From: Podarcis melisellensis
Taxonomy: Eukaryota
Length of the DNA stretch: 64,000 nucleotides
NCBI GenBank assembly: GCA_964234715.1
Contig: OZ174278.1
Reading direction: 5' to 3' (one strand)
How positions within the stretch are numbered: position 1 is the first letter of the stretch; each line of letters starts with the position of its first letter. The notes under the pieces are model-generated. The model was not told the DNA's origin and searched no databases. It saw only the letters and a program-made list of their open reading frames with translations. Below, piece after piece: positions 1 to 64,000 of this stretch. A program made the position numbers and the translations under genes.

Positions 1-405
1 AGGACTCTGTTACCTGAAGGAGTTCCTCTTCCTATTCTCTCCTGCCCAGTCTTTGAGATTGCCTGGATTACTAAGAACTCTTAGTAATACTATCAGGTGT
101 GGAGGTCTATGGGTCAGGGACCCAATGGAGAGCTTTCTCAGCATTAGCACCCCGGTTATGAACCCCCCCCAAGCTTTGGCTGGCTTTGGCTACCCTATCT
201 GTGTTTCAGTACCAGATAAAAATATTCTATTTCAGAACAGTACTGTAGGAGTGGCATATGTAGTGCAGCTTTTCCTGCAGTGGATTCTGTTTTATCTTTG
301 ATTGCTTTGTGTTTTGTATGTATTATAGTGTTGTAATCTGCTCTGGACTCTGATGAAAGGTGATATTTATTTATTATTTATTATAAGTTTATTTATATAA
401 TTATT
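1..405 (+). mobile_element. Degraded L2 3' fragment
   Basis: L2-like ORF end (GAGCTTTCTCAGCATTAGCACC..), T-rich UTR and (TTA)-rich tail. Confidence 0.5.
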
Positions 406-1319
406 ATACTTGTTGTGACCGACTCAAATCATAGGGCACCTTTAAAACTAATTTATCATGGTATGAGCTTTTAAGTTAGGGACTGTCAGGGTTCCAAAGA
501 GAGTGTGGTAGAGGCAAGGAACCAGAGATTTATGGTGTGTGATGCCACCCACAAGGCAGGAGCCAGGGGAGAAAGGGGAGTCAGGGTAGTCCGAGGCAGA
601 GGAAAGTACAAAGGATGTGGTGAAAGAAGGGGCGGTTCACGTGAGGGACCCCACCTTCCCCCACCCTACTGTCTCATAGAACCAGGAATAGCTTGAAAAG
701 GGAAGCCCAGTGAAGGCTCAGGTAAAGGCACGCAACCCGTCAGAGGACGGTCATGACATTTTATAGGCAAGAGCCTATTTGATGCATGAAGTGGACACAA
801 TTGGTATATACATGTTACATAGATTTCACGCTGTAATATGTTGCACATTATCTACTTATCAAAGATGGAGGCAAGCAAGTAGTCAAGCCAGTGACTTGGT
901 AGAAGTTAGGCAGTGTTACTAGTGGTTTCTGGGCAGCTTTGACTACGCTAGCTTGATCTTTCTCAAAATGAGGAGCCTGGCCAGAGTTTGCACTTATGTA
1001 ATAAAAGGCCAGATGGGATTCTACTGGTTCCTCACGTTACCAGTTCTAGGTTAGGCTATTTTGTGCCACAGAGCTATAGCTGGCAAACTAGCCAAGCCCT
1101 CTGTAGGCTTCCTAGTGGCATGGAGCTCTGTGACCGGTCCTCAGTTTGGCATTCCCACACAACTTCTCAAAGTATGAGAAAATTCCAGGGTACCAGTTAT
1201 CAGGGACAGTTTCTGTTGTGGCAAGAGCACAGTGGGGAGAATTCCTTCTGTAATAAAGTGTGTATATACAAATGTACAGGTTGAGAAGATTGCAGGCATG
1301 TAGTACTAGCCCTTTAGTA

Positions 1320-1688
1320 AAAGGTAAAGGTACCCCTGCCCATATGGGCCAGTCTTGACATACTCTAGGGTTGTGCGCTCATCTCACTCTAGAGGCCAGG
1401 AGCCAGCGCTGTCCGCAGACACTTCTGGGTCACGTGGCCAGCGTGACGAAGCTGCTCCGGCGAACCGGCACCAGAACACAGAGCAGCACACGGAACGCCG
1501 TTTACCTTCACGCTAGAAAGCGGTACCTATTTATCTACTTGCACTTAATTGTGCTTTCGAACTGCTAGGTGGGCAGGAGCTGGGACCGAACGACGGGAGC
1601 TCACCCCGCTGCGGGGATTCGAACCGCCGACCATGCGATCGGCAAGTCCTAGGCGCTGAGGTTTTACCCACAGCGCTACCCGCGTCCC
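1320..1688 (-). mobile_element. Sauria SINE, full length
   Basis: 5' GGGACGCGGGTAGCGCTGTGG tRNA-like head, B box GGTTCGAATCC, (ACCTTT)n tail, TSD AGCCCT(T/A)TAGTA at 1308-1319 and 1689-1700. Confidence 0.93.
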
Positions 1689-1927
1689 AGCCCTATAGTA
1701 TCTGTCCCTAAAACCATACCACACCATTGCAGTTCCCTAAGTATTGAAAAATGTGAATAAAATAAAATAAAATAAAATTCCTGGTTGCCTACAAAGTGCT
1801 GTTGCCCCTCGAACAGATATTCTCAGGCAGTTGCTTACCTAGATAGTATATATGCTGTCCTTTATTTATTTAACAGAATTTATATACTGTTTAATCACCA
1901 AAATATTAAAGAGGCTTACATCCATAT

Positions 1928-1995
1928 TCATAGAATCATAGAGTTGGAAGGGACCCAAGGGTCATCTAGTCCAACCCCCTGCAGTGCAGGAATAT
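1928..1995 (-). mobile_element. CR1-type 3' tail fragment
   Basis: CATAGAATCATAGAGTTGGAAGGGACC...; similar short tails at about 20905-20945 and 35694-35755. Confidence 0.75.
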
Positions 1996-2016
1996 GACAA
2001 TATGTCATTTTTGATA

Positions 2017-2220
2017 CAGTCATACCTCGCGTTGCGTTTGCTTCATGATACAGTTTTTCAGGTTGCGTCCCACGGCAACCCAGAAGTACCGGAAAGGGTT
2101 ACTTCCGGGTTGCGCCACATGCACAAACACAAAATGACATAATGCACATGCGCAGACGTTCTGCTCATGTTGCGAACGGGGCTCCGGAACGGATCCCATT
2201 TGCAACCAGAGGTACCACTG
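2017..2220. mobile_element. Tc1/mariner (Tigger-like) MITE
   Basis: TA|CAGTCATACCTC...GAGGTACCACTG|TA. Confidence 0.85.
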
Positions 2221-3824
2221 TATATGGTTTCTAGGCCTTTTAAGCAAGGCACATTTTACTTTGGTCAACCAGCCTCACTTTTTCTACAACTTTGAACAAT
2301 TAACTGTATGTATCATTCTCTTTTGTCACATCTCTTTTATACAGTAACACAGGCCCTCTGAGCAATGATCATGTCATGCTTGTGTTTTGTGCAGTGCTAA
2401 TTGCTGGTTGTAAATCAGCCGTAGATGGTAGTAAAGGGAGGAATCCAAACCCAATAACTGAAATAGGCAAATATCTGGCTGCTGAAGTCTCAGCTCATCC
2501 AGAGATACAGTGCCATAAGTTCTCCATTCTGGCTCAGCTGCGGCTCAACCGAAGCCAGAGAGTTTCCTGAAAAAGGGATGAGGCAAGGGGAGACTTACCT
2601 CTATTCAAACTCGATTTAGCTGGTTTGCATGACCTAGCAACCCAGTGGAAGCTACACTGGCAGAAAGGATAGTGGAAGTTGAAGTTTATTTTAGAGGCTT
2701 GTTTTCCCGCTGCCAAGCCCGAGCTGGTCCAGCCAGCAGTAGCCCTGCTTCTGAATGGAGTTTGGAATAGGGGTAAATTACAGAGCATAGTTTATCCTAG
2801 CCGCTTAAAATGGGCATCTTTGAGACTTCCCTCTAGTTTGAATGCATACATAATACAAGTAAAGCAGTAGGAAAGTTTGCAGTGCCAGTGGGGAATTTTA
2901 GTTGTTTCAGACAACCTGTCAGAACAAGTTCTTTTTTAAAATAGGGTTGGAAGCCTCTGCTATCTTCAGATAATTTGCTAATAGCTTTCTGCTCCCTTAA
3001 GCAAAATGACACATGTATAGAGAAACTTTGAGTCAGTTTGACTCTACTCATGGTAGTCAGTGAGTCGTCTCATTTATATCGTAATTAAGGAACTGGTTCG
3101 TGTCTATCTGAGCATACTTTATATTGCACAACTATTCTGAAATTACTTTGGTGGAGATTTGTATTTATTAGAATTCCATCTGAAAATATATGTGGTTTTA
3201 ATTAGCTGAGGCTGAAGCCACACCCAAAGCATCTGTTTCTTGGCATCTCCTCCAACACCACCCTTATCTGGTCCCTTTGGTATGTGAAGAATTAGATGGC
3301 TTGCCCAAATTATGTAACAAATGACAATACCAGAGCTAGAAAAATACTCAGAAGGAAAAAGGTTTCCCGTGCAAAATGTTAAAGGCAGTAAGAAGATATA
3401 TTGTATAGCAGATGGGATGAAATAAGATGGCATGTTACCATACTCAGTTGAAACAACTACATACATGCACATTTGATTTCTCTAAAATAACATTTCAAAA
3501 TAGTTTATGGGAAAGTATGGATCCAATATATTCCCTTTATCAGATTATTCTCACCTAAGTATCATACTAAACTTTAGCTGAGAGTGGAAAGAGGAAAAGC
3601 TAAATTCCACTGAAAACAAATTTGTTTATAACTGAAAGTGTCTAATTTCAAAAGTTTATTACAATACTAGGGGCTGCACCCTTGCTTGCTTTTATTAGCC
3701 CAATGCCTCTAGCCACCCTCCAGAACCTCCCCGCCACACTAACCTCTTAGACCAGGTAACCTTTTTGGCCACCCTGCAGGTCAACTTTGACGGTTGGGTG
3801 GGACAACCCACCTGTCAGTCATAT

Positions 3825-4036
3825 GATTTACTTATAATTACATTGATATCCCATATTTTCTCCAAAGAGCTCAAGGTGGCCTGCATGGTTCTTCCTCTCC
3901 CCATTTTATCTTCACAACAGCCCTGTGAGGTAGCTTAGACCAAGACACAGTAACTGCCCAAGGTCCCCTAGTCAGCATCATGGGGGAGGGGGGATTTGAA
4001 CCCTGGTCTCCCAGCTCAAAGGCCAACATCCTAACT
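3825..4036 (-). mobile_element. tRNA-derived MIR/L2-tailed squamate SINE
   Basis: B box (GGATTTGAACCC on +) and CACAACAGCCCTGTGAGGTAG core; related copies at about 14760-14895 and 61975-62180. Confidence 0.75.
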
Positions 4037-4198
4037 CAGTGGTCGCCAACCAATTGGACCTGTGGGCACCACAACCCATTATGTTGACGCTGATGGAATG
4101 CCTGTTTCAAGCCTAATTTCAGCAGGGAACCCTGTGAGCACCGGAGAAGGTCTGCGTGGGCACATGTGCACCTGAAGCTGCCATATTGGTGATCCATG
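4037..4198. mobile_element. Old hAT MITE inserted in a SINE head
   Basis: CAGTGGTCGCCAA...TTGGTGATCCATG; degenerate TSD TCCTAACT/TTTTAACT. Confidence 0.6.
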
Positions 4199-5698
4199 TT
4201 TTAACTACTGCAGTGAAAGTGCCAGGCCTCTGCATCAAAAGCAGGGGGAGGAAGGTGGTGGCGGCACCTTTTCTCTAGGCTTCATCTTTATGCTTTTAAT
4301 TTGTTCTCTGGTCCCTTCAATGGCAACTTAATAGATGAGTCGAGAGGCCTTCGCCATGAGACAAGGGGGAAAAAAGAAGTAAAGAGAAATGATTATTCCT
4401 TAACAGTATGCCATTGCTCACCCCAGAGGTCTTCTTGAACCAGAACATGCCACCTCCTTACTTAAATAGCTAAATTCTCTCTGGCCTCACAACCATTCCC
4501 GATCATTTCCTCACCTCATCAGAGCCAATCTTATCCATATCCAGGGCATTGGGCCAGTAAAAAAAAAAGGATGCTCATTCTTCCAGTCCAGGGTATCCTC
4601 TTTACCCTTTCAACAGCACCGCCAAAAATTAAAATGGGTTGAAGGGTCTTCATCACTGCACTAAACGTGGGGCACCTGGGTCCTCCAGGTTTGACAAAAA
4701 TCTGCCATGAGCAACTTGCGGAGAGTGCAGGAAGGAATTAGACCCACTGAGAATGTGGCTGTGAAAGGTGTTCGTGCTTGACTCAGAAAGAACAGGAGGC
4801 AAATAAAAGATTTTGAGGAGTATCACTGAATTGTATGGCTTATGAGAGAAGCAGTGTTAGAAAGTCAGATATATCAGCTAGGTGCCAAATGGCTCCTTAA
4901 ACCAGGCTTACAGTCGCCAAAACGGCATGCCTAGTTGCCATTTTGGGGCCAGAAGGCTCAGAAGTCATATTTTTCAATACAACTCTTTGGTTCCTGAAAT
5001 TCATTCTGATTGTACAGATAAAATTTAACAGAAAGTATTGTACAGGATGTGCTGCTAGTTTGTGAAAACAGTCGAGATCCAAGGATCCTCAGGCATGCAA
5101 CACCAGAAGATGGAGATACCAGGCACCATCTAGGTACCAGGGCATCCTCACTTGGTTGATTTGATTGACATCCTTTGCCCCTTTAAAATGTTTTGGGAGG
5201 GTATTGGGTTTTTTTAATTTATTTTGGCTTTGTACTTTGTGGTTTTATATTCTGATTTTATCCTGAGACTTGCAGGTTTAGGGTAGTATATAAATTCAGT
5301 TAATAATAAGAATAATTCACTTGGTCGCAAGTCATCCAGCGGGATTGTGTCACAATGGGGCACATGCCACTGTTACTTAGCAACCTTGCAGAACAATGTG
5401 CATTGTTCCTCTTAATATTAGGGTTTTGTTTTTTACAAAATAGCTTTCAGTGAATTAAGCTTTTCTTTATTCATATTTATTTGTTAGAATTCTGAACCAC
5501 CCTTTACCCAGTGGATCCCATTGTAGTGTTCAATCATTTTCTTTTTTAAAAAAGTGCAATGTAATAATATCCTTAAAACAAAAATAAGACTGAGAGGCAA
5601 CAAAAATATAAAACTATTGAAGCAGAAGAGACTACACAAAATCCCTGGGCAAAAAAGCATTTTGTACTCTTATACACAGGTTGTTTATCCACCAGAAC

Positions 5699-6145
5699 TG
5701 TTAGGTATTTGTAATGGTTATAGGGGTTGCTCATGCGTAAGTTGCCGCCGCTCCTGGCTAGGTTACCTGGTTAAACCCTTTCTGTCTGGACAGCCCTTCA
5801 CTTCGTGGCTGTCTCAGTCGCTGGCAGAATCCGTCAGTGGGCGTTTCTTGAACCTCTTCCAGCAAAGAAGTTCTTTGACACCAAGTCTCCGCCTACTCTC
5901 CCTGCGCGGAAGTCTTCTGTGCAGGGTGGGTGTGGGCAGCGGAGGACCCGTGCTCTCCCCACTGGTCTCCGGCGAGGAGTCCTGGAGCCCCCTCGCCGAT
6001 TCCCCCATCTGCCCCCCCTTTACCCCTGGTGTTATGCTGATTTCCTTCCCCAGCCGATGAGCTGCCTCTCTCCCTGCTGGGCCCCTCTCCAGCATCGCTT
6101 TGGAGCCTTGCCTCCGCCTCTAGCTCCGATGGCAGTTCCCTGACA
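5699..6145. mobile_element. Possible solo LTR
   Basis: GC-rich block sharply bounded by TGTTAGG...CCTGACA inverted termini; no clean TSD. Confidence 0.45.
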
Positions 6146-7659
6146 GTATTCCATATTTGTTTTACTAAATACATGTGTTTCTCCTCCCTGAAGAATTCTG
6201 GGAGTTATATTTGTCAGAGTGCTGAGGACACAGCTGCATGTTTCCGTTTTCCCTTCACAGAATTGTATTTCCTAGGATGCTCTGATTTGAGGAAATCACT
6301 CTTAAATCAGTTAAAATCTGCAGTGATGAGCCCAGGGATCGAAATCTCTGCTCAGATGTCCTAATAAAAAAGGTGAGAGTACCCCAAATAATTACTTCTT
6401 CCCATTCAACATACACATTGTCATTTGGCGCTCCAACTTTCCATGTTTATTTTATTTTTTCAAAAGTAGGTTGGCTTTTTACTTTACCAAAAGTAAGGTG
6501 TCGTGGCTAATATTAGTCATACTCTGAGTGGACTCATTGAAATCAGTGTGGGTCTACTCTGAATACGACTACCACTAGGTATCATCTTGTTTTCATTTGC
6601 TTAGGGCAAAGCTCCCAGTTTGGTGCTTCTCCTGAGGTATTGCACACTGTTGTAAAAAGGAAGTCTATCACCTTGCCTCATTTACTGATTAATGTGAAAT
6701 ATAAAGCAAGCAAGCAACTATTTTTCCTGTATAAGCTAACTCTCCATTTCCACTGCCCTTTCCTAAAATTCCTTTTACTGTGAGAAATGACCGCTAGCTT
6801 CGTGTGTTTTTAGTACAGACAATTTTCTGTTACAGACATTACAAACTAGCAATGCAACCATGTGGGTGACGCATATTTTGATCCTACCCTCACTGCTCTC
6901 CTGCTGCTGAATGGAATTCTATGTTTTGTCAGTGACAGAATCTATATAAATTCTATAGGCATTCAGATCAGCATGAGGCAGACTTTTAAGTGGATTTTTC
7001 AGGGTCAGAATCAAAGTCTCAGTGCTGCTATCACAGCAGCAGAATATGCTCAAATTGACCACATGATGTTCTTTCTTCTTAAGTACTGTAGATTTAAGCA
7101 TTGCTGCTTACTGTATACTTTCAGTATATTGAGTGTTTAGTAGTAGCTCCTTAGGATGTCGTGAGTCAACTCCCCTGCTCTTCTTTGGAAACACACATAG
7201 AGATTTTGCTGCTTGACAACAGCATAATTTAAAACATTTGGACTGAGAGAAAATCTACTTTTTTAAAAAAAAGCTCTTTAGAAGCATTGCATAACCATTT
7301 TTTGAAAACATTTTAGCTTATAAGAGCTTCTAGCTCAGTTGTTGCTTTTTAAAATAGTTTAATGCAAAGACATCGCTTCGTAACAGACCCTCAACCATAA
7401 CTACATCTGGTGGGGAATCCATTTTCAATCTTCCACACAAAGACAATGCTGTGCATTTTTTTTAAAACATGCACTGTCACTCATTTCCCATTATCCATCA
7501 GTAGATTGACTGTAACTGAAAAGCTCTGCTTTTTCAGTGTCTCTATGAAAATGGGTTTAGTTCATTTGGGAGTTGGGGAATCAATTGATTATGGCCTCAG
7601 TTGTTTTTTTGTCTTGTATTGGAATGTCTGGCAGTGGCACACCGAAATGGATCAAATTA

Positions 7660-8014
7660 CAGTGGTGCCTCGCAAGACGAAATTAATCCGTTCCGTGAGG
7701 CTGTTCATATAGCGGTTCTTTCATCTTGCGAAGCAAGCCCATTGACAGCTTAGCGGATTAGCGCTATTAGCGGTTTAGCGGCTTTTAGCGATCAGCTGTT
7801 AAGCGGCTAATCAGCGGATCAGCTGATAAGCGGCTTAGCGGCTTAGGAAAGGTGGGGGGAAGGAAAAAAAACCCGCAGGAACTCGCAAGACATTTACGTC
7901 TTGCGAAGCAAGCCCATAAAGAAATTCGTTTTGTGAAGCGCCTCCAAAACGGAAAACCCTTTCGTCTAGCGGGTTTTCCGTCTTGCGAGGCGTTCATCTT
8001 GCGGGGCACCACTG
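7660..8014. mobile_element. Tc1/mariner MITE with internal TTAGCGG-type repeats
   Basis: TA|CAGTGGTGCCTCGCAAGA...TCTTGCGGGGCACCACTG|TA; same termini as 59104-60240. Confidence 0.92.
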
Positions 8015-8204
8015 TATATAGAAATCTTTGGAATCTTTTTACTGCTGCTATTATGAATGTATTGGACTAAGGCCACCACTGTTTCCTTTGCTTACCAACT
8101 CTGCTTACCCTCCCCTTGCGAACGACTACAGTCTCTTTACACCTCACCAGCCCCTTCCCTTTACACCCCATCATCACCCCCTTCAAGGAGAATGGTTGCA
8201 GTTT

Positions 8205-9038
8205 CAGACCCTCCAAGCGTCCTTATTTTCCAAGGACTTTCCTGATTTAGAGAAGCCATCCCAGTTTCTGATTTGATCCTGGAATGTCCCACTTTTCCTT
8301 AGGATATCCCTATTTTCAATGGAGAAATGTTGGAGGGTATGGAGTTATCTGACCCCAAGCCATCTGAAGGCAGTCATGTATAGGGAAGGTTGTTTTAATG
8401 TTAAATGTTTTATTATCTTTTTATATACCGTATTTTTCGCCCCATAGGACGCACCGGCCCATAGGACGCACCACTTTTTTGGGGGGGAAATAAAGAAGAA
8501 AATTTTTATTCCCCCCCAGGCGCTTGCGGGGCTGGCAGCGGGGAGAAGCGCTCTTCTCCCCGCCGCCCGCCTGCAGACCAGGTCCGGGGACAGCGGGAAG
8601 ACGCGCTGCGCCTCCCTGCTGTCCCCGGAGCTTGCGGGGCTGGCGGCGGGGAGAAGCACGCGTCTCCCCGCCGTCAGCCTCCAAACCACATCGGGAGACA
8701 GTGGGATGGCGGCGTTCCGCCTCCCGCTGTCCCCGACCTTGTGGGGCTGGTGCTGTGGCTCTCCTGAAGCCTGGAGAGTGAGAGGGGTCGGTGCGCATCG
8801 ACCCCTCTTGCTCTCCAAGCTTCAGCGAAAGCCTGCATTCGCCCCATAGGACGCACATACATTTCCCCTTCATTTTTGGAGGGGAAAAAGTGTGTCCTAC
8901 AGGGCGAAAAATACGGTACATTGGAAGCTGCCTGGAGTGGCTGGAGCAATCCAGTAAGATGTGTGGGGTATAAATAGTAAAATTATTATTATGGAGTAGG
9001 ATGCCCCTATTTTCATCAGAGAAAAGTTGGAAGGTATG
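8205..9038. mobile_element. Composite non-autonomous DNA transposon (CA(G/T)ACC(C/T)TCCAA termini, 6-bp TSD) containing an L2-like tail and a nested MITE
   Basis: Left TIR CAGACCCTCCAA at 8205; right TIRs ending at 8341 and 9038; CAGTTT on both flanks (8199-8204, 9039-9044). Confidence 0.75.
8428..8916. mobile_element. Mariner-type non-autonomous element (TIR CCGTATTTTTCGCCC, TA TSD)
   Basis: TA|CCGTATTTTTCGCCCCATAGGAC...GTCCTACAGGGCGAAAAATACGG|TA; GC-rich internal repeats. Confidence 0.9.
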
Positions 9039-9398
9039 CAGTTTGAGGGATCTGTAAGGGGGGCATGGGCTTCTAAGAGGGTTTGGCAAGGTTAACGGAA
9101 GTCTGGGTTTAGCAGCAGGCTCACCTGGGCCATCCACTATCCGCGCTACTCGGCTGTGCTGCCTGCTCACCAGTCCATCTTGACTGCTTGCCTGGACTGC
9201 CTGCATGCCTGCCTGTTTACCTGGGCAACCTGCTTGCCCCTTTCTACATCCCCCCACTCCTCACCATCCAGTGTTGCTTTTCTGTTATGCTGTAGTTTGT
9301 AGCACCATCTGTTGGCAGCCCCGCAAACTGCAGCCTGACAACATCCCTACAGTTTCATTAAATATTGCTTTCTATTTGATATGGATTAGACTGGTTTT

Positions 9399-12278
9399 TT
9401 AGACTGGAAGCGAAAGGAAAGTCCAATGCTGTAAAGAAAAATATTGCATAGGAACCTGGAATGTAAGAACCATGAACCTGGGTAAGTTGGAGGTGGTCAA
9501 AAATGAGATGGCAAGAATAAATATTGACATCCTGGGCATCAGTGAACTAAAATGGACGGGAATGGGTGAATTCAGTTCGGATGACCATCATATCTACTAC
9601 TGTGGGCAAGAAACCCGTAAAAGAAATGGAGTGGCCCTCATAGTCAACAAAAGAGTGGCGAAAGCTGTACTGGGATGCAATCTCAAAAATGATAGAATGA
9701 TCTCGATACGAATCCAAGGCAGACCTTTTAACATCACAGTAATCCAAGTTTATGCACCAACTACTTGTGCTGAAGAAACTGAAATTGACCAATTCTATGA
9801 AGACTTACAAGACCTTATAGAAGTGACACCAAAGAAGGATGTTCTTCTCATTATAGGGGATTGGAATGCTAAAGTAGGGAGTCAAGAGATAAAAGGAACA
9901 ACTGGCAAGTTTGGCCTTGGAGATCAAAACGAAGCAGGGCAAAGGCTAATAGAGTTCTGTCAAGAAAACAAGCTGGTCATCACAAACACGCTTTTCCAAC
10001 AACACAAGAGACGACTCTACACATGGACATCACCAGATGGGCAGCATCAAAATCAGATTGATTATATTCTCTGCAGCCAAAGATGGAGAAGCTCTATACA
10101 GTCAGCAAAAACAAGACCTGGAGCTGACTGTGGCTCAGATCATCAGCTTCTTATAGCAAAATTCAAGCTTAAACTGAAGAAAGTAGGAAAAACCACTGGG
10201 CCGGTAAGATACAATCTAAGTCAAATCCCTTATGAATACACAGTGGAAGTGAGGAACAGGTTTAAGGATTTAGATTTGGTGGACAGAATGCCTGAAGAAC
10301 TATGGATGGAGGCTCGTAACATTATACAGGAGGCAGCAACGAAAACCATCCCAATGAAAAGGAAATGCAAGAAAGCAAAGTGGCTGTCCAATGAGGCCTT
10401 ACAAATAGCGGGGGAGAGAAGGCAAGCAAAATGCGAGGGAGATGGTGAAAGATACAGGAAATTGAATGCAGATTTCCAAAGAATAGCAAGGAGAGACAAG
10501 AAGACCTTCTTAAACGAGCAATGCAAAGAAATAGAGGAAAGCAATAGAATGGGAAGAACCAGAGATCTGTTCAAGAAAATTGGAGATACGAAAGGAACTT
10601 TTCGTACAAAGATTTCCATAATAAAGGACAAAAGTGGAAAGGACCTAACAGAAGCAGAAGACATCAAGAAGAGGTGGCAAGAATACACAGAGGAATTATA
10701 CCAGAAAGAAATGGATGTCTCGTATACCCCAGGTCGTGTGGTTGCTGACCTTGAGCCAGACATCCTGGAAAGTGAAGTCAAATGGGCCTTAGAAAGCACT
10801 GCAAATAACAAGGCCAGTGGAAGTGATGGTATTCCAGCTGAACTATTTAAAATTTTAAAAGATGATGCTGTTAAGGTGCTACACTCAATATGCCAGCAAG
10901 TTTGGAAAACTCAGCAGTGGCCAGAAGATTGGAGAAGATCAGTCTACATCCCAATCCCAAAGAAGGGCAGTGCCAAGGAATGCTCCAACTACCGCACAAT
11001 TGCACTCATTTCACACGCTAGCAAGGTTATGCTTAAAATTCTACAAGGAAGGCTCAAGCAGTATGTGGACCGAGAACTCCCAGAAGTGCAAGCTGGATTT
11101 AGAAGAGGCAGAGGAACCAGAGACCAAATTGCAAACATGCGCTGGATTATGGAGAAAGCTAGAGAGTTCCAGAAAGACATCTACTTCTGCTTCATTGACT
11201 ATGCAAAAGCCTTTGACTGTGTCGACCACGGCAAACTATGGCAAGTTCTTAAAGAAATGGGAGTGCCTGATCACCTCATCTGTCTCCTGAGAAATCTCTA
11301 TGTGGGACAAGAAGCTACAGTTAGAACTGGATATGGAACAACTGATTGGTTCAAAATTGGGAAAGGAGTACGACAAGGCTGTATTTTGTCTCCCTGCTTA
11401 TTTAACTTATATGCAGAATTCATCATGCGAAAGGCTGGGCTGGATGAATCCCTAGCTGGAATTAAGATTGCCGGAAGAAATATCAACAACCTCAGATATG
11501 CAGATGACACAACCTTGATGGCAGAAAGTGAGGAGGAATTAAAGAACCTTTTAATGAGGGTGAAAGAGGAGAGCGCAAAATATGGTCTGAAGCTCAACAT
11601 CAAAAAAACGAAGATCATGGCCACTGGTCCCATCACCTCCTGGCAAATAGAAGGGGAAGAAATGGAGGTAGTGAGAGATTTTACTTTCTTGGGCTCAATG
11701 ATCACTGCAGATGGTGACAGCAGCCACGAAATTAAAAGACGCCTGCTTCTTGGGAGAAGGGCAATGACAGGCCTAGACAGCATCTTGAGAAGTAGAGACA
11801 TCACCTTGCCAACAAAGGTTCGTATAGTTAAAGCTATGGTTTTCCCAGTAGTAATGTATGGAAGTGAGAGCTGGACCATAAAGAAGGCTGATCGCCGAAG
11901 AATTGATGCTTTTGAATTATGGTGCTGGAGGAGACTCTTGAGAGTCCCATGGACTGCAAGAAGATCAAACCTCTCCATACTGAAGGAAATCAACCCTGAG
12001 TGCTCACTGGAAGGGCAGATTGTGAAGCTGAGGCTCCAGTACTTTGGCCACCTCATGAGAAGAGAAGACTCCCTGGAGAAGACCCTGATGTTGGGAAAGA
12101 TGGAGGGCACAAGGAGAAGGGGACGGCAGAGGACAAGATGGTTGGATAGTGTTCTCGAAGCTACCAGCATGAGTTTGACCAAACTGCGGGAGGCAGTGGA
12201 GGACAGAGGTGCCTGGCGTTCTCTGGTCCATGGGGTCACGAAGAGTCGGACACGACTAAACGACTAAACAACAACAAC
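9399..12278 (+). mobile_element. Bov-B (RTE clade) LINE, near full length, 5'-truncated
   Basis: Single EN+RT ORF, very short 3' UTR with (CAA)n tail, 11-bp TSD AGACTGGTTTT at 9388-9398 and 12279-12289. Confidence 0.97.
9472..12267 (+). CDS. Bov-B LINE ORF: APE endonuclease plus reverse transcriptase (931 aa from the first Met; frame open from 9403)
   Basis: Motifs DILGISE, VIQVYAPT, IIGDWNAK, IDYIL, SDH (EN); QAGFR, FIDYAKAFD, GVRQGCILSP, LRYADD (RT). No stops or frameshifts. Confidence 0.96.
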   Translation: MNLGKLEVVKNEMARINIDILGISELKWTGMGEFSSDDHHIYYCGQETRKRNGVALIVNKRVAKAVLGCNLKNDRMISIRIQGRPFNITVIQVYAPTTCAEETEIDQFYEDLQDLIEVTPKKDVLLIIGDWNAKVGSQEIKGTTGKFGLGDQNEAGQRLIEFCQENKLVITNTLFQQHKRRLYTWTSPDGQHQNQIDYILCSQRWRSSIQSAKTRPGADCGSDHQLLIAKFKLKLKKVGKTTGPVRYNLSQIPYEYTVEVRNRFKDLDLVDRMPEELWMEARNIIQEAATKTIPMKRKCKKAKWLSNEALQIAGERRQAKCEGDGERYRKLNADFQRIARRDKKTFLNEQCKEIEESNRMGRTRDLFKKIGDTKGTFRTKISIIKDKSGKDLTEAEDIKKRWQEYTEELYQKEMDVSYTPGRVVADLEPDILESEVKWALESTANNKASGSDGIPAELFKILKDDAVKVLHSICQQVWKTQQWPEDWRRSVYIPIPKKGSAKECSNYRTIALISHASKVMLKILQGRLKQYVDRELPEVQAGFRRGRGTRDQIANMRWIMEKAREFQKDIYFCFIDYAKAFDCVDHGKLWQVLKEMGVPDHLICLLRNLYVGQEATVRTGYGTTDWFKIGKGVRQGCILSPCLFNLYAEFIMRKAGLDESLAGIKIAGRNINNLRYADDTTLMAESEEELKNLLMRVKEESAKYGLKLNIKKTKIMATGPITSWQIEGEEMEVVRDFTFLGSMITADGDSSHEIKRRLLLGRRAMTGLDSILRSRDITLPTKVRIVKAMVFPVVMYGSESWTIKKADRRRIDAFELWCWRRLLRVPWTARRSNLSILKEINPECSLEGQIVKLRLQYFGHLMRREDSLEKTLMLGKMEGTRRRGRQRTRWLDSVLEATSMSLTKLREAVEDRGAWRSLVHGVTKSRTRLND

Positions 12279-12802
12279 AGACTGGTTTTGAATGCTGTAA
12301 GACACTGTGGGAAGATAATTGTGCTGCGAATAGTTGTTCATACATTTATTAAATAAATAAATAAATAAAACCATCCATTGTAGCTTTCATTTGATGCATT
12401 AAAAGTGGGTGGGGTTTTATTAAAATTTACAGCCTGCCTTCTCACAAGCTCTCAGTAATAAGTTTGTTTTACTTGAAAGGGTTGAGGGAGCAAAATATGT
12501 TAAATGAGAATTCTTGGAAGCATAGATCATTGGTCCATCTAGATTAGTATTTTCGACACTGACTGCCATCAGCTCTCCAGGGTTTCAGGCATGGGTCCTT
12601 TTCACAGTTTGAACCAGGGACTGTTTGCATGTAAAACATGTACTGAACTCAAGCATAGAGCTGCTAAAAACAGCAGCAGGGAAGTGCTGTTGAGATATTA
12701 AGCTTGAATAGGAAATATCCAGCTGTGTAAGAGGCATGGTGCTTCCTGCACTGATGCTATCCCCAACACCCCCTTTTGTTTCAGCCCTACATTCTCTGTT
12801 CT

Positions 12803-13205
12803 TAGAATCATAGAATTGTAGAGTTGGAAGGGACCCCAAAAGTCATCCAGTCCAAGCCCCTGCAATACAGGAAATTCAGCTAAAGCATCCATGATAGATG
12901 GCCATCCAACCTCTGCTGAGAAATCTACAAGGAAGGAGAGTCCACAACCTCCCAAGGGAGATTGTTCCACTGTTGAGCAGCTCTTACTTTCAGAAAGTTC
13001 TTCCTCATGTTGAGTCGGAATATCCTTTCTTGGAGCTTGAAGCCATTGGTTCGAGCCCTAACTAGCAGAGCAGGAGAAAACAAGCTTGCTCCATCTTTCA
13101 TGTGACAGCCCTTGAGATAGTTGAAGATGGCTATCCTATCTCTTCTCAGTCTCTTCGAGGCTAAACATACCCAGCTCCTTCAACCGTTCCTCATAAGGCC
13201 TTCTT
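12803..13205 (-). mobile_element. CR1 LINE 3' fragment
   Basis: TAGAATCATAGAAT tail octamers and typical CR1 3' sequence. Confidence 0.85.
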
Positions 13206-14759
13206 GACCTTCCCATGTTGAACAGGACCCACTGTGCAATTGGAAACCCTGATAAAGTAGCATCTCTAGTTGTGCAGAGGTGTTCAAATGAAAATGGACA
13301 GAACCCCCCCCCCCCTTCAGACCTCCTTTGATCAGCAAGGCTAAAGACATGTGTGGGGAGGTATTAGTAGATCTCTGTCCACACACATTCTAATACTGGT
13401 CTTGCCCCATATTGACTGCAAACAATGCCTTCTGCAATATCTAAGTGAAATTTCAATGGCTTGGCTAAAGGATGAGGGAGTACAGATTGGCTTCTCATCT
13501 TAGAAGCTTTGCAATGTATGTCTCCATCTGTTTTGATAAAAAAAAGGTAGTAAAATAAGTTCCATCTTGATGCTTTCAGATCTCTCAATTGTGCATAAAG
13601 TAATTGATTTTAGAACTTTGGCTCCCTTATGTTTGGTACAAAAAATGAGGCCAATTTTCTAAGACGTCTAGGAGGTGTATGGTATTTAGAAGTAACAGAT
13701 GAATAGCTCTGCCAGGCTCCTTTATTTAAAGAGCTATAATTATATAGGAGCAGAAATTTTGATTTGAAAGCAGCTCAAAATGATGATTAACCTCAAAAAA
13801 CATAGCACAGTTGCTACCTTGGCCAAACCCTGGAGGCTGGTCAAAATGTTATTACTGTTTTCTTCTGTTATTTGGTCTTCTTCCCAGAACTACGTAGGAC
13901 AGTTTTTATGTTGGCACGTTCTGTTTCCGTGTTGTTCCATCATACTTTCCCCCCTATATTTTCTGTGAATTAGTAACTAAATACTATTGATGGTGGGTTG
14001 TTTGGAGGTTGGTTTTTTTTGCTCCTGGTGAGTTTGCAAATTATTTTGTGTTCCTTAATCAGTTTTAATCTCCAGTTAATCAGTAATGGAGAGTATTGAT
14101 CATGCTAGCATACCTCAGGAAATCTAACCCATTTTGAAACATAAAGTTAACCACGTCAGCTTTACCATTGGCATCAGAGTGCCGCAGGAAAGAGCTGGGA
14201 ACCTGGGCTGCATTGCCAACTGCCAGGGATCAAAAGAGACTGGCGCAAATACCAACATAGCCCTCATTTTATGTTGTACATTTGTGTGTAGATTAATTGT
14301 AAGCTGCATATTGGAAGCCAACGTCAGCTGAAGTGTGGGGGTGGCATAAATATAAGCCACAACATTTTGAGGGGAACAGGATACAGGGAGGCAGGAAAAA
14401 CAGGCAAGCTGAAGGCAACCTTGTCCATGCTGATTAACCCATCTGATGGGAAAAGGGGTGCAATCAGGGTGGCTCTCTGTGGAGCTCCTCTGCTCATGCT
14501 GGGTGCCTTCTGGATCAAGATGAGGAGCTGTGGCGATGGCTGCTCCCAATCTGCTCCATGGTTTGGCAATGCCACTGCAAGCTCCTCTTCTCAAGCTGCA
14601 TGCTTCCCAGCTAAAAAAAGGGATAGCCGAGGCAATGATAGTTTCCTCGTAGCCACCTCTAAAGAATCTCTTATGGGCCCCTCCAGACTCTGTTCTGCAA
14701 CGTGACATTGTTCCAATAATAGTTCCTTAGTGGTGGATTTACATTGCTTTATTCTATTT

Positions 14760-14895
14760 TATTATTATTACAGTATTGCATCCTTTTATCCAAGGAGCTC
14801 ATTTAATTCCCTCTTCCTCATTTAATTCCCACAAAAGCCCTGTGGGGTAGTTTCGGATGAAAGGCAGTGGGTGGCCCAAAGTCACCCAGTTGCTT
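14760..14895 (-). mobile_element. MIR/L2-tailed SINE fragment
   Basis: Similar to 3850-3975. Confidence 0.6.
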
Positions 14896-15422
14896 TGCAG
14901 TGCTTACTCAATGTCACCACGTTATTAGCATGGGATATATCTTAACTCTAACTAACGCATGAAGAAGGGGTTAAGACCATAGAGTATGCTGTCCTGCCTG
15001 GCTTAGCTAGATCATACCCCCTGAACCTTGGGTGGAAGAGCTAGCAAACCCTTTGTTCTCCCACTTTCCACTATTCTTTTTTACCATGTGACACCCACCA
15101 GTAAGGATAACGAAGCTGGATGCTCTAAGCCACCTTTCTGTTTCTATACATATAATTTAGAAGCATTTACCATTTTGAAACTAAGTTGTACTGCCTGTCT
15201 TTTCTTTCTGCTGTATGGAAAAGCACATGAATCTACTCTTTGCAGAGTTTGTAAGTAAAACATTTTTAACTTGTCAAATGTGGTCTCTTTCTATGCTAAG
15301 GGAAGTGGGGAGCTTTGGAGGCAACATAGAAGGGAATATTTTAAAGGTCTAACAGCCTATGTTTCTACGCTTTATTTTGCTATTTTAAATATCTGCTGGG
15401 GCTCTCTAACCAAAAAAAAATA

Positions 15423-16361
15423 GCGAATTTTTCGCTCTATAGGACGCACTTTTCCCCCTCCCAAAATGAAGGGGAAATGTATGTGCGTCCTATGGAGCGA
15501 ATGCAGGCTTTCGCTGAAGCCTGGAGAGCGAGAGGGGTCGATGCGCACCAACCCCTCTCGCTCTCAGGCTTCAGGAAGCTATCCGCAAGCCTTTGGAGCG
15601 CAGCGGGAGTGCCCACGGGCTCCCAAGGCTTGCAGACAGCAGCCTGCAGCCCGAAACCCAGGGAGTGCAGGGGAGCGCACCCCGGGCTTTGGGCAGATGT
15701 CTGCAAGCCTTCGGAGCGCAGCGGGAGTTCCCGCCGGGCTCCCAAGGCTTGCAGATGGCAGCCTGCGGCTTTTCAGGGAGGTGGGGGAATTTCCCCACCA
15801 CCTAGAAAAGCCAATAGAAGCCGCGCAGCCCCTTTAAAGAGCGCACGGTTTTTGCGGGCTTTTCAGGGAGGTGGAGGAATTCCCCCATCTCCTAGAAAAG
15901 CCAGTAGAAGCCGTGCAGCCCCTTTAAAGAGCGTGCGGCTTCTGCGGGAGGTGGAGAATACTCCCAGAGCTTGTCGGGGCTGGTGGGGGAAGCCCGGGCT
16001 TCCGCCGCCAGCCTCGATAAAGCTCCTGAGCAGTTCTGGGGTAGCCCGTGAAGCCTCCGCAGGGCAGCAGCGAGCCTTCATTCCGCTGCCCTGCGGAGGC
16101 GCTCTTGGGGGCTTTTACCCTAGGAGGGAGAAGGGCAGCTCATCACTGACTGGCTGCCCTTCTCCCTCTTCGGAGGAAAAGCCCCCAAGAGCCACACACA
16201 CGCTCCACTCATCTCATGAGAGGGAGAGCTGAGCAGAGCCTGGGATGCATACAGGCTCTGCTCAGCGCTCCCTTTAAATAATATTTTTTTCTTGAATTCC
16301 CCCCCCCTAAAAATTAGGTGCACCCTATAGTCCAGTGCGCCCTATGGAGTGAAAAATACGG
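15423..16361. mobile_element. Second, longer copy of the CCGTATTTTTCG family in opposite orientation
   Basis: Degenerate left TIR, right end GAAAAATACGG|TA; the first ~150 nt are the reverse complement of 8760-8916; the internal repeats differ. Confidence 0.9.
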
Positions 16362-17542
16362 TACTTGCCTCAAATTTGGATCTAGGCACCCAGGACATTC
16401 TCCTTTTATTGTATCAAATTTTTCCTTTTAACCAAAATATTAAAAACCAAAAATTGCCATCTGGAGGGGGGGCACTCTTGTGCTATAGTGCAACAAGCGT
16501 GAGACAAAAACAAACTCTTAACACTTGCAAAATACGGGATTTCAGCAGGAAGTTACAGGACACAAAACTCATTGGAAACGAAGCAGTATATCCACCATGA
16601 AACTTGCAGGAGCAAAGAGTGTTGAAAGTGGGATTACGTATAACTGCATATAACTGCCCCAATACCATCATGAGCACAAATCATCATGAATACACAATAA
16701 ACAGAATGTCTGGAGGGGCCCAGAGTGTTGATAGGAGCAAAGAGAAAGGGTAAACAAAGGGGGGTCCTCTTTAGTTTGACTTCTTTCTGTGCCACCACAA
16801 TCCTCCCCCCGTAAGACCTCAGTACTATTCAAAACGTAAGCACATTTCTTCAGGAAAGAACAGCTGCTGTGATCAGGATACTGCAAACTTCTGCACTGTT
16901 CTGAGACCTTGTGAAAACATTTTAGAAGTGTTTCTCTCCTGCCAGCGGCAAAACACGTTTACTGCCTTACATAACCCTTTGACAAAATAGTTTTTTTTTA
17001 CTTGTGTGAACCGGACCATCAAATTTGTGATGATGAAGTTCAGAAAGCTAATGAGAAACGAGGCTTAATTGCGATGTGGTGGGTTTGTCGTCATCTTATG
17101 GCTAAGGGAGTGGGGGTGGAATCTCTTAATTCCTCCTATCATGTTCTGCATATAGGCTGACTATTTTAGAGGGGAATACAGAAATTCCAGAGACCTGCAG
17201 CAAGAGTTGGCTGATTAGTTTAAATTAATGTATGAAAGCCAACCCACCTTCACTGCTGCTTCTCAATTCTTGACCTCTTAAGCGTTGCCAGGTAACAGAG
17301 CTGCAGTGACTGGAAGCCAGAGTTAGCAGGCAAGTACGGCAGCCATGCCAGGGTCTGGGCAAATTCTGTATCGAGCCATCCTGGTTTCATGGTTCATACT
17401 GCGCCCCTCCTGATGCTTCATTTATAGCACTATAGTACTGTATGTTCCAGGGTGGTCACACTTTTTCTGTCCACACCAGTGACAGGATGCATTCAGATTG
17501 CATTGTCTCCTTCCACCAACCAGTAAACGATCATGTTATGAG

Positions 17543-18516
17543 CATCATCATCATCAACCTTTTATGCGACCGTCAGTCAGAAAAAAGTACATTTGTCAAT
17601 ACACAGTTAAAAACATCCAGGAAGATTTTAAAACTTAGCCAGCACTAAAATGGGCTAAACAGATAGCCCCATATCAATACAGTCAATTATAGTCTTGCGA
17701 CGCTTAAAAGCTAAAAAAAGAAATTTGGCCACCAAGGAAGGTATAGCTCTAGTGACATTATTCAGCAAGTATAAAACCCGGTTTTCTCCAGGTAGGAAGC
17801 TAAATTGACATAGGAGTGGGTCTATAAAATTTTGTCTAAGCTCTGCATAAGAAGGGCAAGTCAAGAGAATGTGTTCGGTGGACTCAACCACACCCATGGC
17901 ACAATGACAGGTTCTCTGGGCGTATGGTACTCCCCTGTGCCTTCCCCACAATATCGCAGAGTCAAGGACATTTAATCTAGCCGCTGTAAGAAGTCTGCGG
18001 TATTCCACATAGTGGATTTCTGCAAGGTAGGGGGCTGGTATGGTCCGATAAATCTGGTCCCCTAGGAACATCCCTGGTTTTACCTGGGCTATGTCCTCTT
18101 GTCTGGCAATGTCAGTCAGTCTCCGGGAGATCACAGCTCTAGCTTGATTGTACGTCATAGACTCAAAGTAAAGGTGAGACAATCCGCGGGATTGAACCTT
18201 GTTAATGACCTCCCTTTCCCACGATGATTGGAAATCGTCCCTCGATATCAAGGGGGCAATACCCACTGGTTTAAAACAAAGCTTGAGCCATAGCCAGAGC
18301 TTCGCCTTCAAGGCCACATACCATAGAGCTTGCCAGCCGACCTCTAATCTCATAACCGCACCCGCTACTAAGGGGGGAATCCTAAGGATGGCTCTAAGGA
18401 ATCGCGTTTGAATAGAATCCAGTTTCAAAAAATCCCTACGGGAGCCTAAAGAGATGCCCACCAAAAGAAGGGGGAGGACTTTCATTTGAAAGAGTCTCAA
18501 AGCTATCTTCACTGAT
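17543..18516 (-). mobile_element. 5'-truncated non-LTR retrotransposon, RTEX-like, with open C-terminal ORF (17655..18560)
   Basis: Post-RT region plus a Cys/His knuckle (GRHRGVPYAQRTCHC...ESTEHILLTCPSYAELR), a short 3' UTR and a (TGA)n tail. The clade assignment is by motif recall. Confidence 0.8.
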
Positions 18517-19234
18517 TGAGCCTGATTCTTAGCATACAGAGCATGCACACAGATCACCAATTACCCTTGTGTGTGTTTGGTATATAACTCCTGGTATTCC
18601 AAAATTAGGTGGCAGGAACTACTTGAGTTCACTGTGTCGGTGAGCCGTCCTCACATTTTAGAGACTGCAGTGACAGGCTTCTGTCAAGAGATGCATAGAA
18701 ATGCCATGAAACCGAAGTCACTTAACATTCCCTGCCCCCACCACACACAAAAAGTGGGAAAGTGTGCAAAACTTTGCACACCATGAAAATATTGCGGAAC
18801 CGTATTTCAGAAATGTTGGGATTTGTGTGATAGAAGAAAAAGTGATTTGAAGGCATTATTGCAGAATAGCAATGGAATGATAATAGCTTGTATTGCTGGA
18901 AGATGCAGATGATTGACAGTGGATTCTCCTACAATAGTACTGGTATACAGTATATCATCTGAGGCATCTAGATATTACAGGTAATACAGGGCCAGACAGG
19001 TCACTTGCCTCATACAGAACAATAGTGCAATGTTCTTAAAACTAAATAGAAGACAAAGAGATTTAGCAACACAACCCATTTCACAGTGTTTTTCTGACAC
19101 TGCAGTAATTTTTAAATAAGTAGCCCTCACCGTAATTAAAACGCCTCTTGCTTCATTTTAATGGATTTTTCTACATGAGCTGTTAGTTCTGGAGGGCGAA
19201 ATATTTATTCATTGAGCACCATCCACAGGCAGAG

Positions 19235-19236
<2 letters not shown>

Positions 19237-19267
<31 letters not shown>
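19237..19267. repeat. (AC)15 microsatellite
   Basis: Direct reading. Confidence 0.97.
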
Positions 19268-19270
<3 letters not shown>

Positions 19271-19533
19271 GACAGGGAAGTGTGCAGTATTTTCCATTGC
19301 GTATACTTAACCTTACACCATCCTATAATCAAAAGTTAATTCCTATGGAGTTAAATGGGGCTTACTATTTAGTAAGTGGCAGCCTTAGACTAGGGCATTG
19401 GGGCTGGGATTGTGCTAGCAGAATATGGGGAAATATATTTTGAGGAGCTATCTGAAATGAGAGAGGCAACTTTACTTAGAGGTATTCTGCAAGACAGCAG
19501 CGGTATATGATATTAGGAGAGAAAGGATGGAAT

Positions 19534-19739
19534 TAGAATCATAGAGTTGGAAGAGACCACAAGGGCCATCGAGTCCAACCCCCTGCCAAGCAGGAAACAC
19601 CATCAGAGCACTCCTGACATGGTTGTCAAGCCTCTGCTTAAAGACCTCCAAAGAAGGAGACTCCACCACACTCCTTGGCAGCAAATTCCACTGTCAGGAA
19701 GTTCTTCCTAGTGTTTAGGTGGAATCTTCTTTCTTGTAG
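19534..19739 (-). mobile_element. CR1 LINE 3' fragment
   Basis: CR1 tail; ORF 19472..19684 reads LPRSVVESPSLEVFKQRLD (CR1 ORF2 C-terminus). Confidence 0.87.
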
Positions 19740-20185
19740 ACTTCTGCACCCTCAATTGTTTGAGGGTGCAGAAGTCTTTGGATGGCTGAGTGGAACTGGA
19801 AGGTCACAGGCAAGCATATGCTGGGATAGAAGATCAGGGCCCATCTGGTCCAGTATAACCTGCTGTCAGTGCCCAATCAGATTCTTACTGGAAGCACACA
19901 AGCAGACATGAGCACTATAGTGCTGCTTCTGTTAATGGAGGAAATATTACTGGTGCACTTCCCTGTATTTGTTAAGGAACTCCCATAGAACATTTGGTTG
20001 TTCTCCACTTTGGCCACATTTAAGCACAAAAGGTAGAAACCTTCCTATCTGCCCAGGCCTTTGGGATGCAAGCAACATTTTTTTTTTTTACGAGTCTATA
20101 ATTTTTACTCTCCACTACTGTTGCCTTGTTCTGTTTTCATATTCAGATACATTTTACTGTGCAGTGCTGCTTACCTGCCATATTG

Positions 20186-20653
20186 TATTATTATTATTAA
20201 TAATAATAATTAAAAAAAATATTTATACCCCACTCTCCCTGACCAGAGCTGGGCTCAGGGTGGCCTACACCAGTAAAATTACAGTAAAAAAACATAATAG
20301 GGGAAAAAAGCCCAATTTAAAATACAGGTTAAAGTGCAGCCTCATTTTAATAGTGGCCCATAGAGCAAAACCATGGGGGGGGGGGAACGACATAAGGGTC
20401 AGACTGAGTCCAAATCAAAGGCCAGGCAGAACAGCTCTGTCTTGCAGGCCCTGCGGAAAGATGTCAAGTCCCGCAGGGCCCTAGTCTCTTGTGATAGAGT
20501 GTTCCACCAAGTCGGGGCCAGTCCTGAAAAGGCCCTGGCCCTAGTTGAGACCAATCTAAGCGACCTTGCGACTTGGGACCTCCAAAATGTTGTCATTTGT
20601 GGACCTTAATGTCCTTCGCGGGGCATACCAGGAGAGGCGGTCCTGTAGGTAGC
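20186..20653 (-). mobile_element. L2 LINE 3' fragment
   Basis: ORF 20399..20596 reads RAFSGLAPTWWNTL...SFRRACKTELFCLAF (L2 ORF2 end); (TTA)n tail. Confidence 0.85.
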
Positions 20654-21527
20654 AGCTCCACACCCATTCTGAGGAAGAATGGGGTAAAACTGCAAGGAAA
20701 GAAATACTTCCTAGAAGACCACACGGGTTTACCACCTTTAGTCTGAAGTTGTTAGGAATGGCTTTAGATCTGCAGCCTAGTAAAACAGCACAGAGACCTT
20801 GTATGTGTTTGTTTTTAAGGTGTGAGAGAGGGTCTCAAGGTGGTCTAATATCAAATTAAAAATTAAATATAGGATCCCAGCTGTGCTGAAAATATATAAT
20901 TCCATGAATCATAGAATTGTAGAGTATTACAGAACTGTAGAAGGAGCAATCGCTGTGCAGGGATCGGCGTCTCTGCTTTCTGTTTCAAGCCTAGTTCTCA
21001 GCTAGGCTGTTCTCATGGCACAGCAAGTAGATGCTGTAGGTACGTTTGCTGGGTTCTAGAACTCAGCTTTACCAACTGACTACAACAGCAGTCATTTTTT
21101 GTCTGATCATCATTGAGAGGCCTCGGCACTTCCATGAAGTCAATCTAAGGGGAACTCTGGCTTCCCTTATTTCAGGCTCCCTGGTACAGAGAAAATCACC
21201 TGTAGTGTGTTCTGAGAGAGCTCTTTGTGTCAAACGGAAAAGGGAAGGAAGTTCTGGATTTGTGAAAGAATGATTGTGCCAGCAGTGCAGATCTACCAGT
21301 CTGCTCTGACTAAAAAGCATTGCATGTGGAATGAGAATGCCAGGGGTGCCTGGCATTAACTCCTGTCTGATACAAGCACCCTAAATTCCAGCATTTCTTC
21401 ATATATTTATTGCCTATAGCTTTTCTAAACGCAAGGCTCATTGATCCACTTTGCTGGAATCGTTTTCTCAGTATGTCACAACAATGAAATAACACTGAGG
21501 TACCAGAATCATTTTAAAATGCTTCTT

Positions 21528-21533
21528 TTTATT
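21528..21533 (-). terminator. Candidate distal polyadenylation signal AATAAA
   Basis: tttatt on + at 21528-21533, followed on the minus strand by GTGTTATTTCATTGTTGTG about 35-55 nt downstream. A second AATAAA lies at 21639-21644. Confidence 0.55.
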
Positions 21534-22481
21534 TCCATGGTTGCACATTGGGTAATTAAATAATATTTCAACCAACTCATAAATGAGTATTTAAATCAGG
21601 CTCCTAAGTAATTACAGTACATGGAATAAGAGAAGGGGTTTATTTAACTGTTAGCAAAGGATGCAGTGTAAATGTCACCATTGATCATTTTGTATGGGCA
21701 AATTAAGGTATTTTGGTGAAGTGCTCTTATAGAAAATACAGAGATGTCCCAAGACACTTGAAATTATGTCTTGGCTTCAGTACTTGCTGACTATATTGGC
21801 CCATTTCATGGTTGCTTCAAATGAGTATTAAAAACAACAACAAACCAATGTAAGGTCGATTTACCATCGTTAGACATTCTTTTCCAAAATATAAATGAAG
21901 TTTTGGCAAATAATATTTATACAGAAAAATAGGTTTAGATCTTTCCAGATTCAATGTATTCTACAAAACTACTCTAAAATAAATAAAAAATTATGTTCTT
22001 ATATACGGTACTTTTTTTTTTAAAACGCTAGTTCTTTCTTTACTATGAGTACAGATTAAAAGCAGGAGGCACCGAGACTAAACAAAGTGCAGTTGAGAAT
22101 GGGCAGAAGGAAACCAGGCTTGGGTATCATGTCACATTACATCTCAGCTTAAAACAAGCTGTGGTTTAATGTGCGATAGTGGGCGCTCCTCTTCCACTCC
22201 TACCACATTGTGGATCAAACAATGAGTCGGCCTTGTTGTGTTGTCTGAACCTGGGCTCATTGTCATTGCTCTCCAAACCAGCCAAGATCTGTTTTTAGCT
22301 TAACACTAGTGGTGTGTTGGGGGAGAAATGAACCACAAACCTGGGTTTGAATGACAAGACAAGGCAGATTCTGGCCTATTTTGTCCACAGGGTGGCAGCA
22401 GTGGAAAAGCAGCACTGAAAACCTTCTTAGCAGCATGTGCTTGCAAACACACCATAATTTGCTTTAAACTATGGTTTAATG

Positions 22482-22729
22482 CATGGGTAGGCAAACTAAG
22501 GCCTGGGGGCCAGATCCGGCCCAATCGCCTTCTAAATCCAGCTCGTAGATGGTTCAGGAATCGGCGTGTTTTTACATGAGTAGAATGTGTTCTTTTATTT
22601 AAAATGCATCTCTGGGTTATTTGTGGGCATAGGAATTCATTCACATACACACCCCAATATAGTCTGGCCCCCCACAAGGTCTGAGGGACAGTGGACCAGC
22701 CTCCTGCTGAAAAAGTTTGCTGACTCCTG
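22482..22729 (+). mobile_element. hAT/Charlie-like MITE
   Basis: CATGGGTAGGCAAAC...GTTTGCTGACTCCTG; perfect 8-bp TSD GTTTAATG. Confidence 0.9.
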
Positions 22730-23264
22730 GTTTAATGTGATGTACTGACTGGACCAGTGATTTTGCTGTCCTAGAGACAGGTATATCTGAATGAATTTGC
22801 GTGACTTCTGCTCTCCTAGGTAGCCCTTGCTGAAAAGGACAGGGTTAGACCTCATTTGCAGGTGAAAATGAGAAGTTCTTGTTGCTAGTTCTGCTGATGG
22901 GACGCATTCTGGTAGAAATGGGAAACAGGATTAGGCTTGTGTTGAGGGCTGAAGGTGGAAGCCAAAACAGTAAAATGAGGCAAGTAACAAACAGTGGGAC
23001 AAAGTCCTTTGCTTAGATGCCAAATGGCTGAAAGCAAGCATTAAAATGCATATCGCTTTAAGGGTTAGAACATCAGGATGAGGCTGGAATGAACACTATA
23101 TGAAGACCAGCTGGGTGGCTGGAGCAGAGATAAAGGAGGAATCGGTTCTGGAGTGCAGGGCCGGCCCAAGACTTTTTGGCAGCTGAGGCCAGCCACAAAA
23201 CGGCGCCCTGCCCGCCCATCAGGGAAGAAGGGCTGTGTGAAGTTCTACATTGGGAGCAAGGAGA

Positions 23265-23396
23265 GGAATAGCTCGGGAGAGCATGAGACTCTTAATCACG
23301 GTTGTGTGTTTGAGCCCCACGATGGGCAAAAGATTCCTGAATTGCTCGGGGTTGGACTAGATGACCCTTGTGGTCCTTCCAACTCTACAATTCTAC
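23265..23396 (+). mobile_element. tRNA-Lys-like SINE with CR1-type 3' tail
   Basis: TAGCTC...GAGCATGAGACTCTTAATC...GTTTGAGCCCCACG head followed by GGGTTGGACTAGATGACC...CCTTCCAACTCTACAATTCTA. Confidence 0.7.
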
Positions 23397-26388
23397 ATCG
23401 GGAGTAAGGGGTGAGGGAGTGAATATCTATATTGGGAATGGGGGGCGGGGAAGGGGCATGCGTGGAATCACATGGGGTTGGTTCAGAGCCCAAAACACCC
23501 CCTGCCATTTCATCCCTAGGGATGGGAGACTAGCAGAGCCTTCTACTCGATGAGATGACTTCTACAGTGGCACTGGAGGCGGGAGCTGCTCAGGAGGGGT
23601 AGATCCTGCCTCCAAAGCATATGTAGCAGCAGAGGCTGGCAACAAATTCCGTGGAGGCTGGATCTTGCCTCGCCTCGCCTCGGGGCTGGGACAGCCCTGG
23701 CTGGCACAATATGTAAGGAGCAGGATTTTTAAAAGTTGCAAGCGAGAACGTGCCAGGGGCGAATGGATTAATATATGTTGTTAATAATAAAATTGTAAAT
23801 TACTTCAGAGCCAGAGGCTGTTGAAGCAGTGTAGACCAAAGCAAAATGGGGTGATGCAACAGACTCGGGGAAACAATGCAGGTTGGGAGCTTAGTCAGGG
23901 CTCCTGGAGGGCATTGGGAGAATGGTTTGTGTGGGTCTCCTCCTAGCTGCCGCTGGTTTCTCTGCCTGTGCAACCTCTGTGACTCATGCTCTTAAAACTG
24001 TGATTCTCAAACCACTTAGTCCAGCCTAGCCCCATTGAGACAACACAGCTATTTTGGAGCCAGTGGATTGTGGTTTGACATAAATATTTTTCGAAATGTA
24101 GAAACAGAACAAACTTATATGTCAATACAGTGGAACTCTCTTTTTAAAAAAATAGGATCTCTCTTTTTCTCTTGGTTCAGGAGGAAATAAAGATAATGAC
24201 GTTTGATCATTAATGAATAGAACATAACATTGCAGTGATTCTAAGAAAATAATTGTTTAAACATAATGTCCGATAAAACATTCTTTCTACAGTTTAAATA
24301 TTTAAACAACATACATAAATTGCCATTTAGTATTGTCCAATAAACTATCAAATGTTTAAATGCAACTTTTTTAAAAAAAAGAACCCAAACTACAGATGTA
24401 GGTAAACGGCCATATTCTCAACCTAGGTTAAACATCTGAGAAAATTTACAAGTAAAGATAAAAGAAATACATATTCCTCACAAATTAAAACTAATGCAAG
24501 ATTACAAACACTATGTTTACCATCAGATTTTGGGTTCTTTGTCTCCCCCCCCCCCTTCTTTTAGGTGATCGAAGCTATTGTTTGAATATAAACAGATATT
24601 AGACATTTGAAAAGCAAGATTAACACTGAAAAATAATTTCATTAACAAAAAAATCAATTAGTGCTTCTGGTCTTTCTGAGTAGGCAGTGCCGCCAGAGCT
24701 AAGTAGCTTGGAATCAATCTGAAAAGTCTAAGTTAAAATACTGCAATCATTTATAATGTTCACATGGAAAAAAACAGATGTTTCAAACAATTATATATAT
24801 TTCCATAGAACAGCTCCTTTTTTGTTTTATAAACAATAATTTAAAAACTATGTACTTGTCTGATATATGTGCAACATATAAAATGTGAAATGTGACATAT
24901 TTGGTACAACAGTGTAGGAAACAAATCTTAAAAACAAACCTCCTACATTAATCAAATGTATATAATTACCTTGTAAATCAACACAGTTTTTAAAAAAGTA
25001 AACATTAAAATCTGTTTTGTCCATATATATGTATGTGTATATATAATATGTATATAGCTGTATTAAAGATATCTTCATAGTTCTGTGACATAAAATAAGC
25101 TTTTAAAGAAAAAAAGGTTAAAAGAACTAGTTTCTTTCTCTGTGCTGTAATCCGGTTACAACTTCTTAAACCTGATTTTAAAAATACGGCAACAGTAACA
25201 ATGGATTAAACTGAAGCACTCTCTACATTTTGTTCAGTATTCTCCTAGTCATCTAGATTAAAGTCACTTATTAGTTTTTTCAATGACTCAGTTTCAATTA
25301 TTCTGTTTTGAGTTAAATTAGAATATCTTGCTATCTTTTCACCTATAGACCCATTTCTTTAATTGGGAAGAAGTTATTTCATAACAAGTTCTTATTTTTG
25401 GTAACCTGATTGCAAATCTGAAAGCTTAATCACTTGGTGTAAATTCAATTATAGACATCAGTGTCACATAGTTTCAAGTCTGATGTGGCAAAATTTAGGC
25501 ACTTTTGCAAAGGCTTTATTTTAAAAAATATCCTCTCTCTTTGTAAAATAACATAGTCAAGACTTTGTTTGGGGTATGGAAACCATACTGTGCAAAGGTT
25601 TAATTTAGTTCTAGAATGCCACGATTCCAGTACAGCTTCTCCGCACCTGCCCAAAATCAGCTCGTGTGCATCTCCGCAATTTGTGCTTTGCCTTGGAGCT
25701 TTTAACGGGTGATGTTCAGGGATGCAGGGTTCTGCTTTTAACATCACCTCCTTTGCCTTGGCATCAACTGCCCTAGTAGAGAAGTGAGCTTTTTAAGAGA
25801 GTACAAAGTGGTCAAAGGGTTAAAAGTTAAGTCTGCAGTTGGTGAAGATTGGCCAAGATCCAAAGGGTGACTGGGGTGGGCACCCGAGGGCTTGCACGTG
25901 CTTTGATCCCCACCGCTTCCTTTGAGCAGGAGAACTCCCTTTGCCGTCTCACCTACCTACAGCTTTGGGAACTCTCCACAATTTCCGAAGCAGTTTGCCC
26001 TGCGAAGTGACCGGGGCCCACGTGGAGCTAGTTAGGTGGTTCTCTGGACCTTGGGCTTAGTGGCCAATGTAAATCATTTATTGCTAACATTGAAAGATTC
26101 ATAAAGTTGTGAACCCTACAATAATATATGAATAGGACTACTTACATTAGCTATAATCATGGCGGTAAGACGATATTTCTAAGAAGTAAACGGTGCTGTA
26201 TAAAACCTTGAAAAGTAAAATGTTACCCTTTTTTTTTTAAGTCTTGAACCATCACAGCTGGCATCAGATAGTTAACTAGATTAGTTTGGAATATACTAAG
26301 CATACCATATTTAATATTCATTTTATGATATAGCAGCACTAGCTCTTTAGTGTTTTTTTGTGATTTGTCCAGACGAACAACTCTTTAC

Positions 26389-26513
26389 TCAGCATGCAGT
26401 TTGTGGCAATTCTATTGAAGAGACAGGGTAGTATGTACAGTAACAATGCTTTGCTGTCCTCATCGAGGCCTCTTGACATTCCATCCCATTCCTGTTGGCT
26501 ATTTCAGGATTAT
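26389..26513 (-). CDS. MBNL2: MBNL2 terminal coding exon, read in two frames
   Basis: cttctaacag|ATAATCCTGAAATAG... Phase-1 entry gives DNPEIANRNGMECQEASMRTAKHCYCTYYPVSSIELPQTAC* (TGA 26389-26391). Phase-0 entry, after the 95-nt exon, gives IILK* (TAG 26499-26501). Both are known MBNL2 C-terminus types. Confidence 0.95.
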
Positions 26514-26742
26514 CTGTTAGAAGAAAAGAAAAAACAGCAACAACATTGTTGGGTGTGCTATTCAAATCTGATGAAGCGACTATTCTCCCCCCACTTTTGC
26601 TTTTATGTTGAATGAAAGCACACAGACGATGCGCCTAATGTTCTTATGGACTAAACTTGCATAGTATGCGAGCCTTTTAAGAATAACGGTGCTCATTTGT
26701 TACAATGGTGTGTGCTCCCAATTATTTCCTGGACATGAAATA

Positions 26743-26983
26743 CAGTTGTACCTTGGATCCCGAATGCCTTGCGAGTCAAATGTTTTGGCTCCCGAACACT
26801 GCTAATCCGGAAATGAGTGTTCCGGTTTGTGAACGTTCTTTGGAACCTGAACATCTGACGCAACTTCCGGTTGGCTGCAGGAGCTTCCTGAAGCGAATCG
26901 GAAGCCGTGCTTTGGTTTCCGAACGTTTTGGAAGTCGAACGGACTTCCAGAATGGATTCCGTTTGACTTCCGAGGTACCACTG
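26743..26983. mobile_element. Tigger-like MITE
   Basis: TA|CAGTTGTACCTTGG...CGAGGTACCACTG|TA; inverted relative to 29227-29469. Confidence 0.9.
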
Positions 26984-27348
26984 TATTAGGAAACTCACCA
27001 CTGTGCCCCCAGCTGTGCCCTGTGCCTTTGCCCTCTGTCTTGACAGATGTTGCTGAGAGCTGGGAACACTCCGGCTGCCATCTCTGAATGGCGCCACCCC
27101 AGCACCACGCTCAGCTGGGGGTCTCCTGTGCCACACCATTATTTCTTCCACAGGCACCTTCCCCTATGCTGTTGCCTTTAGAACCAGAGACTAACCAGGA
27201 AAGGGAGATGTATCCAGGAATATTTGCCCAAGATGTCACCTAGGACGCAGCTATACAGCTGCAAATAAAACGTTGTAAGAGTGTTTTAAGTGCAATATAC
27301 AATGTGACACTAGATGGTGATGGTGAGCCTTATGGAAAATTCAATGTA

Positions 27349-27589
27349 CAGTGGAACCTCGGTTGTCGAATGCAATCTGTTCCAGAAGACCGTTCGGCTT
27401 CCGAAATGTTTGACAACTGAGGCGCAATGGGTGATTATCAAAGTGAATGGAGAAAGTTGAGAAATGCACCTTGGAAGCCGTTCGACTTCCAAGGCGCGTT
27501 CAAAAACGGAAGCATTTGCTTCTGGGTTGACGGCGTTCGGGTTCTGAAACATTCAGCTTCCGAGATGCTCAAAAACCAGGGTTCCACTG
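27349..27589. mobile_element. Tigger-like MITE
   Basis: TA|CAGTGGAACCTCGGTT...AACCAGGGTTCCACTG|TA. Confidence 0.9.
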
Positions 27590-28470
27590 TATTTTTTTTT
27601 AAAAGCTAACCCCCCCCCCAACCATTTTCAGAACTTTTTTTAAATGTGTGTGTGGATTCTACCCTAGCCTGCTTAGTAGTAGTAAGAAACGAGAAAACCA
27701 CAAATACTGAAAAGTAGTCTCTAATTAGGGAATGTACTTCATGCTTGTGAACAGACGCTCTCAGGCTGAATAAAAGGGAAAACGCCTCCAGGTAATTGGG
27801 CAAGGAAGAATTGGTGGCTTTTTTCTTTCAGGGTCACAAATTATTAATTTAAGCACCGTAAGGCTAATGAAATGGGCTAGTAATTTTTGTGGACTTATTT
27901 ACAAGGCTGATTTATTATTAAAACTCAACTGCTTGAAGCCGGAGCTGCTTGCCTGGTGGGGTGGAGCTGCAGCAATAGCCTTCAGGCAACAGTGTTGCTA
28001 CCATTCAGCAATCCCTAATGGGCATCTCAGCAGGAACGCTGCATTGGCTCTGCCAGTGCACCCACGCAGCTGCCCTTCTTGGAAATTAGAAAAGATGCCG
28101 CTGCCAGGAGACTCTTGCCGCAGCTCTGACCTACCAAGTGAGCTACTTGAAAATAAATTTCTCTTGGTAGATCCTTGAGGCCTCAACTCCCAAATTCTAG
28201 CACAGCCTCCCACTGGTGCAGAAGTTACATTCGGGGCCTCCGCATGTGTCAGTGAAATGCACGTTGAGTGGGGAACACCCTGAAGAGTCCTAGCGGCTTG
28301 CAAGGAGACACTACCTGGAACCTGAAGAGGATATCCTCTTTGAGCTCCGGGGAGGGCCTCCTTGCAGGCCCGAGGGGGAGCGGGGCTTTGTTGAGGCTGC
28401 TCAGCCACCCTGCCTAGCAGCTGACATGTGGGGTAGCGCAGCAGCCGCTTCCCCGCACATCAGATGAGCA

Positions 28471-28617
28471 CAGTGGCGTAGCGTGGGTTGTCAGCACCCG
28501 GGGCAAGGCAAGTAATTTGCGCCCCCTAACCCATGGATTTGCGCCCCCTAACCCTAACCCCCAGATGTTGTGCCCGGTGCGGCCGGCCCCCCCTGCACCC
28601 CCCATGCTATGCCACTG
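28471..28617. mobile_element. hAT MITE, 147 bp
   Basis: TIR CAGTGGCGTAGC; perfect 8-bp TSD GATGAGCA. Confidence 0.92.
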
Positions 28618-29226
28618 GATGAGCATCTCAACAAAGTCCCACTGACCCTCCAGCTCACGAGCAGACCCTCCCAGGGGACCAAAGAGGACGTCTTCTCTCT
28701 GGGGAGGGTTTTCATGTGAACCAAGAGGATTCTCCAGGGTGCTCCCCACGTCCCGGCACCAGATGTGTGCATGGTCATGTGCAAGTGGGGAGTTGGCCGT
28801 ACAGAGTTTTCCAGTTAAAGTAGAAGATGTAAAATTTATATGCATGTGCACACCATAATTTAGCATGAGATGAACAAGTTGCAGTGAGCTTCGCTTCTGC
28901 TTCCGCTTTTGATTAACCACAGCTTGCCGTGTAGTTTGGACCTAAAATTATAGTAAGCATTAACTATGGTTTGTTTGAACAAGCCAGCGTCAGTTGACTA
29001 TGGTTTGAAGGTAAATATTATCATAGTTAATATTAAACCACTTTGTCAGTCAGAATGACACAATTAGGATTAAGGAAAAGTGACAACTGCCAAATTACTT
29101 CTCCCTGATTCAACAGCATCTGGGGACCCAATGTTGAAGAAAACTGCTATGGGAAATTAAACCACTATGAAGATCTAACTGGGGACACTTTAGGATGTTC
29201 CTGGTTGATTTTTAAAGTTCAATGTA

Positions 29227-29469
29227 CAGTCGTAGCTTGGAAGTCGAACGGAATCCGTTCCGGATGTCCATTCGACTGCCAAAACGTCCGAAAACCAAAG
29301 TGTGGCTTCTGATTGGCTGCAGGAAGCTCCTGCAGCCAATCGGAAGCCCCATCGGACGTTCAGCTTCCAAAAGAACGTTCGAAAACCGGAACACTTGCTT
29401 CCAGGGTTTGATCGTTCAGGAGCCAAAACGTTTAGAGTACTAGGCTGTTAAAAAACCAAGGTATGACTG
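29227..29469. mobile_element. Tigger-like MITE
   Basis: TA|CAGTCGTAGCTTGG...CCAAGGTATGACTG|TA. Confidence 0.9.
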
Positions 29470-30957
29470 TATAAGGTTTGAATCCTATATCATCACCTGA
29501 GGACCATGAACACCAGCATGGAGCCTACAGTTCCAAAATATGCAGCTGCTACATTTTTCTACATAACTTTCAGAACATATTTCTGATAAAAGGTGGCATA
29601 TTTATCAGAATAGTGGGTGTACTTCATGTTCTCAGGGCAAATGGATATATTCTGTATGATATACATGAACTATTAACTACAGTGAAATATTACCTCTGCC
29701 CTACAGTCTAAAACTAAAATGCTAAAATACATTACTAAAAACTAGTACAAAAAGCTAAAATACTTTAGCCATTAGGAGGCTTATTTCAGCCACATAAAGA
29801 ATCAACTCCTTTATCAATAAATAGTTGCTGGAGCCAGATATGAGAATATAAAAGACTAGTGAGAGACCAAGCTTAAACCACAGGATGGACGATTCATAAA
29901 ATAAGCTAATAATAATTTCAAGTTATTTTATCCAGCTTCCTGCAGATAGCTCTACAGAGTTTCATTTATTTATGGGAAACATATTTTTCAATCACAACAC
30001 TATTCTAATAATATTAGAGTGAGAGTACAAGAATCTGAGGCCTTACACTAATCCACAGATGTTCCCTGCCATAGTTTCCTCCTTGCTGTAGCTGCTTCTA
30101 TCATTTATTTATTCAAATATTATTTATTTTTAATTCTGTTTTTAAGACCAAGAAACCGGCTTCCAGAGCAGCTCACAAATCACTAAAAATTGACAGTCCC
30201 TGTCAGCAGCCTTACAATCTAAACAGACATGACGCAAAGGGGAAATGGATTGGGGGGAGGAAAAAATGAACTTGAGTTCAAGTTCATGGTTAAAAGTTGC
30301 TCTAATGACTAGCTGGGAATGGAGCAGGGCAGGAAATGGGGCAACCCCCCCCCACAACTCTTCCTTTCCTCTGCTGCAACTAGGGGGGCAATTTAATCAC
30401 AGGAAAAGCTGCTATGAAGCCAGATCCAAACCCCATTCAGCAGTGGGGCTGCTGCTGGAAGAGGGAAAACAGGCCTTAAAAATAATCTTCTCTGCTGAGT
30501 TGCCCAGTCCTGTGGCCAAGAGGAACAGGCCAAGTGCCATGCCCCTGGAACACCCATTTTGGGGAATTTGTAGCAGCCTTGGCTCAGCCCTGAAAGAGCC
30601 AGGATGACCACATTACACTGGCTGAGCTGGGCTTGGGGACTTAGCTCTGACTGCGTGGGGCGTCAACCAGCCAAGCCAGAGATCCACTGCATCCTAAGCT
30701 GCTCACCCCAGCAGATCTTGCCATGGGATTGCATCCTTCCACTGCTGTTATGTTATTTATGCCCCATACCTTTATTTATAACAAATACCTTTGGGGTTTG
30801 GCCGTGGTACAAGAAGGGTGAGGTGCCGCTGTACTCTTCTGAATACTGCAGCACAAGCAGCTCACAACTGAATGCAAGAAAAATGACGACCTGCTAATCT
30901 CATTTAAATCAATATTGTGAGATAATGTGGCATTAGTGACAAAGCTGAAAGGAATGT

Positions 30958-31316
30958 GCAAAGATGTTTTATGAGTAACAAGTAAAGAAACACAGTTAAA
31001 TTAATCAAATGATGGGGGATTAGAAGATAAGCGGACAGCAGTGGGAATGGTTAATTTAAAAGAAATTAAGAAATATTAAAAGTAGTCAAAATGGAGGAAG
31101 AATTTGCTGAAACTAAACTGGAAATTTGAATACAGAAAAGGGAGATGTGAGGAAGTCAGGAAAGTAAGCTATGTGAAATTAAGAGTTGAACTTATATATT
31201 TTTGTTTGGTTTTTGTGTTTTTTATCGTTTATTGTTTGTTGTTGTGTTGTTTTGTCTTGTTTGTTATTATAAAATCTGTTGAAACCTTAATATTTTTTTT
31301 TAAATAAATAAATAAA
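30958..31316 (+). mobile_element. Probable L1-type LINE 3' UTR fragment
   Basis: Purine-rich block, then T/G-rich block, then (TAAA)n tail; family assignment by recall only. Confidence 0.45.
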
Positions 31317-33032
31317 TCAAAGGGCCAAAATAAAAAAAAATTGGTGCATTCGGGGTCATTCCAGGACAGAGATACTCTTTCCAAAGCTGTATCTGCCCCA
31401 GTGAGATCTATTTTGGGACTGCACACCATATTCTCTAATTCTTGGTCTACTTGAACGAACGAGACTCTCCAAATACATATATTTGCGTATTTTTTAAATA
31501 TGATCAATGAAAAACTGGCATGTCCTTTGGGAATGACAATCTAGGCACCTCTTTCACAATCAACAGTTCACCTCGACCTGAGGTTACCTGCCCAAGGATC
31601 AAAGTGCATTACCTTAAGGGTTCATTTGCAAGAGATTTTGAAATTTCAAACAGTGTCACAACCTACTTTTCAGTGCCAGAGAATTTTTGCCTCTGGGAGA
31701 AGTACCTGAATGCTATACCACAGTACAGGCATGCAAAACCCTTTTGGCTGCACAGGCCAGATCCTTAACAGGCCAAATTTGAAAGGGTTGAAATCCTGCT
31801 CGGGAAGGGGTTTGCATCGGAACCGCAGCTAAAAGGAAGGGGAAAACCCAAATTTATAGCAAGGGGTTTCGTCCGGCTTAGCACTGGGTTTGGCCTCCCA
31901 GCCTGCAAGCACAGGCAGGCATCGAAACAAGTCGGTCAGATCACTCAGGCTGTGCTTCTATTTTACTAGAACCTCAAGTCCCGCCAGTCAGAATTAGGTG
32001 CAACACAGCGACTTGTCCCTGTGCATGTGAAACACACAGGGTGGCAGTCAATGCTAGTCCCACTCACAGCTGACTCACTGAATTTAAGGGGCATGGCTAG
32101 CATAGCTTTATTAATTGCAGTGGGTTTACTCTCAGTTGGACTTTGTTGAATACAACCCATACACGTTCCCTTGAGGCAAAGGGTGTCCCTGAACATGTGT
32201 TTAGCCAAGAAATTTGTTTTCAGGACTGGAACTGGGCTCATAGTCATAGTTCTCGTGGTTCCCCCTACATTTTATTCATTTCAGCAGCGTACCTAAGGAA
32301 AGAAATAAAGTGCACGTCTGTTGCTATAGTTAAACAAGCAGAACACTTTCTTGATCTACTGCAAATCTTGCAAAGATCTACCACTAGAGATCCTGATCTA
32401 TAAAGAATGTGTCTGTTCCCCCTGCTGCTACAGTGTGTGGGTTTCCATGATTAAAAAAACACACAACTGAAATATGGTGGCTGGCCGCGACTGGCGCAGT
32501 GGTCGCCTCAATCAGCTGAATACAATGAACAAGGCAGCTGGCTCTACTAATTTAAATCGACCGGAGGAACAAGATGGTATAACTTAAATCAACTTAAGAA
32601 AAGGTATAGTTTGAAATGGTAGCAAATTCTGGTTTGGAAGCATATGCTGATTTATTCATCTGGCTATTATTTTTGATTGAATAAATAGAAAATAGAAGTG
32701 ACATCTCCCCATTATCATACCGCATAGCCAACTTCAATTTCTGTTTGCAAATGTCGATCTCACGATAAGGAAGCTGGCAGGTCCATTGCTCTGGCTCTCC
32801 CAATGCGCTTTAGATTCCACCTCTCGTCCAACTGTTTCCATCCCAAAAAGTTCTTATAAGAACTCTGAGACTTTAAGAGTAGGTTCCTGAGTATGCTTGG
32901 GTCCCCTTTCCCCCTCAGTTTCTTCTTCCATTGGTGCCATGCCTCTTAGATTAAGGCACAGACTGTCCTCCTTTTATTATTAACCTGTAAGCTGCTCTGG
33001 GAACATTTTTGGCAGAATAGCAGGGCAAAATA

Positions 33033-33386
33033 GGTAAAGTTAAAGGGACACCTGACCATTAGGTCCAGTTGTGACTGACTCTGGGGTTGCAGCGCTCATC
33101 TTGCTTTGTTGGCCGAGGGAGCCGGCGTACAGCTTCCAGGTCATGTGGCCAGCATGACTAAGCTGCTTCTGGCGAACCAGAGCAGCACACGGAAACACTG
33201 TTTACCTTCCTGCCGGAGCAGTACCTATTTATCTACTTGCACTATGATGTGCTTTTGAACTGCTAGGTTAGCAGGAGCAGGGACTGAGCAACGGAGCTCA
33301 CCCCATCGCGGGGATTCGAACTGCCGGCCTTCTGATCGGCAAGTCCTAAGCTCTGTGCTTTAACCCACAGCGCCACCTGCCATCCC
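33033..33386 (-). mobile_element. Sauria SINE, full length
   Basis: Homologous to 1320-1688; TSD TAG(C/A)AGGGCAAAATA at 33018-33032 and 33387-33401. Confidence 0.92.
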
Positions 33387-33554
33387 TAGAAGGGCAAAAT
33401 ACATTGCATTAAAAAGTAATAAATATGTATTTATGTATTTACTGGAGTTCTCAAGCCTGGCAACCCAATTTCCTTCTCACTTTCATAATTAGCACAAAAG
33501 GAGTGGGAATAGAGAACATAACTCATAACAGTACTCTCATTCCTTATCCCAAGC

Positions 33555-33971
33555 AACTGATATTCAGAGCCAATACTGAAGGTAGGGCGTAGTCATAATG
33601 ACTAGAAGCCATTGATAGCCTTATCTTCTATGAATCTGTCCAATTCCCTTTTAAGGTGGACAAAGTTGGTGTCCCTCACTGCCTCTTGTTAGAACAAATC
33701 CCATAGTTCCAGCTATGCGCTGTATGCCTTTTATCTGTCCCGAATCCTCCGACATTCAGCTTCAGCGACTGACCCCAGTTCAAGTCCTATGAAAGAGAAA
33801 GTCCATCCACTTTCTCCACCCCACGAATAATTTCATATGCCTCTATGACGTTTCCACTCACATGCCTTTCCCCTAAACCGAAAAGCCCCAAATGCTATAA
33901 GCTTTCCTTATAGGGCAGCTGCTCCAGCCCATTGACCCCATTGCTTGCCCCTTTCTGAACTTTCCCCAGCT
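33555..33971 (-). mobile_element. Old CR1 fragment
   Basis: Degenerate CR1 3' ORF2/UTR sequence (AGCCATTGATAGCCTTATC...CCCTTTCTGAACTTT). Confidence 0.65.
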
Positions 33972-35262
33972 GAACAGAGTCTTCGAAGTACAAAATATAT
34001 CTGTATATTGGCAGTTTTACATGCCGAAGGTCCCAGGTTCCATCCTTAGCAGAGTCTTTGCCCATGGAGGATGCTGTGCTGGCAAAGGAGAGCTGCTGGT
34101 GGTCACAACGGACAGGCCTGAGCTAAATGAGCCAGTGGGCTGAATAAGGCAGGATCATCTGCTGCTATTTCTCCCTCCACCAATGTAAGTGTTTTTAAGA
34201 AGTCTTGTGATGACAGTCCTGGTCCAGCTCAGAAATCCCTCTATAAATCAGTTTCATTTCCACCATCAGTTTCATTTTCAACATTAACCAGGAGAAAACG
34301 TCCAGGTTTTTAAAGCAACACATTGCTCCTCAAACATTTTCTGGAATGTAAAATATGATTTTTATTAAAGGTACTAAAACAGCTCGATCTGTTGAATTGA
34401 GAGGATACTGCATTCCAAAAAGTTAACGGTTTGAGGAAAGAATTATTTTGACTTCCTGATATACCCATCCGTCCCCATGTCCAACCAGAGTAATTCCTTC
34501 CCACCCTACATTTTGGAGCCATCAACATTCGGCTTCCTTCTGGTATAGTGCAATAAGTGAGCAAGTATCACCTGCGCAGAAGTGGTGTGAATGGAAGGAA
34601 CAAAGTAGCACAAGGTACAGTGGTTGGCAAGAAGCTGCTCAGCTCATTGTTGCTACAGGTGGAATTGCCAAGTAGCTGACATGCTCAGATTTCAGGACTT
34701 GAAGACAGCATAGGATACGAAGAGCACGACTGTGTGTGTGGTTAGCTCTTCTACCTTCCACTTCAGATGATTCATGGCACTGACTACCAGCCTTACATTG
34801 CATCAAGACTATTGGTCCATCGGGTCAGTAGGGTCATTGGCAGCAGCTCTCCACTTGAGGGTTTTGGGCAGGAGTCTTCCAGCAGAAGCTGGGGATGCCA
34901 GGGACTGAACTTGGGACCTTCTGCTAAACATGTGCTACATTGTGGAGTTATTTCTGTTTCCCTAATATTTAACATTTGGCATAGCAACCAAAGAGTTCAG
35001 AGCCTTCACCTGCATTAACGCACTGTGATCCTTACGACAACCCTGTAAGGTAGGTCAGCAGTATTATCCCCCAAACTGCTGATAGGGGATTGATGGTCCT
35101 GATGAAAGTGCATGGTATTTATTGAGAGGTACCAATTGTTGCATGATCTTGCATCGACAAATAACAGAAATAAGAACGAATTTTGACCACGTGTGAAAGG
35201 TTTTTGATTAGTCCTGAGATTTACAACTCACTTTTTACTAATTTTCTAGACATTTATCATAA

Positions 35263-35264
<2 letters not shown>

Positions 35265-35294
<30 letters not shown>
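35265..35294. repeat. (GT)15 microsatellite
   Basis: Direct reading. Confidence 0.97.
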
Positions 35295-35298
<4 letters not shown>

Positions 35299-35467
35299 GT
35301 TATGGACTGCTAAAAGGACAGTCTTTGGGTAACAATGTGTTTTAAGGAGGATTTTTAGTCTCTAGTTTTAATGTACAGCAATTCACATACTTGCCCAGAG
35401 TGGCATACACTGTGAGCCTATACAGACAACAATTTTGCCACACATACTAGCACATTGGCTGCTGATG

Positions 35468-35610
35468 CAGTGGCGTAGCGTGGGGGGTGCAGGGGGGGCC
35501 GGCCGCACCGGGCACATCTGGGGGTTAGGGTTAGGGGGCGCAAATCCACAGGTTAGGGGCGCAAATTACTTGCCTTGCCCCGGGTGCTGACAACCCATGC
35601 TACGCCACTG
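35468..35610. mobile_element. hAT MITE, 143 bp, inverted copy of 28471-28617
   Basis: TIR CAGTGGCGTAGC; perfect 8-bp TSD TGCTGATG. Confidence 0.92.
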
Positions 35611-36849
35611 TGCTGATGTGTGGCAGTGTTGATACAGATTGAAAGATACCATGGGCTACTCTACATAGACCCAGTGATGTTTAGATGCACGCATCCTGCT
35701 TTGCAGAGGGTGGCACTAGATTACCCTCAGGGTCCCTTCCAACTCTACAATTCTATATATAATTGTGATCTATTAAGTCTCGAGTTTTGGGATTTATTTA
35801 TTTTTAATTACTTTTTTCTTAAGAGACTATATGAAGATGTCTTTTCAGAGTTCATATATTAAATGCTGAATAGGTCGCAGTCTACAAGTTGCAGAAAACC
35901 AAAATGGAAATTACGTTTAGTGGCTGAAAGGGCTGTGAATAGGATGCTAAACACTGATATTTGCAGGCAACAGAGCTTCCTTTTAATGAAATGGCTTTTT
36001 AAAGCAATCCTTTGCACGTGAGTGGCATAGCAGGTCAAATATGATTATAAAGTACATTCTAGAATCTAGATATCTTACAGAAACTCACAAGATTGCACTT
36101 ACTGGAAACAATTTTTTCCTACAAGTTACATAAAAAATTTGAACTGAACAATTCTTATGTGTATGTGGTGCATTCTGGACAGTTTGCTCATCAAAGCCAT
36201 CACTGTGTTCTTCAGAAGGCATTTGCATGCTCTAAGTTATAACGTTAACCCTTAACTCTCCACTACTGCTTGCTGAATTTATTTTTACATTTGGAAACTA
36301 AAAAAACTATCCAAAGCAAGTTCAGGGAGTGAGACACTCCATCCCAAATTAGTGGAATTAAAAATCAGCCATACTAGCACTCCCTTATTAGGATAGTTAC
36401 ACAAATTTTCCTATAACTTAAAACATGACCTGTACCTGAGAAAACTTTAATCAAAATACTGCTTCACTAACTTATTCCCAAACCTGAAACTGAAGAATAC
36501 AAATGAAGTCTCTGGCATTTCACGAAAGTTCACTTTCAGATAGGCAGTGGTATTTCACACTTCCTAAAGTAGTGCTATCACATATTGGAAGGCAAATGTT
36601 AACTTTGAATTTGTGGCTGTAGCTGATGCAAAGCACCTTTACCGAAAAACAACCTGCTTTGCAAAGTTCTGTTTTGAGACAAGTTTTAAGTGCTGGAAAG
36701 CAATGTGACATGTGGAAAATTAAGAATAAAAAGGGCATGTGAAACACGTATTAATGAGTTTACTGACTATGTGCTGCAAAACCATTGGACAGCCATGTAA
36801 AATGGTATCTTTAACAAGAAGGAAATAAAGAAGTCCTAAATCGTTCTAG

Positions 36850-37251
36850 TAATGATGTATGGAAGTGAGAGCTGGACCATAAAGAAGGCTGATCGCCGAA
36901 GAATTGATGCTTTTGAATTATGGTGCTGGAGGAGACTCTTGAGAGTCCCATGGACTGCAAGAAGATCAAACCAATCCATTCTGAAGGAAATCAGCCCTGA
37001 GTGCTCACAGGAAGGACAGATCCTGAAGCTGAGGCTCCAATACTTTGGCCACCTCATGAGAAGAGAAGACTCCCTGGAAAAGACCCTGATGCTGGGAAAG
37101 ATGGAGGGCACAAGGATAGTGTTCTCGAAGCTACCAGCATGAGTTTGACTAAACTGTGGGAGGCAGTGGAAGACAGAAGTGCCTGGCGTGCTCTGGTCCA
37201 TGGGATCACGAAGAGTCGGACACAACTAAATGACTAAACAGCAACAACAAC
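36850..37251 (+). mobile_element. Bov-B LINE 3' fragment, intronic and antisense to MBNL2
   Basis: Close match to about 11850-12278; (CAA)n tail; TSD AATCGTTCTAG at 36839-36849 and 37252-37262; internal 31-bp deletion. Confidence 0.96.
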
Positions 37252-38603
37252 AATCGTTCTAGGCAGCCTAGTAGGTGGATGCTTTTTCTATTGCTGACAA
37301 AATCAACTTCCTCCAGAGAACAAAGCTTTTTACCTTTGGCAGTAGGCTATGTATTGTGGAAGATCTGTAGGGTGGGTTCTTCAAACACGGGTTTATGTTG
37401 CATCTGATCAGGAGGTGGGGGCACAGAGCTAGGACATGGTGTCTGGTTTAGTCTGGCCTGCCTGTTGTGCTGCCTGCTTTCTGGCTCTGAATGCTAGAGT
37501 CCTCACCTCTGCCTCCAAAAACACTTCACAGCAGAGCACATTAGAGTGGCACAGTCTTCTGTAGCTTGGACTTGATTTGCGGCGCACTGACCACAGTGCA
37601 TGGCTACTGTTGCTCTGTACGAGATTGTTTTGATTTTAATAATGGTCTGCCAGCTTTTGCGACATGCACCGGTCGGCTGCCGTAGTGCTAAGTGCTTTCC
37701 CGTTAAGACATTTGTGGCTATGAATGTACTATTTATTTTAAACTGTGTTTTAAAACCATTTTAAATGGTTGAATCCTGGCCTGAGACCTTATGGTGAAGG
37801 GCTGGTAATAATAATAATATTGGTAGCACGTTTCCAAGCAGTGTGCTCATAATGTGTCATACTATAACCTCCATGCCATTACGTTCCCAAGTATAGCCTA
37901 GGTCATCAAGGCTTGTGGCAGATATATGAACCAACCCCAGGCCCCAGGTATGCAGAAGCAGGCATAAGCTTGCTCAAGATAGGAAAGTGTGTCAGAGGCA
38001 GCTTAGATTTCAGGGCCAGGGCTTAAAGAAAGAGATAAATAGCTGTGACTTTGAGATTGGTGCTAGTGGACTGGAGTAGCCTCTGAGTAAAAGGGCTAGT
38101 AAATAATACTGTGTGTATGTGTATTATCTATCAGCATTTTAGATTGCTTTTACTCGTTTTTATATTTGGTTTACTGTTCGTTTTGTAAGTCACTTCGAGT
38201 CACTTTTTTTAAAAACAAAGCAACTAATGCAATCCAAATCAGGGTGTTCACTGCAGAAAGGTGCCTTAAAAAACAAAGAGCTCCAGGTGATATGAACAAA
38301 TAAATTAAGCTCCAAGGAAAAGATGAGAGAGATCCCTTTGAAAGTACCACTATCTGACCTAGGGGGTGTATTTCTTAATTCTCTCAAATATGGTGATCAA
38401 TCAGATTCTGAGTGTAAGCAAAAAAGGCTGATTCATAATCCATATCCATGCATTCATGCATGTGTGAAACGGCTATCACAAATCAAACACTGCAATATAA
38501 CTTTCCTGTCAACGCACACGGATTTCATGGGGAGAAATATGCTTTTAAAAGAGAAGCACTGTTCATAGTTGGTCAAGTCAGCTGTGCATGTCTTTGCTTT
38601 GCT

Positions 38604-38647
38604 AAACAAACAAACAAACAAACAAACAAACAAACAAACAAACAAAC
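38604..38647. repeat. (AAAC)11 microsatellite
   Basis: Direct reading. Confidence 0.97.
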
Positions 38648-39445
38648 CATGATTGCTTGTTTAGCTATAGAGGGTGGTGAAGTCTACTTTTTCCACTAAA
38701 TGAAGTGTACAGGCCCATTTTTACCCCTCCACACTCCAAACACAAAAGAGAGAGAAGCACTAAATACAAAAGAGCAAAAAAGAGAGGCCAGCTCTGGATA
38801 GTACAGAAAAATAGTGGGACGTTTAATAAAAGAGTAAGTTGCCCAAGATAGATTGGGAGACTCTTGTGTGCCTAAGGAATTTTTGTTCCTGTTTTGAAAA
38901 CATTTAGGGAAGGCAGTCAGTCTTAAACTGTTGCTTTCATCTATTCTCCTACTGCTTCCGCTTTCCCCCTCTGCTCTATACACTAGGCAGATTTGAAGGA
39001 CTGTGTACGAAGATAGCAATAATATGGGGCACACAGTACACAGCTTTCCAAACTCTGTCGTGACACAGAGGTGTGTCGCTCCTTCTGGGGGCTGGAAAAC
39101 TGGTTTGCTAGTAAAACTGAATTACTGTATCGCAAAAGGATGCGTGTCTAAAAGGTGTGCCAACAACATGAGAAGTTTGGAAAGCTCTGGCATAGTGCCT
39201 GAAGGCTTGAGCAGACTTGCTCATTTAAGATCTTGGTTGAAATCTGGCCATTTTACCAAAAGCAAAAAAATAAAAATATTATGAGGCTTCCTAACATCTG
39301 CCACATCTGTTTTGGCTTAGACAAATTGTGCTTAGACAGTTCTGAAGTTCACTATTAGCACCTAACTGATGCACACATTTTGCCCGTGAATGTGAATATA
39401 CAAGCATGCATACGGATAAATTAGAGAAGCACGATTAGAACAGTA

Positions 39446-39686
39446 GAATGGTACCTCGGTTTAAGAACAGCCCTGTTTACGAACGATTCGGTTTACGAAC
39501 TCTGCAAAACTGGAAGTAGTGTCCCAGTTTGCGAACTTTACCTCAGTCTAAGAACGGAATCTGAACAGTGGAAGGGCACCGGCGGTGGGAGGCCTCATTA
39601 GGGAAAGAACACCTCGGTTTAAGAACGGTTTCAGTTTAAGAACGGACTTCTGGAATGGATTAAGTTCATAAACCGAGGTACCACTG
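39446..39686. mobile_element. Tigger-like MITE
   Basis: Degenerate left TIR (TGGTACCTCGGTTTA), right end TAAACCGAGGTACCACTG|TA. Confidence 0.87.
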
Positions 39687-39724
39687 TAGATGTAAAATTC
39701 CTGGGGGGAAAGCGAGGCAGCACT

Positions 39725-40935
39725 CCCTGAGTAAGGTGGCAAGCCAGCTGCAGGTGTGCATGCAGGAAGCAGATTATATTGTCCTATTTTGGTCAGCCTT
39801 CACGCCTGGTCTTAGCACTGAAACAACCTTAGTTGCCCTGACCGATGAGAGAGACTGCAGTGTGACCCTGTTGGCTCTCTTTGCGGCATTCGACACCACT
39901 AACCATGCTGTCCTTCTGGAATGACTCAAGAGTGGAAGTGGAGAGCACTGCCCTTCTGCTTGCAAAACTGCAACCAGAAAGCAGCACTATGTGACTGTGG
40001 CTTCTGAGCTGGGGGGGGGTCTATTCTGTCTCCTTTGCTATCTGACATGCAGCTGTTGAAAGCTGTCATCAGGATTCGGAGCACAGTGTCACCAATATCA
40101 TGATGATACAAAGCACTCCCTCTCCCCATTCCATTCAAATCAGAAAGTTCTATGTTGAACCAGTGCCCAGAAGCAGTGATGTGCTGGATTAAGGGCCAAT
40201 AACCTGAGGCAGAAACCTGATAAGATGGAAGTGCAGTGCGTGGCTAGGTGTTGCTCTAGAAGGAGCTGCTCGACCCTTGAAGGAGCAGGTTCTTAGCCTG
40301 GGGGTACTCCTGGATTCCTGTCAATGGAGCCCCCAGTTGCTAGGAGAGCTTATGCCCAGTTTAGGCTTGTTTGGCAGCTGTGGCTGTTCTTGGACTTGGG
40401 ATAGCCTGGCCCCAGCAGCCATCTCCAGCTTGGACCACTGCAAAGTACTTTACGGCAGGTTGCCCTTGAAGGAGGCGTGGGAGCTTCAACTAGTGCAGAA
40501 AGTGGCTTTCAGGTTGGTGGAAGTACTGCACCGACTCTCTGTGAATTACTGGGGCCAATTCAAGGTGATGTACTGATGCACACAGCTCTAAATGGCTTGG
40601 GATCCAAGGGTCTACATGATATCCCCCACAACACACACAAATCAACCATCTTGGGCTTTATGGTGGACAAGGGAGGCCCTGTTACTGGTGCTGCTACTGT
40701 TGTCCGGCTGCTGCTGACTTGACACAGGGCCTTCTTGGTAGTTGTTCTCTGATGATAGAATACCATTTCAGACATATGTCCCCTCCCTTAACATTTAGGC
40801 AGAACTTAAAAACATTTCTCTATACCCAGCAATTGATGGATACTTGATTCTATTTTTAAAAAATGAATTCCTTTTTCTGTTTTGTTGTTTGGTACCCAGG
40901 TGACTTTAGGAGGAAGGGCAGGAAAATAAATATAG
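39725..40935 (+). mobile_element. Degraded L2 LINE ORF2 fragment
   Basis: Frame-shifted RT motifs SAFTPGLSTETTLVALTD, AAFDTTNHAVLL, SLGVLLDS, SSLDHCKVLYG..LQLVQ. Confidence 0.8.
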
Positions 40936-41347
40936 ATAGACGATAGATAAATCCTCCAGCTGTTATTGCAGCTGACTTTGTCCTTTTGGAGTTTGTTTCA
41001 GCCTTAAGAAAAAGACTAGTTATTTATACTTGCTGTGTGGAGAAAAGGTAGTTAGCATTTGAAAAATGATTTAACACATTACCCCCCCCCCGCCCCACAA
41101 TTCCAAAAGTTAATTGGATCATTCCAGTAGATCACTGCTAAAATGAATGTATATGAGTTGGGTTAATTACACAGTGTTAGAAACAAAAAACAAACAGTGC
41201 AACATTAGACATAGCTATACCATTATTTGCAATAAATGTTAACTCTAAATAAGTGCAACCTGTCCACAAATACTTGCTAAAGGACTACTTCAAAATAAAG
41301 TTTGATGGGTAAAAACATGAAGAAAAAAATTCTCCAGGAGAATTTTT

Positions 41348-41535
41348 NNNNNNNNNNNNNNNNNNNNNNNNNNNNNNNNNNNNNNNNNNNNNNNNNNNNN
41401 NNNNNNNNNNNNNNNNNNNNNNNNNNNNNNNNNNNNNNNNNNNNNNNNNNNNNNNNNNNNNNNNNNNNNNNNNNNNNNNNNNNNNNNNNNNNNNNNNNNN
41501 NNNNNNNNNNNNNNNNNNNNNNNNNNNNNNNNNNN
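41348..41535. other. N-gap (188 nt) at the expected position of the MBNL2 95-nt cassette exon
   Basis: Run of N downstream of the 36-nt exon, preceded on the sense strand by a 164-nt AG-free, YGCY-rich stretch. I did not find the 95-nt exon elsewhere. Confidence 0.8.
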
Positions 41536-41699
41536 AATGAACAGGAGTGTGTAGCATTATGGCAATGGCAGTGGAATTTTGGCATGGTGAATATCAGAGC
41601 AGCAGCAGCAAGCCATCATGGGTTAAACCAGCAGATGGCATGCAATCACAATGCAAAGCAAGAGAGCGTGGCAGAGAAATAAAACAAAAGGGAAAATAG
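41536..41699 (-). promoter_or_regulatory. Intronic splicing-regulatory region: YGCY (MBNL) cluster, UGCAUG (RBFOX), AG-exclusion zone
   Basis: About 13 YGCY tetramers including TGCTGCTGCTGCT, one TGCATG, a TTTAAC branch-point-like motif and no AG dinucleotide on the sense strand. Confidence 0.75.
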
Positions 41700-42820
41700 C
41701 TTATTACAGGTACAATTTAAAGGAAGAATGTCACAGTTATCAACGATTCCCAGAAAAGAATTATTAATTCGTTGTTTTGGTATTTTTTTTAATTTAATAA
41801 TGCTTTCATGAAAATGGCCAGTTCGTTTATGGAAAAGCTGGAGTGGTTTTCCCCTAAAATAACAAAGGTATCCTAGTAGGGGTTCTCTGTCAAAGTTTAA
41901 AAGCCAAGGATGATATCCAGTGACGTCAGCTCCCAGACGTCCCCCTCCTACCCTCTTCTCTTCAGTGCCTGCCCCCCCAGTGCTCCCCAAATCTGCTCTG
42001 GAAGGTTATGAACCCTCATGAGCAGATAGAGGGTACAGGGGGGTGGCAGGGAGTGGGGTCCCATCACACTCATTAGGCATCACCCCAAATATGACAGAAC
42101 TACTGGTATTTGGAATTCATTTATTTTTTAAAAAAACAAACAAACCTAGTTTTCTAAAAATCCCAATTGTCTGGCTCTGAAGGTGCTCCTGAGCAGGCAG
42201 CAGACACCTCTATCTGCAGAATGAAGGTTATTCCCCGGTTCCTGCCTAAGGCTGTGCCAGAAGAGTCCCTAACCCTCCAGTGGGACTTTTCTGGAGGAGT
42301 TCAGGAGGGATGCATTAAGAACGAAGGTGCGGAAAAGCTCCATTTCCTCAAATTTCTCAAACCCTCTGCCTAGCAAACTTTCCTGTCACTGTCCTAGAAA
42401 TTACAATCCTAGAAACTTAATTTTGGGCCGATCTGCTCTCACCTTCTGCCTGCCTGCACGCATGTGACAATGTTCTGACACCTGCTTCTTGTCATCTTTA
42501 CCAAAACCTGCTCTTATATTTGAGCAGCTGGTACTAAAATCCTTAGGCAAGCCTGTGATCATATGACTCTTAAACTACTAGATTCACCTTCGTGTCCATT
42601 TCTGTCACCTCTTCCCACTTCCCATACACACTTGAGAGGAAGCCCCAAAGAATATAGTGGAACATATTGCTCCTAACTGCATATAGGATGGTGGTCCCTG
42701 AAGTAACCCTCCGTCATTTTCTGTTGCCACCTCTGTCCCCCAATATCTGGTTCAGGAGCAATACTGGTCATGTGGGTCTTGCTCAACTTCTGTTCGCATC
42801 AGTTTTGTCCTGCAGCCTTT

Positions 42821-43107
42821 TCTGCTTTATTGGCCAAGGGAGCTGGCGTACAGCTTCCGGGTCATGTGGCCAGCATGACTAAGCCACTTCTGGCGAACCA
42901 GAGCAGCACACGGAAACACCGTTTACCTTCCTGCCGGAGCGGTATCTATTTATCTACTTGCACTTTGATGTACTTTTGAACTGCTAGGTTGGCAGGAGCA
43001 GGGACCGAGCAATGCGAGCTCACCCCGTCACGGGGATTCAAACCGCCGACCTTCTGATCGGCAAGTCCTAGGCTCAGTGGTTTAACCCACAGTGCCACCC
43101 GTGTCCC
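42821..43107 (-). mobile_element. Sauria SINE lacking its 3' tail
   Basis: Close match to about 33100-33386; the ACCTTT tail is absent. Confidence 0.9.
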
Positions 43108-44975
43108 AATATTTCTTTAGGGTACTGCAAAAATGCACACACAATGTGCAAAGTCTTACTTTCCGGGGCTTCCTAACACACTTCCTCGCCTATTTCTACT
43201 TCAGGTCCTGGCAGGGTCCTCTAGCTGTCAACGTTTCCCTTTTTCGAAGGGAAATTCCCTTATTCTGAATAGGATTCCTCGCAAGAAAAGGGGAAAGTTG
43301 ACAGCTATGCCTCTAGCTGCCTTATTCTCTCATTCCTCAAACATTCTTCACCTCCCCTCTTTTAAGTCCCTCAAAACACCTTCCTTGCACTTAACTACAT
43401 CCTTCCATCCATCTATATAAAGTCAGGGTTTGGATGATTTAATCTTATTATAGAGACACGCAATTTAGCTACATGAAAGATGCAGCCCTGCAACCCACTA
43501 GCAGCATATGCATGGACAGCTGCTTATGCAGAAAACTGGCAATCACTGGCCATAGATTGAGACTAATATAAAACTTGAGGTTTAGCAAACGGAATGAGTT
43601 TATACTATCACGCCGAAATAGGAGAGCAACGTGCTTTATTTCCTTCTGAAATGGGAAAGGTTCAATTATGAAAATGAAATAAACTTAATTCTGGTTTCTT
43701 ATGTTCTTATATCAAGCTTACATGTTTTGTCTTTTGAAAAGACAAGTGATACTCATTCACTCCTTTAGATGTATCCTATTGCTTTTTATGACTCTCGGAC
43801 GAAATCTGATTTATTTCACTGTCTGTAACCATTTTCTGAGGGAGCTATCCTACATGAGAAGCTGGCATAAAGGACGTTGGTGCGAGTTAAGCTGTTCAGC
43901 AGCTAAGCCAACCTTAACAGGGCAAAGGGGAAACAGGCCTTTAAAATGGGGTTTCAGATACACCACCTTTTTTGTTAGCTTAATTTATGCTGGGTTGTCC
44001 AGTCCCACGACTGAGCTGGACAGGGCTTAGGATTTAGTCTAACTGCCCCCTCCCTGGTCCTGCCTCCAGAACTCCTCTTGTTCAAAGCTTTCACCAGCTT
44101 CAGATCCAGCTGAGACCTGGCTGAGTCAAGGATGAGGGAATTAGGCTGGCACAGTTCAGCTGGAGATCCACTGGATCCCAACCCGCTCATCCTGGCAGAT
44201 CTTGCTATAAGATTTAGCTAGTATATTATTTGATCCTGAGGAGGAAAGCAGTTATTCTGGTAATTTATTTTGGTTTAGTTTTATAGATAAATTGATCTCT
44301 TATCATAGCATATAGCAGAAGTTTGATTTCAAATGAGTGGTTCAAAGGCAAGGGTCGTAATGAATATTCAGTATTAACTTGGGGAAAGTCTGCTGGGCAA
44401 ACTCTAATTTTATTTTTTTAAACCAGAAAGTGAAAACTTTTCAAATGTTTCAACTCTTGTCAGATATATTTTCAAAAACGGAAAATATTCTTTAGGTCTA
44501 AATATTTTTCTCTACTTTTTACTGCAAGTATTAAAATTTGGATTTCTGGGAAACACTGATAAAACTTTCTCACAACACAGCAAAAAGAAGAAACAGGCAC
44601 ACCACTATGAAACTTTAGAACACTAATGAAATTAGACTGCTGTTTCAATATCTTATGGTTTAATAATGCTAGCAATATTAAATATAGAAAAAGTTTTTTT
44701 CTTTCTTTTGAAAACAGAAAAGCAGCTTGAAATTCATGGTGTTTGTGCTTTTTGCAGTGGGATTGTTATAGCAAGTGATGTTGCATCTAAGCAGCAGGGT
44801 TTTTTGTTTCATTTTTAAAAAACAATTAAGTTGAAAAATTTAACTGTTCAAGCAGAAGTCCAAATGGATCATCAGATTGAGTCAATTGTCTAAGTTATGT
44901 TTCAGTTCCTCAAAACAAAGGAAACTACAGAATACGATTAAAAAAAAGAGATCAATAAAGAAGTTTGAAACCTAC

Positions 44976-45011
44976 CAATACTGGTAGCGGGTGTCATGCA
45001 CAAAACTGACC
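44976..45011 (-). CDS. MBNL2: MBNL2 36-nt alternative cassette exon
   Basis: cccag|GGTCAGTTTTGTGCATGACACCCGCTACCAGTATTG|gtaggt. Encodes GSVLCMTPATSI, the known 36-nt MBNL cassette; phase 1/1. Confidence 0.95.
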
Positions 45012-45434
45012 CTGGGTGTCATGCAATGATAGGTGGAAAAAGTGAATAAAGGGAAGAAACAGGTTAGCTGTTTAGAGTTAACATTCAAAGTGAGATCCAA
45101 GCATCCCCAAGATAAGCCAAAGTTAGTTAAATACAATTTCAAAGAGATCATTCATAGCTTCTTTGCTGTTTTAAAACAGTTCTTCTTATAGTCACTCAAC
45201 ACATTGTGCACATTAATCAAAATCCATATGGCAAAGCCTTTCTTTAGCATTTCCTTTCAGCAACGGGAACTAGCTCTTTAAAAAGCAATCACTTTGAATA
45301 GTCTAGGTTATCCCGCAATGGTCTGTATCACAATCTACAACTCGCAGCTGTTTTAAGCCCCCAAAATGTGCTACTACCAAGATAAACAAGATTACTTCAG
45401 AGCCAATATAGTTAATACTGCAGCCATGACAGAC

Positions 45435-45925
45435 AGGAAATCTGTGCAGACAACACTTGGGAGTAAGTCCCATTGGACTCAGTGGGACTTCCTTCCAAAT
45501 TTGTACAGCACTGAGCTGCCCTCCATCATTTAAACAATTTGCTTTATGCACAGGTAAGATAAATCAGGGTGTTTTTTTTCTGCGTTTCACATTCAAAGAT
45601 AGTTTTTAGCTTGCAATGCCATGCCAACCATGCCTACTCAGAAGGAAGCCCTATTAAATTTAATGGGACTTACTCCCAGGTAAGTGGGGTTAGGACTGCA
45701 GCCTAACAGTGCAATTGTATAAATGTCTTCTCAAAACAAGATTGCACTGAGTTCAGCGGGACCTACTCCCAGCTATAGGATTGCAACCTTAAAGTATTAA
45801 TACTCTACATTAACAAGGCTATTAAGTCTGCTTCACATTATACTCCTAAATACACTTACTAGAGAGTAAGTCCCACTGAACACAACGGAATACACTTCCG
45901 AGTAAACATGCACAGGACTGTACTG
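45435..45925. repeat. Cluster of about four old palindromic MITE-like units (PIF/Harbinger-like)
   Basis: Repeated GAGTAAGTCCCA-loop-TGGGACTTACTC hairpin core with TGCAAT..GGATTGCA ends and TAA/TTA junctions. Confidence 0.65.
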
Positions 45926-46673
45926 TTAGTATGGGTGGGTTTCATTTCTGACCTGATGCAGTGCCTGGCGTACCATTATATATTTTGTATATTCTTTTGC
46001 ATCTTTGCAATAACTCAGTGTTCCCTGGGGCCCTCATAGTTAGGAGAAAACAGGCAGATTGGGGGGGAGGAGGATCTGTATATGTAAAATGTTTTGAAAT
46101 CCCAGCACGTCCTGCAGTTCTATATACATTACCTACAGCTAGCTAGCTAGCTATGAATGACCTTGCCTTGAAGGAACAACCTCCAGTGAATAATTCAATA
46201 TTTCTATTATCATGCTCAATTAAAACCCCCCAAAGAAACTAGTATTTGAGGAAAAATCCTGCTGTTCCTTTGCAGATCATAAAGCAAACCAGGCACCGAA
46301 TTACCAGATGACTATGCTAAAGGCATAATAACTTTACCTATAGCCCACAATCTATTTACTTTAATTCTTCTTACTGTGGAAGAATCAATGAGATGACTCT
46401 AGCATTTGTGGGCAGTGAATGGCAGCAGTAGTGGATCGTGCTATATGCAATATTGAAAAATGGAGACTGGAGCTACTCCGTATTTTTCACATGGCTTGGT
46501 TTAAAAAACAACAACCACAACCTCATATGTATTTTCCCACATTCCCCCCCCCCAAAAAAAGAGGTTTTAGGAGTAAAAATTCCCGTTTTCACATGGGACT
46601 GATATACAAATGTTAACTGGTGTTGTGTTTCTCTAGGTGTCCCTAGAGGCAAGCTCCTTCACATTATTTAGAT

Positions 46674-47044
46674 CAGGGCAGCCCATTGTGCAGCCTAAGG
46701 GCTTGAGGCCTTTTTTGGTGGCCCTCAGCAATATTTCATGCCGTCCTGCTGTCTTCCCAAAGTGGGGCGCTGGGCTCCAGGAAGGAGGCATGAGGGCTCT
46801 GGTGGGACCCTGGAGTCCTCCTGTCTCCTTCCCAAATCCTAGTTAGTGTTTTCCCAGCTTTGGGAAGGAGCTGGAAGGCTTCAGGGCCTGACCAGAGCCT
46901 CACACCTCCTTGCCAAAGCCTGATGCCTTGCTCAGCCAGCCTTGAGAAAGCTGGGGATGGTCAAATTTGGGCCTCACCTCCCCTGCAACAAGGCAGGTTC
47001 ATTGTTGAAGTACCCCACTTGGTATGAAATGTTGGACCACCCTG
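46674..47044. mobile_element. Old hAT non-autonomous element
   Basis: CAGGG...CCCTG termini; TSD ATTT(A/G)GAT. Confidence 0.65.
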
Positions 47045-47394
47045 ATTTGGATCACTGTAAAGGAGGCATTCTGCTCAATAAATGAGAGGTATGGAAAGGT
47101 AAGCCATAGCATTTAAGGAAACCCCTGTCAGATTCAACAGAAAAGTGGCTATTGGAAGAGTATTGTTGAGGTGTGTGAGCCCCAATCACAGCTCGATGGG
47201 CGTGTAGTAGGTCAAGCTGAAGCTGTTCACTGCCTCTTCAGAGAAGAAAACCTCAGGCATTGCTCCTCTCCCCTCTTGGCATCAGTGCTCACCTGCTGCC
47301 TACAACCCGCTCCTTGCAGGAGCAGCCATGTTCTACTGATTGCAGTCTTCCCCAGGGATGAACAACACATGCACAGATAATGCCAGGATTGCAT

Positions 47395-47562
47395 AAAGCT
47401 AAAATCCACTTAGTGGGAAGATGTGAATGAGCACCGAAGAAAGCTGACCATGGTTTCTGTGTCTTCTTAAATTTGAAGAAGTGTGCATGCACACGAAAGC
47501 TCATACCAAGAACTGACTTAGTTGGTCTTTAAGGTGCTACTGGAAGGAATTTTTTTTGTTCT
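47395..47562 (+). mobile_element. Penelope-like element terminal fragment with hammerhead ribozyme relic
   Basis: TTGAAGA-A-GTGTGCATGCACAC-GAAAGCTCATACC...TTAGTTGGTCTTTAAGGTGCTACT; a related fragment lies on the minus strand at about 420-475. Confidence 0.75.
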
Positions 47563-50500
47563 TAAATTTTGTTTGCAAATGCAGAAAGCGACTTCTCTGT
47601 ACTCCCCTCACTGAAAGGCTGCTGAAATGAGTCTGTGCAAGGGATGCATCTCTTTTAATACACTCCTGTTTTCCTTGTGTTAGCAGCAGCAGACTTGCAG
47701 CCTTCTTACACCATGTGAGTATCAACTCTCTCATGGCATCTAACCCCTAATGGAAGCTTTGGGAGAGGAGAAATGCCTGTACTGCCCCTTTTCCCTCTCT
47801 TTGGCACATCACAAGACTGGCTCCAGGTTGTACCAGACACAAGCACTTCTCTCAATTGACACTTACACTGACAGGCAATGACTGGTGATTCCCCTTAGCT
47901 GGGAACGAAGTACAGGCCACATCTACATCTGAATTTCCAAGTCACTACATACTGGAATGCCAAAAGGGGTAAGTTCTGCAGAGACATATTAAAAGATCTT
48001 CCAGTCCAATTGTCTTTATGGACATCTACACTAGTGTTTCAGGTTGATAGTTTTTTGTTAGGTGTCACTACATTTTCCTACCTCTTTTCATAACGGAAAC
48101 AAATGGCAAAATAATTTGTTATTGATCTTTTGTGGAAAGCTGCAGAAAATGGGTGTTTTCAAAGTTCATATAGTTTACTGGGCAAGATACCTCTGCACTG
48201 CAAACAAACTCAAATACAAAAATGTGCTGTAATGAAGGATGCTATTCATGCAACTACTCTTTAGATCTGCGCCATTTTGTAAATGCAGCTGCTGGAAACA
48301 CCAGGCAAAGGAGAACATCTTTAGCTCCTTCACAGGTGTAATTCTTATTCCTGACTGCCCTCTAAGTAAAATAACATAAGGCAACAAAATATTTTCAAAA
48401 TGTAGAAAGCAACCTTTTCCAACAAAGAAGAATGAATAATCCTGAAAATGTTTTAGCAATAAATTGGTACTGTAGCTGCCTGGGCACTATGAAATTTTCT
48501 TTTTCAGGTGTAATACTGAACCACAGTTTAGTGCTAGATTCACCAGCAGCAGCAGCAGCAAGCCTCGGGCTCTACACTCTCCCCTTCTCTAGTGAACCGT
48601 GAGGAGAAGACTGGAAGCTTTGCCTTCTCTTTGCAGTCAAAACTGGGAGGGAACGCTGATTGGTTTAACCTGTAGTTTGTTCCAACAAGCCAGGATCAAA
48701 CTGTGGTTCGTGCTCCTATCTTGCTTGAACAAACCATAGTTTGATCTAACCAAAGTCCCCAAAGTCCGGATGCAATCAAAAGCTCTGGTTTAAAACAGAA
48801 AGCAAAAGCTTCTAATCTACTCCCCTCTTTGTGCTTGCAGGAAGAACAAAGGGAAGGCAGGACTCCTCTAACCCAAGCTGTTCACCCACACAGTCATACT
48901 GTTTGGGACTCTGACGGGCCACAGGTTCCTCATGCCTAGTTTAGCATTATGTCTGAACTAGGCCAAAGTTGGAGATCCCATAAGCATTGTTTTCTTTATA
49001 ACAGCTTCTTCTAAAGTTAAAAAGTATGTTTCGGAGGCATGCACATGCAAATCATAGCAGTAACAAAATTCATGATATTCAAAAGACTGATAAGCATACC
49101 CACCTGTAATTCAGGCACAGGTATGTTAAGCTGCAGCTGGGATGCTCAGCCTAATTTACAGTTTTTGTTATGAGAGTGAAATGCAACAATAATGTAGCTT
49201 TAAGCACCATAAAAATTAACAGAGCTTGTATGTGCACGACAGCATCACACCCAAGCTGACATAAGATTTTTCACTCTTTGTTTTTAATTATAGTTTGTAA
49301 AGTATTGGCCCATTTCAGACTTAACACCAAACACTAAACCATAGTTTAGCGTGATGTGAGCCTCACACTCACAAGCTCCTCCTCCCTTCTTTTGTGAGGA
49401 AATGATTGGAAGTTTGTGAGTCCCATTGTAAACTAACTGGAGTTTATCATTACATCTAAACTGGGGTTGTCCAAATTCTATATCGTTAATAAGGCAGGAC
49501 CATAAACCTTACTTTTCTATAGTCAAAGCTTGCATTTCTTTTGAACTCTTTAATGTATGTGCATTTATTTAACTGCACAGTGAAAACCTTCCAAAATTAT
49601 ACTAGGGGTTACATGTGGGTGGTCATTTTAAATTACTTCAAAACAATCACTCATCCATGTCTATCAATTAAATAGTGATACTGATGTTTGCCCAGGCACT
49701 GTAAACACTACAAACTTCAGAATCAAGCGTTGATTCTGTCCCTGAGAAACTATCATATCTAGTTGTGCAGTGATCCTTCTTTCCGAGAAAGAAAATATAT
49801 CCCTGCACTATTATCTGAAATTATAGATGGTGCTTGCCAGGGCTAATGCAACATGCTGAAAGATCTTCCATTTCATTTTCCGTGACTAAGTTATCTATAG
49901 CTAAGCACACTGAAGATCTCAGCAGCTACTTTGGTGACTAGGGGTTTTTCGAGTCGCGGAGGTAGCCGCTGCAATCTTTTACACATCTCTGCATCCGGTG
50001 TCATACTGCTCATGCGAGTAGACCACTCATGTGAGCAGTTAATTACAGTAATCTACCAGCTGCAATAACATGTGCATTGGCTTCAGCGTTCAAAGTGGCA
50101 AGGAAACTCTTATCTTACTAGGATTCCATTACCGATTAGAATAGCCCTCTTCAAGATTTCACACCGCACCACTAACTCTTGTTTAAGGGGGCAGAGCAGA
50201 GCCACACTCATGGGTCCTGCCTTGCCACGAGCCCCCGTTGTCCATGTACTGAGGAGGGAACACCTTGGGAAGGCAGCCTGATTGCAGAGGGAGCCCAGGA
50301 ACATACAGCAGGTTGCCCTCTCCAGCAGATGTCCACCAAAGCATGGACAGCAGGGAAAGTAGAAAATTCTCAGGAAGCCCTGTTCTCTGCCACTGCCTGA
50401 TCCCACCTGTTGCCTTTGGGTAACTGTACACAGAACACATGCTCTCCTTGCCCATGCGAATTAGCTGCAGAAAGGTATCGTCACTTTGGTTTTTTATAGC

Positions 50501-51165
50501 AGTAGCGGAAGGAGTCTGAATATTAGCAAGCAGGTTGATGTTAAGTAGGAATTTCATTCTGCTTGAGAAATGTACAGGTAAGCCATGCAAGATATACTTG
50601 AAGGACAGAGGAAGTTAATTGCAAGTACTTAACAGACTCCTAGTGAAACTGAATGCCTACTTTGTCCCTCAAGGCTCTTCTCATCAGTTCCCAAAACACC
50701 CTGTGCAAAGAGGTGTATTGCAGAACGTGCTTCAAGCTGACAGAAAACAATGGAGATGAGAACAGACTGTGTTCCATCCCAATGGGTTGTTGTGACACAT
50801 ATGAAGAAAGACCAAAAATAAGCAGTCCTGTAGATTGTTCATATTCAGTGTATTGGGTCCAGGCCTAGTCACCCTTAGATCAGACCCACTAAAATCTCCA
50901 TGGGGCTCGTGGATTTCAATGGGTCTGTTCTAAGAATGAGGGGTCTGGATCCAACCCAAAGCCTTTTGACCACACTGACATGTTTCTGAAATCCTAATGC
51001 TCTTCAGAAGTAAAATATAACCCCACGTAATATTTTTTGGGTCACAAAAGAGGTTAGAAAGTGATGGATTTGTCCAAGGGAAAGCACAATGAATGTGATC
51101 ACAAAGAAAGTGATCTCTGCTGCGGAGATTTAAAGAAACAAAACTAAACTCTCAAAATGACCTAC

Positions 51166-51319
51166 CTGTTGGAATAAACGCTGCATGTTGCTGCAACTGT
51201 GCACTAGCAAGAGCCTGTTGGTAGTGCAAGAAACTGGGATTAAAAACAGCACTGGCCCCATTGCTTTTCTCAAGGGCTTGCCTCTTTGGTAAAGTGTGAA
51301 GAACACCAGGAGGAAAGGC
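51166..51319 (-). CDS. MBNL2: MBNL2 coding exon, 154 nt
   Basis: ttgcag|GCC...ACAG|gtaggt. Translates [51 protein letters not shown] plus one base (phase 0/1). Confidence 0.96.
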
Positions 51320-51912
51320 CTGCAAATGGAATAATAAGAGTAGCAGTAGTAAGGTTGACAGAAGCTGTAATAGGTTGTTCTGCTCTTAAAATATTACATT
51401 TGGTTGAAGATGCCTTGCCATGCACATTAGTTCAAAACAGGAACAATGTCAAATGGATGGCATTTTTTTTGTTATTGATAGTAAATGCATGGCACAATTA
51501 AACTAAAATTATAGCACCACAACAATTAAACTGAAACAAAAACAGAAAAAAAGCTTCTCAAGACTGAAGGGGTTTTTAAAGAAATCCAAAGATCTTTCTT
51601 TAAATATGGCTAAAAATAGAAGAAGGAAAACAGCACTTGTCTTTCATAACATTTTTAAAAAGTTAAATATCTTTGCACCGTTAACTATATTAATTAGCAT
51701 AGAAGAAGCATCTTCAATTACAAAAGCAGGATTTAAAAAAAGCTTTTAAGGGAATATAGTTGAAGATGAAACTGTGTTAGGAAAGGCGGAAAGTTGCTTT
51801 GCAATCACTACATGTGGAAATGAAATGGCTAAAATACTGAAATTATTTTTGTAAAATTAATAATACAAGAAAATTCAGTTAACATTAAAAATTATTTTGC
51901 ATCTCGGAAAAG

Positions 51913-52205
51913 NNNNNNNNNNNNNNNNNNNNNNNNNNNNNNNNNNNNNNNNNNNNNNNNNNNNNNNNNNNNNNNNNNNNNNNNNNNNNNNNNNNNNNNN
52001 NNNNNNNNNNNNNNNNNNNNNNNNNNNNNNNNNNNNNNNNNNNNNNNNNNNNNNNNNNNNNNNNNNNNNNNNNNNNNNNNNNNNNNNNNNNNNNNNNNNN
52101 NNNNNNNNNNNNNNNNNNNNNNNNNNNNNNNNNNNNNNNNNNNNNNNNNNNNNNNNNNNNNNNNNNNNNNNNNNNNNNNNNNNNNNNNNNNNNNNNNNNN
52201 NNNNA
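51913..52205. other. N-gap (293 nt) at the expected position of the MBNL2 54-nt cassette exon
   Basis: Run of N between the 264-nt and 154-nt exons. I did not find the 54-nt exon (TQSTAKAMKRPLEATVDL-like) in the readable part of this intron. Confidence 0.75.
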
Positions 52206-54966
52206 AAGAAATGAATATTACATCTCGAATTAGTACTGAAGCAAAAAATGCATCTACTGTACCTTAGTTAAAAGCATATAAGAGAGTAAAATATAGATGT
52301 TTGAAATTTAGGAAAGTTGATTAAAACAGCAGCTTGCAGACACCCTTAAGCATTTATAAGCACCAGTAAGCTTGAATGCTACATAGGAAAGCATTATTTT
52401 AGGGGGGGAGGTGTTCCTAAAAGAATTTTTGATAAGTTAGTTATGCCATGTTAAAAAGCACAAGTTAATCTCCAAATGCTAACATTCAAATCTAAACAAC
52501 TGAAAATGTTTTTTTAAAACGATTTAATGGAATGAGCACATAAGAGGTTTACCATGTTATTAGGAACAGATCTTCTATTAGCGAAGTGTAAAATTTTAAA
52601 TCTGTTTTAATTTTAAAATCTATTTCCTTTTTTTTGGTGTATTTAGTAAATGTTATTTAGGATAATTAACTTATCAGCAAATTCAGCACGGGCCTTGTTC
52701 TTTTTCTATGCTGGGAACAACAGCTTAAAGTTTTTTTCCAGTGAACTTACCGCACAAAGCAGAGAAAAACTGCACATTATTTTGAATTAGTACTTTCTAT
52801 GTTGTTGTTTTCCACCTTTAGTCAAATAATCTATATACCAATACCAAGTTTTATTAAAACATAGTAATGGAAAACACTGCTCATTGCGAGTCAGAAGTTT
52901 TATTTTATGATCAAAGCAGAAATGGCAACGCTGCATTGTATAATATTTTAAAGACATTACGTCCTGTGTAAGAACAAAAAGCATATGAAACTGCCTTCCA
53001 CAAAGCTGTATCATTTATCCATCTACTTGTGTAGCAGTGGCTTTCCAGAGTCTCCTTTACCAGCCTTACTAATGCTGAACTGGAGGTTCTTGGGACCTCT
53101 TACGTACAAGTTTGGACCATCAATATTTCTAAGTAACAAATAGGGGTGGGCTTGACTACACTTCCAATAAATGTCTGTGAAGTTTTTCTTCTAAGCTAAA
53201 ATTCTGAACTCTCATTTACACTCTCAGCACAATAGGTTTCTCCTCTGGAGACAACGGTATTTGGGGGTCATATTTTCTTGTTGTGGCGCCACACTTGGAA
53301 CATGAAGAAAGCCTGATCTTTGCAGCATTGCCAGCACATAACCCTCCAAAGAGAATGGAGTCACTCAAAGATCATACTTATATACAAACAAAAAAAGGAA
53401 GAGGCTCTGTAGGTACCACGTTTGAGTCTCTGGGTGCTTGGAAAGGGTTGTTGATGCATTTGTACGACTGTATGTGTTTATTATTCTTAGTACTTAAGAA
53501 CGTTTTGAATGACATTTTAAGCGGCAATCAAAAAAAGTTGTGTGTGAATGTTTAGGAAACCCTCCAACCTTGCTTCTTAAGACAGCTGTCCCAGCAAGGG
53601 AGATCTATGAACAGAAACAGGCTAAGATGTAATTAGTCAATGGACATGTTGATGCACATCCGAATTTGTATTCTTGTGCTCATCTGAGTCCACTGAAATG
53701 AATGTGTCTCTTCACAGAGGTGGAAATGCATAGCCATACCACTAGCTGTTGCGTACGATTGGTTGCACATGACAAGGTGTTGATCAAGGGCAATGATGGC
53801 CACAGAAGCTAAGAAACAAGTAAGGTAGCTTCTGGGCTCCTAACCAAAGATCTAATTATGTTCTTGACCCTAAGAAGTAAAGGATATAACTGCTAGGCCA
53901 ATGATTCTGCATTCCTATAAGTCATCAATGGAACACACCATCCTTTTCAAATGTTCAGTTTGAACACTGGCTTATGTAAATTTAAAAGGAGGTGCAGTCA
54001 GAGGCATTTTCGCTTCAGAGGCATTTTCGCTCTGAGCTTTTTAAGTTAAACAAACTGCTTTTTAAGTTAAACAAACATTAGAATAACTCTGATGCTTTAA
54101 GATTATTCTGATGTGCTGCGAACATACACTGAAGTGGGAGACATCCTCCTTTCTCCCTCTAAAACATGCCTATTGCATATCAAGTCTTTGCAGAAGGTTG
54201 GCTTTCATTAAGTAAATTCTGTAGTGTGCTGTATTTCTCATACTGCATACAGTAGAAGTCTTAAATATTTGCCCAGTGCCAGGAATGAAGACAATGCCTC
54301 TTTGACCTGTGTGTGGAGTCAGCTTATCTTCCAGATAGGAAAATTCTGCTTCGACTGATACTAATTTGCTACCAATATAAAAGGTTTCAGGATGGTAGGT
54401 GCCCACATTCCAGAAGTAGTGAGAAAAATGTGAGGGCAAAACCAGCTCTTTTAGCACTTCTTTTGAACTAAAAGAAGCCACTTCTGGAAAGATACTTTCT
54501 CTAGCCATCAGCATGACATTCCTGGCAGTCTTAAAAACAGCAGCAGAGTGTGTCATGTGGTTAGCTCTGTATGCACCTGAGCACTTTCAGTGTACAGCGG
54601 GCACTTTCAGCATTCCTTTTTTTAAACTCAGCACAGTGCAATGAGCTTTATCAGAAGCCTGAGTGTACCTGCACAAACCCTTCTATGCACTTAAATGTTG
54701 TTCTTGGAACTGTGCAAAAATGCTGTGGCAAGTATTAAGCTATCCATCAACATTCTGAGATAACAGCGTGTTCTTTTAAATTTTTACTTTAAAGAAAAAT
54801 GAGGCGTCAGTTCAAACAATCATGGTGGTAAGTGATGGCATGCCGAGGACATTGAAGTCTGCCACGTCCCAGTGCAATCCCCATTTGGAAATTTTCTGTA
54901 GGAGATCTCAACCCGTAGCAATTCACAAGATGCCACACTGGTTTGTGCATGTTCACCATGTTACCT

Positions 54967-55216
54967 CCGGGAAGCAGCGTGTTTTTACATGAATAGAATG
55001 TGTCCTTTTATTTAAAATGCATCTCTGGGTTATTTGTGGGGCCTGCCTGGTGTTTTTACATGAGTAGAATGTGTGCTTTTATTTAAATTGCATTTCTGGG
55101 TTATTTGTGGGGCATAGGAATTCATTCATATATTTTTTTCAAAATATAGTCTGGCCCACCACATGGTCTGAGGGACAGTGGACCGGCCCACGGCTGAAAA
55201 AGGTTGCTGACCCCTG
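54967..55216 (+). mobile_element. hAT/Charlie-like MITE fragment, same family as 22482-22729, with a 71-bp tandem unit
   Basis: Shared internal sequence and right TIR GGTTGCTGACCCCTG; left end not recognisable. Confidence 0.85.
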
Positions 55217-55721
55217 CCCTAGATGCACATAGATTTAGGATTCTATTCTCTCCAGTCCTCAATACCCGCATATATAAAGCATTTATACTGCTTAATCAAA
55301 AAGCAACGCTTCCAGTCACTAAGAAAACAGCAAACAACTTATCAGAGACTCCTATACAGCTACATCAAGACTATGGGTCCCAGAAACCACTATGCAAATG
55401 TTAACTGCATGTTGCTGTTAGATGAGCCTATCCAAATTTCTGAACATCCAAATAGACTCCTCACCCAGCCATTCCTAAAAAACCCCGTCCTAAATGATGG
55501 CAAATAGGGCATGAAGTACGCTGTTCTCCAAAAAGATGCCTATTGTGCTAAAGGTACAAAGTGAAAAAGGACCTTGGATCACTGGATTATTTCATTAGAT
55601 CAGCATTCATAAATTAATAGAAGACCATATTCTGGTAAAGGCTTTAAGCTAAATTAGACTCTTAAAAGCAATGCTGGCTTCACAAAAGCGGTAATTACGG
55701 ATCCTGCATTCTTGCACTTAC

Positions 55722-55985
55722 CATCACTGTAGCAGCTGCAGCGGCTGCCTGAGCTGCCACTGCAGCCTGGTTGGCTTGGTGCTGAGCAGCTTTGATTTTG
55801 GCCTGCAAGTGAGCAGGAGGGTGAAAATATTTGCATTTCTCCCTCATGCAGCGCCCCTTTATGTAATCCATACAAACAGTTACGGTGTTGTCATTTGTAT
55901 CAATCATTGTGCTGTCTGCAGGATGTGCAAAGCGGCAGTCAGTTTCGCCCCGTGCACAGTTTCCTCGCTGGAACTCCCTGCAAAC
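55722..55985 (-). CDS. MBNL2: MBNL2 coding exon, 264 nt (CCCH zinc fingers 3 and 4, Ala-rich tract)
   Basis: accag|GTT...ATG|gtaagt. Translates [22 protein letters not shown]...[52 protein letters not shown] (ORF 55695..56015). Confidence 0.98.
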
Positions 55986-57429
55986 CTGGTGCGCAAAACA
56001 ATACTCATTATGCATACTAGATCAGGAGGGGCGGGGTGGGGTAGTTGCATATACGGAACAAGAGAAGACATTCAAAAATGGAACTCCCAAAGGCTCGAGA
56101 CCAAACGGCCTCCGGTGCTTTTCAAACCAAACTTCCAACTTCAACCTACAACCGCTCTGCAACTTATGTATCTTCAGGCACACAGGTCTGGATCATAAGA
56201 TAACTTAAGGCAATGAAGTTCATTGAAGGAATGCTTCCTGTCTCCTCCTTCCCCCTTCAGCCACCTGCTTCCCCTGAAAAGCCTTCCTTCTCTAGAAGCC
56301 AGTTTAAATAATGTGGCCTGGTGGCCCCTGGGGAAGAGGGGAATTGGCTAAAACGGGACTTGAATGCTAGGGTAAGTTATCAGAAGGAAGTTCACAGAAG
56401 GAAAATGTCTCATTCCTTCTTTTCACCCAGCCCGCAGCCGCTATCTTACATTGTTCAGGAGGACCTTTCAGAGTAGAAGCCCAGGGGGCTGCAAGAGAGA
56501 CAGGTGACTTTCCTTCCCTGAACATTTTAAGTTAACTTATCTCAGGATCCACGCCATGCCCTCTCGCTTCAGATTAGCCCTTTCCCCATTTCCATCTCTG
56601 TTACATTGCCCTTTCCTCTTTCGCTGCAGGATACTTTTCCTGCCATTGGCTCACCCCAACTTAGCGAAACTCACAACCCGCAAGATGAAGACCAGCAGCC
56701 TACATTTTCCTTGTACCTGCCTGCAATCACCTTTGAGGCATTAGGAGAATAAGGTATTTTAACCCTTAAAGCTTTCTCACAAATCTATAAAGTCGCCTAA
56801 GTGTGGTTAGAGATGTACGTGCACCTTCAAAAACACAAGCAAATCTTGCTCTTCTGCCCCTTGTTTATAGTGTCAGCAGAGCTGGTTAGTGGTAGGGGTC
56901 ATACAGCAGCCGTATTGTCTGCCATCAGGAAGAGAGCAAAATGATGGAACCCTCATTTCCAACTTAGCATAGAGCACTCCTGCTATCCCTCTGGGCCATT
57001 TTGTGCTAGTTTTCATATGTTACAAGGTTGGGATAGTAGCTCAGCTTTCCCAAAACACATTGTTTTCTTTTCATTCAAACTGGTAGGTAACTTAGGACAA
57101 GCAAACAATTGTGCATGTTTAGTTGGTAACAGACCTATAAATAGCTGGTGCGCAGAGTCTCTCCCTGGGTTTATGTTCTGGATTTATTAGGTCCTTTCCG
57201 TGTAAAACTGCTAACAGCCTCAAACCCACGCCATATAAAAACACAGTAGCGGTAATATAATGATGTAATTACTCCTGTTACTCTGAGCTGATCTCTCCTG
57301 TAGTATCTGTAATGCCTCTGCTCAGCGGTAACTAAGGTTAGGGAACTGCTTCACTGCGCTGACACCCCCCCCATTTTCCCAGAATCCTAACATACGAAGT
57401 ACACATCAGCATAATGGTGCTCACCATAC

Positions 57430-57630
57430 CTCTAGCTTATCGGTCCTGAGGAGTTTCTGGGTCGTGGTTGAACCAGGGACTGAGACAGGGGGGCTTCCAG
57501 GAACAATGACAGGCTGCGTGGGGACAATTTCAGTAGGAACTAATCCAACCCCAGGAGTGACGGGTGTTAAATATGGTGCAAAGCTAAGTGCTGTGTTGGA
57601 TCCTATTGTTGGCCCTACAGGAAATGAGTG
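57430..57630 (-). CDS. MBNL2: MBNL2 coding exon, 201 nt (Pro-rich linker)
   Basis: cctcag|CAC...GAG|gtatgg. Translates [67 protein letters not shown]; lies inside ORF 57421..57738; phase 0/0. Confidence 0.97.
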
Positions 57631-57645
57631 CTGAGGAAAGGGAGG

Positions 57646-57650
<5 letters not shown>

Positions 57651-57706
<56 letters not shown>
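57651..57706. repeat. (AG)28 microsatellite forming the polypyrimidine tract of the 201-nt exon
   Basis: Direct reading; ends 20 nt before the exon start on the sense strand. Confidence 0.97.
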
Positions 57707-57710
<4 letters not shown>

Positions 57711-59103
57711 CAAACATGTAAATCCTATGGTCAAACATGGTTCAATAAAGGTCAAAATGGCAATTTCCAGCCAGATGCGCCACTTTTTAGGAGAACCACA
57801 ACTACACTGACTGCCCAGCCTCCAGAATGCTGCTCCGGACGTTGCCGGGAACTTTGAAAAAAAGAATTTCTCTTGTTAAGATATAAACCGAGTCGACGTT
57901 CATGTGTCCAGAGCCTACAGTGATGGATAACTCACATTCCAGACAAACGCTGCCGCAATAAACAGGTTCATATCAGGGAAGCAGCTTGCCTGCAGAGAAT
58001 TATGACAAAGGTCAATATGATTCTACCCTGCATGGATTGTTTGCGGTCTCCTCAGCATCCGAGTCTGGAGTTAGGCAATTTGCCAGGGGTGTGTGAGTGC
58101 AGGTGGGTGGATTTTAATTATTTCATTAAAAAGAAATAGTAAAATACAACCAAGCAGGTCCTAAAAGTCAGTGTTCACTACAGAGTCAAACGACTGCCAG
58201 GGTGGAAAGACTGTGCTGTTGAATTTGGTCAAAAACAGGATGGGAGAACAGGGAAGCTTCCAGACATCTGAGCAGTTTCTTGAAGCGGGGGAATGATTTA
58301 ACCATGTGAGACTGAAATATGTGGTTGTAGTTTGAAATTATGGACCTGAGGCTACTCAAAGAAAACACGGGATAGTATGTGTAATGTATGAGGGCTCACA
58401 ATGCAAATAGATGGGTGTTTCCAAACACATATCATTTCATTGTTTTTAAGTGACTCACCAGTCTGAAAAGCATTTGTGATTGTGTCTAGAATATATTATG
58501 TGCTGCTGAGGTAGCTTTCGCTACAGGCCTCAGCCTCAAAGGAAGAACATGGCTTAGCCTCCATAAATTAGACCAAAAGGAATAACCAAAACAGACATTA
58601 AGAAGCAGAAACATTGAAGTTCACATTTTATAACTGGCTCAATATGAGGAGTTCTTAAGTCATTTTTGTGTGGGAGGATATATGAGTACTGCACATAAAC
58701 GCATAAGATAAAGATGGAAAAAGGCAGAACAATCAACCAGTAAATGGCTGGGTGATTTTACATCAGTAAAATTAACTAAACTATAAACCTGCAAATGCAG
58801 TTGAAGGCATATATATTGGGCATGATCCTTCTGGAAAATAGTGAGGGGTACACAATACTGTTTCAGGAAAAGGAAAAGGAAAGCTTGTCCAGATAATGTT
58901 AAACTCAAAATCCAAAAAATTTCAGCCAGCATGACTTGCTCCCAAATGTGACTGCAGAGTAAAACCATCTGCATAACCCTTCTGAAGTCCAAAAAACAAA
59001 TATGAACCACAGTTTGTTATACATTATGGTATGGCCTACTTCTAGTCGGACTAAAGAAGGGTAAGTAGAAACTGTCAGTTACAGATTAGGAAATTCATAG
59101 ATA

Positions 59104-60240
59104 CAGTGGTGCCCCGCAAGACGAATGCCTCGCAAGACGAAAAACCCGCAAGACGAAAGGGTTTTTCGGTTTTTGCGACGCTTCGCTAGACGATTTTCCC
59201 TATGGGCTTGCATCGCAAGACGAAAGCCCATAGGGAAATCTCGGGGACCTCTTTTAAATGCTGGCGGTGGGGAGCAAAGCCTTTTCCCCCCCTTCGGACT
59301 TCAGAAGAGGTCCAGGAAGGCCGGCGGGGGCGAAAGGCTTTGCTCCCCACCGCCAGCATTTTAAAAGCGGTCCGGGATAGCAGGGAAGCGCTTCCCGCTA
59401 TCCCGGACGGCTTTTGAAGGCAGGCGGGGGGGGGGAGCAAAGACTTTTGCCCCCCGCCAGCCTTCAGAAGAGGTCCAGGACCTCTTCTGAAGGCTGGCGG
59501 GGGGCAAAAGTCTTTGCTCCCCCCTGCCTGCCTTTCCGGGAAAGCGGAAAAGGCAGCGCTGCCTTCCCGCTCTCCCGGAAAGGCAGGCAGGGGGGAGCAA
59601 AGACTTTTGTCCCCCGCCCGCCTTCGGAAGAAGTCCAGGACCTCTTCCGAAGGCTGGCGGGGGGCAAAAGTCTTTGCCCCCCTGCCTGCCTAACCGGGGG
59701 CTTTTAAATCGCCCCGGGACTGTCCGGGGCGATTTAAAAGCGCCCGGACGGCTTTGGGGGGGAGCAACGACTTTTGCCCCCCGCCAGCCTTCAGAAGAGG
59801 TCCAGGACCTCTTTCGAAGGCGGGGGGGGGGGCAAAAGTCTTTGTCCCCCTGCCTGCCTTCCCGGGGGCTTTTAAATCGCCCCGGGACAGCGGAGAATTC
59901 CTCCGCTGTCCCTGGGCGATTTTAAAATGCTGGCGGGCGGCAGCAAAGGCTTCGCTGCCGCCCGCCAGCATTTTAAGATCGCCCCGGGACAGCAGAAAAG
60001 TCTCCGCTGTCCCGGGAAGGCAGGCGGGGGGGGGGGAGCAAAGACTTTCGCCCCCCGCCAGCCTTCAGAAGAGGTTGGAGGACAGACTGTCCCCAGACCT
60101 GGTCTGAAGGCGGTTTCCATAGGAACGCATTAATTGATTTTTAATCCATTCCTATGGGAAACCGTGCTTCGCAAGACGAAAAACTCGCAAGACGAAAAGA
60201 CTTGCGGAACGAATTAATTTCGTCTTGCGAGGCACCACTG
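59104..60240. mobile_element. Tc1/mariner non-autonomous element filled with a GC-rich palindromic minisatellite
   Basis: TA|CAGTGGTGCCCCGCAAGACGAA...TTCGTCTTGCGAGGCACCACTG|TA; internal head-to-head repeat units. Confidence 0.93.
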
Positions 60241-60768
60241 TATTATCTGAACCTATAAAGGAATAGCATGCACCTGAAACTGTGATGACAAAAATGCTAA
60301 AGGACAATCAACAAAAAGCTGCAAGTTCATAATATGATTTCCACATTATAGATTAAGCTTTCAGAATAAAGCCATTCTAGAATAAGAACACCCCCAATAG
60401 CCCTGCCTTTAATGAAGAATGCATACAAATTATGGTATATAAAAATAATTTTATAAACTATCCAAATATAGCTCTACAGCTCAGACTTTCACTTATTGGC
60501 CTAATAATCAATAAGCTGCCTAGTCCTGAAACTGAAACGTTTCAAAACAGCTGCACAAATCTATTTATGTGTGTATCGATATAGATATATATGAATTTAA
60601 TTTACAAAACCGATCTAGGCATTTTATTTCAGAACTTCACAACAGCAATATTGTAACAACTACATAAGTTAAGGTGGGAATGTTAAAGTGCTTGAAATGC
60701 ATTTGTCAGTTTATCTGGAAATGACTTGTAAAGGTAATACAGACAACTCTTTTGTTAAAGGTACTTAC

Positions 60769-60933
60769 CATTGGCTGAAGAGGCGTTCCTGGAAACATAA
60801 ATTGCATCTGCTGTGCAAGCATTGCTGCTGCAGTTTTCTGTTGGATCAGGTTGTTCCTTCCATTAATTTCTAGCTGCGTTTTCAAATGTGTTGGTGGGTG
60901 AAGATATTTGCAGTTCTCCCTTGTGCAACGGCT
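60769..60933 (-). CDS. MBNL2: MBNL2 coding exon, 165 nt (end of CCCH zinc finger 2 and linker)
   Basis: ttttcag|AGC...ATG|gtaagt. Translates [55 protein letters not shown], which matches recalled vertebrate MBNL2 ([30 protein letters not shown]). Confidence 0.97.
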
Positions 60934-61361
60934 CTGAAAAATGTGAAAATATTACTCAGTTCTGGAAATTTAACTGTAGTCTGGTGTTATCACAAAAGCA
61001 TCTGCAATGGTTGGCCTTTCTCCAAGGCATGACACCCCTATCCTAATAATATTGAGCATTCCATTGAAATCAACGGGAAGTATTTGTATGTAGCATATTT
61101 AGTATTGTGGTCCGATTATTAACAGCCTTGCAAAATAATACTTTGGCAGTTAGGTGGAGCCTTGGTGCTGCCCTCTATGGATGGAATGAAGGGAGAAGTT
61201 GAAGGTTTAGGAGATCGTATCCAACGCAAAAAGGCACAGAGGCATGCCCTGCTCTATTTCCAAACACACCCCATGACATACGCCACGAGACTGGACGTAG
61301 TGCTCACAGAACTGCATTTCTCAGCCACACTGCAAGAGCTTCAATGGGGGAGACTCTAGAG

Positions 61362-61499
61362 CAGCAGTTCTCAACCTGTGGGTCCCCAGATGTTGTTGGA
61401 CTACAACTCCCATCATCCCTGAGCTCTGGCCTTGCTAGCTAGGGGTGATGGGAGTTGTAGTCCAACAACATCTGGGGATGCACAGGTTGAGAAAGGCTG
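61362..61499. mobile_element. Palindromic hAT MITE
   Basis: Inverted arms of about 60 bp; perfect TSD CTCTAGAG (61354-61361, 61500-61507). Confidence 0.93.
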
Positions 61500-61974
61500 C
61501 TCTAGAGTCTAGCTCCAGGCTCAATCCCACCCCAGGACACATCTCAGGCTGGGCTAATTACATTGCCAAGAGAGAGAGAAAAGGCCAATATAGAAAATAG
61601 GGACCACTTTTTATATGAGGCAGTAACTTGGCCATACAGAAGTGAGAAGGATGGGTTGTTAAGGCCTCTTAAAGAACCTCGAGTGCCCTGCAATGGAGAA
61701 GGGTCAAGAGGCATTCTCCCAGAACCAACCTTTCTTGACACCATGCTCCTCCTTCCAGCAGATGTGATGAGAACTACCATGATTACAGTCTTCCATTCAC
61801 CCACCCGTTTGGATATTCAATAAAGCTACCGCCTACTTCATGAGATAAACCATAAATGTCCATACTATCTTAATTGACAGATATTCACAGTTCAAAAAGT
61901 AACAACGTACACATGACATAATAGTTTGGATCCAAAGGTCGAAAGCAGAACTCTCCACTCTTCCAGAAACCATT

Positions 61975-62182
61975 GTGATGTTGTGGTTAGAGAAACAGAG
62001 GTTCAAATTCTCACTCAACCCAGAAGCTCCTTAGGTGATCTCAGACAAGTCATTCTCTCTGTCTGTCTATATTATTTTATAGGGTTGTTGTGAGGACTAA
62101 ATGGAGGGGGGGTGAGGAGAACCAGATCTACTGCCCTGAGCTTACTGGAAGAAAGGTAGGATAGCAATGTAGTAAATAAATG
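61975..62182 (+). mobile_element. MIR/L2-tailed SINE
   Basis: A box (GTGGTTAG), B box (GGTTCAAATT), AGGGTTGTTGTGAGGA core, AAAT tail. Confidence 0.7.
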
Positions 62183-63230
62183 AGTAGTAAAAATCTGCAG
62201 AGACTGCTGCTAAATTACAGCCCCCTCTGAAAACTTTAGAGCTGCTTCAGTTTACAGAAAGGCCACCTGGGATGTAACTCATTATGCCACATTTGAAATG
62301 TTTGATCTCAAAAGGAGAATGTTTTTGACAGCCCTTTGTTTTGATTTGTTCAACAGTAAGAAACAGGCTTCATTTTAATGGCTGTGTGTAGAGAATCCTA
62401 TCTCAGCTTAATAAGCTTTATATAAATGAGATATAAATGAGCTTTTTGTCTTTGCATGCAGACCCTTCACAGCTTGGGGAATCAAACCAGGAAGTCTTTA
62501 ATGAACCATGTTTTCTGTTTTGTGCAAACAGGGAAGCTATGGTTACCAGACCTGGGCCAAGACAGGATATTAAGCCAAATTCAAACAGTGGATTAACATC
62601 CTGGCTGGTTCTGAAGTCAGGTTTCCCAGTTTGGGCAAAATGAGAAACAATGGTTAATTAGAGACTTAATGGTTTGAATGTCTGCACTGCAAAGAGAAGA
62701 GTGAAGGGGCTGTGTGCACAACTAAAAAGGCCAAGATACAGTTGTTTGAACTGAGCCATTCTATTTGATCAGAGAGTAAGGGATTCAATTTTTTGTATGT
62801 AGACTTCCATTTGTTTTGTTACATTAGTCTCAGATTTCAATTTAACACTGTTATTTTACATTTGATCAAGTTAAAAAATAAAAAAACAGCATCCCTTCTT
62901 ACATCCAGACAGAAAACCTGTTTGTTTTGAAAATAGGGAGATTTTCTACTACTGACAAACGGGGTGACATTTCCCCTAGAGATCACATACAGAGTGTCTT
63001 GAGTATCCTTCCTTTGATTCCGCCCCCCCCTTGTCTCTAGAACTACCCAGTGCAGTTCTAACCTTACAAAATATCTGCTATTTTTTCTTAAATCCGTATA
63101 TAATCATTACCTCCTACAAGCCTAAGCATAACACATTATTGACACTAAATAAATGTTTAGAAGCTGGACCCCAATGTACTTTGCAAACTGCGAAGAAATC
63201 CTGTTTGTTTCAACTGTCTTTTAATAGGTA

Positions 63231-63467
63231 CAGTCAAACCTCGGTTGTTGAATGTAATCCATTCCGGAAGCCCGTTCAGCTTCCAAAACGTTCGACAACT
63301 GAGGCGCAGCTTACGATTGGTTGCAAGAACTTCTTGCACTCAAGTGGACGATGCGTCGGACATTCAGATTCTGAAAAATGTTCAAATACTGGAACACTTC
63401 CGGATTTGGGGCGTTCGGGAGCTGAAACGTACAGTAACGGAGGCATTCGGGAACCGAGGTTTCACTG
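63231..63467. mobile_element. Tigger-like MITE, same family as 27349-27589
   Basis: TA|CAGTCAAACCTCGGTT...AACCGAGGTTTCACTG. Confidence 0.87.
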
Positions 63468-64000
63468 TTTTGTGTAACTTAACGTGTTTTTCTGTGCTGT
63501 AATGCCTGCTGCATGATTATTTTTTTTAAAAAAATAAATATTAAAGATTTTCTTGGTTTACAAAAGCACATGCATTGTCTCTTTTTCAGGTTGTTTTTTT
63601 ACAGATCAGTTACATTTGTTGTGAGACTTTAGTGTATGTGTCTCTTCTCCCCTCCTTTCTTCCCAAGTTATTCAACACTAAAGTAGAAGAATATAAGCTT
63701 TACCACCCCACCCAACCCTTGTATAATGTTTGTGATGGAAGAAGTCTTCTATCTGGTCAGGTGAAAGTCAGTTTATAACAGACACTGGGGAATCCTGACA
63801 GCTGGGGAGGGGCTGGAGAAGGAACTCTCAGTATGCAAAAGGAGAGAAGGTATGCAAATTCTGGTTGGTGGGTAGCAGATTTAGAATTCTTAGTAGGACA
63901 GTGTGATTGGCTGGAGCTGGATGTGGGGTGGAGTTGGAAGAAATGCATATATGGCTAGGTGCTAGTCAGGATAAATCAATGTAGGTTGGTCCTTGGTCCT

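What the first reader, a model, noticed from the sequence alone, without database searches (positions are those of the whole stretch)
41348..52205. Both N-gaps fall on the two missing, highly conserved MBNL2 cassette exons
Seen: all expected exons are readable except the 54-nt and 95-nt cassettes. The only two gaps in 64 kb (51913-52205, 293 nt; 41348-41535, 188 nt) lie in the correct introns, have non-round sizes and non-repetitive flanks, and one is preceded by a 164-nt AG-free zone. Established: these exons and their flanks are very strongly conserved in MBNL genes, and the 54-nt exon contributes the nuclear-localisation signal. Inference: these are not ordinary assembly gaps but real sequence that was hard-masked, plausibly because near-identity to human or other vertebrate DNA tripped a contamination filter. 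If so, the assembly systematically deletes ultraconserved elements and would give false exon-loss calls; small odd-sized gaps would then map ultraconserved elements.
Basis: partly seen in the sequence, partly recalled or inferred. Interest (0 to 1): 0.7.

Follow-up and report, generated by a model that had tools for sequence, protein, structure and literature searches.

The report
Masked conserved exons in lizard MBNL2
The only two runs of N in this window sit where the two deeply conserved alternative exons of an otherwise complete MBNL2 gene should be.

Summary
The window has exactly two N runs, 41348-41535 (188 nt) and 51913-52204 (292 nt, not 293).

The gene is an MBNL2-type muscleblind gene on the minus strand. 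Every coding exon within the window's span is readable with AG/GT borders, except the 54-nt and 95-nt cassettes. Each N run lies in the intron that should hold one of them. The flanking exons stay in frame when the cassettes are skipped. The last exon carries a second short reading frame that only a 3n+2 exon (95 nt) can open.

Neither cassette is found in the readable introns. A 164-nt AG-free zone abuts the upstream edge of run A and holds the densest YGCY cluster of the window.

The flanks are unique. Repeats elsewhere in the window are read through. Both run lengths are 4 mod 8.

Best reading: real sequence was replaced by N on purpose because it is near-identical to human DNA. I did not read or fill the hidden letters.

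First readers noted the same pattern on other pieces of this genome. One earlier follow-up on another piece reached the same reading.

The biology is already known, so interest is low.

The parts
51913..52204 (.). N run B, 292 nt. It lies in the intron between the ZnF3/4 exon and exon 6, 3,517 nt below the upstream donor and 593 nt above the next acceptor. Inferred to cover the 54-nt cassette and its conserved intronic flanks.
   Evidence: The 54-nt exon is absent from the readable intron. Published ultraconserved element around the equivalent MBNL1 exon, also present in MBNL2 (PMC7901844).
41348..41535 (.). N run A, 188 nt. It lies in the intron between the 36-nt exon and the last coding exon, 3,440 nt below the upstream donor and 14,834 nt above the last acceptor. 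Inferred to cover the 95-nt cassette.
   Evidence: No matching 95-nt candidate in the readable intron. The reading-frame logic of the last exon requires a 3n+2 exon here.
41536..41699 (-). 164-nt AG-free, pyrimidine-rich zone that abuts the upstream edge of N run A on the gene strand. It holds 13 YGCY motifs, including a short CUG-like run. Inferred to be an AG-exclusion zone and MBNL-binding silencer in front of the hidden 95-nt exon's acceptor.
   Evidence: second-longest AG-free run of 4,833; the only place in the window with 13 or more YGCY per 164 nt (window mean 2.2, sd 1.8).
60769..60933 (-). Coding exon with the second half of zinc finger 2 and the start of the linker (165 nt).
   Evidence: Pfam zf-CCCH_10, E 2.9e-14. 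PDB matches to muscleblind-like ZnF1/2 structures (MBNL1 and MBNL2).
57430..57630 (-). Linker exon (201 nt). A (TC)n tract on the gene strand lies just upstream of its acceptor.
55722..55985 (-). Exon with zinc fingers 3 and 4 (264 nt). It ends in phase 0 with a GTAAGT donor.
   Evidence: Pfam zf-CCCH_10, E 1.4e-27. Best solved structure is 2e5s_A at 172.5 bits, above MBNL1 ZnF3/4 at 152.8 bits. 168 muscleblind-type hits in the word search.
51166..51319 (-). Exon 6 (154 nt). It starts in phase 0, so it joins the ZnF3/4 exon in frame when the 54-nt cassette is skipped. It carries a short basic motif that I judge, from my own knowledge, to correspond to the conserved exon-6 KRAEK motif, which the review makes the second half of the bipartite nuclear signal.
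   Evidence: PMC13044900.
44976..45011 (-). 36-nt exon, ending in phase 1.
26389..26513 (-). Coding part of the last exon, with two nested reading frames. After skipping, it reads a 41-residue tail ending at a stop at 26391-26389. After a 95-nt insertion, it reads four residues and a stop right at the exon start.

Best explanation
The window carries the 3' two thirds of an ordinary MBNL2-type muscleblind gene of a non-mammalian amniote. An earlier follow-up on the same genome calls it a lizard.

The gene's two regulated cassette exons are the 54-nt exon, which supplies half of the nuclear-localisation signal, and the 95-nt exon, which switches the C-terminal reading frame. Both are present in the real genome but are hidden under the two N runs.

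The runs are not unread DNA. They are masks written over real sequence because those stretches, the exons plus their regulatory intron flanks, are near-identical to human DNA. The mask was most likely applied during this scan's own data preparation.

Shown here:
- the positions and sizes of the runs
- the complete, in-frame exon set around them
- the absence of the cassettes from the readable introns
- a splice-regulatory zone running into run A
- unique flanks
- both lengths equal to 4 mod 8

Inferred:
- that the exons lie under the runs
- that the runs replace letters one for one
- which layer applied the mask
For: - There are only two N runs, of 188 and 292 nt.
- All other exons in the span are readable with AG/GT borders and consistent phases. 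The skip forms are in frame across both runs. The last exon's second frame needs 1+95 = 96 nt.
- No AG..GT open candidate of 54 or 95 nt in the readable introns resembles a cassette, and short peptide probes found none.
- Random placement would hide both exons with probability 5.5e-6.
- A 164-nt AG-free zone with the window's densest YGCY cluster runs straight into run A. This fits the published MBNL negative feedback on e5 and e8 (PMC13044900).
- The 54-nt exon region of MBNL1 is a 212-nt ultraconserved element that MBNL2 shares (PMC7901844; PMC5082313).
- The flanks are unique and non-overlapping. A 33-unit microsatellite and 108-160-nt tandem arrays elsewhere in the window are read through.
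- Both lengths are 4 mod 8 (chance 1/64). The two starts differ by 5 mod 8, so there is no common grid in window coordinates.
- First readers noted quantised N runs at conserved loci on other pieces of the same genome, and one follow-up reached the same reading. These are leads, not independent proof.
Against: - No direct look under the runs was allowed, so the presence of the exons there, and the one-for-one length, are inferred.
- I found no paper saying that the 95-nt exon is ultraconserved.
- Two lengths are a small sample for the 4 mod 8 rule, and the other windows' counts are unchecked reader notes, some of them probably off by one or two.
- The scan's program labels the runs as assembly gaps with estimated length.
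- The highly conserved ZnF3/4 exon was not masked, so the threshold of any filter is unknown.
Confidence: 0.75

Rival explanations
1. The N runs stand in the public assembly itself, because a contamination screen by the submitter or the archive hard-masked stretches that matched human DNA too well.
For: It explains the same coincidence with conserved exons, the unique flanks and the odd sizes. Contamination screens that remove or mask foreign-looking spans are in routine use (PMC12548146).
Against: I found no report of such screens masking spans of a few hundred bases inside long vertebrate scaffolds. The layer could not be tested here.
Confidence: 0.12
2. They are genuine assembly gaps with estimated lengths that happen to fall on the two exons. 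One route would be the removal of human-matching reads before assembly, which starved these spots of coverage.
For: The scan's program labels them as assembly gaps. Estimated gap sizes can take any value.
Against: Pure chance is about 5.5e-6. The flanks are unique and repeats elsewhere in the window are assembled through. Both lengths are 4 mod 8. Many first-reader notes (unchecked) report N runs in or near conserved genes or elements on other pieces of the genome.
Confidence: 0.05
3. The cassette exons are truly lost or diverged in this species, and the N runs are unrelated to them.
For: Neither exon is seen in the readable sequence.
Against: The last exon keeps an open four-codon frame and stop that only a 3n+2 insertion can use. 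A long AG-free, YGCY-dense zone, typical of a regulated acceptor, runs into run A. The 54-nt exon region is ultraconserved in the family.
Confidence: 0.02

Closest known systems
Vertebrate MBNL2 with alternative exons e5 (54 nt) and e8 (95 nt)
   Same: The exon order, the sizes of the readable exons (including the 36-nt exon), the tandem CCCH fingers, and the frame switch at the C-terminus all match. The cassette positions match the two alternative exons published for MBNL2 (PMC6530876; PMC13044900).
   Different: Nothing biological is seen to differ. The two cassettes themselves cannot be read here. The assignment to paralogue 2 rests on the best PDB match (2e5s_A) and on my own knowledge of the MBNL2 C-terminus, not on a full-length comparison.
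Ultraconserved element spanning MBNL1 exon 5, with its upstream YGCY silencer and distant branch point
   Same: It involves the same family and the same exon, and MBNL2 is said to share the element (PMC7901844). Run B (292 nt) is of the right order of size to cover a 54-nt exon plus roughly 140 nt of acceptor region and some downstream intron. Run A is preceded by a comparable AG-free YGCY cluster.
   Different: Identity to human was not and may not be measured here. I found no published statement that the 95-nt exon is ultraconserved.
Ordinary scaffold gaps in genome assemblies
   Same: They are written as runs of N inside a longer sequence.
   Different: These runs are not at repeats and not of a conventional fixed size. 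There are two of them within 10.6 kb in an otherwise gap-free window, both lengths are 4 mod 8, and each sits on a missing conserved exon.

Membership tests
Muscleblind-like (MBNL) gene, paralogue 2 | Tandem CCCH zinc fingers of the muscleblind type | tested here: met
   The ZnF3/4 exon shows two CCCH patterns and Pfam zf-CCCH_10 at E 1.4e-27. The second half of ZnF2 scores E 2.9e-14. PDB matches are to MBNL structures. ZnF1 lies outside the window.
Muscleblind-like (MBNL) gene, paralogue 2 | Closer to MBNL2 than to MBNL1 or MBNL3 | tested here: inconclusive
   The best solved structure is 2e5s_A at 172.5 bits, against MBNL1 ZnF3/4 at 152.8 bits. The entry's listed name does not say MBNL2; I know it as MBNL2 from memory. 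The named Gekko MBNL3 fragment is only 81% identical. No full-length comparison was made, because a joined model was not searched.
Muscleblind-like (MBNL) gene, paralogue 2 | Exon plan with a 54-nt in-frame cassette after ZnF3/4 and a 95-nt frame-shifting cassette before the last exon | tested here: inconclusive
   The phases of the flanking exons and the two nested frames of the last exon fit exactly. The cassettes themselves are under N.
Ultraconserved element (at least 200 nt identical between human, mouse and rat) | Perfect identity to human over at least 200 nt | not testable with these tools
   The only support is the literature on MBNL1/2 exon 5.
   Both runs coincide with the two missing conserved cassettes. 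The evidence is indirect.
188 and 292 are both 4 mod 8. The sample here is only two runs.
   It would need the unmasked record or reads across the runs.
Ordinary assembly gap | Lies at repeats or low-complexity DNA, or at contig ends, with duplicated or overlapping flanks | tested here: not met
   The flanks are unique in the window and share no overlap. Repeats elsewhere in the window are read through.

The most novel reading that the evidence does not exclude
The N runs stand in the public assembly record itself. A contamination screen would then have hard-masked genuine ultraconserved DNA in a vertebrate genome, so public annotations of this and similarly processed genomes would carry systematic false losses of ultraconserved exons and enhancers, and short odd-sized N runs would serve as a map of such elements.
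Probability: 0.1. Interest if true: 0.45.

Novelty: already known. Interest (0 to 1): 0.08.

Why it matters
The point is practical, not biological.

- In this scan's copy of the genome, short N runs in unique DNA should be read as hidden, deeply conserved sequence, not as missing sequence. Calls of exon loss, broken genes or 'unknown' genes next to such runs are unsafe.
- The runs themselves point to ultraconserved places.
- The gene underneath is an ordinary MBNL2 orthologue whose cassette exons, nuclear signal and autoregulation are already described.
- One small biological point may be worth keeping. The reptile gene keeps a long AG-free, YGCY-dense zone in front of the 95-nt exon, which fits the published MBNL feedback on that exon.

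Tried and rejected
- **Word search with the ZnF3/4 exon.** It returned 168 muscleblind-type fragments, but none was spliced to the next exon. No tool-derived probe for the cassettes was obtained. Absence from the readable introns therefore rests on an exhaustive AG..GT candidate list and on short peptide probes from my own knowledge of the family.
- **The big protein search.** Not used. The protein is not open and the claim does not rest on absence of relatives.
- **Joined spliced model.** None was built for any search. Exons were searched apart, by reference.
- **Sequencing runs.** These gave only DNA-type holders kept as contigs.
- **Literature on contamination screens masking conserved DNA.** Nothing usable was found.
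- **Earlier findings.** The look-up near this place and the one by gene name were blank.
- **Pfam on five long minus-strand ORFs.** No hits; they are antisense or repeat read-throughs.
- **Rejected readings.** True exon loss, chance coincidence of real gaps, and a false gap from duplicated flanks.
Full report
**Observation.** The window contains exactly two runs of N, at 41348-41535 (188 nt) and 51913-52204 (292 nt) (read directly). There is no soft-masking and no other unread base.

**The gene.** A scan of all six frames for CCCH finger patterns found two adjacent fingers on the minus strand at 55982-55821. Open stretches on that strand gave a colinear series of muscleblind-type exons. Their borders were checked base by base, and all have AG acceptors and GT donors:
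- second half of finger 2 plus linker start, 60933-60769 (165 nt)
- linker, 57630-57430 (201 nt)
- fingers 3 and 4, 55985-55722 (264 nt)
- exon 6, 51319-51166 (154 nt)
- the 36-nt exon, 45011-44976
- the last coding exon, starting at 26513

Pfam places the finger exons in zf-CCCH_10, at E 1.4e-27 and 2.9e-14. The best solved structure for the ZnF3/4 exon is 2e5s_A at 172.5 bits, above the MBNL1 ZnF3/4 entries at 152.8 bits. I know 2e5s as human MBNL2 from memory; the listed name does not say so. The word search returned 168 muscleblind-type fragments, one of them 100% identical. The first coding exon lies upstream of the window. An earlier follow-up on another piece of this genome calls the organism a lizard; I did not check that.

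**Continuity and frame across the runs.** The scan's program asks for this test first.
- Exons on both sides of each run lie on the same strand and in the right order.
- The ZnF3/4 exon ends in phase 0 and exon 6 starts in phase 0, so the form that skips the 54-nt exon is in frame across run B.
- The 36-nt exon ends in phase 1. Joined to the last exon, it reads a 41-residue tail to a stop.
- With 95 further bases (1+95 = 96), the last exon is read in another frame that gives four residues and a stop right at its start. The readable sequence thus itself demands a 3n+2 exon in the intron that holds run A.
- The left and right flanks of each run share no overlap and have no copies elsewhere in the window.
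- Whether each run's length equals the number of hidden letters could not be tested.

**Are the cassettes elsewhere?**
- I listed every stretch of exactly 54 nt (phase 0) in the intron 55721-51320, and every stretch of exactly 95 nt (phase 1) in the intron 44975-26514, that is open and bordered by AG and GT. There are 7 and 21 candidates. None resembles a muscleblind cassette, and most lack a pyrimidine tract.
- Short peptide probes for the 95-nt exon, taken from my own knowledge of the family, found nothing in context.
- The word search gave no spliced fragment that could serve as a tool-derived probe.
Exons were searched apart, by reference.

**Signals beside the runs.**
- On the gene strand, run A is immediately preceded by 164 nt without a single AG. 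This is the second-longest such run of 4,833 in the window.
- That zone is 68% pyrimidine and holds 13 YGCY motifs. It is the only place in the window to reach that count (mean 2.2, sd 1.8 per 164 nt).
- This is the expected look of an AG-exclusion zone with a distant branch point and an MBNL-binding silencer in front of a regulated acceptor that lies just inside the run.
- It matches the published picture for MBNL1 exon 5: YGCY clusters in an ultraconserved silencer, with the branch point 141 nt from the acceptor (PMC7901844; PMC5082313).
- It also matches the published MBNL negative feedback on e5 and e8, including Mbnl2 (PMC13044900).
- Run B has only 19 AG-free bases in its readable upstream flank. 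That is compatible with its whole acceptor region lying under the 292-nt run.

**Gap or mask?** Several points argue for a mask.
- Two runs of these sizes placed at random would hide both exons with probability about 5.5e-6.
- The window is otherwise well assembled. A 33-unit dinucleotide repeat, tandem arrays of 108-160-nt units and a 2.8-kb LINE are all read through. The runs themselves sit in unique DNA.
- Both lengths are 4 mod 8 (chance 1/64), while the two starts differ by 5 mod 8. This is what a union of fixed-length words sampled every eight bases on the other genome would give. That mechanism is my inference.
- First readers of other windows of this genome noted the same thing: 'all five N-runs 4 mod 8', 'quantised lengths', and runs in FOXP2, ZNF521 and ARX-region conserved DNA. 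One follow-up concluded that such runs cover human-like conserved exons.

**What was not done, and why.**
- I looked for sequencing runs with a stretch beside run B.

**Known biology.**
- MBNL2 has two alternative exons, e5 (54 nt) and e8 (95 nt) (PMC6530876).
- e5, together with a short basic motif in e6, forms the bipartite nuclear signal. e8 shifts the reading frame. Both are under MBNL feedback (PMC13044900).
- The e5 region of MBNL1 is a 212-nt ultraconserved element that MBNL2 also contains (PMC7901844). MBNL1 and MBNL2 share a paralogous conserved non-coding sequence (PMC3595034).
- I found no paper stating that the 95-nt exon is ultraconserved.

**Verdict.**
- The attribution to the assembly and to a contamination filter is not supported. 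A deliberate mask in this scan's data is the simpler source.
- The biology underneath is an ordinary, already described gene. Interest is low.
- The practical lesson is to distrust exon-loss and broken-gene calls next to short N runs in this data set.

Noticed in passing
window 9472-12267 (+): An uninterrupted 931-aa ORF with an apurinic-type endonuclease domain and a reverse transcriptase domain. This is an apparently intact non-LTR retrotransposon (LINE) ORF2, lying downstream of the last coding exon of the gene and on the opposite strand. The long minus-strand ORFs over the same place (such as 12263-11301) had no Pfam hit and are probably its antisense read-through.
   Followed up: partly
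window 57642-57707: A (GA)33 microsatellite, which reads as (TC)n on the gene strand. It ends about a dozen bases upstream of the acceptor of the linker exon (57630), so the exon's polypyrimidine tract is essentially a dinucleotide repeat.
   Followed up: no
window 59430-59866; also 8515-8750 and 15763-15948: G+C-rich tandem arrays with units of 160, 108 and 90 nt give long spurious ORFs in several frames. One lies in the intron between the ZnF2 exon and the linker exon. They may be copies of one repeat family.
   Followed up: no
window 41536-41699 (-): Inside the AG-free zone there is a short CUG-like run among 13 YGCY motifs. It is the densest cluster of candidate MBNL sites in the 64 kb, and it suggests that feedback on the 95-nt exon is kept in reptiles.
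   Followed up: partly
I draw no conclusion from it and sent its letters nowhere afterwards.
   Followed up: no
window 26499-26513 (-): The last coding exon carries two nested reading frames from its first base: a four-codon frame with a stop, and a 41-codon frame. Together they work as a built-in switch operated by the 95-nt cassette.
   Followed up: yes
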